Below, piece by piece: positions 1 through 64,000 of a stretch of 64,000 nucleotides of DNA; positions within the stretch are counted from its first letter, which is position 1, and the number at the start of each line of letters is the position of its first letter. Origin of the DNA: Eledone cirrhosa (taxonomy: Eukaryota); the NCBI GenBank assembly GCA_964016885.1, contig OZ024743.1:150040001-150104000 (forward strand), given 5' to 3'. The notes under the pieces were generated by a model. It was not told the origin of the DNA. It was given only the letters and a program-made list of their open reading frames with translations, and searched no databases. The position numbers and the translations under genes were made by a program.

Positions 1-2589
1 CACGTTGAAAACAACAGTACATTTCATAATAGAGAAAGGCAGTATAAACAACTATATTTAACGATAATCATAAAGAAACAGAGGAAGAATATTGAGCAAT
101 GGGATTAAACTGTAGTTATGTGGGGCGGGGTGGGAGGGCAAAAAGCGCAAACATATAATATGAAAATAATGACAAAATTATTTTTTACCAATATATTTTA
201 GACTAAGACAACATGGACTGTGAAAGCAAAAAGCTTATAAGATAATTGTCTTAAATTTAGAAATATATTTGTAAACAAAACTGGTTTGCCTTCTCTTATT
301 GAATTCAATAAACATCTTATAATCTTCTTTTTCTGTATTAATTATTAATGAGACACTAAATTTTTCTGTTGACATATTTTGTTTTATCATTAAAATCAAG
401 TCCATTTTTCAGGTACTTACATGTTGTGCATGTATGTATATCTATTTTGTTTGAAGTTGACTTCATGACAATAGAGTGACTGTAAGATTATGATGCAAGA
501 TGACTGACCACATTATTGTGAATTATTTAATTTTGATTGTAGTTAATATGTTCTACCCAAGAGCATTATTATATTTATCTTGAGACGAAAAATTGAGGCC
601 ATTCCCATTCAAAGTTGAACAGTTAAAAATAGGGAGAAAATCCAGCTGGAAAATTACAATCACTCTATAAAAAGAAACAAATATAAAAGTACCTATATTT
701 GCAGAAACCATTCAGCCAACAATAGTATGGAAAAACAATTTAAGTCAGATATAAAAATACGATTCATTTAAAGTAGTTCAAGAAAACAGAACATTGTCTT
801 TCCAATTTGTAATCTTAAATGAAAGCATTAAATTGTTACAAAGTCCAAAACAATTAAAATAACTAATATAAAAAAGAGTTGTCATCACAGTTATTTATTC
901 TGTTTTAGTCTATGGCCCATGATCATACAACAAAACTTCACACTGCATTGAAATGGCATGAATGTCTTAAAATTATCAGATGATTGAGAATGATACTTAT
1001 TTTGGAATGTTGTAGCACAAAGCTTTGGTGATTGTATATGTGTTAGCAAACTGGGCTGGATGTTTAGTCTTAGTGTTTTTATTTTCTAGCTAATATTTAG
1101 TTAGGTTCAGTTTTCGTTTTCATCATTCTATGCTTGTAAAATAAGTACCAGTAATATACTGAATTCAGATTGAATTGTAATTTATTTAAACAAAAATATA
1201 TCATCGTTATTATCTTTTTTGTTTATCCTAGTAGTTACTAGAATAGATTTTTAATTCATAAAACAGCTGACAATTAGAATAATTCTCAAGGACTTTACAT
1301 TAGAAGTGTAGAAATTACAGAACTTAGCAGAAGATATCTATAAGTATATTACAACATTTATGTTATCATCATCATTGTCATTTTAATGTCTGATTTTTGT
1401 GGGGAGTTTTCACTAGAGGCACTATTTTGTTTTTTGTGCCAGACATATGAAACGAAATCTGTATCTTGCTGGTATTTTTCACCATCCTCATTATTTTCTC
1501 AATGTTCATTGAATAATGATGTCATGTCAGCCAAATGTCACTTCTGATAAAGGGTTGAAGAATGCCAATAGTGATTAAGTTTTCTGCTTCTCTATTTGTG
1601 AGCATTTTGGACTATGCTAAGGTATTAGATTGTCATCATTGATATTCTATCATTTTCAAGATCTTTTCCATTTCTACATTACCTCATTGGTACATACATC
1701 CGAGGTAAGGCAGAAAATAATGTCTAGCATGTGCAAAAAAAACAAAAAAAAACGAAGAAAACGTAGGTGCACGTACTTTAGTTCACTTGACTCTTCAACA
1801 TCTGACATTTACTGATGCAAATATTATTCTGAAGACTAGATATTTTTGTATCCATACACATTTTTTTAATATACTAACACCATATATATATTTACATATA
1901 TTGTATGTATGAGTATATATATATATATGTGTGTGTGTGCATGTGTGCACATGTGTGTGTGTGTATGTGTGTGGAGAGGGAGAGAGAGAGAAAGATAAAA
2001 CGAGGATTGAATTGGCCTCTTCTACCATCATTAACCTGAATGTCATGTTGAAAGTCATATAACCCACCACGACTTCCTGTCCAGAACCATTCTCCACAGT
2101 TTAGTTAAAGGAAAGTGAATGAGAAGCTGACAAAAAATCCACCAAGGATTGGATAGGTCACCAAAGAATCAATGCGTTTTTAAACTAACACATGTTTCAG
2201 ATAGAACTTCCTCCCAAGGTCGTATAGTTACATAATTATAAATTTAAAAATTAGAAGAAAAAAATTATAAAAAAATTTTTTTTAGAAAATTTATTTATGG
2301 TCTAAGACAATCAGGAATTGGTTCAAGATTGGCATCATCAGAGTTTATTTACACATATTATTAACTCATATATATCAATAACGATAATGACAACAACAAC
2401 TATAGACAGTAAGAATTTCAAATAGAATGCAAAATCATGGGAAATCTTCGACTAAGATAGGTTTACCTCACTGGAAGAATTATATGCATCCCTACAAGTC
2501 TTTATCAGATATGCTTTAGCAAGATTAAAAATAAGACAGTATGTTCAATAGTCAATTTAAATTATAGTTAGTTTATGGTGCCTGCACTG

Positions 2590-3020
2590 GTATTGTGTGT
2601 TTTTCTCTCACGAAACCATTACACATCTAATGGAACATCTTCTCTGTCCACTTATTCCTGAGAGTGTTGTAGGGGTAGAGTCCACAAATACTCCTCCCAG
2701 CAGGTCCTGTCAGAAGCAACCATCTCCAACTGATCCAGCTGGATCACCAAGTGTGACCAGCCATGCTCAGGGATGTTATCCAACCATCTTCCTTTGGATC
2801 TACCTTCGGCTCTCTTGCCGGTTGGTTTTGGCTGCAAAATCTGTCCAGCAATTCTTCTCTGATTTCAGAGATCATAGCTCTGATACTATGGGCATGTGGT
2901 TAGAACGTCCAATGGAGCATACTAGCTTAATTTCTAGCCTTCATGCATCCTCTACATTCAATGCCCATGTCTACATACCATGCAATGTTGCACTTCATAT
3001 GTAAACAACATACAATGTAC
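2590..3020 (-). mobile_element. Decayed RTE-clade LINE fragment (C-terminal end of ORF2)
   Basis: Minus-strand ORF 2652-2837 'QPKPTGKRAEGRSKGRWLDNI' matches the RTE C-terminal G.R..GRP..RW.D motif; adjacent revcomp reads as the ..GH..RM motif (2890-2920). Confidence 0.65.
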
Positions 3021-3034
3021 CCTTCAAATAGGTA

Positions 3035-3330
3035 GAATAGTTAAGAAGTTGCTTTGCAGTTATTAGTTTCTGGGTTCAGTCCCACTGTATGACAACTAAG
3101 GCAAAAGTCATTCACCCATAGTCAACCCATGACTCCTGATTGAAATTGAATAAATCAAAATAGTTTGAAAACCTGTTGGATGGATTATAGCAGTAATTCA
3201 AAGAGCCAGCATGCCATAAACTGTGTCAATGATGAATCTCTCTGAGAATAATGTTAAGTGTACACTTAACTGTGGAATACCTAGCCACTTACATGTTAAC
3301 AAGCAGGCATTTCATTGATCAAACAATGGG
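3035..3330 (+). mobile_element. Old tRNA-derived SINE (family D)
   Basis: AGTTAAGAAGTT...GGGTTCAGTCCCACTG head (B-box-like); homologous to 11880-12025(-), 16600-16755(-), 21935-22030(+), 31455-31735(+). Confidence 0.6.
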
Positions 3331-3342
3331 AACACACACACA

Positions 3343-3500
3343 TTATATATATATGTATGTGTGTATGTATATTATATATATGTATGTGTGTATGTATATT
3401 ATATATATGTATGTGTGTATGTATATTATATATATATGTATGTGTGTATGTATATTATATATATGTATCTGTGTATGTATATTATATATATGTATAGTAT
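3343..3500. repeat. 27-bp minisatellite derived from TA/TG microsatellite
   Basis: Unit TGTATGTGTGTATGTATATTATATATA repeated ~5 times. Confidence 0.9.
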
Positions 3501-3645
3501 ATATATATGTGTGGAAATTGTATTTAATTTCTTGGAATTCTGACAAACATAAATGTTTATAACTGATTTAGAGCACTCAACAAGTTACTGGAGTAAATAT
3601 TCCATGATATTAAATAAATGGAAACTATATTTATAAAACCATATT

Positions 3646-3706
3646 TATTTTATTATATATATTTCAAGGGCAACCAAGCAAACCTTGGTGCGCTTTCATC
3701 AGATAA
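3646..3706 (-). ncRNA. Mirror copy of the hammerhead on the left arm (stem I only 4 bp)
   Basis: Exact reverse complement of 3802-3862. Confidence 0.7.
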
Positions 3707-3797
3707 CTTATCGGTCGTAAATTCACTGGACAGTGAATTCCCGACCGATAAGGTATGGTTTTTCATGGGTACGTCTTTATTTATAAAACAAACTTTG

Positions 3798-3862
3798 TAT
3801 TTTATCTGATGAAAGCGCACCAAGGTTTGCTTGGTTGCCCTTGAAATATATATAATAAAATA
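3798..3862 (+). ncRNA. Type I hammerhead ribozyme
   Basis: Stem I TATTTTAT(3798-3805)/ATAAAATA(3855-3862); CTGATGA 3806-3812; stem II AAGcGCACCAAG-gtttg-CTTGGtTGCcCTT; GAAA 3843-3846; palindromic stem III ATATATAT; predicted cleavage after AUA at 3854. Confidence 0.8.
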
Positions 3863-3905
3863 AATATGGTTTTATAAATATAGTTTCCATTTATTTAATA
3901 TCATG

Positions 3906-3938
<33 letters not shown>

Positions 3939-3941
3939 GGA

Positions 3942-4249
3942 GGAGGCACATGGCTTAGTGGTTAGAGCATTGGCCTTGCAATCGAAAAGTTGTGAGTTCA
4001 ATTCTCAGACCGGGTGATATGTTGTTTCCTTGAGCAAGACACTTTATTTCATATTGCCCCAGTTTACTCAGTTGTAGAAATGCAAAGTGGTCGTGGAGGT
4101 GCCACGGCAAAAAAAGCACCCAGCACTCACTGTAAATGAGGTTGGTGTTAGGAAGGGCATCCAGCTGTAGAAATCAAGCTAGGATCAGTTCCCGTCCCAC
4201 CCTTGCAAGCAGGGAAAAGCGGATGTAAAATGATGATGATGATGATGAT
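3942..4249 (+). mobile_element. tRNA-derived SINE family A with RTE-derived tail (internal deletion of ~38 bp)
   Basis: A box TGGCTTAGTGG, B box GTTCAATTC, CCTTGAGCAAGACACTT core, 3' end CCCACCCTTGCAAGCAGGGAAAAGCGGATGTAAAA(TGA)n. Confidence 0.9.
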
Positions 4250-4260
4250 ATATATATATT

Positions 4261-4301
<41 letters not shown>

Positions 4302-4304
<3 letters not shown>

Positions 4305-4830
4305 TCATCATCATCATCATCATCATCACCGTTTTATGTCCGTTCTTCCATGCTAGCATGGGTTAGACGGGTTGTCCTGTTGTGGGCAGTGTCTGGTCGG
4401 CTGACCATGCCTTGCTCATACAGGAACTGTATGATTTCTACAGCTGGATGCCCTTCCTAACACCAACCTCATTTACAGTGAGTGCTGGGTGCTTTTTCGT
4501 GGCGCCTACACGTCCACTTTACAGTGTGGGTTGGGTGCTTTTTTGCCGTGGCACCTCCACGACGACCTTGCGGTGTGGGGTGTCGGGGCATATTGTCTCA
4601 GCTTCAGCTTGTACCCATGGGAGGTCGGGTACTCTGTATTACTGCGTGACGCCAGAAGTCACGGTCGTGTGTCATTGCCTTTGAGAGGTGTAATTGGGTA
4701 AGGTCGGCTTTTATCACCTCATCCCAGGTCATCTTGGGTCTCCCCACTCCGCGGTTTCCATCAACTTCTAGTGCTCTGCACCTTTTTTTTGCAGCTGTCA
4801 TCCTTCATACGCATCACATGTCCATACCAG
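4302..4830 (-). mobile_element. RTE 3' ORF fragment fused to a non-autonomous RTE-derived module with (ATG)n tail
   Basis: ORF 4604-4801 'KRCRALEVDGNRGVGRPKMTWDEVIKADL...DRDFWRHAV' is an RTE C-terminus; 4302-4600 carries the GGTTGGTGTTAGGAAGGGCATCCAGCTG module and an AACCCATGCTAGCATGGAA tail. Confidence 0.8.
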
Positions 4831-5064
4831 GTATTAGGATTGGTACTCTGAAATAGCGCTGTATACACGAATGTATGTATGGTATATTTGGCAATATACC
4901 GTATGTTTAATTAAAAACATTTAGAAGACCATACATTATCAGTTTTAAAGTAGTGACTATGTCACTTACTTCTTTTTGGCGCAAGAAGGGACGCCACGCA
5001 CTCCCCTGCTTCTGCCTAAAATTATAGAAGCTGGATTCTTATATATATATATATATATATATAT

Positions 5065-5455
5065 CCAGGCCGAAACAAATGAGATCGTGTAGGTGTCACG
5101 ACAAAAAAACACACAGTCCACGCTGTAATGTGGCCGTGTAGGCAACACGGTAAAAACCTCCCAGACCCACACTGTAAATGTGGTTGGTGTTAGGAAGGGC
5201 ATCCAACTGTAGAAAACCTGCCAGACAGTCCACGCTGTAATGTGGCCGTGTAGGCAACACGGTAAAAACCTCCCAGACCCACACTGTAAATGTGGTTGGT
5301 GTTAGGAAGGGCATCCAACTGTAGAAAACCTGCCAGACAGTCCTATGCGAGCAAGAAAATCACTCTTGCCTCAAGTGGGACTACCCTCGTCCAAACCCAT
5401 GCAAGCGTGGAACACGGACGTTAAACGTTGATGATGATGATGATGATGATAATGA
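5065..5455 (+). mobile_element. Non-autonomous RTE-derived element with a perfect 112-bp internal tandem duplication
   Basis: ~5113-5224 repeated at ~5225-5336; ends AACCCATGCAAGCGTGGAACACGGACGTTAAACG(TGA)n. Confidence 0.85.
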
Positions 5456-5512
5456 TATATATATATATATGTATGTATATTATATATATGTATGTATGTA
5501 TATGTATGTATA

Positions 5513-5625
5513 TGATGATTTTCTTCGAATGAAACGGTTCTAGTCCTGCAGAAGCCATTTCTATATTAAAAATTTATACTCTGCTATGTAATACTGTGGT
5601 TACCCCCAATTGAACCCAGGGTACA
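5513..5625 (+). ncRNA. 5'-truncated, mutated hammerhead of a second family plus downstream tail
   Basis: TGATGA-ttttcttcgaat-GAAACGG ttctagtc CTGCA GAAGCC; homologous to 40733-40783. Confidence 0.5.
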
Positions 5626-5631
5626 CACATG

Positions 5632-5668
<37 letters not shown>

Positions 5669-5785
5669 TATATATGTATGTATATTATATGTATATATAA
5701 ATATATATATATACACATCCGTATATATATATATGTATACATTATATATATATATATTATAAGTATGTATATTATATACGTATAT

Positions 5786-5818
<33 letters not shown>

Positions 5819-6849
5819 TTATTACATATATATATCACCATTTAACAATATATGTGGGTGTGTGTGTGTACACAAAATTAGCTAAATGTTACCTATTGAT
5901 ATTTCTCCTCATATAATTAAGCATTTTTAATAAAGCTTTAAAGTCTTCAAAGTACCTCCGTTCTATTCATTGCAGTTAAGACTATCAATTTTTGTATTTT
6001 TTTTCACTGTCAGCTAGTTTTCCATCTCAGCTCTCCCTCTCATGGCCCCTATCTTTTTATCCCAGCTATATAATCTAACTATCTTGTGATCTCCCGACTT
6101 TCTCCATGTAATCGTAATATTCCGTGATTTTTCATTCCTTTTTTTTCTTTGAATTTAGTTATTATTGTTATTATTATTGTTGTTGTTATTATTATTATTA
6201 TTATCATTATTATTATTATATTTTTTGTGCTTTTTTTTTTTTCCTCTGTGTAATTTAAGTATCTTTTGATCTCCTTCATTCTTTCAGTGTAATCTAAATA
6301 CCTTGTGATCTTTATATTTCCTCTGTATAATCTATTTTGCATATCCCATTCGCATTATTTGGCTTTTGAAGAATAGGATCTTTTCTTTCAGAACAAAATA
6401 AGGTTCTGCAGAGGTTATTGGTTTTCCTATATAGCTGCCCTTCATTGAAGTTTTTGTTTTAGAAATAAAATTATAAATTTTTACCAAATTTCTTCTTTTT
6501 TTTTTACATTTTTTTGTTGTTGTTAGTAGCTTTATATCTAGTTTTATTATTTCATTTTGTTAGTTTTTATATATAGATATTTCTTTATTTTACTTAATTT
6601 CTTTTTATGAAAATTAGTTTTCGTAAAGGAAATTATATTATTGTTTTGATAGGAGGAAATCTTAATAATGATAATGGCAATGCTGGTGATATTGTTGTTG
6701 TTATTGTTGTTAATGATGAAAATTTCGATGATTATGATAATCATAATAGTGATAAGGAAATATTCTGCTATTATGAAATAATTATCATTGTTGTGATAAT
6801 AGGAAAATATTTGTCTGTTATATGGATATATATATATGCATCCAGATCC

Positions 6850-6881
6850 ATCTATATGCATATATATACATACACACGCAC

Positions 6882-6951
<70 letters not shown>

Positions 6952-7034
6952 TATATATATGTATATATATGCATAAACACACACGCATATACATACATTC
7001 AAATATGTACATACATATATATACATAAACACAC

Positions 7035-7103
<69 letters not shown>

Positions 7104-7120
7104 CATAGAGAGAGAGAGAG
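6850..7120. repeat. (TA)n/(CA)n/(GA)n compound microsatellite
   Basis: Directly visible. Confidence 0.95.
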
Positions 7121-7879
7121 AAAGTTTTCTTGTTTCTTTTTCTTATGTTTCAGTGGTATGGGTTAGAGTGTTTAGTTCATAGTGGAATACAATGATATTT
7201 ATGGAATACCCAGGGACCAGACAGCCTATTCCCCATTTCTGATTCTAAACTATTTTCTGTATGGGTTGGATGGGATGTGTGTCAGCAGCATACACTTGTA
7301 TTTTATTGTCCTTGAGTAAATGATGCATCATTGAATGTTCGGCTTGTAGTCTCTATGGTAACCACCTTAATGCATTGCAAACATGCTATTTTTTTACTGC
7401 ATCAAAATCATCTTCAGCATCTGTTTATATCCTTATATCATCAAAGTGTTATCATCATTATCAGTATAACTAGCATCTAAGCATAATATTTTTTATTACT
7501 CAATCCCTTGATGCTGGTATATGTTAGAAGGGTAGTGTGGGAAAATGAGATAAACAGAGGTATAGAAAGTGGTTTCATGTTATTCCCATTAATGAAATAA
7601 ATACACTATTTTAATGACATCATTGTTGTGTTTTCCCAACACAGGTTTTCTTTCGTTAAATCCTTTGTTTTAAGCCCTGTCACTAATCAGAGGCCTAGAT
7701 CCTTTGGCATACCATATGTTGACCAGGTTTTGTTATGTCTATTGTCAATGTAAAATGGCTATGTAAATATAGTTAATATTAAAAAGCAAAATTATGTTAT
7801 CCAGGCATATAACAATATGGTATGATAATGTCTAGAGGAAAAAATCTCTGAGTTCTTCCTAAAACATAGGATAAAATGT

Positions 7880-8050
7880 TATTTGTTCTGGCGTTTTACA
7901 TTCTGAGTTCAAATCCCACTGGTGTCAGATTTGTTTTTCATCCTTTCGAGGTTGATAAAATGTAGCACTGGAATAAATGTAATCAATTTAATCCAACCCC
8001 ACCAAAAAAATGCTAGCCTTGTGTTTAATTCGAAATCCATTGTCATTGTT
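7880..8050 (+). mobile_element. SINE family B, degraded
   Basis: CTGAGTTCAAATCCC...TTTCATCCTTTCGAGGTTGATAAAAT. Confidence 0.7.
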
Positions 8051-8525
8051 GTTATTTTGGGATTTTACTGTGAATAACCTTTTCTGTGTCTATTTGTTTG
8101 AGTTAATTCAAAGAAAGATGTGAATTTATTTTTTTATTAAGAGCCCTGAAATATCATGTTGAAATATACTGGATAAAACATTACTTTTTTATTTTTCACC
8201 CTTTGCCCTTTATAAATATTTACCTCACTCTACAGGCTTTTTGAACCTTATTGGTCTTTTGTTGCATATCTCACAATACTTTGTAGTAACTATACTAATT
8301 TATTCTTAGTTTTTTATATTATTTTTCTCACCTAAACGTGGTGAAAAGGAATTAATATAAATTATACATATGTATACCTATAATTCGGAATTCCAACTTT
8401 GTCATATTGTGACTCACAAATTCTACATTAAGGTTACATGTATCTATGAATTACTCAATCTCTCGCTCTCATTACCAGGACAATGTTGTTTTTTTTTTAT
8501 CTCTATGCTATGTCTCATCCTTTTA

Positions 8526-8576
<51 letters not shown>

Positions 8577-8579
<3 letters not shown>

Positions 8580-8907
8580 TTCCATTCATCATTCCATTTT
8601 ACTGCTTGCAAGGGTGGGACGGGAACTGATTCTGGGCTGATTTCTACAGCTGGATGCCCTTCCTAACACCAACCTCATTTACAGTGAGTGCTGAGTGTTT
8701 TTTTGTTGTGGCACCTACACGACCACTTTGCAGTGGAATGATGTGGACCCCAGTCCCTATCATCTCATTTCTACAGCTGAGTAAACTGGAGCAATGTGAA
8801 AATAAAGTGTCTTGCTTAAGGACACAACACATCACCCGGTCTGAGAATTGAACTCACAACCTTTCGATTGCAAGGTCAATGCTCTAACCACAAAGCCATG
8901 TGCCTCC
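8577..8907 (-). mobile_element. SINE family A
   Basis: Reverse complement is near-identical to 10687-11034. Confidence 0.9.
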
Positions 8908-9648
8908 ATGTATATATATATATACACACACACCCACAAACATCATTAGTGTAAATCTTTCGATAAAAAGAAACTGATGCTATATTGTAGTGTGCATATT
9001 ATTACACATGATAAAATAGAGAGAATACGATAACTACTGATGCAGTGATGTCACAAATTCTGGTACATATTACTCCTCTTTCTCTTCTTCCTTCTTCTCC
9101 TTCCTCTTCTTTCTCCTCGTTTATATCTGGTTCTAACTTTCAGAACTTTCCACTCTATTACCGACAAAAAATAAAAATATATACAAATAAAAATGCTATA
9201 TTATATTACATATACTCATATATGTTTACTCATATTCACAATGTAAAAGCTTAAAAACTAAAGTTCCCAACTTATCTTTGGAATAGAATCTGTGTCCTTG
9301 CATTACTGCAAAAGAAGAGAAATAGGCTCACAGGTTTGGACAGTACTTTGATGAGAAATAGAAACATTGATGCTGTGATGTAGGAAAGCTGATCAATAAC
9401 ATCAACTCTTAAACAGACTGTGTTGGAATGTTTGCTACAAAGAACTCAGTCATTAATCTTTGTGCAATTATATTTCTAATTATTTGACAGTCTGTGTTTC
9501 AATTTTAGTTACAATATAATCAAGATGTTGGAGGGATTTAGTGAAATATTGGTGTTAAGTAACCAAACTATACTGATATCCTTCGTGTTATAATGAGATT
9601 TTAAGCAAGATTTTAATTTAAATATGAATGCTTTAGCATGAGCATTAA

Positions 9649-9847
9649 CCCTTTAGCATTCACATTACTCTATATATACTATTATATTTTCATGGTAAAG
9701 GCTTTATCTCGCATAATTATCTCACATAATATCGAATCTCTGAGATTTTGAAAGTATTTATTTTGAGAACAATACCTTAACATCAGTTTGAGCGACCAGT
9801 TACAGCCAGTTTTCTGGCTGGTTTTGGCCGGTTTGAACATTAAAGGG
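9649..9847. mobile_element. piggyBac-type MITE
   Basis: TTAA TSDs at 9645-9648 and 9848-9851; termini CCCTTTA...TAAAGGG. Confidence 0.75.
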
Positions 9848-10199
9848 TTAAGGGTTAACTTGAATGTATATTAGACAGCATAAACAAACAGTTGTATTTT
9901 GGGTATGATATGAAATAAATTAATATTTCAGGTGGTGTGCCAGGAAAAGAAGTACCCTGGCTAGAACATTAATCTCTACATCTTATAGCATAACACATAC
10001 TTTTTGTTTACATTTCCCATTTAATTAATATCACTGCAGACTATACCTATCATAATAAATCTAATGATTATCTTTATTTGTCACTGAAAGAATATATTCT
10101 GCTGTTGTTCTCCCCCTTACTTCTATATGCCTGTAAAACATGAGCAATATATAGCAGATATATGAGACAACTGAAGCATTTCAACATGACTCTCTCTGT

Positions 10200-10520
10200 A
10201 GAATGATAAAAATCAGCTGGCAAGACAGGTTCTGTATAATATAGTCTGTGACAGAGCGATCATTGAAAGTATCTTTCTCTTATTTGGAATTGAAACCAGA
10301 TGGGTGAGTCATGTTGTTCACATGTTATGATAGGTGCATGTGAAAGTGACTTATGGGCATAAAACTATACAGAGGAAAGTCAAATATTGGGGAGAGAAAA
10401 ACATTACAAAGACCTGTGTAATAAACTTTTCAAAAGCCTTGATTTGCTATCTCATCACAGGAACCACATTCAGAAAAATGTACTATGTGTTCCTTTAAAC
10501 TTGTGACATGAGTTATATAA
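10200..10520 (+). mobile_element. Highly decayed RTE 3' ORF fragment
   Basis: Residual W..HV..M and G..K.YKD-like motifs (AGATGGGTGAGTCATGTT; AAACATTACAAAGAC). Confidence 0.4.
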
Positions 10521-10686
10521 GTTGCTGAGAATCAAAGAACTAGGCTGCTCACAAGAAACTATCCATGAAAGCTTCAAACTTTGTCTTAGTTTGCTCTCTA
10601 TATAGTAAAAAGTTTCTCTTTAACAGTTTTTATGAGATCATGCCCGTCATTGCACAAAATAAATAACTATATACTGTGTATATAAT

Positions 10687-11034
10687 GGAGGCACATGGCT
10701 TAGTGGTTAGAGCATTGGCCTTGCAACCAAAAGGTTGTGAGTTCAATTCTCAGACCGGGTGATGTGTTGTTTCCTTGAGCAAGACACTTTATTTCACATT
10801 GCTCCAGTTTACTCAGCTGTAGAAATGAGATGATAGGGACTGGGGTCCATATCATTCCACTGCAAAGTTGTCGTGGAGGTGCCATGGCAAAAAAGCACAC
10901 AGTACTCACTGTAAATGAGGTTGGTGTTAGGAAGGGCATCCAGCTGTAGAAATCAAGCCAGAATCAGTTCCCGTCCCACCCTTGCAAGCAGGGAAAAGCG
11001 GACGTAAAATGATGATGATGATGATGATGATGAT
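10687..11034 (+). mobile_element. SINE family A, full length
   Basis: tRNA A/B boxes, RTE 5'UTR-like module, RTE 3' tail, (TGA)n. Confidence 0.92.
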
Positions 11035-11879
11035 GTGTACTCATTATTAGTAATTGTGTGTATATTTATATAAATGTTAATGCAAGAAAACCAACACAAG
11101 TTTGCACCCTGTTGTCTTCCTCAATACAGGAGTGTAAACAAAAGATATTCTGTACTGAAGCTATTGTATATTGCTAATGATTCAATGACAGCTAAATTTG
11201 AAAAAAGTGCTTATATTCCTGAATCATAATGCTATAACAATGCAATACCTTGACATTTTGGCATGGTCGGGCTTGACAAAAGTCATCCTGATTGTTGATT
11301 TACAGTGCCATGGAAATCAATATGGCATAGGCATATGACAGAAAGAGGATAATATGTGAATGACATAAGGATTGTATAAGATACAAGGATATTAGTGAAT
11401 AGTACTTCTAGTAGAAATGGGATTTTGCGAATTTGTAGCTAGATCCACTATATTCTACTTGAACTCAGAAAGGGCAGTGGTGATTCTTGAATTGGAGAGG
11501 GAAATAGTAAATGCTTCGTTATGGATATGGCAGAAGCATTTGAGAGACAAACTAATGCTGAGAGCAAAGAACAAATATTCAGAGTGGAGTAAATAAAATA
11601 GTTCTAAAGGACCCAATTTATAATGAACCAAAAAGGTTTGCTATAGTGTAAGACCAAATAAAACATTCACTTCTGTTAGCATCAATGCTGTTGACACTGC
11701 AGAAGTGGGTGGTACTGCTGGGGGGTTCCAAAATCATTGAAATCTCTATTCCACAGCTGATTAAGGGAATGTTCAGTAGTGCAAGCTCCATGAAGTTAAT
11801 ATCTTCCCTTAATGCAATTCTCAGGGAGACAGCATGACACTATGTGTCAAGGTTTACTCTTTGAAGTTAATAAGCTTCT

Positions 11880-12025
11880 AAGCAGTTTCTATCTATTCAG
11901 TTTCTCTCAAAAAGCCTGGGTCAGTTCAAGGCTATGGTGAAGACACTTGCCCAGGGGACAGGCAGTGGAATTGAACCCAGAGCCTCATGGTTGTGAAGCG
12001 AACCTATCAACCATTGAGCCATGAC
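11880..12025 (-). mobile_element. SINE family D
   Basis: GAAGACACTTGCCCAGGG...GGAATTGAACCC...AACCATTGAGCCATG is the reverse of a tRNA-like head. Confidence 0.7.
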
Positions 12026-12240
12026 TGGACAAATCTTTAGACCATTAGATAGAATGCCATGTCTTATTTGTTCCATGACTTTACATTTTGAATTGAAATC
12101 CCATCAAGCAAGGTCAAATGTGCCTATTATCCTTCTTGGCTTGATAAAATAAAATACCAGTCAAGTACATTGGTGTATATATGTATATACATGTATATGT
12201 ACATGTCATATATATATGTATATCTTTATATATATATATA

Positions 12241-12428
12241 TAATAGGTGTAAATCAAAGTTTTAGCTGCCGTACAGCAAGTGCTATTCGATTTGTTTGAG
12301 GCAATCACAAAGCAGTCAATGGATCTAAAGTTAAAACATTAGGCCCATAGTGAACACAAGAGTAATTAAGTGTGACACCAAGACAACCAATGGAAGTCAT
12401 TAGCAATACATATAACACAACTACGATA
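12241..12428. repeat. Unclassified ~190-bp repeat abutting (TA)n, copy 1
   Basis: Shares TAATAGGT(G/A)TAAATC, TTGTTTGAGGCA, AGTGAACACAA, AAGTGTGACA with 13058-13250. Confidence 0.75.
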
Positions 12429-13023
12429 TATATATTTATATATATATTTATATATATATGATAACAGCAATTAAAACTGAAATTTTACATTGTTCTTACT
12501 CCAAATTTTGTGTTAAATCTTTTCAATATGACTAAAGGATTTATTTTTTGAGAATAAAACCCTTAGTTGTATCAAAGTGTGGTAATTCAGAACTGAAACT
12601 AATTAAAACTCTCATTATGATGTGTTTAATGTTTGAGGCAATGCAACACTGTATGGGATTTGTGCTTCCTTCTGTTTATATTAATTGTTTTGGTTTTGAA
12701 TTCTGTTCCATCATGGCTGTCTAATGAACTATGTAATTTTTCCTGTAAGGAAACTGCATGTAGTTGTCAATGTTGGTTTCAGTTGACCAAATTAAATAAT
12801 TACTCTATTTTATGATACTGAGTACTATTTCTTTTGTTTGTTACTACTATTACCATATGTGTGTCTGTGAAAATAATAGATACACACACATACTGAATTT
12901 TTATATTACAATCCTCTTTAACTAAGAGTGACCCATGACTATATATATATATATATTTTTTTTTTTTGCACTCAGCTTTTGTGCAGATATATAAAATCAA
13001 GTTAAAAGCAATAAAAAGGTTTT

Positions 13024-13057
<34 letters not shown>

Positions 13058-13062
<5 letters not shown>

Positions 13063-13250
13063 GGTATAAATCGATGTTGTAGCCGGAATATAGCAGATAC
13101 CAATCAAATTGTTTGAGGCAGTCATAAAGTACTCAATGGTGTGAAAAGTTAATATATTTTTATCCAGAGTGAACACAAAGTTAAAAAAGTGTGACATCAA
13201 GAAAAGTGACCAAATGCATATGTTTATACTTATACCACAACAATGATAAA
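13058..13250. repeat. Unclassified ~190-bp repeat abutting (TA)n, copy 2
   Basis: Diverged collinear copy of 12241-12428, also starting immediately after (TA)n. Confidence 0.75.
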
Positions 13251-13910
13251 TATAAACAGGTCAAAGACTGTCTCGAGTAGATGGGTATCGATAGAAATTT
13301 ATGAAAATTTTCGATAGGTTTCTGGGACCTCAGAAGCTGCACCAATTCAGGGTGTGAACAAAGAGATTTTCACAGCCTCAAATAAGAGCTCTCAACTAGT
13401 ATTTATATATATACTGTATGCCTGTGTATATTGTTTATGTGAGTATGTGTCTGAGTATGATATGTTTAAGAATATTGGTGTTCTACATGTATTAATGCTA
13501 ATGTTTCAACACGACTTTTGTGTGTGTGTGTTTAGAAATAGAAAGCCAAAGACGAATTTAAGTATAATGTTAAGATTTAGCTTCCTGTTAACTTATAAAA
13601 TAGAAGTCCTTCAGTGTATATATGGCTCTTAACTACTTAACTCCCTACTTCTGGTTTATGGGCTTTAAATCATTTTTATTAGTTCCTTACACTTCACTTC
13701 TCTCTAGCATTTCCACACTGTCTCCTAACTTCTTTCTGTAGTTATGTTTTGACAATAGTTTTTTCTACTCTGGTTTTATTGACCAAATCAGAAGGCCATG
13801 CAATTATACAATGATAACCTTACTCTTAGACTGAATTAATCCAAATCTGAAGAGCTATTGTAAGATAAATGAAATTCCTTTATTGATAATTCTCTCTTCT
13901 TTCTTTACAG

Positions 13911-13958
13911 ATGTCTACAAATGGAAAAACAGCAATCATCACATGTCAACAGACTATA
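13911..13958 (+). CDS. Candidate 48-bp internal exon of an unidentified host gene
   Basis: Strong acceptor TTCTCTCTTCTTTCTTTACAG, donor GTAAGT; length a multiple of 3 and open in all three frames; phase-1 reading (x)VYKWKNSNHHMSTDY is compatible with the exon at 28361. Confidence 0.55.
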
Positions 13959-16599
13959 GTAAGTATCTTTGCTATTTCATTTGAGTAGGTGGACTGATGG
14001 TATTACTTCTAAGTTACTGAGTAAGCCATAAAAAATGTATGCCTTATGACATCTCCAAGAGACAGAAAGATACATCGCCATTTTAACTGTGAGGAGCAAA
14101 TTAGACTCAAAGCATGTCTGTTGCTGATAATTAGTTGGTGTGCAACCTGACACAGCATTTGGGGACCAATATGGCTGTTGATACTGCTGCTATTCTTGCA
14201 TGTGTTTTTATTCTAGTTAGTACTGGATGGGAGAGATAATGCTCTTAAGATGACAATGTAATTGTCTATGTAATGTTGTGATCTATTGTGTATGTAATGG
14301 TAAGGACTATGATACTTAATGTATTGCCATGTAGCCATGATAGTGAGATAGATAGTGTAGTGTAACAGAGTTTGGAATGTATTTTATAGTGTATATACAC
14401 TGTGGTGTTGAAGTTAAAACAGGCAGTAAATGTGGCATCTCTATCTGCACAAATGTTACTTAGAGAGCCATCATAGTTCATGAAGAGTAATGGGCATGAT
14501 GATATTTGCTGAAAGAAATATTGCAAGATGTAAATTGGATATGTTGATACCAGCTAGTTTAACTTCATTGTCAGGCTAGTATAATAATTCTTACCACTGG
14601 ATCGTTTTTGTTTTTAATATTTGTTGTAACAAGCTGTGTGTGCCATACGAAATATAGACACTACACTTAACCCAGCTATATGCCCTTATTGAAATATGCA
14701 TATACATGAGCACATAGGTTTAATTCCCTCTATAGAGTTTGAAGAAATGAATGTGTTAGTGCATAAAAAGGTCATTGAGCAACAAAAGGAATTATGTATT
14801 CATTTCACTGCAGTTATGATTAAAATATAATCCACACACATTATTTTTAATTCCATCCAAATTAGCAGAAGAATTATTGCAATGATTACTTTCCAGAACA
14901 CACACACTTATACAAACACATTATATACAGAGAAATACACTCTACACCACCCTACCTTTCTCAATATTTTCTGAAGCTCATACATCTATATATATTATGA
15001 TGAAACTATCCCACACCACCACCTTTCATGGTTTCCTACTAATATCTATTATCTGTTTTCAAACACACCTACACAGATATGATGGAGCTAGAAAGTGAAA
15101 AGCTGTAATTTTCAAAGTATTTCAAATTGCTAATTATCCTTTTTGTAATTAGCTACACTTTCATGTTAATGCACATGGTTTCTAAATGCTAGTAGATACT
15201 TCCTCAATTCTCATCGCCATGCTAGGCTTATTTATCATTGACTTCCCGCTGTAGGCAATTTTATTATGATTTGTAATTGTATATGTTCCTTTTTTTTTTC
15301 TTGTATCCTATGGTCCAGTAAAAAATATAATCCTCCTCCTCTTTACCATCACTCTTTCACCGCCATCATCATCATCATCTCAATCCCCACCATTCTCATC
15401 ACCCCACCATCCTCATCACCATTATTATCATATCACCACTATCATCTTCATTGTCATAATCATCATCACCACCATCAGAGTTATTATTATTTCTAAATTT
15501 TTCATTTTCACTGTTTTCAATTCTTTATGCTTGTTGAACAATGAAAACAGAAAGAGAATCTCATAGAGTGCTAGTGTTTGTTGTTGTTTTTAATAAGCAA
15601 TAAGATTATTAATCCACATACATGGCTTTATATTAGTAAGAAATTTTATTGTTTTATTAGTTAGTCAATCATTGACCAGATGTGTCATCAGATACTCCAA
15701 AAATACAATATATATGTATATATACGGATGTTATCTGTATATCTTTTTATGATCTAGCCTGTAACTTTTCTTCCCCAACCTTTTCTTTAGTTCAGATACC
15801 CATTACCATGTTGAAAATATTATTTCTTGTTAAGTAAAACATCAATTTGCAGTTTCAACATTGTTTAATGTAGTTTGATATTTCAACTTTGTTTAGTTTG
15901 GTATGCTGATGCTAAAAGATGTGGTATTTGTAAAATAAACCTCAACTAACTAGAGGCATTTTATATATGTATTTTTATATTGACATTTAAAAAAAATAAT
16001 TTGCACTTTACTTGTGTTGATGACAGGTTAAATAGAGATGCATTTCAAATATGTTATTTTTTACAATTTGATGTTTTATGGTATCAACCTCTCCATAATT
16101 TATAAGGCCCAGTTAACAAATTCAGTCTTTCTCCCACCCACCTCACACAAATTAAAATAATTTATTTAATTTTTTAAAAGGTAAATTTGTGATTATTATA
16201 ATTATTTTCATTTATTGTGTGTAGATTGTAGATCAATTTTGATGTTTTACATCAGGAAATTAATTTGTATTTTGCCATCTCCCCCTCTCTCTCTCTCTCA
16301 CACACAGTATTTCTGAGGTCACAAATTTGGTAAGGTGGCTATAGTCACTTTAATCGATCCAGTAATTATTTCAGTTTGTATTTTATATGAACAATACTAC
16401 AGTTGGTTACAGGTTTCTATTGAGCCAATCACTGATTCATTGCATTTATGTTGGTCAGGATGACAATGGAGTATCTGTAATTCAGTGCAGAACAATTATG
16501 TGAATGAGCTTTATTCATAAAGCATCAGTTCTCTCAATGATGTTTATATCTTTCTTCAGTATACATTAACAAAAAATATTCTCAAACAAATACATACAG

Positions 16600-16755
16600 C
16601 TATGACAGATTTCCATACAGTCTCTGTCTACCACATTTCATTCACATTTATTGATCAGTCTGTGGGTTTAAAAGATACATACCCAAAGTGCCACATATTG
16701 GGATCAAACACTGACCTATTCAGTTGTGAAGCAAATTTCTTAACCATGAAGCTAT
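16600..16755 (-). mobile_element. SINE family D, degraded
   Basis: AAGATACATACCCAAAGTGCC...GGGATCAAAC...GAAGCAAATTTCTTAACCA. Confidence 0.6.
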
Positions 16756-17069
16756 ACATGATATTTTATTTTATCAACCCTGCAAAGCTGAAAGGCAATT
16801 TGGATTCCATTGGGATTTGAACATGGAATGTAAAGATTAACTACAGCAAAGCATTTTGCCAACCCATCACCCTCATTACATTGCATTTATTAAATAACAT
16901 AGTTCAAGGGAGGAGTTTGAAAAGAACGAGTTAGATATAAATTAGCAACCTTAAGGATTGTTTTGTGAATTATCTCCTAAGCATTTTATTGATTCTCTTA
17001 AGATTAAGAGATTGTCATCTCTAGAGATAACATGTATATGTATTTGTATATATCTATACATACATATAT

Positions 17070-17147
<78 letters not shown>

Positions 17148-18494
17148 TATATATATATCACATTGGCATGTGTTTGTAAAGATGAATTAAATGAAATATA
17201 GCTGCTATAGACACAACAGAAAATTAGTTTTCAATTTTTCATTAACAACTAAAATCTTATTACTTTCTATTCCAATATATTATACTCAATATTTTGTTTG
17301 ATTCTGTTGAAATCTTGGCAACCATCTTGAGGTGCACAATTTCTCTGCATATTCACTGACATGCATCAATGCATATTGTCAGAGAGAACAATACACTGTT
17401 CCCTTCTGACATCTAGTACCTTGCACTTTAAATCACTTTATCTTTATCCCTTCTTCATAGCCACCCACACAACTCTACTTTTCTCTATATTTTCCTAGTT
17501 GTTAAATTAATTTTTTGGAAAACAGAATTCCAGGAGATTGCCTCCACCGTAGAGATAACTCTGGTTATAGCCAGTGCCATCAGCTTGAATAATGTTTCTA
17601 TCTGCTGTCTTACTGGATATCATTTCATATATGAATAAACAGTGTTAAGTTCTTTTTTTTATCTTCGTTGGTAATTTATAACTCTAGCACTCATTGCTTA
17701 GCTTATGTCAGTATGAAAAAAATGTTTAAACAATGATGATGATGAAAGTGGCATATAAGTACTTTAGCCCTACTCATCTCTACTCTTTATGTTTGATCCT
17801 TTTGGCAGTTTTCCTTAAAAGATGTGCCAATACTTATGTAAGGCAGATGAAATTTCTTGCATTACTAAAAATGTAAATGCCATGACACCAGATTATCAAG
17901 TTCTATTCTACATGTAATATATTTCATTCTCTTAAATCGGATGACTTTCATCTGCTTCCTAAACACTTTTACTAACATACCGCTTTTCATCTACATTTCA
18001 AACTTGACAAACAAACTGATCATCATTCACTAGCTAGATCCCTTTCCCACCCTAGCTATCCCTTTCATCTACAAACATTTCATGTTTTTTGAGCCTGCAT
18101 AACAGCAATTTTATAATTACTTAGTTTTAAATGGTTTGTTCTTTAATTTGACAGCTTAATTAATTTACTGAAACATCAGAACTTTCATAGCAACATCTTT
18201 CATGGCCCTAGAGAAAACCGGTTTTTCATTGTCAGCACATGAAAATCAAAATGTTTTCTCAACAAATGGTAGGAATCTGTTGATCATGTTGTTTAATTTT
18301 GCAAAACCTTGATCATAATTATATTTTCTTAGTGCATTTTTATAACAATTTGAATTTAATGTTACATTTTTGTCATTATAACACTCAGGTAACAGCATGA
18401 ATTTTTATTATCTCTTTTATCTTTTAGCAGATACAATGAACAAATAATAATGATGATAATAATAATAATTAATAATAATAGTAATAATGATAAT

Positions 18495-21011
18495 GCTTTC
18501 TTTATTAACCATAAGGGTTTACACAAAGTAGACAATTAAGGACAGTACAGGACAATACAGGACGGTACAAATGGGCATTTCTGCATGTAAAAAACAAAAA
18601 AAAAGAGGATGTAATAATAGAACAATGAAAACTTCCCCACTAGGGGGGAGACTTCCAAGGGCCATCGTGGAGAAAGCCCATTAAAAAAAAGCCACGGTGA
18701 CCCTGACCACCAGGGCAAATGTCCTCTCCCAGTTTTCCACCTTCAATTTACAGGCATATACTCAGAGTAGGTCCATTCACTCAGGCCATTCTTGCCTCTC
18801 TCACCCATCTTTCAACAAAAAGCTGGGAAGAGAGCACTTCCCTCCCTACCCTGATTTTCCTTTTCAAATGAAATTGGAAAAAGTTAATCAGGGCATCACC
18901 GAAGAGGTAAGTGCTTGTCTTCAGCCCTTTCAGATGCGTCCACCATACTATCTCTTTCGCGATGGCCACCAGACAGATAAAAACTGCCTGCCCTTCCCGG
19001 CTAAAGGAAGAGTTCTACATGCGACAGCAGGTGTTCGACATAAATCTACAAGTCAGCAATGCTCGGACACTGGACGAGTGCATGCAGGACGGTTTCGTCA
19101 CCCTGCGCGCATCTCGGACATGCCCAGCTGACAGCACCTCCATGCCTGTAGAGTTTATCCCGAACTGGCAAAGCTCCTCGGTAGCACTGCCAGGCCAGGG
19201 ATTTCTGGAAGTTGTCCATAAGCCCCGGCCCGAAAGTTCTTCCAAAGAGATTGGCTAGTTGATTTTCATCAACGCCTAGAGTTTCCCCAAGTACGTCGTC
19301 GCTCTTCCCTCCACTAATCCTCTAAAGAAAGCCAAGGTGGAGTTTCCACCGATCACATTGCCCGATTGGTCGAGGGCTGTGAGCACCTGAAGACATTCCA
19401 GTCTCCAAGCGCTCCCTCTCGGTCTTCGCTGGACCCAGGACTGCAGCTCCGTCAAGGAGATGAGCTAGGGAAAGACGCGTCTAGCAAACGGTGACCACAC
19501 CTGATCACTCTCGAGGAAGAGGTGGAGATTTCGTAGCCTGAGCGTATGTCTGCGCATCATTAGCCACGGCATGCCCAGCCCTCCACGTAGCGGGTGTTGA
19601 CAGCAGATGGACCGCCTGACCATCGGAGTGCGTCCCTTCCACAAAAAGCGAAAGAGCAAGTCAGGCGAGGCTTAGGACAAGGCACGACGGTCAGGCGGTA
19701 GTAGATGACGGACGCGATATACGCGTTAGCCACCTCCGCTCGACCTTTCAGGGATAGCTTCCTCTCCGCACATTTCTGGGTGAGAAAAGCCACCCTGCTG
19801 GTCACCTGGGTCCAGTTTTTGTCCATCTGGAGGTCTGGACCGAACCAGACCCCTAACAATTTAACTGGTCCATCCGTCCAGTGCCCGACGACGCCATTGG
19901 ACGGCATGGACCTGCCTCTCTAGGTGCCGAGCTGCAGGCCCACTGACTTTTCCTGGTTGATCATTGCTCCTGTCACCGCTTCGTATTCTCTTAGTGTAGT
20001 GCCGATCGCCTCAATGTGTTTGGTGTTTGACACCACTATGGTGACATCGTCCGCATATGCTGACACGGATCTTCTGCATCCTAGTTTGTGCGGGACCCCC
20101 TCAACGTCTCCAGTTTGTGCAGTAATGGCTCAACCGTCAATACGTACAAGAGGGATGAGAGGGGACATCCTTGGCGGACCGAGCGCATGATGTTGAACAG
20201 TTCCGAAAGGTGACCGTTCACTCTCACCACAGAGCAGATGTCGCTGTGCATGGCAGCGATCCAGCCTCTGAAGATGGGCCCAAAGCCAGCCGCCCTCAGG
20301 ACTGCCGCCAGATAACGATAGTCGACCCTATCGAAAGCTTTCGACTGATCTAAATTGATCAAGGACCCACCCGTGCCAGGTTCCCTAGCTACCTGTTCCA
20401 CGATGTATCGCATGAGGTGGAGGTTGTCGTGGATGGATCTGTTGAGAATGGCGCATGTCTGCGCCTCTCCCACCAGACCACCAACGACAAGCGCCAACCT
20501 CTTTGCTAGCACCTTGGCCAAAATCTTGAACTCTGTGTTTAGAAGCGTTATGGGCCTGAAATTATCTGTTATTCCCCTTGTTCAGATCTTTTTTCAGCAG
20601 CGCCACCGCTCCTCGGCTCAGAATTCTCCCGTTCTGTTGCCAGTTGCAATAGACGTCCGCCAAGAAGCCTCCAAACAAGTCTGGCATCTGTACGTAATGT
20701 TCATAGGGCAGACCATCCAAACCAGGCGATTTACCCCTTGTGCAGCCAGTCATTGCCTCCCATACTTCAGCTGCTGTTATCGGCTTTTCGCAACACTCTG
20801 CCCCAGTGGCCAAGAGCCGCGGCAGTCCGTCGAGGTAGACACTGAAGTCCATCCCTCGATCCGGCCCGCCACTGCCCCCGAACAGCTGAGCGAAGTGTCA
20901 CTGAAAAGCTTCACACATTTGCCCGGGATCGAGTAGCATGCGCCCGTCGTGGTCCACCAAAGACCGGATCGTGGCTTTGTTGCCACGACGCGCCTCCGCC
21001 ACTCGGGCCCA
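18495..21011 (-). mobile_element. 5'-truncated Tx1/L1-clade non-LTR retrotransposon (frameshifted ORF2: RT plus CCHC zinc knuckle)
   Basis: ORFs with KSPGLDGLP, LDQSKAFDRV, VRQGCPLS; AYADDVT at 20041-20060; CPRCAQGDETVLHALVQCP at ~19064-19120; AATAAA followed by (ATT)n tail at 18443-18494. Confidence 0.92.
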
Positions 21012-21032
21012 TTGAATGATCATAATATTAAT

Positions 21033-21217
21033 AATTGTTTCTACTTTTGGCACAAGGCCAGCAATTATCCCAGTGTATTACTGGTACTTTATTTTATCGA
21101 CCCGTAAGGATGAAAGACAAAATTAACCTCGGTGGGATTTGAACACAGACCATAAAGGGCCGTAACTCTTTGCTGCAAAGCATGCCGTCCGACCCTCTAC
21201 CAATACTGCCAATCCAC
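21033..21217 (-). mobile_element. SINE family B (central domain resembles the Meta-SINE domain, from memory)
   Basis: Reverse complement GTGGATTGGCAGTA...GTTCAAATCCC..GAGGTTAATTTTGTCTTTCATCCTTACGGGTCGATAAAATAAAGTACCAG...(ATT) tail. Confidence 0.88.
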
Positions 21218-21679
21218 TGCTCTTCATAATAATAATGCTATCAATTGTTTCTGTCTTAATGAAGCACAAATACACTTTCTGTGAAATGTAGAGAAGTATA
21301 GTCATATATATTACTAGAATATGTTACTGACACTCAGGAATGAACAGCACAAAGTTGACCATAATAAGAGAAGGAAAATTATAAATTTTAATTAAGGACC
21401 TATTTTGTCATGTAAAAACTGAATTTGGATCGTTAGTTTTTGATGAGCCAACTATGTATATAACTTTCGGATGTCAGTAGAAATGTAAATATATTATAAC
21501 CAGTTAGTATGAACCAAATCATATACATGAGTGGAAATATGCATCAAGGTTACTTTATACAATATATAGGAAAGAAAGAAGAAAGCATGGTTACAGGGAG
21601 GAGTGTTTGAGTTTAAATAATCAGTGATACCAGTACATGAAGGTTATTTAAGATTTAAAAGTAATTGCTTTTCGTTATT

Positions 21680-21869
21680 GTGGATTGGCAGTATCGGTAG
21701 AGGGTCGGACGCTATGATTTGCAGCAAAGAGTTACGACCCTTTAGGTTCTGAGTTCAAATCATGCCGAGGTTAACTTTGCCTTTCATCCTTACAGGGTCA
21801 ATAAAATAAAGTACCAGTAATGCACTGGGGTAATTGCTGGCCTTGTGCCAAAAGTAGAAACAATCATTA
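21680..21869 (+). mobile_element. SINE family B
   Basis: Inverted near-identical partner of 21033-21217. Confidence 0.88.
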
Positions 21870-21934
21870 CATAAGTGTAGGAATATATATGCATATATTA
21901 TATGTATCATACACACACACACACACACATGGCT

Positions 21935-22030
21935 GTAGGCATGGTCGTGTGGTTAAGAAGTTTATTTTGCAACCACATGATTTCATGTTTTATCCCACTG
22001 TGTGGTATCTTGGGCAAGTATTTTCTATAT
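21935..22030 (+). mobile_element. SINE family D head, interrupted by a MITE
   Basis: GTAGGCATGGTCGTGTGGTTAAGAAGTT...TCTTGGGCAAGT. Confidence 0.65.
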
Positions 22031-22031
22031 A

Positions 22032-22132
22032 CAGGGTGACCCCAAAAAAGGTATACACACTTCAACAGTATTCTAATAAATATTGTCTGTACAGGTAATT
22101 AAAGTATGTATAGATTTGGGGGGGACAACCTG
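22032..22132. mobile_element. Tc1/mariner-type MITE
   Basis: TA TSD; TIRs CAGGGTGACCCC...GGGGACAACCTG, extended by GTATACACACTT / AAGTATGTATAG. Confidence 0.75.
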
Positions 22133-23554
22133 TATATGTGTGTGCATGTAAGTATCAATGTATCTTTATAGCAACACTGTTTAAAGCAATCAGTGACGTT
22201 TGTTTATGTCCCACATAAACAAAACTCAGATAATGAACAAAAGTCAACAGTAAATACCATAAAGTATCGGATGGCATCACAAATAGCATCCAGCTATAGA
22301 GAAACTGTCTCAAAATGTTTCATCTAATCCATGCTGACATGAAAAAGAGGACATGAAGATGATGACGTACGTTTCCTTGTTTAAAATAATATACCACAAT
22401 TTAAATATATGCCTTAACTTATAGAGTTATTTAACCCAGTTATAACTAGAAAATGTACCTAAAATGTCATGAAAAGAAAGAAAAATTGCAGTGATGTTAT
22501 CTCCCCATACCTTACATCTCTAGCAAATAACATAGTTTCACTGCAGCCATGAATGGCTTTAAAAGTATACGTTTCCTCTTTCACTGGATGGAATCCTTTA
22601 TAACCAAGAGGAGGAGATTGATTTACTATTATGATCAGAATATTTTCCAGTGTAGATACATACATTTTCTGAATGTTCTAGATGGAAACCAAGAAGAAAG
22701 AATTTGTAATTTAAACTTGAAATGTTTCAGTTAGCAATTAGTGATCGAAAGACTCATCTTAAATACGTACAGTTTAGTTGGAAACAAAGAAAAAAGTGAT
22801 GAGATGTTCAAAAATGTTTTCAGCTCATATCTGTTATTATTAAGGTAATTGTTGGGTAATGTTCTTTGTCTTCTGGTAAATGTATATGCATGTGTGTATG
22901 TGTGCACAACATTTATATGTATAATAATATTCTACCAAATGTTAGCAGTAAATCTTTATACTATCTTCTTGTAAAAGATGAAACAAAAATAGATCTTTAT
23001 ATGCATTCAAAATTCTATAAGTAATAAATTATCTAAGGTATCACATATTTTTCTATAATATTCCCTAGATTTTATCTTACTAGGTATGTATTTAATTTTT
23101 TTTCTTCTTTCTTTATATGATGAGATATGGCGACAAAGTGGAAACTTGTATTAAGATCATGAATAAACAATCTGTTGTTCGAAAATAGAGAAAATAATTG
23201 TTATTATTATAATGATATTAATTGCTAAATCTTATATCTTTGCATAGATATCCTGCAGGCTCTGTGTTAAATGAGTCACTCTACATGTTCAACAAAAACA
23301 ATGCAAAACAGAGAGTTTGATGATTTTAGTTTTATAAAATAGACATATTATTTACAGACATGCATACATAGTCATTCCAACTAATTTAACATTGCCTATG
23401 GATTCTTTGTACATAACTGTTAGTTTCAGCTGGAATAATTTTAGAATATAATTCGGTAGAAAATCTAAGAATATTTTATTTGCAATAAAACCTATACTGG
23501 TTACCTGGCATATAGAAACTGGATATAAGAATCAAATGTAGTGTTCAAGAGAGA

Positions 23555-23995
23555 AAATTGCACTAACATGGACATGTAATCCATTTGGAAGATGATTATT
23601 GGGTGAAGAAGTGCCAGAGGCTTCAAGAAGAAGGGACATGTAGTAGGAGAAGGACAAGAAAAACATGGCTATAGATTGTAAGATTAGCTCTCAGGATATT
23701 GAACATCACAAAGAATATATCAAAGTAAAGAGAAAAGTGGAGGAACACTGTCTTCTCCAGCACAGTGTCCTTCTTTATCCTTTGTCATTTCCTTTATAAT
23801 AGTCAGCATCCTGAGGTCTACCCTCCTTATCTCTGTTTGTCTTCTTCGGCCTACCATATCTTCCTTTGTTTACAACTCATGGTACTCCTTTATCCAACAA
23901 TCATGATCCCTATGCATTACGTGTCCATACCAGTGCAATTTTCTCACTTGCATACTTATCATATACCTCTTATATTCAATTTGTTCACTCATTAA
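23555..23995. mobile_element. Two decayed RTE 3' fragments, tail to tail (+ 23555-23760, - 23762-23995)
   Basis: + strand ...GGACATGTA...GATGATTATTGGGTGAAGAAGTGC; - strand ORF 'RKLHWYGHVMHRDHDCWIKEY'. Confidence 0.7.
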
Positions 23996-24599
23996 ATCTT
24001 TCCCAGATTTAGTTAGGAAAAGTAGGCTATCAGTAGTCAAGAGATTCCATGAGCAGCTAGTCATAAACTCCTGTTATGGCCTGAAAGATTATAATATATA
24101 AGATAACTGAGCTTTGGTAGACACCAACCTACTTTTAAATTCCGTTCTGCTGAACTCATTGCTGACTTATACCTTGTGGACAACACTTTGGTACAGGGCT
24201 TACTGAGATCACTGAAGCCATTTCTGTGCGGAAATCTGTTAAAAACCTTCTCAAGGCCATCAAATGCTAGTGAGAGTAATTTACTTCTAGCTTAGAACTA
24301 TATTAGGGGGAGGGCATTAATTGTGCTATAATTTTTTCATAATCTGGTTCATCAATATAATGCCTGTGTAGTTGCTTCTCTTTAAAGCATTTCCTTTGCA
24401 CTTGTAAAAACTGATGATGAAATTGCTCTGCCAGACAGTGGAGATGACACCTTTCAGTACTACTTGATTGACTATGAGATAGAGAGAGTAAGGCATGATC
24501 TACTCCACCAGATATGTTCAACACCTCAGTGATTATCGCTAATGGTTTAGTTACCTCTCTGCCCCCATGACTTTACTCACACTTTGAATTGCACAGCTA

Positions 24600-25110
24600 C
24601 CAGTTCTAATGGTTGAACCCTCACTTCAGTCTACTTTGGCTAGACCATCTCTCTCCCATACATGCTCTTCATTCAACAATGCCTTGTAGCAGCATTTGCA
24701 TTTCAGTATCGGAGGGGGCAAGTACACTGCTATTATTCCATGCACACTCCTTCCCAACAAGGTCAGGATTCTCTTTGGTAAACTGTTTTTTAGAATATCT
24801 CATGTCTCTGCGTTTCTTACTGTGCATACTTTTTACTTTCTGCCTCTTCCCACATTATGTATATCTGACATCTAGCTTCTCTTCTCATCACACGGTATTC
24901 TTCTTTCTTTCCCCGACTTCCAATCTTTCCAGGCCTCTCTCTTAACTTTTATGGCTATCTACTATATCCACCATCATGTCACCTGGTACCAATCACATAT
25001 TTGTTCTGTTGCTTATGATCCATTTGACAGTTTACTTGGTGCCTTCTACCATGGCTCTAACACTAAAGAAGATGTCATGTCCTTAACGTGACTGAAAAGT
25101 ACTTTATGTT
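24600..25110 (-). mobile_element. Decayed RTE fragment (endonuclease-RT linker region)
   Basis: Reverse complement resembles the 42350-42900 region of the RTE (CAACAGAACAAATATGTGATTGGT; AGATTGGAAGT; GCATGGAATAATAGCAGTG). Confidence 0.45.
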
Positions 25111-25674
25111 GCTACTTTTCAAACACCAACCACAAGTGTTTTTATAGAAAGAGGTCACCTTGTTCTATGGTAAATGTGATTGATAGTGAACATAGGAGTG
25201 TGATGGCCCAGGGAGACAAGTGTATGGTTAAGAGTGTGGTTGGGGAGACAGAATGACATAATATATATGTGTGTGTGTGTCCTTTTCTACAACTGTGATT
25301 CTGCAAATAATTTTCATTGTGTACTATAAGTTACCATGTTAGATATAATACGTAATATATGTAATTTATGAAAAGTTTTTATGGTTATTTAGATATTATA
25401 CATATGTAGATTATTTAATTCCTATTTGATATAGAGAAATATTTTGCATACTTCATAGATAAAGAAAAATAACTTTTCATGCAATTTCACTCTGAAAGCT
25501 ATTCTGTATTCTTTTCTAAGTTACATCTGCCTTTTGATGGTGTGTGTAGCAACATGCAATCTTTTCTCTTTATATCACAATAACCTCTCTCTCTCCTTAT
25601 AATGATAATATCATACACACGTGTGTGTGTGTCTGTGCATATGTACATATATATATATATTTGTGATTTCTGTG

Positions 25675-25737
<63 letters not shown>

Positions 25738-26229
25738 TATGTATGTATGTGTGTTTGTAAATATGATGGCATTCCTATCACACATACACACTCTCTTTCT
25801 CTCTCACACACACATTCACATATTATATTGTCATTATGAACATGGCATATTGTACTGCACAACAGGCAATCTTTGTGCAGTTTTACTAGAATGTTAATTT
25901 TCTTATAGAAACCGTTTCACTCTCTCCTGTTCTGCTCAATTTTTCTTCATTTCTAAAAAAAAGGGGGATGATGTCAGTGATCTCCCATAACCCTTCTCAT
26001 GGTGCAACATAGCCAATTCTGAGAAAGGGAGTGAGAAAGAGAGAGAAGAATCAACCCCAATACTTGACTGTTACTTTATCAACCCAAGAATGATGAAAGG
26101 TGAAGTATATCACACTGGGATATCAATTCTTGTGTAAAGAACTGGAAGAAATGCAAGGCATTTATCTGATGTTCTAATAACTCTGCCAATTTGGTTCATA
26201 TGTGTCTGTTTATAGAAGTACAGTTGTGA

Positions 26230-28066
26230 CAAAAGAGACTTATCTAGCAAAAGACAAAGAAATTCATTAACGTTTTATCCCTTTTGAATGAGAATCCAAG
26301 TACTGAGTGCTGAAGACAGACTCAACTAAAGAATACTTAGCATCATTAACTCTTTATGCCTTTTGCATCAGGAAGGTTTTTTGACAAACCTCATGAAGAT
26401 CTACATCCACATAAAAGCTGGTTTTCTTCAAATTTGTCTTTTATTCTGCAGTTTTCCTTTCTCCCTTTCTAAAAGCTAAGCCATTATGGAGGGTTAATAA
26501 ATGAAATAACCAAATGAAAGAAATCCAACCATGGTAAGATAAAAGCTGAAAGCCCTGAAGAAAGTAAAGCTGTGGAAGGTGCATTTTGCTTAGTTACTTG
26601 GACAACCTCTCTTGATGGTTGAAAGAAATATTGACATGGTATTTGACCCACTACTTATTGATGTTGGTGAGTTTACAATACAGGAGTTGAAAGATGCAAC
26701 CAAATAATAAAGCTACCAAAACAACAAAGCAGTAGAAGTATGGAATGTATGCATGAATGATGAGCTGCTTGAAATCTGCCAAAATATCTTTAAGAGAGAT
26801 GTACCAGAAATCTAGAGAAAAGGAGGAATAGTTTCTCTACCCAAGAAGGGCAACCTGGGATATACAGCACCTTACAGAGGAATTACTTTGTCAGTAGTCG
26901 CAGCTAAAATCTACAACAGAATCCTACTAAACAGAATAAGACCACATCTAGACCGGAAACTGAGAATAAATCAAAATGATTTCAGACAGAATTGATCGAC
27001 TGTCTCACAAATATTGACACTGAAGAATACTAGAAGCTGTCAGATCAAAGAACTTTAAAGCTGTACTAACTTTCATTGACTTCATAAAGGCTTCCATAGA
27101 AGAAAGCTTATGTCAATCTTAGATGTATATGGCATACCTGATGCCATAGTTACTGATATAAATGTACTTTACATAAACACAGAAGATTAAATGCTCTCTC
27201 ACGATGATGATATTGAGTTTTCTTTTTAAATCTTACCAGGTGTCTTTCAAGGTCATATCTTTTTATAATTGCTCTGGAGTATGCCATGAAGTAAGCCATT
27301 ATTAATGAACAAGATTTCACCTCTACATTGACTCAAAAGAGAAGTAAGCAAAACCCATCAATTGTTATATGTGATACAGAGTTTGCTGATGAAATAGCCA
27401 TTGATCAAACTCAAGAACTTCTTCATAAAGTCAAATTCTCTGCCAGCAAAATTAGTCTACATACAAATATTACCAAGATAGAGTACATATCACTAAACCA
27501 ATAGATGGAAATCTTGTCACAATGGATGGCAAAATACTAAATTGAGTTGGTGATTTTCTATATTTGAGCAGCTAGATGAGTGCATCAAAAAGAGACATTG
27601 TCATTAGAATTTTCAAAGTCTGGGTTGAAATGAACAAAATGGAAAGGATATGGAAGTCAGATCTATTGAAAAAAATTAATATAGTATTGTTCAGATCATC
27701 TGTTGAGTCAATGTTGTTGCATAGACACAAGCACTTGAGAAGTAACTAGATGGAGCATACACTAAGGTGCTTAAAACATAAACTGGCATCAACATATTAC
27801 AAATGAAAGTTTATACAGAAACTTTCCCAAGATAACAATTTTTCAAAGACTTACAATTTGCAGGACATTGTTGAAGATGTAAGCTACTATTGTGGAAATC
27901 CACTCATGGGAGACACAGTAAAGGACATGCTGAAACCTTTATCAATCAACTCTCAGATGATACAAACATCAGTAGGAAGCATTTGCCAGGGGCAATGGAA
28001 AATTGTAAATTGTGGAGAGACTTTGTCAAGAATGTTTGACTGTGGTTGCAATGATAATGATGATGA
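26230..28066 (+). mobile_element. Old RTE-clade LINE, RT pseudogene
   Basis: 26822-26986 reads GGIVSLPKKGNLGYTAPYRGITLSVVAAKIYNRILLNRIRPHLDRKLRINQNDFR; FIDFIKA; GVFQG; DTEFADEIA (FADD); ends in (ATG)-like tail. Confidence 0.85.
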
Positions 28067-28360
28067 ACAGTTGTTCAGATTTGTTGTTTTTTTTTCATTT
28101 TTTAATTTATATTCCTTTCCTTTATATTTGTCTTGTTCACCTGACTACACAGCAAGACTTTATAAAGTATGAAACAGGCAATCAGACTCATACATTATTA
28201 TTTGGAATCATTGATTGTAATGTGATTGTGTTTATTTAACCCCATGGTAATCTGTATAGTACTGTTGACTATGTTAATTTTTTGAAGAAAGAGATCTGTC
28301 TTGAGGTGGACAAGTTTGAGGACAACCTGATTTACTTTCACCACTTTCTTTTTGTTGTAG

Positions 28361-28483
28361 GGGAAGTGCCATGGCATACTGGGTATCCTGACATTCGCCC
28401 TGCCTCTGCCACCCAGAAGATGGATTCTCCCCCTCACAAACGTGGAGGTACTGCCCCTCGATCACCCAGTATACCACATTGGG
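28361..28483 (+). CDS. Candidate 123-bp phase 1-1 coding exon of an unidentified host gene
   Basis: Acceptor CTTTCTTTTTGTTGTAG, donor GTAAGG; GC-rich non-repetitive island; reads EVPWHTGYPDIRPASATQKMDSPPHKRGGTAPRSPSIPHW without stops. Confidence 0.7.
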
Positions 28484-29251
28484 GTAAGGAATCATTATTA
28501 TGTATTTTTTAAGAACTCAATAACCTTTTATCTTACTTAAATCCAACAACTACAACGTGGCACTGGTACTATATATAGAGAGGTCAGTGGTGGTAGTGGT
28601 GGTGGTGGTTTCGTAGTTGATGTTATTGCATTGTTCCTGTTAAAGAACGATGAATGACATTGCTTTAAATAACGGTTATCTGTACTGTACTCTTAGGTGA
28701 TCCGTCTAAAGGGGCAAAAATGAAGTTTATGCATTCTAGCTTACAGATACCCTCACACACATTTACACACACATACACACACATACACATTATATATAAA
28801 TATTTATAGCATCACCATTACTTCTATAGTGGGTTGGGAGTCCATAGCAACACACACATATATATACATATATAAAGCATCATCTAGTGAGATAGAAACC
28901 ACAAATATATATGTGTGTGTGTGTGCATGTATAGAATTTGAAAACTGAATCAAATAGCTTTAATGATTGTATAGAAGACTCCTCAATCAAAAACAAAAGT
29001 TTCTTTAATCTAACAATCATAAAAACCTATACAAAAAGTAATTATACATTTTAGAATTTAAGATTAAATCCTTGTTATCTGTTCTCAAATTTTAGATTCT
29101 AAATAAGGGATAAATATTTTAAAGATAGGAAGTGTTTTGATCTAATTCAAATAAAGTGTTTATATATTTTACTGTTTTCTATAGATATTCCAATTCAATA
29201 TTTCGACCAATGAGTTCATATTATAGAATTGTTTGTTCATTTATTATCTGT

Positions 29252-29470
29252 GGTGGATTGGCAGTATCAGTAAAGCGTTGGACACCATGCTTTGCAGTAT
29301 AGAGTTACGGCCCTTTATTGTTCTGATTTCAAATCCGACCAAGGTTAGCTTTGCCTTTCATCCTTACGAAGTTGATAAATAAAGCACCACTAATGCACTG
29401 GGGTTGATTTTCTGAACTTTCCCCTGTCCCCAAAACTTTAAGCTTTGTGCCTAAATCGGAAATCATTATT
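29252..29470 (+). mobile_element. SINE family B (long variant)
   Basis: GGTGGATTGGCAGTATC...TTTGCCTTTCATCCTTACG...TTGTGCCTAAAT. Confidence 0.85.
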
Positions 29471-31172
29471 TGAGATTTTGATTACATAAGAGCTTATCAC
29501 AGTTCAAAATAAAAGACGCATACAAAATACAACATGTAACTTTTCTTTTTGTTTCGTTTTTTTGCTGCCTCTCGTATACATATGGCACAAATTTTAGGTA
29601 ATTTTAGAAAATAGCTAGTTAGTTAACCAATCTGGTTGTAATCTCATAGCTTATACACTGGTATGATATTCCTTTCTAAACTCTTACATAGTTGATTGAA
29701 TGATGGCTTTAAAAGAATCAGAAAATAACATGGATATTTTTCATTGACAAGACCACAAACTTATTGCAGAGAGGTATAGTCAGTATGTTACATATTTTCT
29801 GCAAAAAAAGATAAAAGGAATGCTTGGTTCTTATTAAATTTGAACTCAATCAATTTAAAGGGACAGAACTAAATACTGCAAAATATTCAATTCAGCACTT
29901 TATCAGGCTACAATTTTGATAATGATAATAAATAATCTATAGTACTTTCAGGTCCCAAATAATAAGGTGGTTTGGAATAAGCAGGAGGGGGGAAATCAGC
30001 AATTTTTCTAGGTTGTCTCCATTGATTATTTTTAAACCAGAATTAGTTGTTTAGTTTGCATATTGAAACCTCAACCTATCCTATTTATTATATAGCATAT
30101 GGAATTTCTAGTAATGTACTATTTTTGTTATGTACAATGTTTTTAATGTATAAAGAAAATTAATTGCTGCAGGAATGCTACCACTTAGACAAAAATTTTG
30201 CTGGAGATAGATCAATAATTTAATGCACCCTTGATTCCATTCCATAGTTTGAGAGTCTTAAAAATAATATAAATACATTATTTAGCAGTAGCACTAACAA
30301 AATATAGTTCATAATATTCATAGCCAGACTCATTTATGTTTATTATACATAAACATATCGCACCTCTATAATAGCTTATGTCTTCAATTTCATTCCATAA
30401 TTAAAGTATTACACCCAAATACTGAAGAAGAATATTGTACATTTTTCATAGTGGAGGTCTGTGATCATTGATAGGTGCTCAAATGCTGAAGTTGTTTATT
30501 ATTCTAACAATATAGATCAATGAAACAAAATATGAACCATACAACTATGTTTGCTGTCCTGAATATTCAGACAATTTACCTATAACGAGTATGGGATAGT
30601 CACAACTAGAAATGCTAATGTTTTAGATATATACTATAAGTATGGTCCAGCACTTCTGTATTACTTAACAGTGATCCTATAGCTGCTGTTATAGGAAACA
30701 CATTATTGTTCTATTTGCATTTAACACATTTTGCTTCTTGGAGCCATTTAATGTTTCATTTACTCAGCCGCTCCATTCTATTCAGTATAATTTTCTAAGT
30801 AAAATACACTTTATAAATTTCTTTGCCTTCTTTCTTGCCCATTGGGTCTGTCTCTCTACTCTGCTTTCATGTGGCATATTAAATCTCTCTCCCCGTCTAC
30901 CTTTTAATCTTATTTTAAGTGTCTCCCCAAAAGAGAACCAAAGTCTGTAACCATTTGGCTTTCATTAATAATAATAAAGTATGACTATTTAAAGTTTTCT
31001 TTACACTATTAGAACATATGTTTCTAGGCATTCCAACAAATATGCTTGAGTGTGTATGTATATATATGTCTCTGTATATATTGGAATTTATATTATTAAA
31101 CTCATTTTGCCCTCTTGATTTTTACTAGGATGTGTTGATACCATAAATGGTCTGCAATCCTTTTTCGTTATA

Positions 31173-31271
<99 letters not shown>

Positions 31272-31454
31272 TCATTACACATTCTATTCCAATTTACTAT
31301 GCTGGTATGATTTGGATAGGACTTTTTGAAGCAGTGTTTTATATAGCTAATTGCCCTTCCTGGTGCCAAACCTTTTAGTCACATCTTAAGACACCTAGGG
31401 ATACAATGTAGCTATACTAAAATTTGAGATACGCATGTGTGTGTGATTTAATGC

Positions 31455-31735
31455 AAGCATGGTTTAATAGTTAAGAAGTTCACCCCACAATAAGGAGGTT
31501 GTGGGTTTGATTCCATTACATAGGATCTTTGGCAGGTGTATTTTACCATGGTGTTGGGTTAGCAAAAGCATATGGATAAAATTGCATAGACAGAAACTGT
31601 GTGGAAACCCATCAGATGGATTGTACCTGTAAGTCAATTGTCCAGTCTTGTCACATTATGTTACAATGATTCTGATGGAGAATTTCCTCAAAGATATATA
31701 TGTCTGTCAAATACTCAGTCATTTACATGTTAATT
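31455..31735 (+). mobile_element. SINE family D, degraded
   Basis: GCATGGTTTAATAGTTAAGAAGTT...GGGTTTGATTCC; body collinear with 3035-3330. Confidence 0.6.
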
Positions 31736-31738
31736 TAA

Positions 31739-32003
31739 CCCTTTTCTTGTCATATTCCTAATATAATTAAAAACAAAAAAAACACTGCCTATTATTTTCA
31801 AATAATTTTGAAAATAATTAAGAATTTTGAGAGATTTAGTAATATAAGTTTCTCATTCTCAAGCTGGTGTTGAGGCATAACTTAACAGAGGATCTTACAT
31901 AAAATTATGATGGAAGGTTTTTAGATAAATATAAACACTTTAAAATAACCAGTTTTGAATCATAGAACGAGGTGCAGTTTTGGGTAGCTTGGTATTAAAA
32001 GGG
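31739..32003. mobile_element. piggyBac-type MITE inserted in a SINE
   Basis: TTAA TSDs at 31735-31738 and 32004-32007; termini CCCTTTT...AAAAGGG. Confidence 0.75.
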
Positions 32004-32359
32004 TTAATGACAAATGAATTAACATCTTCTTAAGACATGGGACTTCGTACATGTGGCTTCATTTAAAGCACATAGGATTAATACCGAGTATCTCTATTAC
32101 ATTGAATGGTGACACTATCATCATTACATCTAAATGAAATTTCACCTTACAATTTTTAAAAAGGAAAAACAGAACATTGGGGGATGTATTCTTTGATATA
32201 CAAAAAGATGGGATTCCCAAGGCTGAAACACTTTCATCATAGATCTGCTTACTCAAGACTGACCTAGGGCCAAAACAACAATTAGCTTTATGCATAAGTG
32301 CATAAGAAATTATCATCATGCTCCACCTTATTATTATCGTGTTGGACAACAAGCTTTGT

Positions 32360-32530
32360 GGCAAATAGTTACAGCCCTTTACATTCAGAGTTCAAATCCT
32401 GCTGCAATTAGCTTTGCCTTTCCTCCTTACAGAGTCAATAACATAAAGCACCAGTAATGCACCTGGGTTGATTTAATCAACTTTCCCCTTTCCTTCAAAT
32501 TGCTGGACTTATGCCTAATGTTGAAACAAA
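32360..32530 (+). mobile_element. SINE family B, degraded
   Basis: GAGTTCAAATCC...TTTGCCTTTCCTCCTTAC...CACCAGTAATGCAC. Confidence 0.75.
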
Positions 32531-33097
32531 CCTCAATTTCATCATCAAGATGGTAAATGTATATAAAAACAATTGAGTACTGGAATTTATAATATTTAAT
32601 TTTACTTTCAACATTCAAACTTTGCCTTTCATTCTTTCAGAGTTTGATCAAATAAATATCAGACAAATAATAGAGTCAATTCAATTTCTCCTTTACAAAT
32701 GTTCAACTTTGTATCAATGCAAAAAAATTCCCAACATCATTGTTTTTACATCCATTTTCTCATACTAGAGTGGATTAGATGACACCTTTATGAGGAAGCT
32801 TTCTATGGCCAGACACCCTTCCTGATGTCGCCCTTACTTTTTACAGTTTGATACTGATCTTTACACATCAAACCACTGAGGCAGAGAAATTTATGTTTAT
32901 ACAGGTCATAAAGAAATACTACCACCTGTGCTAGAAGTATTAAAATTATGACACAGTTTCCATCAATCAAAATCACCTACAAAGCATTAGTCAGCCTTTA
33001 GTTATGTTTGGAGTTCAAATCAGCTTTGTTTTTCCCCCCTTCCAGGGTCGATAAAATCAACTATACCCCTTTCTCAAGATGGTGGTCTTGTGCCTTT

Positions 33098-33312
33098 TGG
33101 CAAAATTGGTAGAGCGTCAGATCAAATGCTTCGCAGCATAGAATTATGACCCTTTATAATCTGATTTCAAATCCTGCTGAGGTTATCTTTGCCTTTCATC
33201 CTTATGGGTTTGATAAAATAAAGTACCAGTATCGTATTTAGATCAATTTAATCGACTTACCCCTCCCCTTGAAATTGCTGGCCTTGTGGCTATAGTAGAA
33301 ATCATTATTATT
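33098..33312 (+). mobile_element. SINE family B (long variant)
   Basis: TGGCAAAATTGGTAGAGCGTCAG...GAGGTTATCTTTGCCTTTCATCC...GCTGGCCTTGTG..AGTAGAAA(TTA). Confidence 0.85.
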
Positions 33313-33968
33313 GTTGTTGTTGTTGTTGTTCTGGTGGTTATGCCATGTGCTGTTACACCATCGCTATTGTTGTTATTTAGGATGTAATTTGATTTGATTT
33401 TTTATGCTAAGCTTGATTCTATCCACCCCTAGTATATAGAATATGGCTTTAACTTATTTATTCATTGATTAAAGATAATTGTTATTTTCTCTCTCTCTCT
33501 TATTGGCAAGATAGTTTATATAAAGAAAGATAATATGTAAATTGTTGGATGGTTATTGGTATTTTTGCAGGCATGATATAATTCTCTTTCAATATATATA
33601 ACTTAATGTTTACATCATCTGATACAGAGTCCCTAAAAAAAAATAAAAAAAGAGTTTTTTTTATTTATTTGTAAAATCTCATACACACATATATACTTCA
33701 TTTCCCAACTATCTTACACAACCAAAGTGAATTTTAAAACAAATATAAAAAATATACAAGAAAAAATTCATCAAGCAAACATCTTCGAAGAAATAGGGAA
33801 AATTCATTTCCTTTTAAAATAGCTGATATATTTTAATTTATTCCTATTTGTCTAATTCAAATAGTTGTTGGGTCACATTGACCTTGCAAGAAATCTAATA
33901 ACAGCCAAAATGTACTGTCATCGTCCAGATTTATTGATGATTTTAACAAAGAATTATCTATATACCTA

Positions 33969-34022
<54 letters not shown>

Positions 34023-34278
34023 CATTTCTATATAATGAATATAAACAAACAAAATATGTTTTATATAAAGATAAATATATGTAAATAAAAAATATATGAA
34101 ATTTAATAAAACAAAAATTAAAATATGAGAGAGGCTGTATGAAGTACAGCTGAGATATGTTGCCAGTAATTAAATGTATGTACAGCTCCTTTAAACCTTT
34201 CATTATCTACATGCTGATATTTAAAATTTCGCTGTACACAAAAACAGTAAAAGCAATGGGAAAGGTAGGAGGAGGAGT

Positions 34279-34322
<44 letters not shown>

Positions 34323-35779
34323 AAGAGAGTGAGTGTATGAGAGAGAGAGAAATAAAAAAAAATTAAAAATAGATATTGCTATGAAAACCTAGGTCATCGT
34401 GACTTTAAATTTTTAAATCTGTTGAAATTTTACTATTTGAAAGAATCTTAAGACAAGCTTAGGCATCAATTCTTTGAAGAGAGCCATATAGTGTTTGAAT
34501 GTTTAATATGTTGCAGTTGATAACTGATAAGTGCTTCTGCAAAATCTAAAGCATCGTGGAATATAATTGGCTCGCAGGTAGGTGCTTGCTGAATACTCCA
34601 AAAGTATGCCATTAATTTGCCTCTCATCGTTGCATCACCTGCAAACATCTACTCTCAGTAGAAACATAACAACGCCAACACAGGGCGGTCAACTGGACAG
34701 CTAGCTGCTGTTCCATCTTCCTTCGTCTTTTATACACCACTGCTACTGTTATCTATCGCCTTCTCTCCAGCTGCCTGCAGCAGGCACTGCATCTATAGCA
34801 ATAGTGCATTGGTAGCCCTCGTTTGGCAAGTCATCGCTCTGTGTTGGCTTCTATACATACACATGTTATTTATGCTAGTGTACCGTTAGTTAATAACATA
34901 AATCATCACAATTCTTTAGTATGAAAAATACAACAAACATACATTTTTATCAGTTAACATTATCATTGTCACAATCTTTGTCAATTTCTTTTTCTGCTGT
35001 TGTTGCTATTTAATTTTTCCTATTGTCTTCTTATTAACATTTTTCTATAGATTTCCATATAATTTTTTTTCATAGTTTAAAAATCTTTGTCACTGCCTAC
35101 TGCTTGGTTTAGTTTACTGTGTAAAATTATCATTTGTTTTCCTTTCTCACTCTCTCTCTCTTTCTTCCTGATCTACCCCACACTTACCTGACTCTCACAT
35201 CTCCAGGATGTTTGTGTTTTTGTTGTTGTTAATATGTTATTCTCTTGGTAAATCATATTCAATGCAATGGCATCATTTCTGTTGTGTTCCTAGTCTGTAC
35301 AGTACTTTATTAGTATAACGGACTACTTCGTTTAGTGGGAGAGTGGATCTTACTGATAAGATCATTCACATACACATGCACACACTCCCTCACTTTATTT
35401 CATCCTCTCTCTAATATTTCATCCACCATAAACATGTCCTTTCCTTTTGTTCTTTCTCTCTCCTTCTTTCTTTCCCATCTGAAACACATCCATAAATACA
35501 CACACATTCTCTCTCTCTTTCCTATCTTTCAAATCACACACACACACACACCTGCCACCCTCTATCCTATTTCAGCTCCTCCGCTCTCATCGTATTCACC
35601 ACATGTCACACACATTCTTCTCTTCATCTTCTTCTCTGTCACCTTATCAAGATTCCTCATACACTTCAGTCTCTCTATTCTGTCTGCTTTCTCTTTTTCT
35701 CTCCCTTTTCTCTATCTTTCCCAGTCTATATAATTATTTCAGAAAACACCCACCCTCACATTCAAAAATATGTATATAA

Positions 35780-35825
<46 letters not shown>

Positions 35826-36204
35826 CGACTGTGTCTGTGTTTCAATGCATTCACAACTTACACTTTTCTTAAATAATGTCTTTGTAGACCACTAAAATCT
35901 TTTCTCTTTTTTTAAATTTTTCTTTTTGATAAATATGAGATATTGTGGAATCTTGTCTCGAAAATATTTCGAGAATGTTTAATTCTAAATAGTAGAAAGT
36001 GAAAAGTAGCAAGGGCTGAAGTGACAGACAGACAGAAAGTGAAAAAAGAGAAAAAGAGAGGGTGGTGGGAGAAGGAAAAAATCAATTTTTCAAAAAAGTA
36101 AAATGTAGAGCATTTCTTTAAATTTGTTTTCTTTCTGCTGCCAGCATGCTATATATTTTATGCTTTCTCATCCTCCACATTATTCTGGAAGTTTCAGAGT
36201 TGAA

Positions 36205-36257
36205 ACTCTCTCTCTCTCTCTCTCTTTCTTTCTCTCTCTCTCATTCTCTCTCTCTCT

Positions 36258-36349
<92 letters not shown>

Positions 36350-36675
36350 TCCCATTGCAGCTACTTGTATATACATACAAACAAACATACATATACACAC
36401 ATACATGGAAACACATACACATTGCTTAATTCAGCTTTCATACCTTCACCAACTCCTATATATTTACATAATTTACATAATCACTATTAAAGAATAACAT
36501 TAACAATTCCTACTTTCGAAGCTGGAAATGTTGGACATGGGGAGGTACATATTTTATTGAAAATTATATATATATGTGTATGTACAAATGTATGTCCATG
36601 GAAAAGTCTGTATAAATATTGAAATATGTATTTAGATATGTGTGTGCACTTAAATATGTTTATATGGCATATGTT

Positions 36676-36759
<84 letters not shown>

Positions 36760-37148
36760 TATATTTATATATACATATTTAAACACACACTCACCGATAT
36801 ATAGATAGATTGATATAGCTTTTATATGTATGTCTACAAAGGGTGCCTTAATATAGTGTTCAAGTTTGTTTGTGTGTATATATATATATATATATATGTA
36901 TACATACATATATATATACATTTATATATACTTATATATATATACATACATTTATATATATATACACATTATATATATACATACTTATATATATATACAT
37001 ATATATATACATGTATGTATACATATATATATATATACATTTATATATACTTATATATATATACATACATTTATATATATATACACATATATATATATAC
37101 ATACTTATATATATATATATATACATATATATATACATGTATGTATAC

Positions 37149-37181
<33 letters not shown>

Positions 37182-37250
37182 CATACACACATATATATAC
37201 ATACAGATACATATACATATATACATACAGATACATATACATACATATAT

Positions 37251-37312
<62 letters not shown>

Positions 37313-37400
37313 ATGCACTCATTCACATTTATGATCATTTGTATATGAGCTTATATATGTATATAGACATGTATATACACAAACATGCATGTATATAAAC
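36205..37400. repeat. (CT)n tract followed by large (TA)n/(TACA)n compound microsatellite field
   Basis: Directly visible; source of many spurious ORFs. Confidence 0.95.
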
Positions 37401-38835
37401 ATATACATATACAAAAACCTACATATACATTCAAACACATATGCAGATATTAGAATATATGTACACTTAACTGCATGTGTGTATTGAAACATTTCATATA
37501 GGATTTTTCAAAATACAATTTTGAAATATGAAGAATGTTCTATGAATATATAGTTAGTCTCTTAGAATAAAATTTAAAGTATTTTCTTAAAATATTTATT
37601 TACGGAATGTCATTAAATGTGAGCTATCAAGTAAAATGTTTATAAAAAATAGATCTTATTCATGCTTCAGTGAACAAATTACATAGATTTGCTATAAAAA
37701 AATTAATTTTTTCCCCTTTAAAAAAAGAAAGGAAAAATTATGAAAACATGTATTTACTACATTATTGATTTTTGGTTCACATTCATAAATTTCACTGTCT
37801 TTTATCTGTATTTTATTTTTACATATATTTTAATATTGCTCATAGCAATTTTTTAACTTTGTGTAGATGTGTGGAATATATAAATGTAAAACATATAAAA
37901 TTGAGTTTTTTTTTTTTTTAAATAATATTCACAATAGTGATCAAAGTTTTTATGTGCTATTCAGAAATATAATTTACCTAAACTGTAATACTTTATGTTC
38001 ATTTGAATTATATAACGAACTGCTTCCCTCAGAATTAATTTGCCTCTATTAAAAATAAAAAAAATAAAATAAACATTAACAATTCTCCATGAAAAAAAAC
38101 AGTAATAATAATAATAACAATAGCGATAATAATAATGAATAATAATGAGTATACCGTAATATATTTTTTCTTTGGTAAATCATCCCAACCTGTCTTGCTC
38201 TCTCTCTAATATGACTTTTGTTTTACCCTACCAGCTTAAAATTGTAGAAAGCAATGTAATTACTAGCTATGTATATATATATATATATATATATGTGTTT
38301 GTATATATGCAAGTGCATGTGTGTGTAACATGTAAGTAGTACAACCTGTTACATGCTTGTGACGATGGTGACAAAACTGGCAACATCACCACCATTCTAC
38401 CCTCTTAAAAAAGAAAAACAATAGCTGTAAAAACAAGGGATGAAGCCCACAAATAGTTAATGACTATTTAACAATAGTGCACAGGGACGTAAAAATATTT
38501 TAGATGATGAACAAAAATACCATAAGACCAATCTGGGAGTGATGGGTTCTGAGTTCTTTTCAGAAAACCTGTCTAGGAAAAGGATAGCTTAAGTTCTTTA
38601 GCATTGCCCTGCTGTCTTGTGGGTGAGTCCAAGAAGACAAAACCTAGAAGGGTAAACACTGGGAGAAGAAAAAGTTGTAAAAGCCAGCCATAAGCTGGTT
38701 ATCAAGGGACTGAATTTCCAGCAGTCACCAGTCATCTTGTGTCACACTTGCAACTGGAATAAATGACCCTCACAGTAGTACTGAAAAGTGTGTTCCTAAA
38801 ATACCACTATGAAGCTTCATCTAAACTATATGTAT

Positions 38836-38881
<46 letters not shown>

Positions 38882-39438
38882 CTATCTATCTATACACACA
38901 CATACATGATAATATAAAATGTTTCTGATTTAAACATAAGGCTAACACATTTTGGGGATAGGAGAAAGTCACTTAAATTGACCACAGCACTTGATTTTTA
39001 TCTTATTTCATTAAGTAAATTGATAAACTAACAATGATTAACCAGTCTCATCTCAAATATATGTATGTGTATTACTTTTAGCAAATTCTCTTCAGTATTT
39101 GAAGAGCACACCAACTTTGTTACATTGACCGTTTGTTATTTATAAATGTACTCTCTACCATGATGTGTCAAAATATTTTGTCAAAGTTTTGCAACCTAAA
39201 GGTGCCATATTTTACCATATTTTAAGTTACTCGTCAAAAAAGTGCAACCATAGAATAGATTATATATATATGTGTGTTTGTGTGTGTTTATACACACACA
39301 TATATACATACATATACACACACACATTTACATATTTTGTATATATATATATATACATATAAACATATACTTATATATATACACACACACATACATATAT
39401 AAATACATATATATAAATATATACTTATATATATATAT

Positions 39439-39479
<41 letters not shown>

Positions 39480-40732
39480 TACATATGCATATATATGTGT
39501 ATATTACTAACAGACCAGTTAAACATTCACACTACACTCTTTTACTACCAATACACACACTCACTCCCACCACAGCTCTTATCCCATACCACCTCTGTTC
39601 TCTATACGTTACACACAGCCTCCCCTCTGGTCATTTCTTGAAACACCACGACCATTATAATAATAATAATGAAATTATTGTGTAAAGTGCTCAGGTGCAC
39701 TACAACTCGTCAAAGGTGTATGTATAGTACATATTATAAAACAACATACACATACACAGACCAACTATCACACAAAAAATTCACCTACATGTACACACGT
39801 GCACATGTATGTACAGGTATATATATATGTACATGTGTGCACATACAAGTATATGTAGGTGTGTCTGAAGAATCCACAGACACACACACACATATACACA
39901 TGTTCGCATGAAAAAAAAAACGTGTATATTTGTATGCACATACACACACTCACTTACATATACACACAAAAGAATTCCCTGACACACATATGTATATACA
40001 CACACTCGCATATGTGCCCAATCATGCACACACAAACAATACAAAAATGTCAGCCGCGCACATGTATATACACATAGATACACTTATACATAATCATACA
40101 CACACACATACACACTCATCGATGATGGTGGTGCACATTCACACACAAACAAACTATAAAAAATTTACACATAGGCACACACACACACACACACGTATGT
40201 GCATACACATGCACTCATAAAATACACAGAATAATTCACAGATACACACGTGTACAAATTTGCCTATGCAAGCCTACACACACACACTCATACAAAAACA
40301 TACAGGAACATACACAGAAAAAAAACCTTTATAAAAAATTCACTGACATGCACACTTCCATCAATACATAGAATACACACACACACACACAAAAGCAATA
40401 ATCCACACCCATGAAATGCACTCCATAACACACATAACAACACCCATGACACAATTAGATTCTCCACCTTGGGCTCCACACTTGAATGCCAGACTAATCG
40501 ATTACCACTCCCAGCTTTCTTGAATTTTTTTTTTTTTTTTTCAAACTCTCATGTTCCAACCATTCGTCTCTCTTTCTCTCTGAACTCTTAATTTCCTAAA
40601 GAAAGACTTATGTCTGAAACGTCAAACTCTCTTCTACTTCCTCCTAAGTGTGATACTAATAAGCCTTTAAGTTTTTACATCTTTGTGATTGTCTTGTCAT
40701 TTCTTGAAATATATACATATACACACACATCA

Positions 40733-40783
40733 GGCTTCCTGATGATTTCTTCTGAATGAAACAGTTCTAGTCCTATAGAAGCC
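40733..40783 (+). ncRNA. Hammerhead ribozyme of a second family (one stem III mutation)
   Basis: GGCTTC-CTGATGA-tTTCttctGAAt-GAA ACAG ttctagtc CTaT A-GAAGCC; stem I GGCTTC/GAAGCC. Confidence 0.6.
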
Positions 40784-40831
40784 ATTTCTGGGATAAACAT
40801 ATATATATATATATATATATAACAACAACTG

Positions 40832-40985
40832 CCATCACCATCACTGACACCATCCACCACCACCACCATCACCATCACTGACACCATCCACCACCACCAC
40901 CATCACCATCACTGACACCATCCACCACCACCACCACTATCACCATCACTGACACCATCCACCACCACCACCATCACCATCACCA
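40832..40985. repeat. 34-37 bp minisatellite derived from (CCA)n
   Basis: CTGACACC recurs at 40844, 40878, 40912, 40949. Confidence 0.9.
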
Positions 40986-41025
40986 GCGATCAGGCCTTAA
41001 GAAGAAGAAAACAACTATAATACTA

Positions 41026-41131
41026 AATAACTATTCTGCTCTTGGCACGGGGCAGTGATTGTCCCAGCGCATTGCTGGAACCTTGTTTTGGGCCCGGAGT
41101 GTGGAGGGCCGTTCCTCTATGCTGTAAAGCA
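41026..41131 (-). mobile_element. Internally deleted, GC-shifted SINE family B copy
   Basis: Aligns to 21030-21182 with many A>G and T>C differences. Confidence 0.65.
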
Positions 41132-41182
41132 AACAATTATTATTATTATATAAAAACTGAATTGTAAAAGTCAACAGTTGAC

Positions 41183-41325
41183 ATGTCTTAGCTGTAATAT
41201 AGACATTTAGTTCATGATTAGCTCAGTTTGTATGAATGTACTTTTTACGAATTTGGAATCCAATGGTCTTGTCCACTAGATGCTTTGTTTATTGTTGGCT
41301 TTGTTTTCCGAGTACATTGTTTACA
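41183..41325 (+). repeat. 143-bp exact direct repeat, copy 1
   Basis: Identical to 44945-45087. Confidence 0.95.
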
Positions 41326-41479
41326 GTTGACGGTAATATATGTATGTGTGTGTGTGTGAGTGGCGTGTGTGTGTTTGTATCTGTGAGTGGCGTGTGTGTT
41401 TGTATGCATGAGTGTTGGTGTGTGAGTGAGTGTGTGTGCTGTGAGTGTCAATAAGTGGTGTTTTTTTGTTTTTTTTGTT

Positions 41480-44400
41480 ATGACCATGCTGTAAAATGGA
41501 GGGGTAGAGAGGGCCCATGAGTCCAGTAAGACATCCTCTCTAGTGCTGGTGGCACAAATAAAAGCACCCAGTCCATGCTGTAAAGTGGCACTGGTGTTAG
41601 GAAGGGCATCCAACCAGTGTATCAATGCCAAAACAATTATGAGCGCAGCAACAAATATATAGGAACAACAAAAATATGAAGACGTCGCATCTCAGAGTTG
41701 CAACACTTAATGTTGGCATTCTCACAGGTAGCTCTGGTGAAATAGTTGAGATGCTGGAGAGAAGGCATATGGATGTGTGCTGCGTGCAAGTGGTGAGATG
41801 GAGAGGTGTCTCTGCGAGACTAGTTGCAGGCAAACATCTTAGCTATAAGCTTTTCTGAGTGGGTAAGGATGATGGGTTAGGGGGAGTAGGCATTTTCCTG
41901 GCTGATAGATGTATCAATAAGACAATAGAGGTAGTTCGAGTTAATAAGCAAATAATTAAGCTTAGATTAGTTGTAGGCAGGAGACTACTGACAATCATCT
42001 CTGCCTATGCTCTCCAAGCAGGCCTAGGCAAAGATGAGAAAGACTGCTTTTACGAGCAACTTTTACAAACAACCGCAATGACAGAGGATGGAGACATCGT
42101 TATGCTAGCAGGGGACTTCAATGGTCATGTTGGACAGCTCCAGGATGGTTACACTGGGGTACATGGTGGGCACGGTTACGGCTCAAGAAATGAAGGAGTG
42201 AGACTTCTTGAATTTTGTGATGCAGGTACACTGACTATTTGCAACACTAACTTCCAGAAACCTGCCAACCACCTGATAACCTACAAATCAGGCGAGCACG
42301 TAAGCCAGATTGACTTCTTACTAGTTAGGCAGCGGGACAGGCAGATGGTGTCAAATACCAAGGCATACCCTGGGGAAGAATGTACCCCATAGCATAGGTT
42401 AGTCGTTAGTGATATCTCAGTAAGCAAGAGATGGAATGAGACATACAGGAAGGTGTGGAGAAGAAAGGTCTGGAAGCTAAAAGACCTTTCACTAAAATAC
42501 AAATTTAGGAAAGCCCTTCAAGATGTGTATGACGAAAAAGAAGACGATTTAGAGTCGTATGACATAGATAACAACTGGAATTTTTTACGTGACAACTACT
42601 GCAGGCTACTGATGAAACTTGTGGCTGGAGCAGAGCTCCAACCAGACAGTGAGTGACCCGGTGGTGGAACAGCATAGTAGATAGGGCCATTAGAGACAAA
42701 AGACTAGCACGGAAGGCTTGGAAAAAGGGTGGGAGTAGAGAAGGATATACAGCCGCTAAGAGAGAAGCTAGACGTCAGGTGTACTTAGCACGCAGGGAGG
42801 CTGAAAGTAGGAGGTTTGCCAATGTTCTGAGACAGGAAGATCAGAGGTGTGCGGTGTTCCACATTGCAAGGCAGTGTGTCAATGCAAATCAGGATGTTGT
42901 TGGAGATAAATGTGTCCGGAATGATGCCGGTGTACTTAGTGTCACGAATGATCAGCAAAAGGAGGCCTGGAAATGTCATTATGAGAGACTGATGAATGTG
43001 GAGAACGAATGGGGGAGAGATAAATTACCCTCAGTAGATCCGACAGAGGGACCAGCTATTGAGATTGACGAATATAGGGTCCAAGAGTCAACTAAGGAAA
43101 TGAAAAATGGTAAGGCTGCTGGACCGTCGGGGATAGTTGCTGAGATGCTGAAGGCATCAGGGGACATAGGCACTAAACTGATTGCACGCATCATCAATCA
43201 GGCTATATATGGTGGTGTCATACCCAAAGACTGGTGCAGCAGTATTCTCATAAATTGCTACAAAGGTAAAGGGGATGCTCTGGAGAGGAGCAATTATAGG
43301 GATATAAAACTGATGGATCAGGTTATGAAAGTGGCAGAAAGGATATTAGCACAACTAATTAGAGAAAGGGTCAAACTAGATGAGATGCAGTTTGGTTTTG
43401 TGCCTGGGAAAAGTACAACAGATGCCCTCTTCTTGGTGAGACAATTACAAGAGAGGTTCTTAGAGAAGAATAAGCCACTATACCTAGCCTTTGTTGACCT
43501 AGAGAAGGCTTTTGATAGGGTACCCTGATCTGTCATCTGGTGGTCCCTAAGGAAACTAGGTGTTGAGGAATGGCTTGTGAGGACAGTGCAAACTTTGTAC
43601 AGAGGTGCTGTCAGTAAAGTCAAAGTAGGAATGGAGTTTAGTGAGGAATTCCAGATACAAGTAGGAGTACATCAAGGTTCGGTCCTCAGCCTGCTCTTGT
43701 TCATTATAGTCCTCCAAGCCATAACAGAGGAGTTTAAGACTTCTCTCTGCTGATGATCTGGTTCTTATAGCAGAATCAGTAGAGGAGCTATGGAAACAGC
43801 AGTTGGAAGCAAGAGGACTGAGAGTGAACCTAGCTAAGACAAAAGTGTTGATGAGTAGAAAAGAGGACAAAACTCTGATTCCGTCAGTTCGATATGCAGA
43901 AAAGGAACTGGCATAAATTCTATAAAATGCACACAATGCAGATCCTGGGTACACAAGAGATGTAGTGGGATAGCAGGCAAACTAACAGGTAGGGAGAAAT
44001 ACGTATGCAGTAGATGTACAGGGAAATTAGACAGTAGAAGTCGCATTGATAGACACATTTTTCAAATGCAGGCGGGTGCTATAGAAGTGGTGGATAGCTT
44101 CCGATACCTAGGAGATCAGATTAGCATGTTACAAGGCCATAGTATCTAGAATAAGGACGGGTTGGAAGAAGTTTAGGGAGCTTCTTCCTCTGCTGATGAA
44201 GAAGGGTTTCTCCCTGCGTACGAAATGCCGGTTATATGATGCCTGCGTGAGGAGCGCGATGCTGCATGGTAGTGAGACATGGGCAGCAACTGCAAAGGAT
44301 ATGCAACGGCTGGAGAGAAATGAGGCAAGCATGCTCCATTGGATGTGCAATGTGAATGTGTGTGAACGACCCAGCATGGATGTGTTGAGAGAGAAACTCT

Positions 44401-44691
44401 CTGAGAGGGATAGAATGTAGTGTGCGAGAGAGGAGACTGCGGTGGTATGGACATGTGATGCGCATGGAGGATGACCGATGGGTGAAGAAGTGCCAGGAAA
44501 TGCCAGTTGAAGGAAGACATGGTAAAAGGTAGACCACGAAAAATATGGGCGGAGGTGGTGAGAACAGACCTCAGATCGCTGAAGCTCACGGTGGAGATGA
44601 CGAAGGACCGTGACAAGTGGAGAGATGCTGTGCTGAACAAGACCCATCCCACTCTTGCAAGCAGGGAAAAGCGGACGTAAAATGATGATGA
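41480..44691 (+). mobile_element. Near full-length RTE-clade LINE (single ORF: APE endonuclease, RT, PHD-like Zn finger), inactivated
   Basis: ATG 41676 RVATLNVG; IISAYA, AGDFNGHVG, QIDFLL (APE); KAAGPSGI, QFGFVPGKSTTDA, FVDLEKAFDRVP, GVHQGSVLS, SADDL (RT); stops at 41856, 42390, 43526 plus frameshifts and deletions; (TGA)n tail. Confidence 0.95.
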
Positions 44692-44944
44692 TATATATAC
44701 ATACATACACACACATATATATATATACACATACATATATACACACACACAGGGTGGAGCAAGGCCTATTACATAATGGGGTTGCAGTCACTCCATGTAA
44801 TGATGGATATTTAATGTCTATTCTTATACAGAAACTGCGTAATTTGATGGTTTCAGCTTAAAAAAGTCCATCTCATCCATACTCATTTTAGAGCGGTTTA
44901 GGGGCTGGATATATGGAGGATGTCTGATGTAGGGCTTTTGGGGG

Positions 44945-45087
44945 ATGTCTTAGCTGTAATATAGACATTTAGTTCATGATTAGCTCAGTTTGTATGAATG
45001 TACTTTTTACGAATTTGGAATCCAATGGTCTTGTCCACTAGATGCTTTGTTTATTGTTGGCTTTGTTTTCCGAGTACATTGTTTACA
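44945..45087 (+). repeat. 143-bp exact direct repeat, copy 2
   Basis: Identical to 41183-41325. Confidence 0.95.
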
Positions 45088-45424
45088 TGTATGTGCTACC
45101 TATGGTTTAAAAGTCCCTCGTCCATTATACAGTGGTAACCATGACTGGACCCCCAAAACCCTTGGTAGCACATACATGTTAAGTGTATGAAACTTTGTTT
45201 ACATTAAATAAGCTCTCTTCCAACAGATCAAGCACTATTTTCCTTGAACTTTCATTTACAAATTTCTACCAACGAATATATATATATATATATATGGAAA
45301 GTTATATTTAAATTGTTGTGTTACAACTAGTAAATATTTATAACTGATATAAAAGCACTCGACAAATATTTGGAGTATATTTACAATATTAAATAAATGG
45401 AAACTATATTTATAAAACCATATT

Positions 45425-45490
45425 TATTTCATTATATATATTTCAGGGATAACATATTAACAATATGCTATGCCTTCCTCAGACAAAATA
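45425..45490 (-). ncRNA. Mirror copy of the hammerhead on the left arm (complete)
   Basis: Exact reverse complement of 45626-45691. Confidence 0.8.
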
Positions 45491-45625
45491 CAATATAAGC
45501 AGTTTTATAGATAAATAGATTCGACATACCGTAACAACATCTACTTGCATTTGAGAAGGTTGATTGTTACGGTAGATGTTGTTACGGTATGTCGAATCTA
45601 TTTATCTATAAAACTGCTTATATTG

Positions 45626-45691
45626 TATTTTGTCTGAGGAAGGCATAGCATATTGTTAATATGTTATCCCTGAAATATATATAATGAAATA
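45626..45691 (+). ncRNA. Type I hammerhead ribozyme
   Basis: Stem I TATTTTGT/ATGAAATA (two G-U); CTGAGGA 45634-45640; stem II AGGcATAGCATATT-gtt-AATATGTTATcCCT; GAAA 45672-45675; stem III ATATATAT; cleavage predicted after 45683. Confidence 0.8.
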
Positions 45692-45728
45692 AATATGGTT
45701 TTATAAATATAGTTTCCATTTATTTAAT

Positions 45729-45775
<47 letters not shown>

Positions 45776-47987
45776 TTGTCTGAAAGAAAGAAAAAGACTG
45801 GGTAGTGTATTCAATTTATTCCCTCCTGGTTCAATACCACCATTTGGACCTTGGGCATCTTCAGATGTCTAATCTGTTACAATTAGTTAGGCAAGGTCTC
45901 TGATTTACAGATAACTCCCCAATCCCACCCATTATTAGAGACTGAAAAGATACAGGATCATGGGCACTGTCCTTCCTTTATTGACTGAATGGTAAAAAGA
46001 AAAAATCTCATTATTGATTTGTTTTGACTTAATTGATACCTATGAACTATTTTGGGTTTCCAGTCTAAATGATAATAGATTCTACCATTGTTCCAAAATA
46101 TTTAGTCTATTAAGTAATAAGCTGTTCCACTAAAATCTGCATAATATTTGTGAAATTGCAATTCAATTACAGACCCTTTCTTATTGAGAAAGTTTGACAA
46201 ACCTTTTCATTGTATCTTGTTTGGTACCACGGTACAAACTGTACTGTAGTAGATTATATACTTTGCTTTCCTTGACCTATTTAATTAATTATTTCCTACT
46301 ACCCAATGAAATATAGATAGTTTAATGTATCAAGCTCTATCTATGTTTCTTGAATTGTTGGAGTAGAGGTATAAGGAAAGGGCTCAGTATACTAGGAGTT
46401 CCAGAAGGATGAAATTCTGGATGGGGGAAGAAGGAATAAAGAAGTGTTTACTGCCATTTCTGGAGCAGTGAAACACAGCATGAGTGAGATTATTGAGGTA
46501 GGTGTATTAAGTTGATGAAGTAGGTACCACTTCCTGACACAATTGGGGTTGTTTCTCGTAAAAAGAAAACGTTTTTTTCTTTTCTTTCTGTATTGTTAGA
46601 AATATCTTAAGAATGCTATTTTGAATACAGCAATTTACATCATATTTTGTTTCTTTTTCTTGATGATGCTACATTCCTTCAATGAAAAACAAGATTTTTT
46701 TCTTATGTCAGTCTCTTTATGCTGTTATAAAACTGTGTTTATAAATTGGTGTCACAAATTGAATTTGAAATCTAGTCAACTGCTGTATTAAAAAGACTAG
46801 TGAAAAAAAACAAGAATACACAAAATCAATCTACAGTTATGTTAGGTTTAAAGTTAGGTCTCTGTTGTCATAATACCAGCTAAGGTCTTTGCTAATGATC
46901 TTGGATTTAGGCGATGGTTTTGATGGTTGGAAAAGGATATCATTACCTACTCTAACTGGAATACAGCTGTGAGAAAGAAAGGCTGTAAATATAAACACGC
47001 ACACATACACATGGGAATGAATGTGTAAACATAATTGAAAGCTTGCACACATCTGAGTGAATATGTATACAAATGCAAACACACACATATATAATTTCAT
47101 ACATTAATATGTGTATGTATATGCATGTGCAAATACATAATTACTTAATATGCATGCATGTTTTTGTTAGTGTGTACATGTTGAAAATTTTGTACACACA
47201 CATCGCAGTTGTTTGTTATGAAGCGAATTTACCGACATGTGGTCTTTTTTCTATTCTTCCTTTGAAGTAATCTTTTTTTTTGCCTCCACCCTTTTATCTT
47301 AGTTTACATTTCAACTATCTATTGATCTTCTTCAACTGTTCAGACTCTAAATCGACATTCCATATTATTTTTCCCTCTTTGACACCCTCTGAATTCTTGG
47401 TATAAGGTCGTATCCTCTTTCATTTTTTTTTTACATTTATATAAGAAAGAACTCGCTGCTGAGGTGAGGAGACACTGCTGGAGGTGGCTAAAAATACATG
47501 TGATATTGTGTATAAAATGGAAGTGTATCAATCAGAAAAACACCACCAACAGCTTATATTTTCTCTAACTTAATTTATTCCTTATTCCGATTGCTGTTAC
47601 TAAATCCCATTTGTTTATTGAAAGGATTGTAAAATTTGCTTTTGTATAACTTTTTCTTAAATATTACCCTGCACTAACACACACACACACACAGATGACT
47701 ACACTTACACAAATTTCTATTTTAATGATACTCCAGCAATCTCAAATCCATTAATAGTTGGTGGTATTTTTATTTTATTTTTATTGTTTTCATATAAAAA
47801 CACTATTTAGTTATCTTCTTACTTCAGTTACCTTGTTCTTATTTAAGCAACTTCAAAATCTAAATCGATTTAACATCTGTACTCAACAGATCATCAAATA
47901 TAAGCAATGTAAGACCTGATTTGTTCTCAGAGGGTGAACCATATTGAATTTACTCATACTTATGCCGCGCACACACACACATACACG

Positions 47988-48062
<75 letters not shown>

Positions 48063-48542
48063 TATATATATAGAGTTATAAACTCAAACAGTCTTTTACA
48101 ATTAAATAGCTCAAAGAAAGAAGTATTTCTGAGCCGTGAAATACAAGTTAATATAAATTAATATAAATTAATCTAGCTAACTTGGTCATTTACAATACAA
48201 ACACTTATATGATTGTATTAGTGTTTATCATATATATTAATTTGTATTAACTTGTATATATATATAGAGAGAGAGAGAGAGAATAATAATAAGGATTTGA
48301 AGATAATTTTTTTTATATATTTACATGTGTACAATGAAAAGAAATATAGGTAGGTTTTCAGAAATAGTTGTGATTATTTAAACTGGTTTCACTATGAATA
48401 GTTTCATTTTGGTTTGTGTTAATGTTGGATATATTTTGTTCCATCACAGGTTTCTATATGCTGTGTTGAGTTTTATACTCCATGTACAGTTTGACCACAT
48501 GGTAGACATAACACTTCTTTTGCATTGAATATTGTAAATGTT

Positions 48543-48850
48543 CATCATCATCATTTAATGTCTATTTCAAGCTAGCATGGGTTAGACGGATTGTCCTATT
48601 TGATGCAAGTTGGGTCAGATGACCATGTCTTGCTCATACAGAACTGTTTCTAGCTTGGTTTCTATGGCTGGATGCTCTTCCTAATGCCAGCCACATTTAC
48701 AGAGTGTGCTGGGTGGTTTTTGTTGTGAGACCTACACAAACACATTAAAGTGGGGGCTGGGTGCTTTTTGTCATGACACCTACACAACCACTTTACACTG
48801 TGGGTTGTGTGCTTTTTGTTGTGATACCAACACGTCCACTTTACAGTGTG
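48543..48850 (-). mobile_element. Non-autonomous RTE-derived element related to 4302-4600
   Basis: GCTAGCATGGGTTAGACGG...TGACCATG.CTTGCTCATACAG...GCTGGATGC.CTTCCTAA; tandem GTGCTTTTTG subrepeats. Confidence 0.75.
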
Positions 48851-48936
48851 GGAGAAAGCATAGGTGGCATGGGAGAAGGGTTCATTTATACAAAAATCAT
48901 TAGGTGCACCTTCAAATCTTTATTATTATTTTCCAT

Positions 48937-49124
48937 GTGGATTGGCAGTATCGGTAGAGAGTCGGACGCCATGCTTTCCAGCATAGTTACGTCCCTTTAC
49001 GGTCTGAGTTCAAATCCCATCGAGGTTAACTTTGCCTTTCATCCTTACGAGGTTGATAAAATAAAGTACCAGTAATGTACTGAGTATTTGCTGGCCTTGT
49101 GCCAAAAGTAGAAACAATTATTAT
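48937..49124 (+). mobile_element. SINE family B
   Basis: Collinear with 21680-21869. Confidence 0.9.
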
Positions 49125-49128
49125 TTTC

Positions 49129-49467
49129 CATATGGCTTAGTGGTTAGAGCATTGGCCTTGCAATCGAAAGGTTGTGAGTTCAATTCTCAGACCGGGTGAT
49201 GTGTTGTTTCCTTGAGCAAGACACTTTATTTCACATTGCTCCACTTTACTAAGCTGTAGAAATGAGATGATAAGGACTGGGGTCCCTATCATTCCACTGC
49301 AAAGTGGTCGTGGAGGTGCCACAGCAAAAAAGCACCCAGCACTCACTGTAAATGAGGTTGGTGTTAGGAAGGGCATCCAGCTGTAGAAATCAAGCCAGAA
49401 TCAGTTCCCGTCCCACCCTTGCAAGCAGGGAAAAGCGGACGTAAAATGAAATGATGATGAAATGATG
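49129..49467 (+). mobile_element. SINE family A, inserted right after the SINE B tail
   Basis: Near-identical to 10692-11020. Confidence 0.9.
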
Positions 49468-49484
49468 TATATATATAAAATTAA

Positions 49485-49850
49485 GCAACCATGCTTCATT
49501 GGATGTGCAGTATTAATTTGAAAGAAAGGCAGAGTCTAGATGAGCAGAAGGAGACACTGGTTTTAAAAGGAATCTGAAGTGGTGTGCAAGAGAGAAGACT
49601 ATGTTGGCATGGAAATGTGATGCACATGGATTATGATCAATGGGTGAAAAATTCCCAGAAAATACCAGTGGTATGAAGCCAGGTAGACCAAGGACAACCT
49701 GGACAGTGGTGGTGAGAGCTGATCTCAAATTGCTGTTACTCACAGAGGATATGATAAAGGAATGCCACAAGTGGAGCAACAGTCTGCTAATAAGAACCCA
49801 TCCAGCCCATACGAACATGGAAAACAGACATAAAACGGTGATGATGATGA
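49485..49850 (+). mobile_element. Decayed RTE 3' fragment
   Basis: 'GRPRTTWTVVVRADLKLL' and CCCATCCAGCCCATAC...ATGGAAAACAGACATAAAACGG(TGA)n. Confidence 0.8.
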
Positions 49851-50319
49851 TAGTATGTCTCCTCCATCAGCAAGCTGTTGTGTAGCCTGCAACCCACCCT
49901 GATCCCACCAACAAGCACTCTAATGTTGTTGTGTGGTAGTGCTTATGCCTTGACAAAAAGCATCCCATTCGCCCTGCAATGTGGTCAGCATCATGGAAAG
50001 GCATCCAGCCATTTAAAAAAAGGCCATAAAAAAAACAGGCCAGAAATGATTTGCATGGTCACCTGCTCTGTCTAGCCTCATAACAAGGCAGCCTGTTTAA
50101 AACATGCAAGCATGGAAAATAGATGCGTGATGACGATGTTGATAATAATGACGATGATATATATTAATGACTTAGAGTATGCAAGAAGGAATAGGAAGAA
50201 GTGTCAGATGTGTCATTCAGCATGATTGTGAAATTGTAATAAGGAGAATCACAGAGGAATGATGAAAACATATGTACAAGGGGAGTGTATGTGTGTCTGT
50301 GTGCATTTGTGTGTTAATG

Positions 50320-50324
<5 letters not shown>

Positions 50325-50404
<80 letters not shown>

Positions 50405-50459
50405 TGGTGTTGGAATTAGTATCAAAATAAATATGGGTGTGTATATGTGCAAATACATG

Positions 50460-50490
<31 letters not shown>

Positions 50491-50780
50491 ATGTGTCTAT
50501 ATATATATATATATGTGTGTGTGTATGCGTGCGTGAATGTATATGTGTATACTTATATGTATATATATATATATGTATATATGCATATGTATATATATAT
50601 GTATATATATATATATGTATATATGCATATGTATATATATAAGTGTACGTATATATATATATATATATGTATACATATGTATATATATATATATATGTGT
50701 GTGTGTGTATATATACATATGTATATATATATATGCGTGTGTGTGTGTGCGTGTGTGTATGTATGTATATATAAATATAT
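50325..50780. repeat. Compound (CT)/(TA)/(GA)/(TG) microsatellite field
   Basis: Directly visible. Confidence 0.95.
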
Positions 50781-51509
50781 TTTTACTTATGTATTTCATT
50801 ATTGTTTATACTGAGGAGTTGTTTATATTTTCTATCCATATTCTTATTCAACCAATACACATGTAATTTATTGTCCTCTGTTGTGAACCTTCCCCGAAAA
50901 TTGAGTTTAACCCCTGAACACTTGAAATTGCTGTCATCCATAACAAGATTAGTATGTAGCCTTATTCTAAAGTAAGTGAGGTTAATCAATAAAACACTGG
51001 TCAGCAAGATGCAATTGGCAGTTGAATATGCAGAAGTCAGTAGTATTTTGATTGGAAGTAATATTGGTCAGCTGTAAAATAGGGAGCTAGCATTGACCAA
51101 CCAGCCCAAAGGCCAGCTAGCTGTAGCATCCTTATATGTTGTTGCAGAAGTTATATAGCAAGCAATAAAGAATGCTTAAAGGAGGGTAATAGAGAAGTGG
51201 GTGGGATTTGCTGGACTGGAATAATGTTGTTCAGTGGAGAATTGGCCAGATTTCATGTTGAACTAATTTTGCCAGCCCACTGTTAACATTTGGAGCCAAT
51301 AACTGTTTACATTATGTACGTGGTAGGCTTACTGTGAAAATATTCAGATACAGAATTTTAAATAGCTGTTTAATTTAATGATATAATGGCATACTATAGG
51401 AATGTTTCTTTTTTTTTTCTTCTGTTCATTCTCTTATGTATTTATATCATTCAATGCTACCATCGATTTGTTTATAATACCTTAAAGGAAGACTATTACA
51501 ATATGTTAT

Positions 51510-51720
51510 AATGGTTTCTAACATAGGCACGAGGCCAGCAATTTAGGGGAAGGGAAAATATTGATCCCACTACTTATCTGGTATATTTTTCTATCAACTT
51601 AAATAGATAAAAGGTGAAGTTGACCTCGATAGAATTTGAAATTAGAACATAGAAAGTCGTAATTAAATGCCATAAAGCATTTTGTCTGATTCTCTACCGA
51701 TGCTACCAATTCACCACAAA
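51510..51720 (-). mobile_element. SINE family B-related, older copy
   Basis: AGGCACGAGGCCAGCAATT...AAAGGTGAAGTTGACCTCG...ATTTGAA...CTACCGAT. Confidence 0.7.
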
Positions 51721-54700
51721 TAATAATGGTGATACTCTGATAGTATTCAATGGATTATTCACGAAAAACAAACATGATGATGATGATGATGATGCAAATG
51801 AGGAGGAGAATTACAATGTGGGCAGTATAAAATCCGTGTCCTTTCACTTCTCTAATAGCAAGGTTTCCTATTTACAACTTTCTGAGCTATCCCTCCTATC
51901 TGGCAACTGTTATAGCAGTCAAATGGAAAGAATGTTAAGCATAATAACCAGCTAACAGTAAAATGTAGTTGCATTGTATTCTACAATAGTTTACTATGGT
52001 CTGAATGAAAGGATTCAAAGGAAGGGATACCAATTTAAAAGCTTTCAGTAAAATTTTCTGATAGAACTTAAAGATAAACTCTTTAATTTAGTTACCAACT
52101 GTCAGTTGCAATTTGTGACGTTAATTATCAGAGATTTAATTATATAATTTTATTTATTTATTTATTTATCTTTTCATTCAGTATTTTATTCCTGTAGAAC
52201 TTGATAGTGACATCTAAAAAGAACAGTTTTCTTCAGAATCTACATCTAAGTCCACAGCACACCTATTATATAAACAAAACTTCAGTTAAATGAACCTGGA
52301 GTTGGATTTACAAAATTAGATGCTCTATCGCAATTAGACTTGACAACCTTTGTAGATAAACTATTTCTTCTATTTTGTTCACTCTTTTCATGCCTATTAT
52401 TTAACTGGTGATGTTTAATAGGTTCAGATTTAGTTTTGTTATAAATATTTTTCATCAATATTATCATATTTGTAGTAAATACAAAAAGTATTGGAAGGGT
52501 ATTGCAATTGTACAAACTTTGTTATTCAAAATCATCAGTAATATTATATTACATAGATTGTTACTAATATGCCAAACCTTTAGGTGAGGTGGCTCAGACA
52601 GAAATGCATGAGACAAAATGCTTTATAGATTTAGTTTCATACCACTTGGTTCAGTGTTGAGACTTTATTATATTGCTTTTAATCTCTGCAGAATGAAGAA
52701 AATAATTACTTGTAATATATTGGTCTTGTTCCAATTGCCTATATTTCTCCCTTGTAAAAGTTGGCTTATACCTAATCAAAATAATTTAATATCATATCAA
52801 ACTTTCAATAATCTTATATATGTTTTGTGGTATAGTTAATAGACCACTCAGTGTAACACATCATTTGGCACTAGGGTGCCATTAGTGGAGTATGTGCTGT
52901 TGCAAACATTCATACCATGTCTCCAGTTTAAGGATACATTTTCCCTCCCTCCAGCCTCAGAAGCCCTGAAAAGATTCACTGCCACTATCCTCCTTCCCTA
53001 AATAGTAGAAAATAAATAAAATTCTTTAATACCATGCAAACTCATAATGCTGTTTTTTATAACACACAATTATAATCACACTAAATTTCACTGCTACTTT
53101 AGTATCATAATCTATTAGCTGCTCACACACACAGGCACACAAGAAAGCTTGTGTTACTTTGTTGGAAAGCAAAACAAAGCTAAATGAAAACACAAGCTAT
53201 TTCTGATCACTATAATTAATAAAACCATTCTTCAAACATCTGTTATTTGAATTAATTAGATAAATAAGTAATGGACCAGTTTATTTGGAAACATTTTTCT
53301 GCTTAATGTTTACACATGGGGAAATAAAATAGCTCAATGTCCTTTTGTCTCTCATTTAGTCAAGTATACCTGTTCAGCTAAAGTTATGCACTAAACAAAA
53401 CTTCACTAATAATTCTTGTACAACAATGTGTATCACTTTATTGAAATATTTCATCAAATTTGTTTCTTTTTCCTTTTCTTACTTGGCATCATCATCAATC
53501 CCACCATTGCTGTCATCTTCATTGTTAATAGCATAAATTTGCCCCAGTTTTTCAGCTTAAGTTTCTTCACTGGCAACTTCTTTCTTTCTGAATTCTTGTG
53601 CTATTTCTCTATCTACTTTCCATTTCCATTCTTCCTTTCTCCATTTTAAATTATCTCTTTCTTTTATATATTGTGCTCTCTTTAATGTCAGCTCCACCTT
53701 CTGTTTCTCCTCCCTTCATCCATATTCTTTTCTCTCCCTCCGCCCATCCCAAGACCTTTATTATTATCACCTCCTCCCTTTCACTACCCCCCTCCACCAC
53801 CATCACACTATATTCTTTACTGTGTTATACCATTGAGAATGGTTTAACCACAAGGCTTTGTCAGTACTAATTTTAGCATCCTTATATAATCAGTGATGGA
53901 TCATCCCATAGCTATCTACTACTTCTCAACCACCCCACCCCCACCCCCATATCTCTGTGTTATGTGTTAAAATATAGGCCCAACATTCTACTTGTTGTGT
54001 TCAGCTAATTGAACTTGCCAGATGTCTTTATTTTTCACATTTTTGTTTCATTATTTTTTTGCTTGATTCTGCTCCTCCTTCTCTATCTCCTCCTCTTCAT
54101 CTTTCTCTTTGTGTGTGTGTCTCTCTCTTCTCTATTTGTTCTTTCTCTTCATTTTTGTATACAGCCATTGTGACCAGTGCTAATGAAGTAACATACCCTT
54201 GCCTCTAGGTTTTCTCTGCACTAAAAGAATGGTTTGAATTTCATGAATGATGAGGTTCCACTAATTAAAGCCTTAGATCAAACCAATCTCAGGGATTAGT
54301 GAAACAGTAACAGAAAAAGAAAACGAAACTGTCTGTATTTATGAAAGGGGGAGGATACATGTAGCAGCTTCAAAATTAATGTTGCAATTTCTTATATTTC
54401 TTACATTTCAATTATTTATGTTTTACATTTGTAATAATTTGTTCATCTTGTTGTTGTTTCAACAGGAAAATCAATACCTTTAGTATAATTCTGAACTAGA
54501 ATGACTAATAAGCTAAGCTGCTTTCTTCTTGTGTATATTATTACTTCTTTTTCTAATGCTATCTTGTTCAAAAGAACATTAGACTTGCTTATTTTCATTC
54601 ATGTTTTTCCCCTCTCTATTCTTGTTTTATTTTAAATCTCCAAATAAATAAAATCTGGCTAAAGATAGCAATAAAATTGGTATGATCGTAATAACAAAAT

Positions 54701-54772
54701 AAAGATAGCAATGATGGATATTAGAGGGAGTCTGGCCATTATTCTGTTCCTTTAGTGTTATTTAAAACAATT

Positions 54773-54828
<56 letters not shown>

Positions 54829-54838
54829 CCCTCTCTTG

Positions 54839-54869
<31 letters not shown>

Positions 54870-55369
54870 TGTGCAATAGAGAGAAACATGTAAATCAGAG
54901 GAGCTATGCTTGTTCTTTTTGTGAAAGGATTTGAATCCTAGGGTTCATTGCATCAATGTTAAATATATAAGAAGTGTCTATAGACTATTCCATGTCCACA
55001 TCACACTTCTTAGCTTTGTATATCCAATTATTCAAACATAACATGAATGTAAAACAGTAATATTCATGCAGGTATGTAAATTTTAGGTGGAAGAAACAAG
55101 CCTCTTCTTTCAGTTCATATTTTCCTATACCTTTTCATTTATTTTCTCCTCACATTTCTACATCATTTTCTCTTCTTTTTTGAGTCTCCATCTTTTTTTT
55201 TTACACACACACACAGTTATAAATATCTATTTCTTTTTCTTCCTAGTTTATCCTGTATTTGTTTTGTCCATCTCTAAATTAAATATACTTCAGTAAACTT
55301 TAAAGTTATTCCTAACAGTCATCACAATATACCCACAACTTAAACCTCAAGTCAACAAGGGATCACCCA

Positions 55370-56285
55370 GCCTGCAAGAATTAGCAGCCAAATCTCCCTC
55401 ATATCACTTCTCATCAGCATAATAAAGAAAGAGCACATTACATAATTTAATCCTAAGTATATTATGTTTAAATAAAAGACAGGATGTTCATGGCTAGAAC
55501 CTCTTTGATTATAGATTTGCCTTGTCTAAGGGCTGACCTAGAGCTAAATAGCAACAACAAACTTCAAATTTTGATTGGGTTTTTCATATCATGTAAGTTT
55601 TTACTCTGTGATATCCCAATTTTTCAATAACTGCCATAAAATTTACTTGATTACCTTTGTTCTATACTTCTACTGTTAGTTTTTGTGCTGAAATAAACTG
55701 ATTCAGTGATTGTCATATATTAAATTGGTTCCTAAATCTGAACACTTGAGTAGATACATCAGCATAACAAGGTGTACCTGGATTCAGTGACCCTATTAAA
55801 CCTAAGAATATGTCTAACTTCTCAGGCACCAAAATGCCTGTCTGTTTTGGCTACTTCATCACTCTTGTATCACACCCTAATATCTTAAAAAGAAGCATAC
55901 ATAGATAATGTAGTTCTAGATAAAATGTCTGAAAAAAAATAAGATACTCATGGCTCAAATGCCTTTAATCTTAGGTCTACTCAATCAGTGCTGATCTAGG
56001 TCTAAGCAACAATGACAACCTTTGTTTATTTATGCATTCTTCAACATTGCTTCACTGTCAGTGTCTTAAGTTTACTCGTAATAACTACTAGAATTCACAT
56101 GAGCCAAATTGGTAGCTTCTATAAAGACACCGAATCTGCTAGAAAGAGCAATGAAACCGTTTCAAATTATAACCTACTTTCTTAAATAAAGCAGGTTACA
56201 TTAAACAATTTAGTCATTGATACACAACAAGGCAGGATTGTTAATATTGTAATCCTGCTTGATCAGAATTGACTTAAAACAACCA
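55370..56285 (+). repeat. Three degraded copies of an unclassified interspersed repeat (~55370-55560, ~55860-56015, ~56135-56285)
   Basis: Shared CTGC.AGAA..AGCA, CATGGCT, GCTGA.CTAG..CTAA..AACAA motifs. Confidence 0.55.
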
Positions 56286-57365
56286 AAAATCTTCTCCAAT
56301 ATAGAAATACCATAACCACTGACACTTCCAGTTGTTTACAAGCAAATTATCCTGTTAAACTTATGATCTACGATATTCAGTTCCAATTTAAGAATATATA
56401 CTGCCATCTTTAATAACATAGTTTCATTTATTTCTATATAGTTTGTTTTATTTATATTTAACCAGACATTATTTATTTTCTTTTAATCAAAATTTGCTGC
56501 TGTAATTACTTCCAAATTTTGGCTGAAAGAATCCAGTTAGACAATATAGTTTCTTAATAAAAGACTAGGTTGACTTGTTGGGTTAGTATTTATTTCTCTT
56601 TTTAGGTATTGTTATTGTTTCTTCATCAACATCATTATTGTTTTATGTTTATTTGTTCAATCTATTTTAAGGTTAATGATAGAAAAACATAGCTTTTACC
56701 CACCCACACCACACCAACATCACTCACAATCTATTTACAATTGGGACAAAATTCTTTAAACATAAATCTCAGTCTAATTCCGGTTGCTTCTTGAGCCTTG
56801 CTTTTCTTTCTTTCTTATTATTTCCTACATATCTTTTTATAGCTTTCATTTGTCTTTTTTTAATATTCTCTCTTATTCAATATTGTTTTTAGTTATTCCA
56901 TTATATATTTTTCAACACAAATGATAAATATTTTAGCATTCTTGAACTTTAGAACTGTTGATATTAGTAGCTTATACTGCTGTTGTATAACTTGCAGTAG
57001 TAGTAGTAGTTATTGTTGTTGTTGTTGTAGTAGTATGTCTGAAAGAAAAAGAGGATAAAAAATGTGTATTCTTAAGGGAAATGGCTTTTCAAAGAAAGCG
57101 AAGGCTTTAAATTTCTGTTTCTTATCGATTAAATCTGAAGAACAAAAAGCATTTATCAGAGAATCACTCAAGGTTCACTTTCATCAAGACAGGTCTAACT
57201 GAAAATAGTCTAACTACAGTAAGTAAACTCTACTATTACTACTACTTCCACTATTACCATGCTGGCATCTAAATAATATGTAATTGGTACGCTTTTATCT
57301 GGCATCTTTAAATTTGGTGAAAAGTCTATCAATCTAGATTGAAATGCTTCTTTTGTTTGATACTA

Positions 57366-57367
<2 letters not shown>

Positions 57368-57424
<57 letters not shown>
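57368..57424. repeat. (GT)n microsatellite
   Basis: Directly visible. Confidence 0.97.
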
Positions 57425-57426
<2 letters not shown>

Positions 57427-58164
57427 CATCTCCCTATTTTGGTTCTGTCAATCTGTGAATTAGTCCTTGTATCAACCTGAAATTTTGTGTACACTTGAAA
57501 TTCATTAAACACACCTGACAGAATACATATTCAGATATTTACAAATAAACATTGTGAGGAAACATGTGTATGTTTATGTGAGTTTATTCGTCTCTGTATT
57601 TTTGAACTCTCATATCAATTCTTAAATAGGCCTAATGTTTAATACAGTGTATATGATGACATAAATCTATCTGTCTATCTATAAATATGCATACATGTGT
57701 TTATATATATGTGTATGTGTGTACACATGCATGTGCACATCTACACCCACATAAAGATACAGATGTGCATTGATAAAGTAATGTCTACATTTACTGAGTG
57801 GTTCAGATCTGGTGTTTAAATGGGGTTTTCTTTATGAAGTTTTTAAAAGATTTTTCTGTTTTCTTTTGAGCACAGTTCTCACTATCTAGTTTGGTAGGCT
57901 TTGGATATTTCCAGTGTTTTCCATATGTGCTTTTCTTTTAATTTCCAAAAGTAATCATCTAATATTACAGTGCTCTTTTTCTGCATTTAAAATAGGATTT
58001 CTGATTATAAAATTTCTGTTTAAATATTCCATCTGCCATACTGATGTAATGTTTATGTGTCTCTGCTAAGTTGGATTCTATTGAAACCTACGTACATTCC
58101 TACATACATAGATACACACACACACATACACACATCATACATACATATATACATGCATGCATGA

Positions 58165-58512
58165 TGGCTGCCCTCTTGTTATTGCGTATGGCCATTGCAT
58201 GATATACCATTATTAATAATTATTAATTAATTCTATCGTGCAATGCCTGTGCGTGAAGATATTTTTTAAAGTGAGGAAAGACTGTGCACTGAGCCAATCC
58301 CACTCTCTGAGCGACAATAGCTATAACCGAAAAGAAGAAAAGATCAACATCATCAGTAACTACTGAGCCGCAGGTTTTATATCGGAGTTATCTCAGTTTC
58401 CTGAGTTGCCTTCTCCTAGAAGAATGCCCTGACAAAGGCTAGGGGTCCTTCACTCCTAGTGGTTTAACCGCGCGATCAGGTGTCCAGCCCGACCATTTCT
58501 ATGTCCCCGCGC
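58165..58512. repeat. CpG-rich unclassified insert in a (TACA)n tract, probably repeat-derived
   Basis: Sharp composition change between microsatellite flanks; contains hairpin 58182-58253. Confidence 0.45.
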
Positions 58513-59981
58513 ATATACATACACATGCACCCATGAATATACACATATACATACATATGTACATGTGTATATACATATTTACACACTTTTGGTTGGCCGT
58601 TGATTCTTATGAGTTCTTCCGCCCTACATACATACATACATAAATACATTCTTATGTGTGTGTATGTGTTTATGTGTATACTTTTCTATACATATATTTA
58701 TATATTTTGAAAAGATGTTAGCCAAAATGATGATAACTATAAATAATAATTGAACAAGTTATGTACTTCACACACATGTTTATAAGCACATTTAATTGTA
58801 TTTATGTGAGTATGTATGTATACAGACATATATACACATACATGCTTATGAATTTTCTATTTTGATATCACCTTAAGAATATATCAGGATCAAAATACTT
58901 CCATATGGAAATTTAATGTTACCTTTTATGCGTAATGGAGGTCATCTTTTATTTATTTATTTTTACTCTCTCACTATTCTTGCTATTTCAAAGACTATAG
59001 ACAATATATCATTTGTGCTCTCTTAGTTTCCTATGGTTTCTGAAACAAAATTAGATAGATTCATTTAAAACAAAACTAATGTAAAAAAAAAAATATGAAA
59101 CAAAATATAAGAAAAAAATCCTCATATCTTTTGACATTTCTTTTATTCTATCCTGTTGCAGCCCAATGGAAAAAGTAAATCAGTAGCTTGAAGGTGAACC
59201 TTCATAACATTTACATGATATATTAGAAACTAGTGAGATATGCTTTCAGAGCAGATAATTTCTTTGTACATAAAGAAATAAATTGCTATGAGATACAATG
59301 TAGTCTCTGGCCAAAAGTTCACTGATGCTATGAAACCTTTAAAATGGGATACATTCATTCTTTATCTTAATTCATTAAATGAAGACCTAAAAAGGCTAGG
59401 AGAAGCAATAGACTTAATGTGCAAATAAAAACCCAAAGGGTCAACTGTAAGAGTGGTTACAGTGACACAAATGTCTTATATAGCAGAACTGAAGTAACGT
59501 GTATCAGCATAAGATATGTGCGTGTATGTGTATCAAAGTGGTTATTTTTTATATTCTATCTTCTGGATATCAACTTGACATCTCCAGTTTATATTATACA
59601 TCCTTTTAATTCTACTTTTGTTTGTATTTATAACTTAATTTATCTGGATGCAAAGTATCACATTAATACACTTCCAATATGATATCTATGTAAAGTAAGT
59701 ATGTATACAGATCGATTTCTATGTATATAAAAGCTTACTAATTTAAAGGAAGTTGCCTTGTTTTATAAGAAAAAACACAGTGTGATATTGAGTATTATAT
59801 CATATATACCTATATATAGACCTTCATTGAGTATAATGTACAGTTAGATTTTCTGGTATTTTGACAGTGAACCGAAATTTTGGTTCCACTAATTGGACTA
59901 AGGTATCAGTAAGAGAAGACATCAACTTAAATTGAAATGTTTAAGTGGTTCACTACATATTATTCTGTAATGTAAATATTA

Positions 59982-60085
59982 TAATTGTTTCTACGTTTGG
60001 CACAAGGTCAGCAATTACCCAGTTCATTACTGGTACTTTATTTTATCGACCCCGTAAGGATGAAAGGCAAAGTCAACCTCGGCAG
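59982..60085 (-). mobile_element. 5'-truncated SINE family B
   Basis: TTGTTTCTAC.TTTGGCACAAGG...TATCGACCCCGTAAGGATGAAAGGCAAAGTCAACCTCGGC. Confidence 0.88.
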
Positions 60086-62444
60086 TGATAGTCGTGGAGC
60101 TAGTAACAGCAAAGGAGTTAGTGGGCAAGGGAAATAGAAAAAAAACTTTTTTATTTCCTATTTATGTTCTATGTAAAAGGAAAACCATGATAAAACATAA
60201 GAATTACTTGAAAAAGAATGGTTTTATTATGGTTCATTAACTGAATAAAATTTATTAATAGCAAAAGTTGCTTCACTCAGACAATTTAGTAAAGTATAAT
60301 CCTTCTTCATTTCTAAAGTTACATATACACACACAACCACACACACACACACACACATGCACATATATGTTTTTTAAAATCACTACACAAGTCTTTCCTA
60401 TCATTGTATAAATTTTAACTATTACATATATCAGATTGTTTACGATGAAATAAGTTTAAATTTATCTTTCAATTAATCTGGTTTAGTTATTTTGTTAAGA
60501 AAGTATATACAGTGATTGTTCTCATGTATCTTCATCTTCCTTTTCCCATACTGGCAGAGATAATTTCCACACATCTTAATCCTGTGTCATCTCTATAAAG
60601 CTCAATCTATTTAATTCCATGTTTTCCTTGATCTGCTTCCACCATTGTTATCTTTCCCTATTGTCTGCAGCAGAAATACATTGCCCAGCTTATATTACAT
60701 GACTGCACCTCCCCAGTTGTTAAGCCTGCACATACTATATAGTGACTTTTACATATAGAGTTGCACTTTCATTTATATATATATGTATGCGTATATGAAT
60801 ATATATATATATAGAGAGAGAGAGGGGGGGGGTGTGCATGTTTATACATATATATATATATTTATCAAATTGACTCTTACAGAACCAGTACCGTTTACTT
60901 TATTCTAGAGAATTATAAAGTCACACAACTTCTAAAAGAATTAGTCAAATAAGGGCTCATCATTTTAATCAACTAAAATATATCCATTCTACCATTTACA
61001 TATATATACATATACATACACACATATGTGTGTGTGTATTAAACCCATCCCAATATGGAAACAAATCATCATCACCGTTTTACCTCTATATATATATATA
61101 TATATATGCTAGCGTGGAAGATAGACGTTAAACATTGATGATGATGATGATGATGATATGTGTGTGTGTGCATGCACATATGCCTGTGCTTTACTGCGCA
61201 TATATTTGATTCTGAATACAGTTATATTCATTACAATATTTGTTGTCTTTCTATGACATTCTAATTTAATTGTAACCAGCATAAATGTACATATGTGTAT
61301 TTTGTGTTGTCATTACTGGTCATATCTCTATTGCTTAGCTTTATATGCTGCATTTATTATGTTAAAAATAAATAAAAAAAACAACACCGCTAATATAAAA
61401 ACATTAAAAAAATTAATCCCTCTCCTCAAAATTATTAGAAATAACTGAATAAAATCTTTATAAAAACTTTATTTATTTAGGTCTAGGTATGTAGTGAGTG
61501 AGGGGGAAATTATTGTATATGTGTCTGAATAATTCTAAATCCATCTGTATATTACTTGGTTGCACATATACAAACATAGACATAAACCCATACACATTAC
61601 TACTGCCATACGCACTCACCTTTTTGCTTTTCCACAAACATACTTATGTACACATACTCAAACACATACACATGCTAATGTAAGATTCCATTCAAGGGCC
61701 AGATTTAGAATACATTGGGAAGCAGTGCTTATCTTTTTAAAATTTTGACTATACTCTGCTTAGAAATTCTAGAAAATGAAGAAAATGGGAGGTGGGAATT
61801 TTCTTTAGAATCCCTCTGAAAGTTATTTTGAGAAAATAAAGGACATACAATCATGGGTGGGGGTGTTATGTTCTGGATAAATCACACAAGAAAAGAAATA
61901 TTAAATAATAATAACGATGATAATAATAATACATTTCTTTTTACTTTTCAAATGATTCATCATCAACTGTAATATAGATGTCTGTGTGCAGCATTTTTTT
62001 TATTCATGGTGTTTATTTTTTTCTGTGAATGGAGATCAAGTAGATGGGATAGGGAAGAGAAGAAAAAAAAGGTCCCTACACTCCGCTCATCCTCAAATGC
62101 TGTAAAACATAAAGTCATAATAAATAAAGGGAGGAACAGCTGAGTAAATAAAAGGAAGCATTTTGAATCCTACTATTTATATGGGTGAAAGCTGCTTATT
62201 GAAATATTGAAAAATCAATATGAAAAGAAAAGGATACAGTAATAAGATGTAGTTGTGTGGTGTGTTGGAGGAAGCTGGGTGAAATATGCACCCAATTACA
62301 GTGAGTGAAGAGAAAGAAAAGAATTAAATAAAGAAAAGAAGTTTTGGTATACACCACACTGTTTCTAACTAAATTATTTTATTCCTGAAATCCATTTCTA
62401 TTCTTGCAATTGTATATATATTTATTACTATTATTATTATTAAC

Positions 62445-62845
62445 AATAATGATAATAATGATTTCTACTATAGGCCAGCAATTTGGGGGAAGGGGAAGTC
62501 AATTAAATTGACTCCAGTGCATTACTGGTACTTTATTTATCGACCACATAAGGATGACAGGCAAATCTAACCTCGGCGGGATTTGAGCTCAGACCTTAAA
62601 GAACAGTAACTATATGCTGCAAAGCATGTTGTCTGATGCTCTACCGATACTGCCAATAATAATTGTTCTACGTTAGGCACAAGGCCAGCAATTACCCAGT
62701 GCATTACTGGTACTTTATTTTATCGACCCCGTAAGGATGAAAGGCAAAGTTAACCTCGGCGGGATTTGAACTCAGAATGGCAAGGGCCGTAACTCTATGC
62801 ATCAAAGCAGGGCGTCCGACCCTCTACCGATACTGCCAATCCACC
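62445..62845 (-). mobile_element. Two SINE family B copies head to tail (62445-62657 long variant, 62658-62845 short variant)
   Basis: Both end in CTCTACCGATACTGCCAAT on the + strand. Confidence 0.9.
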
Positions 62846-63131
62846 TAATATTTCAAATGAGGAAACGAGGCTAACAATTTGTTGTGAGGGGAAAGTCAAT
62901 TAAATCAACCCTAATAGACTATAGATAAATGAAAATCTAAGTTGGTAAGATCAACTTTGCTTTTCATTCTTCCAGTGTCAACAAAATACTAGTTAAGTAC
63001 TGGGTTCGAGACAATTGCTCCCTGGTACATATTTTAAGAAATTATTGTTGAGATTGTTATGAGATAGTACCTGTCTTCACTTGGATAGATCAGCTAGTGT
63101 TTAGGTTCTAGACTGAACATTTCTGTTAGTA

Positions 63132-63264
63132 TTTAACTTCTAACATCCTGTAACATCCTAAGTGCTGTTTAGTACTTTTCAAGAACTGAAAAATACAAAA
63201 TAACATTTGAATTAACAAACCCAGATATTTTCTACTAAATCAGTACAGGATGTTAAAAGTTAAA
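63132..63264. repeat. Imperfect inverted repeat, MITE-like
   Basis: TTTAACTTCTAACATCCTGTA (63132-63152) vs TACAGGATGTTAAAAGTTAAA (63244-63264), 20/21 complementary. Confidence 0.65.
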
Positions 63265-64000
63265 AAGGAAGAGAACCAGAAAATGAAAAATTCTGTTATT
63301 TTGGCATATAAAATATAAAAATAATTACTATTATTATTGCATATAAATAGGTGTGTTTATATATAAAGTGCCTATTTGTAAGTAGCAGTACAGTTAATCT
63401 AGGTATATATAGATATAGAATGACAGTAATTTGATACCAAATGGTGAGCTAGACAATAAATTTTTGCCAGAGTGTATGTGTATATATGTGTGTATGTGTG
63501 TTCGTGTGTCTGTCTATATATGTATGTCCGTGTGTCTGTCTACGTATGTGTGTGCATACCTATGTATGTATGTGTGTGCATACCTATGTATGTATGTGTG
63601 TGTATGTATATGTATATATATGTAAATACACATACTTATATATATATATAAGTATTGTTCATATAGGGGCTTATATGCTTTACTTGACCAACTATTTTCT
63701 AGTTAAATCTGCATGGTAGCAGCTCACAATATGTTAACATACTTTCAAAATTTAAATATGCACATCGCTTTGTAAAATGATTATATTATATTAAATTTGA
63801 CCTTTTTTGTAACTATTTATTTTCTTTGTTTTAAATATATTATCTTCATTCATTACTTAATTTCAAAATTTTTCTTCATACATATTTTTTTTACCATGTA
63901 GGAACTATACTTTAATTTATTTTCCAAGATGTAACAATTGTTATTTTCCAGCTAGGCTCCCTTCTACTTTAAATATTTAATATTTCTATAATTGTGTTGG

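Follow-up and report, generated by a model that had tools for sequence, protein, structure and literature searches.

The tandem and inverted structures of Penelope-like elements (PLEs), together with their tails, have been named as undefined features of the PLE transposition cycle (Craig et al., PMC8557442). The same work defines a Hydra clade by the motifs RWK, DKT and CxCX5C, by CxxC and CxH around the E/N of EN, by loss of CCHH and by (TA)n targets, and one member of this clade, Penelope-13_HM, is described there as having a 5'-truncated inverted copy and hammerhead ribozymes (HHRs) on both strands. In Schistosoma, dual HHRs have been attributed to truncated PLEs, and these ribozymes were reported to have a palindromic helix III, to be dimer-dependent and to be weak in vitro (Cervera and De la Pena 2014, PMC4209133). 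For PAc, a Poseidon element of Anolis, it has been shown that the purified protein cleaves and extends both strands and that reverse transcription starts at two internal sites bounding the tail (Frangieh et al. 2024, PMC11167929); the account of these sites given there draws no link from them to inverted insertions. Published work thus already covers inverted pLTRs and one-sided tails as well as hammerhead pairs on opposite strands and the targeting of (TA)n.

Here we describe a palindrome at positions 3511-3906 of a 64,000-nucleotide stretch of DNA from Eledone cirrhosa (contig OZ024743.1, positions 150,040,001 to 150,104,000; the window hereafter), which belongs to a genome of 3.0 Gb. Judged by its sequence relations, the palindrome is a pair of truncated pLTR ends of a coding Penelope-like retrotransposon with RT as well as a C-terminal GIY-YIG. 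Taken by itself it is unremarkable: truncated insertions of Penelope-like elements run to thousands, and this layout has already been published. What may be new is the rule by which its arms are paired, one of them tailed and the other tail-less.

The coordinates of all features are collected in Table 1. The inverted arms match at 105 of 105 positions and are separated by 95 nt, so the perfect 105-bp arms proposed in a sequence-only reading of the window are borne out; the one-sided extension of about 90 bp that it had assigned to the minus-strand copy measures 91 nt and runs up to a (TA)n/(TG)n tract. In full-length elements this tail is the 5'-leader sequence that separates the pLTR from the ORF. 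The 95-nt spacer is not unique sequence and consists of the 5' heads of both copies and the leader of the right copy, and the heads pair as an inner hairpin of about 24 bp with its centre near 3730. Compared with the right copy, the left one is missing 49 nt ahead of its core (the equivalent of 3753-3801), and its head abuts the arm across this gap. The gap is given as assembled; four other contig sets yielded short repeat fragments, none of them spanning the junction. The right copy starts a few nt past the motif where the 5' ends of copies are densest, and no TSD was discernible between the two microsatellite flanks of the insertion.

Table 1. Positions of the features discussed; those without a locus name refer to the window.
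Feature	Position	Strand	Remarks
Left flank	3481-3510		(TA)n/(TG)n microsatellite, inferred target
Tail of left copy (91 nt)	3511-3601	-	between proximal and distal 3' ends
Left arm	3602-3706	-	pLTR 3' part and hammerhead core, stem I 4 bp
Left-arm core	C3 at 3702	-	predicted cleavage after 3654
5' head of left copy (24 nt)	3707-3730	-	inner hairpin partner of 3731-3752
5' head and leader of right copy	3731-3801	+	holds AAG/GT donor-like site
Complete type I hammerhead motif	3798-3862	+	predicted cleavage after 3854 (AUA)
Right-arm stem I, 5' strand	3798-3805	+	8 bp
Right-arm CUGAUGA	3806-3812	+	
Right-arm stem II region	3813-3842	+	
Right-arm GAAA	3843-3846	+	
Right-arm inner helix III	3847-3852	+	palindromic
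Right-arm U16.1	3853	+	AUA triplet
Right-arm A17	3854	+	AUA triplet
Right-arm stem I, 3' strand	3855-3862	+	8 bp
Right arm (105 nt)	3802-3906	+	terminates at proximal (tail-less) 3' end
Right flank	3907-3936		(TG)n(TA)n microsatellite, inferred target
Independent sister insertion	45296-45732		related subfamily; cores 45482 (-) and 45634 (+)
Other hammerhead-pair families	L093:1000-1123; L116:767-949; L029:596-736 and 1126-1337; L083:458-650; L122:2490-2574		
Crossed complementary blocks	L088:3865-3985; L093:3460-3580		

Two other repeats lie close by. A tRNA-headed SINE-like repeat (3937-4070; Rfam tRNA, 27.3 bits at 3951-4008) stands immediately to the right of the palindrome and also flanks the copies L014, L034, L045, L126 and L150, its presence beside multiple copies probably reflecting a (TA)n preference in common. 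At 4111-4497, perfect inverted arms of 66 nt surround an (ATG)n(TA)n(CAT)n core that belongs to a different repeat family.

The right arm has, on the plus strand, every part of the complete type I hammerhead core with an AUA triplet that had been claimed for it. Its helix III is palindromic and has 8 nt, 6 of which lie inside the A15.1-U16.1 pair, and in its stem II, previously given as 12 bp, the predicted fold has 11 bp, one C.C mismatch and one bulged U. The left arm had been said to encode the same ribozyme; it does encode the core on the minus strand, but its stem I is reduced to just 4 A-U pairs because the 49 nt of leader are missing, and the predicted pairing probability of stem I is 0.0 there against 0.2-0.3 in the right arm. 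A search of the window with a type I descriptor, one of the checks suggested for the motif, returned 4 hits, namely both copies of the pair at 3511-3906 and the sister pair at 45482/45634. Since the same descriptor gave 0 hits in each of 60 dinucleotide-matched simulated windows, the motif is not a product of chance. The other suggested check, with the Rfam hammerhead models, left the motif undetected: over positions 1-8000 no hammerhead family stood among the 49 matches at E<=1, which were made up of microsatellite-driven miRNA noise and a weak tRNA-like match beside the palindrome. The call of putative ribozymes is founded on the descriptor and on cross-family conservation, without Rfam support.

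The conservation of the CUGANGA/GAAA core on which the earlier claim depended was found in genomic copies, the core being intact in 68 of 82 positionally sampled ones, with recurrent changes at position 7. Position 7 is a free position of the hammerhead. Between families, the fetched loci show a wholly replaced stem II, compensatory changes in stem I and, in helix III, five different sequences that are all palindromic, a pattern that fits selection on a dimer-type hammerhead as described for Schistosoma (PMC4209133). The active fraction of the monomer is predicted at 9e-5 and the intermolecular helix III at -3.2 kcal/mol. At least four further families of outward-facing hammerhead pairs with other palindromic helix III sequences were also observed (Table 1). 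Like ours, the Schistosoma pairs place their type I HHRs on opposite strands, with about 100-700 bp between them; they differ in that the Eledone motif has 6 palindromic nt inside A15.1-U16.1, a longer stem II and A-U rather than G-C at 10.1-11.1, and in that the ORF link and the statistics of end pairing are shown directly here (PMC4209133).

The copies in the genome are numerous. A 50-mer of the arm has 2,522 exact matches, against 0 for the reversed control, and 13 head-to-head pairs were seen among the first 100 exact matches listed. A whole-element search produced 1,974 candidates; 40 were scored and 30 copies fetched, and these are similar in size and layout, yet the central junction is different in each. 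A fixed family of about 400 bp was considered and discarded as an effect of BLAST selection, as the positional sample described below has variable junctions and sizes, with joined pairs that span about 150 to 3,100 bp. The independent sister insertion in the window has the same head-to-head layout, tail and stems I and III as the palindrome at 3511-3906, and differs in stem II.

A search anchored on the tail retrieved single arms, short palindromes and long copies, and the long copies lead to the parent element. In L050 and L057 about 1.3 kb of AT-rich sequence is followed upstream by GIY-YIG-like coding sequence, and L061 has the head-to-head layout over 4.4 kb and includes an RT thumb, the CxCx5C linker, EN and a tail on each side. 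A protein search with a piece of L061 produced 40,638 first-look candidates, 150 of which were scored, and in the twelve longer stretches that were examined the full plan of the element is visible. L088 shows the order pLTR/HHR, tail, 741-aa ORF, long AT-rich UTR and second pLTR, with a core-to-core distance of 3,874 bp and an ATG aligned with the starts of homologues. The ORF frames of L083-L085 measure 649-699 aa and have C-terminal EN motifs, with YRDD in L083 and L085. A pLTR with hammerhead stands on both sides of the ORF, in direct orientation in L088 and L093 and inverted in L090 and L061, and the tail, 91-92 nt long, is followed by leader and ATG in L088 and L093 as well as in most of L095-L124. 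With the natural 3' end of L085, a copy that bears the ORF, the arms of the window agree at 92.4% (197 nt) and 93.7% (174 nt). As the long copies carry the ORF and the arms match this 3' end, the palindrome at 3511-3906 represents truncated ends of a coding retrotransposon. The Penelope relation proposed earlier is therefore upheld by an RT-GIY-YIG ORF joined to longer copies (L050, L057, L061 and L088), copies of the kind that it had been suggested to look for, while the description of the palindrome as a non-coding element gives way to that of the stump of a protein-coding one whose junction varies from copy to copy.

RT and EN were assigned from the YRDD motif, the GIY-YIG-like pair, the Hydra motifs and the homologues of the ORF (31 at E<=1e-10), the assignment thus being one of motif and homology; Pfam gave nothing meaningful on ORF pieces and full ORFs, and a PDB sequence search gave 0 hits. 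No PLE ORF was seen among the ORFs of the window. The RT at 42.6 kb of the window is a piece of an APE-type LINE, fragments of which occupy 41859-43528 (Exo_endo_phos_2 and RVT_1 hits). A different Penelope-like ORF with GIY-YIG (L094:2-1819; L088:460-1167) adjoins Hydra-type copies.

The motifs of the ORF of L088 suggest that the family belongs to the Hydra clade, with which it shares DKT, CxCX5C, CxxC/CxH, (TA)n targets, a hammerhead near the 3' end and, within the GIY-YIG pair, the lack of CxxC (Craig et al. 2021, PMC8557442). L088 has CxCX5C, CxxC and CxH, motifs that together with DKT recur in most of the 16 homologues examined out of the 31, and CCHH is absent from it, with only one Cys between the GIY- and YIG-like strands. 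The DK[TS] pattern is present in L088, which reads DKT, and in 16/16 of the homologues examined; L088 has RWR instead of RWK, and RW[KR] is found in 15/16. The Eledone cirrhosa family departs from the clade in this RWR and in a unit of about 3.9 kb against generally <3 kb, the 3,874 bp of L088 exceeding what is a descriptive rather than a strict feature (PMC8557442). The tail is longer as well, 91-92 nt here against the 30-40 bp given for PLEs, and the HHR sequence is, when compared by eye, unlike all the Hydra HHRs listed, including that of Hydra-1_oBim (PMC8557442).

The rule of pairing was established on a sample drawn by position, which was chosen to avoid BLAST selection and which, through its exact 50-mer anchor, favours young copies. 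The first 100 exact 50-mer matches listed, on contig C1, gave 88 loci and, after 2 duplicates were dropped, 86 anchors. Arms finish at one of two fixed points 91-92 nt apart, and by this end class 57 anchors are proximal, 23 distal, 5 ambiguous and 1 other. The TA association noted earlier holds: (TA)n follows the distal ends in 21/23, and the proximal ends in 57/57, a figure that is partly circular as TA was used in the classing. An inverted partner was directly joined to the anchor in 45 cases and more distant in 8, and none was detected in 33. Automatic tail alignment found one tailed and one tail-less arm in 41 of the 45 joined pairs, where 50% is expected (binomial p=4.7e-9), and BLAST end class found it in 43/45, with 5 hand reassignments. 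The 8 pairs with gaps of 132-3,481 nt, excluded from the 45, are all mixed. By end class the exceptions are two tail-less pairs, L147 and L154; L061, which was found separately, is two-tailed. A second family with a different hammerhead and 538 exact matches behaves alike, with 8/9 joined pairs mixed (27 loci after 3 duplicates were dropped; 7/8 if two look-alike loci count once) and L228 as the exception.

The two arms of a pair differ in how far they reach and are alike in sequence. In 43 pairs the proximal arm reaches further 5' in 25, the distal arm in 9, and both end within 5 nt of each other in 9. In 5/43 the tailed arm consists of tail only and has no sequence common to its partner. Among 13 testable pairs, arms differ by 1.9 nt per 68 within an insertion and by 8.0 between insertions, the own partner being nearest in 11/13 (Wilcoxon p=2.4e-4), and the 30 BLAST-selected copies give 3.3 within against 5.6-5.8 between, per 88 nt. 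Many pairs have junction overlaps of 1-15 nt. The 5' ends are densest in one 10-nt bin, which holds 22/131 and lies at an Inr-like motif. That the 5' ends of copies lie at a transcription start is suggestive only, and the conservation of the motif is circular, since the motif was selected on. A pile-up of the 5' ends of tailed arms at the proximal site, which should arise if either cDNA were a block to the other, was not significant (7/28, p=0.17).

These observations are probably best accounted for if the palindrome consists of two 5'-truncated PLE 3' ends placed head to head in (TA)n, one of them tailed, that arose in one event in which both target strands were primed on the same RNA. The protein of the element would cut both strands of a (TA)n target. 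On the same RNA, the two 3'-OH ends would prime reverse transcription from different points, one from the proximal site and one from the distal site 91-92 nt downstream. AT-alternating stretches follow both start sites in the leader, and these short stretches would probably help priming. Each cDNA would extend until it stalls or, as is likely, arrives at the 5' end of the RNA, and the far cDNA ends would then be joined, often via short microhomology; short products like 3511-3906 would form when stalling or arrival at that 5' end stops both cDNAs.

We infer twin priming from the combination of the PAc start sites with our pairing counts (PMC11167929). PAc has in common with the Eledone family two internal RT start sites bounding a tail, cutting and extension of both strands and AT-rich targets; its start sites lie inside the ORF and are described as non-homologous to the target (PMC11167929), whereas those of the Eledone family precede the ATG in the 5' leader and have short AT-alternating stretches after them. 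L1 twin priming (Ostertag and Kazazian 2001, via PMC12016303) is likewise described as priming of cDNAs by both strands on one RNA, with two oppositely oriented pieces joined mid-insertion. L1, however, primes at poly(A) and at an internal site that varies, and the pieces overlap little (PMC12016303), while the two sites of the Eledone family are fixed at a distance of 91-92 nt, so that the cDNAs usually overlap and a palindrome forms. A further step is that priming may be programmed, with one RNP assigning the two cut strands to two fixed start sites on the same RNA, and we lean slightly towards this possibility. Against such a coupling of strand and site, the two strands were reported not to differ in start site when PAc was examined in vitro (PMC11167929). 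On balance, the pairing rule and the tail-only inverted arms, taken over two families, would be somewhat better read as a footprint of programmed twin priming than otherwise. We found no paper that applies twin priming to the inverted pLTRs of PLEs, and older subscription literature outside the search may contain one.

The same PLE origin could also be combined with an inversion made by self-priming or fold-back, the second arm being produced when a cDNA, or an antisense template, turns back on itself and is copied, and such a process has been proposed for PLEs of Adineta because their inverted junctions contain palindromes (PMC3846280). A hairpin of 24 bp at the centre of 3511-3906, the 5' ends that fall within 5 nt of each other in 9/43 pairs and the greater likeness of arms within than between insertions are all in agreement with it, and the near-symmetric junctions, which are these 9/43 and include 3511-3906, are explained by fold-back too. 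It nevertheless seems unlikely as the general origin of the pairs. In 5/43 pairs the whole of the tailed arm is situated past the end of the tail-less one, so that neither arm can have been copied from the other. In the 25/43 pairs where the tail-less arm reaches further 5' it is not a copy of the tailed arm, and the tail in turn was not copied from the tail-less arm. Fold-back may nonetheless have added short local pieces such as 3707-3730.

The leader offers some leads of its own. The AAG/GT donor-like site (3750-3758) is common across subfamilies, and the 49-nt gap of the left copy begins exactly there; no conserved acceptor for an intron in the pLTR was found before the ATG. By eye, the tail and the downstream leader contain two complementary blocks (11 bp; about 7 bp) whose order is crossed on the two sides of the distal start site (Table 1), possibly a pseudoknot, and a search for the 5' junction of a divergent family in which this tail-leader pairing could be compared found none. 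A GAGTG-containing motif is common to the tail-leader region of L088 and L093 and to the tail of the second family.

A role for the hammerheads in making the insertion is a separate matter. The sequence-only reading had considered the palindrome ribozyme-processed; going downstream, the distance from the cleavage site to the outer ends of the palindrome is 52 and 143 nt. Across the positional sample, 0/45 partner arms start within 5 nt of the cleavage site, the nearest being 9 and 12 nt away. In a read-through RNA of either strand the antisense arm precedes the ribozyme, and the resulting duplex of 105 bp, predicted at about -205 kcal/mol, would bury both ribozymes. Because no partner arm starts at the cut site and because of this duplex, processing by the ribozymes is unsupported. 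The HHR of PAc was reported to be dispensable in vitro, where transposition proceeds without HHR cleavage (PMC11167929). The hammerheads are best read as presumptive passengers of the pLTR. In the parent transcript they would depend on dimer formation or on protein, and in the read-through RNA of the palindrome they are predicted to be inactive.

The same evidence weighs on the idea of a self-contained retrozyme-like element that moves as a palindrome of about 400 bp and is released by its two ribozymes. Non-LTR retrozymes resemble the palindrome in being short and AT-rich, in their type I HHR and in their relation to PLE pLTRs (PMC7229834), and the idea could draw on at least 30 copies in the genome that resemble one another in size and layout, on a core intact in 68/82 with position 7 as the main variable site and on a helix III that is palindromic across families. 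The similarity in size is a product of BLAST selection, though, and the junctions of the positional sample differ, in pairs of about 150-3,100 bp; the ends are not at the cleavage site, and the ribozymes lie on opposite strands, each preceded by its own antisense arm. Retrozymes are described as head-to-tail tandems (PMC7229834; bioRxiv 10.64898/2026.07.22.740005) that give circular RNAs, whereas 3511-3906 is a head-to-head pair with variable junctions, so the retrozyme affinity seen earlier does not hold (PMC7229834). The retrozyme-like unit is largely refuted by the variable junctions, and we regard it as highly improbable. Least credible of all, and refuted by the contiguity of the sequence with an RT-GIY-YIG ORF, is a TA-targeting MITE whose inverted repeats happen to resemble a hammerhead, which would fit the long inverted arms, the TA flanks and the thousands of copies but not the repeats that are subterminal on one side (91-nt tail), the variable size or the many single arms. 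The earlier reading was right that the palindrome is no MITE, in view of its one-sided tail, variable size and retroelement ORF.

Palindromes of this kind should be annotated as PLE fragments, and not as MITEs or miRNA hairpins. With thousands of young copies whose ends are resolved to the base, the genome of E. cirrhosa is valuable as data on PLE insertion, and its two fixed 3' ends, the nearly strict joining of unlike ends, the lack of common sequence between the arms of some pairs and the unused cut site provide a testable model that links the two RT starts seen in vitro to inverted architecture. If true, programmed twin priming would explain the origin of the inverted pLTRs and tails of PLEs.

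Follow-up and report, generated by a model that had tools for sequence, protein, structure and literature searches.

Head-to-head, hammerhead-bearing pLTR insertions of a Hydra-clade Penelope-like element in Eledone cirrhosa and their probable origin in two separately primed reverse transcription events

Penelope-like elements (PLEs) are the closest retrotransposon relatives of telomerase, and insertions such as the one described here bear on how inverted and tailed copies arise and on the role of the hammerheads that they carry. Several ingredients of this system are already published: the available text of the corresponding reports describes hammerheads in Penelope pLTRs, their opposite-strand pairs and covarying families (PMC4209133), a Hydra clade with an octopus member bearing a hammerhead (PMC8557442), and inverted pLTRs with one tail, target-site duplications (TSDs) and a TCACT Inr (PMC3846280). 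For an anole element, the accessible part of the report states that in vitro both strands are cut and extended and that two reverse transcriptase (RT) start sites bound the tail (PMC11167929). Whereas a hammerhead in a Penelope pLTR is thus already known, the population-scale clues to mechanism and the conserved C-C mismatch presented below seem new, in that a literature search with most subscription journals outside its scope returned no account of PLE dual priming or of such a mismatch.

The window, i.e. the whole stretch of 64,000 nucleotides of E. cirrhosa DNA that was analysed, contains the 163-bp perfect arms claimed by the original prediction as one perfect inverted repeat (45382-45544 and 45572-45734, 27-nt spacer; copy 2). 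The long arm (45295..45565, minus strand) is a pLTR copy terminating at the long, tailed end and is identical at 270 of 271 positions to the pLTRs of L032, L033, L034 and L173; its 87-nt tail (45295..45381, minus strand) is the one-sided extension noticed earlier and in full elements is found downstream of the short end and upstream of the ORF start codon. The short arm (45572..45734, plus strand) is a pLTR copy terminating at the short end without the tail, and a 6-nt junction insert (45566..45571, plus strand) separates the two. At this junction 45564-45574 is repeated at 45579-45589, and the sequence makes a templated two-step microhomology join likely. Each arm carries a minimal type I hammerhead motif, at 45418..45498 in the long arm (minus strand, predicted cut between 45433 and 45432) and at 45618..45698 in the short arm (plus strand, predicted cut after 45683). 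The insertion is flanked by a left (TA)9 run (45277..45294), which would hold the predicted 13-14-bp TSD, and by a right (TA)21 run (45733..45774); because the left run is pure TA, the duplication is uninformative at this copy. We identify the feature as a short, young, head-to-head fragment of a PLE pLTR.

The other copy in the window (copy 1, 3512..3906) has the same long-plus-short inverted architecture but is a member of a sister family (family B), and helix I of its left hammerhead is truncated. The similarity between the two copies was correctly noticed: the outer 63 bp of the copy 2 arm match copy 1 at 96.8%, and outer arm plus extension match it (3512-3669) at 82% over 161 bp. Copy 1's family has 375 candidates in the genome, and a long copy of it (L175) carries a frameshifted ORF that is 52-82% identical, by segment, to the protein of the full element described below. 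Since each copy matches hundreds of near-identical candidates, both are samples of two amplified families. What the earlier reading missed is that the sequence is the pLTR of an autonomous Hydra-clade PLE and that copies 1 and 2 represent two families. Other elements were also observed in the window, including LINE-like reading frames for endonuclease and RT, degenerate and some 1 kb to the left of copy 2 (41859-44300), which we take to be RTE-like, part of a further non-LTR reverse transcriptase where the GC content is higher (20081-20581, minus strand), and a SINE-like repeat whose head resembles a tRNA and which has tandem units of 48-49 bp (3938-4230, 4473-4579, 5113-5343 and 48691-48852), one copy of which adjoins copy 1.

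Searching the species' own genome (3.0 Gb) with one arm as query returned 545 candidates; 40 of them were scored and gave 44 matches at 99-100% identity, whose partner arms lay at distances of 0.1 to 7 kb, and 20 of these places were studied further. One locus (L031) holds a whole element with a unit length of 3,788 bp, made up of a pLTR, an intact 737-aa ORF, a 1.25-kb 3' UTR and a pLTR with tail, followed by an inverted 5'-truncated copy; three more full-length copies that were checked had broken or altered reading frames. Direct pLTRs from partial tandems, an inverted 5'-truncated copy and a tail at one end were seen in L031, L032, L137 and L173, and (TA)n targets flank the insertions. Neither a Pfam search with six ORF pieces nor PDB sequence searches returned a significant match, and the best named among 162 protein homologues was from Argonauta hians (38%). 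An AlphaFold model built on 75 homologue sequences (pLDDT 91) had telomerase RTs (TERT) as its top three Foldseek matches (E 1e-9), in keeping with a telomerase-like RT in a single ORF, with YRDD at 352, and its residues 613-715 matched the I-TevI GIY-YIG catalytic domain (Z 9.6, rmsd 2.2, 88 of 92 aligned), with Y617, Y630, G632, R641 and H645 invariant in the 75 homologues. The protein further shows the Hydra motifs DKT (118), the CxCX5C linker (CNCRDRSKC, 596), CxxC (CDLC, 694) and CxH (CKH, 721), as well as RWR at residue 37 where Hydra has RWK, a conservative variant. With its telomerase-like RT, GIY-YIG domain and pLTR arrangement the element is an EN+ PLE, and DKT, CxCX5C, CxxC and CxH together with the (TA)n targeting fit the Hydra clade; its unit exceeds the length typical of Hydra on account of the 1.25-kb 3' UTR. 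An asparagine-rich, low-confidence stretch lies between RT and linker (about residues 480-510; L031:2900-3250, minus strand) and recalls the N-rich inserts of rotifer Penelopes, as far as the available descriptions of these go.

In the short arm the hammerhead core CUGAGGA (45634-45640) is followed by helix II (45641-45671, with a C-C at 45644/45668), GAA (45672-45674) and a palindromic helix III, AUAUAUAU (45675-45682), helix I being formed by 45618-45633 with 45684-45698. Of the 31 pairs drawn, every one is standard when the sense strand is read (5 are G-U), as compared with 26 on the opposite strand, and the motif conforms to the minimal type I pattern, CUGANGA ... GAAA ... UH with helices I-III. 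A generic hammerhead scan found four motifs in the window, i.e. both arms of both copies, and none in 20 shuffles, so these motifs are not a product of chance. The Rfam scan of the window at gathering score gave no hammerhead matches, and the stability of the monomer fold is unremarkable (z -0.66), the hammerhead fold without helix III being 1.6 kcal/mol above the minimum (-12.8 vs -14.4 kcal/mol). The 8-bp helix III duplex is weak (-3.2) and the cleavage triplet is AUA. Dimeric PLE hammerheads were reportedly the subject of a 2017 paper. Each arm here carries a motif that is predicted to self-cleave as a dimer, and the changes seen in helix III, which remain self-complementary even at the two innermost bases, fit the dimer model in the accessible text of PMC4209133.

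The pattern of core plus helix III occurs 30,091 times in the genome (2 in the control), and 14,233 times when the 3' strand of helix I is added (0 in the control). As had been stated, helix II opens with A-U in both copies, has G-C against A-U at pair 2 and keeps C-C at pair 4, and the core change is N7 U to G. Helix II does differ between the copies while pairing in both, but it was not swapped wholesale because graded intermediates exist, with G-C, G-U or A-U at pair 2, A-U or G-C at pair 5, and U-A or C-G at pair 6. Against the proposed G-U compatibility of stem I, the outer part of helix I breaks in copy 1's family. Once genomic copies had been collected and their helices compared, covariation was evident in two sets: in 30 variants from 78 distinct arms, eight of the nine helix II pairs change on both sides (none of 500 shuffles), and in 18 hand-picked sequences that include more distant families 94.7% of cells pair, with 13 of 19 pairs changing on both sides and at most 54% pairing in slid controls; these shuffles and slides treat sequences as unrelated, and core and helix III are preset by the search pattern in most rows. 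Selection on RNA structure, as originally proposed, is supported by this covariation. Position 4 of helix II is unpaired in all 18 sequences (16 C-C, 2 C-U) and is C-C in 27,345 of the 30,091 genomic matches, C-G (159) and G-C (220) being rare; the 100 listed of each are scattered over subfamilies and look like later point mutations or register shifts. We conclude that the ribozyme motif is genuine and conserved, and that the family carrying it is new, abundant and part of a known clade. Among 200 listed matches, five pairs of arms in short insertions have rare helix II variants in common (G000:C1:75454789/75455006; C2:158565710/158565883; C2:220860274/220860464; C3:364747994/364748058; C11:25015735/25015946), by way of either a variant template RNA or occasional conversion between arms. 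Further hammerhead-bearing repeat families were noticed in the flanks of eleven loci (L008, L046, L048, L085, L125, L130, L134, L149, L154, L157 and L164), some with a 6- or 9-nt helix III and no C-C, and the total hammerhead count of the genome is well above 30,000.

Conservation of the fold might also mean that the element's protein uses the structure as a signal for binding or folding, with little or no cleavage. Arms show no excess of ends at the predicted cut (304 vs 458 matches at the next base), in a test that is weak, the next-base control being inflated by a G-variant lineage and 12-nt deletions; among inspected matches true junctions were 5 of 44 at the cut and 1-2 of 32 at the next base. 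As arms do not pile up at the cut, most templates were uncleaved, and full elements were copied straight through the site. These results, together with the AUA triplet and weak helix III and with the reported need of the anole element's ribozyme for protein and its dispensability in vitro (PMC11167929, as far as its available text goes), speak for a binding signal. On the other side, helix III when changed stays a self-complementary 8-mer, as a dimeric ribozyme requires, and two single cases hint at cleavage in vivo. In one (L238:1372-1836), a 285-nt direct repeat within a (TA)n run, roughly the first 100 nt of the ORF are joined to the base that follows the predicted cut, twice and with one base of ambiguity; the only two genome-wide matches of this junction fall at this same locus, so that it is not a family, and the repeat resembles the product of rolling or end-to-end copying with a cleaved RNA fragment as template. 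In the other (L281, G000:C2:353433450-353434150), which was chosen after the list had been seen, a perfect palindrome has both arms starting at the predicted cut base. We regard the binding signal as unlikely. With mostly uncleaved RNA as the template, the ribozyme likely has its role in RNA processing or in copy control, and not in integration.

With regard to the inversion itself, all arms terminate at either of two fixed positions, which are separated by 87 nt; in the whole element (L031) these are the short end, 136 nt upstream of the ATG, and the long end, 47 nt upstream of it. The 74 distinct head-to-head pairs with both motifs comprise 69 long+short, no short+short, two long+long and three unclassifiable; the two are scored as long+long solely on account of an inner arm that extends into the ORF, their outer end being short. 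The directly classifiable pairs are long+short without exception (69 of 69). Outside this count, one locus (L180) has head-to-head short+short arms only 88% identical, and is possibly two insertions or an exception to the one-tail rule. Mirror target duplications of 13-14 bp were found in 8 of the 27 informative pairs, i.e. those having a non-TA base among 57 with scorable flanks, where shuffling predicts 1.2 (maximum 7), and were absent in the remaining 19. Our preferred reading, which we consider probable and which the in vitro findings on the anole element (PMC11167929) also favour, is a head-to-head, hammerhead-bearing Hydra-clade pLTR insertion made by two separately primed RT events at a staggered (TA)n cut. 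The endonuclease would nick both strands of the (TA)n run about 14 nt apart, and the element's RNA would be copied from either 3' end as primer, synthesis of one cDNA starting at the long site and that of the other at the short site, 87 nt further upstream. Both cDNAs would extend toward the RNA 5' end; in the window copy they would have reached, or nearly reached, an Inr-like start site some 90 nt upstream of the core. The two ends would then be joined by microhomology. The mechanism resembles L1 twin priming, except that here the arms may overlap. Additional inversions were observed inside three insertions (L050:3449-3886, L171 and L189), which amounts to several template jumps at the junction instead of one.

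The presumed start site corresponds to a conserved TCACT-like motif 81-93 nt upstream of the core, about 9 nt beyond the end of the window long arm. In an analysis of the first matches along C1, in which 69 of 94 arms were mapped and 25 could not be assigned, 13 of the 55 arms reaching the motif stop within 7 nt of it, as compared with 9 of 42 in the next 100 nt. We read the motif as marking the RNA 5' end, a rival interpretation being that arms stop there at an RT stall site. In four elements copying went on past a full unit, by 266 to 1,251 nt, which implies tandem or circular templates.

The same element could alternatively have been inverted by fold-back, the first cDNA or an antisense template priming on itself, as proposed for rotifer Penelopes in the part of PMC3846280 available. 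Perfect or near-perfect palindromic junctions (L113, L138, L199 and L281) and lineage variants common to both arms (window copy and L034) would suit such self-priming. Fold-back nevertheless demands that the copied arm lie inside the template arm, and neither arm contains the other in L039, L043, L036, L038 and others. Either arm may be the longer, with the untailed arm longer in many insertions; six insertions (L141, L157, L052, L058, L174 and L178), with a tail-only arm, have at most 3 nt in common with their partner and cannot be produced in this way. Nor does fold-back by itself account for the constant combination of a long with a short end (69 of 69 pairs). Together, the one-tail rule and the six non-overlapping insertions favour two independently primed cDNAs; fold-back is strongly disfavoured for the non-overlapping class, and we hold it to be improbable overall. 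Of the earlier proposal that fold-back points should differ from copy to copy, the variable spacers stand, while fold-back itself is probably the wrong picture. That inversions form anew at each insertion is upheld by spacers ranging from tens of bases to about 7 kb. The homogenisation of arms once offered in its place is not needed: the window copy is symmetrical because it is young, arms are identical in 24 of 47 pairs, and older pairs have up to 18 changes in about 125 nt.

A non-autonomous retrozyme family replicating as small circular RNA would match the type I hammerhead, the high copy number and the derivation of retrozymes from PLE pLTRs reported in the available part of bioRxiv 2026.07.22.740005, but no head-to-tail hammerhead arrays were present among the loci examined and the short copies are truncations of ORF-bearing elements at 99.6% identity; with arms head-to-head and drawn from such elements, a non-LTR retrozyme was rejected as very improbable. 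Finally, the long perfect arms and TA flanks could suggest a palindromic repeat kept uniform by homogenisation, or a DNA transposon with terminal inverted repeats such as a MITE, but this reading is refuted, and in our judgement next to impossible, given arm and spacer lengths that vary from tens of bases to kilobases instead of being constant (as the original prediction had anticipated), asymmetric ends, an RT as coding partner and the divergence of older arms.

A more ambitious combination, to which we give tentative credence somewhat short of belief, would bring together double target-primed RT, with both nicked strands priming, one at either end of the tail, and the cDNAs fused, a distinct hammerhead subtype in which the invariant C-C at position 4 of helix II takes the place of loop 2 in a tertiary or protein contact, and cutting in vivo that occasionally gives rise to small RNA circles, reverse-transcribed round and round, as in L238. 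Whatever its fate, a very large family, recently active and with its ORF intact, offers natural integration products by the tens of thousands. What can be read from them, namely the strict rule of one tail per insertion, the stagger of 13-14 bp, the candidate start site and the conserved mismatch in helix II, lends itself directly to testing in the in vitro assay already published.

As described in the available text of PMC8557442, the Hydra clade, including Hydra-1_Obim from Octopus bimaculoides, likewise has a single ORF with RT and C-terminal GIY-YIG domains, DKT, CxCX5C, CxxC and CxH, together with (TA)n targets, a canonical hammerhead near the 3' end and inverted truncated copies. It differs in having RWK and a length generally below 3 kb (typical rather than strict), against RWR and 3.8 kb here; Hydra-1_Obim is listed there without pLTRs, which are clear in E. 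cirrhosa, and its hammerhead, compared by eye with what is available of it, differs from the one described here with its 31-nt helix II, C-C at pair 4, AUAUAUAU as helix III and AUA. About 30,000 motif copies further set the present family apart. The Penelope pLTR hammerheads of PMC4209133, in the portion accessible, have in common with ours the palindromic helix III, the long helix II, many covarying families per genome and opposite-strand pairs 100-700 bp apart; position 10.1-11.1, usually G-C there, is A-U, G-U or A-C here, helix I is longer here (8 bp, a bulge and up to 7 more), and the pyrimidine mismatch at helix II pair 4, invariant here, goes without mention in that portion. The Penelopes of Adineta vaga (PMC3846280, available part) also show head-to-head inverted pLTRs, a tail on one of them and an Inr-like TCACT in the pLTR, with TSDs of 8-10 bp rather than 13-14 bp; their inversions were explained by self-priming, whereas the copies studied here favour two independently primed cDNAs. 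A parallel to the two fixed ends is PAc, a Poseidon element of Anolis carolinensis, whose tail, according to the text available of PMC11167929, is also bounded by two fixed ends corresponding to two RT start sites, and which also has AT-rich targets and uncleaved RNA as main template. PAc belongs to a different clade and its tail lies inside the ORF, whereas the 87-nt tail of the E. cirrhosa element lies upstream of the ATG and the evidence gathered here is genomic rather than biochemical.
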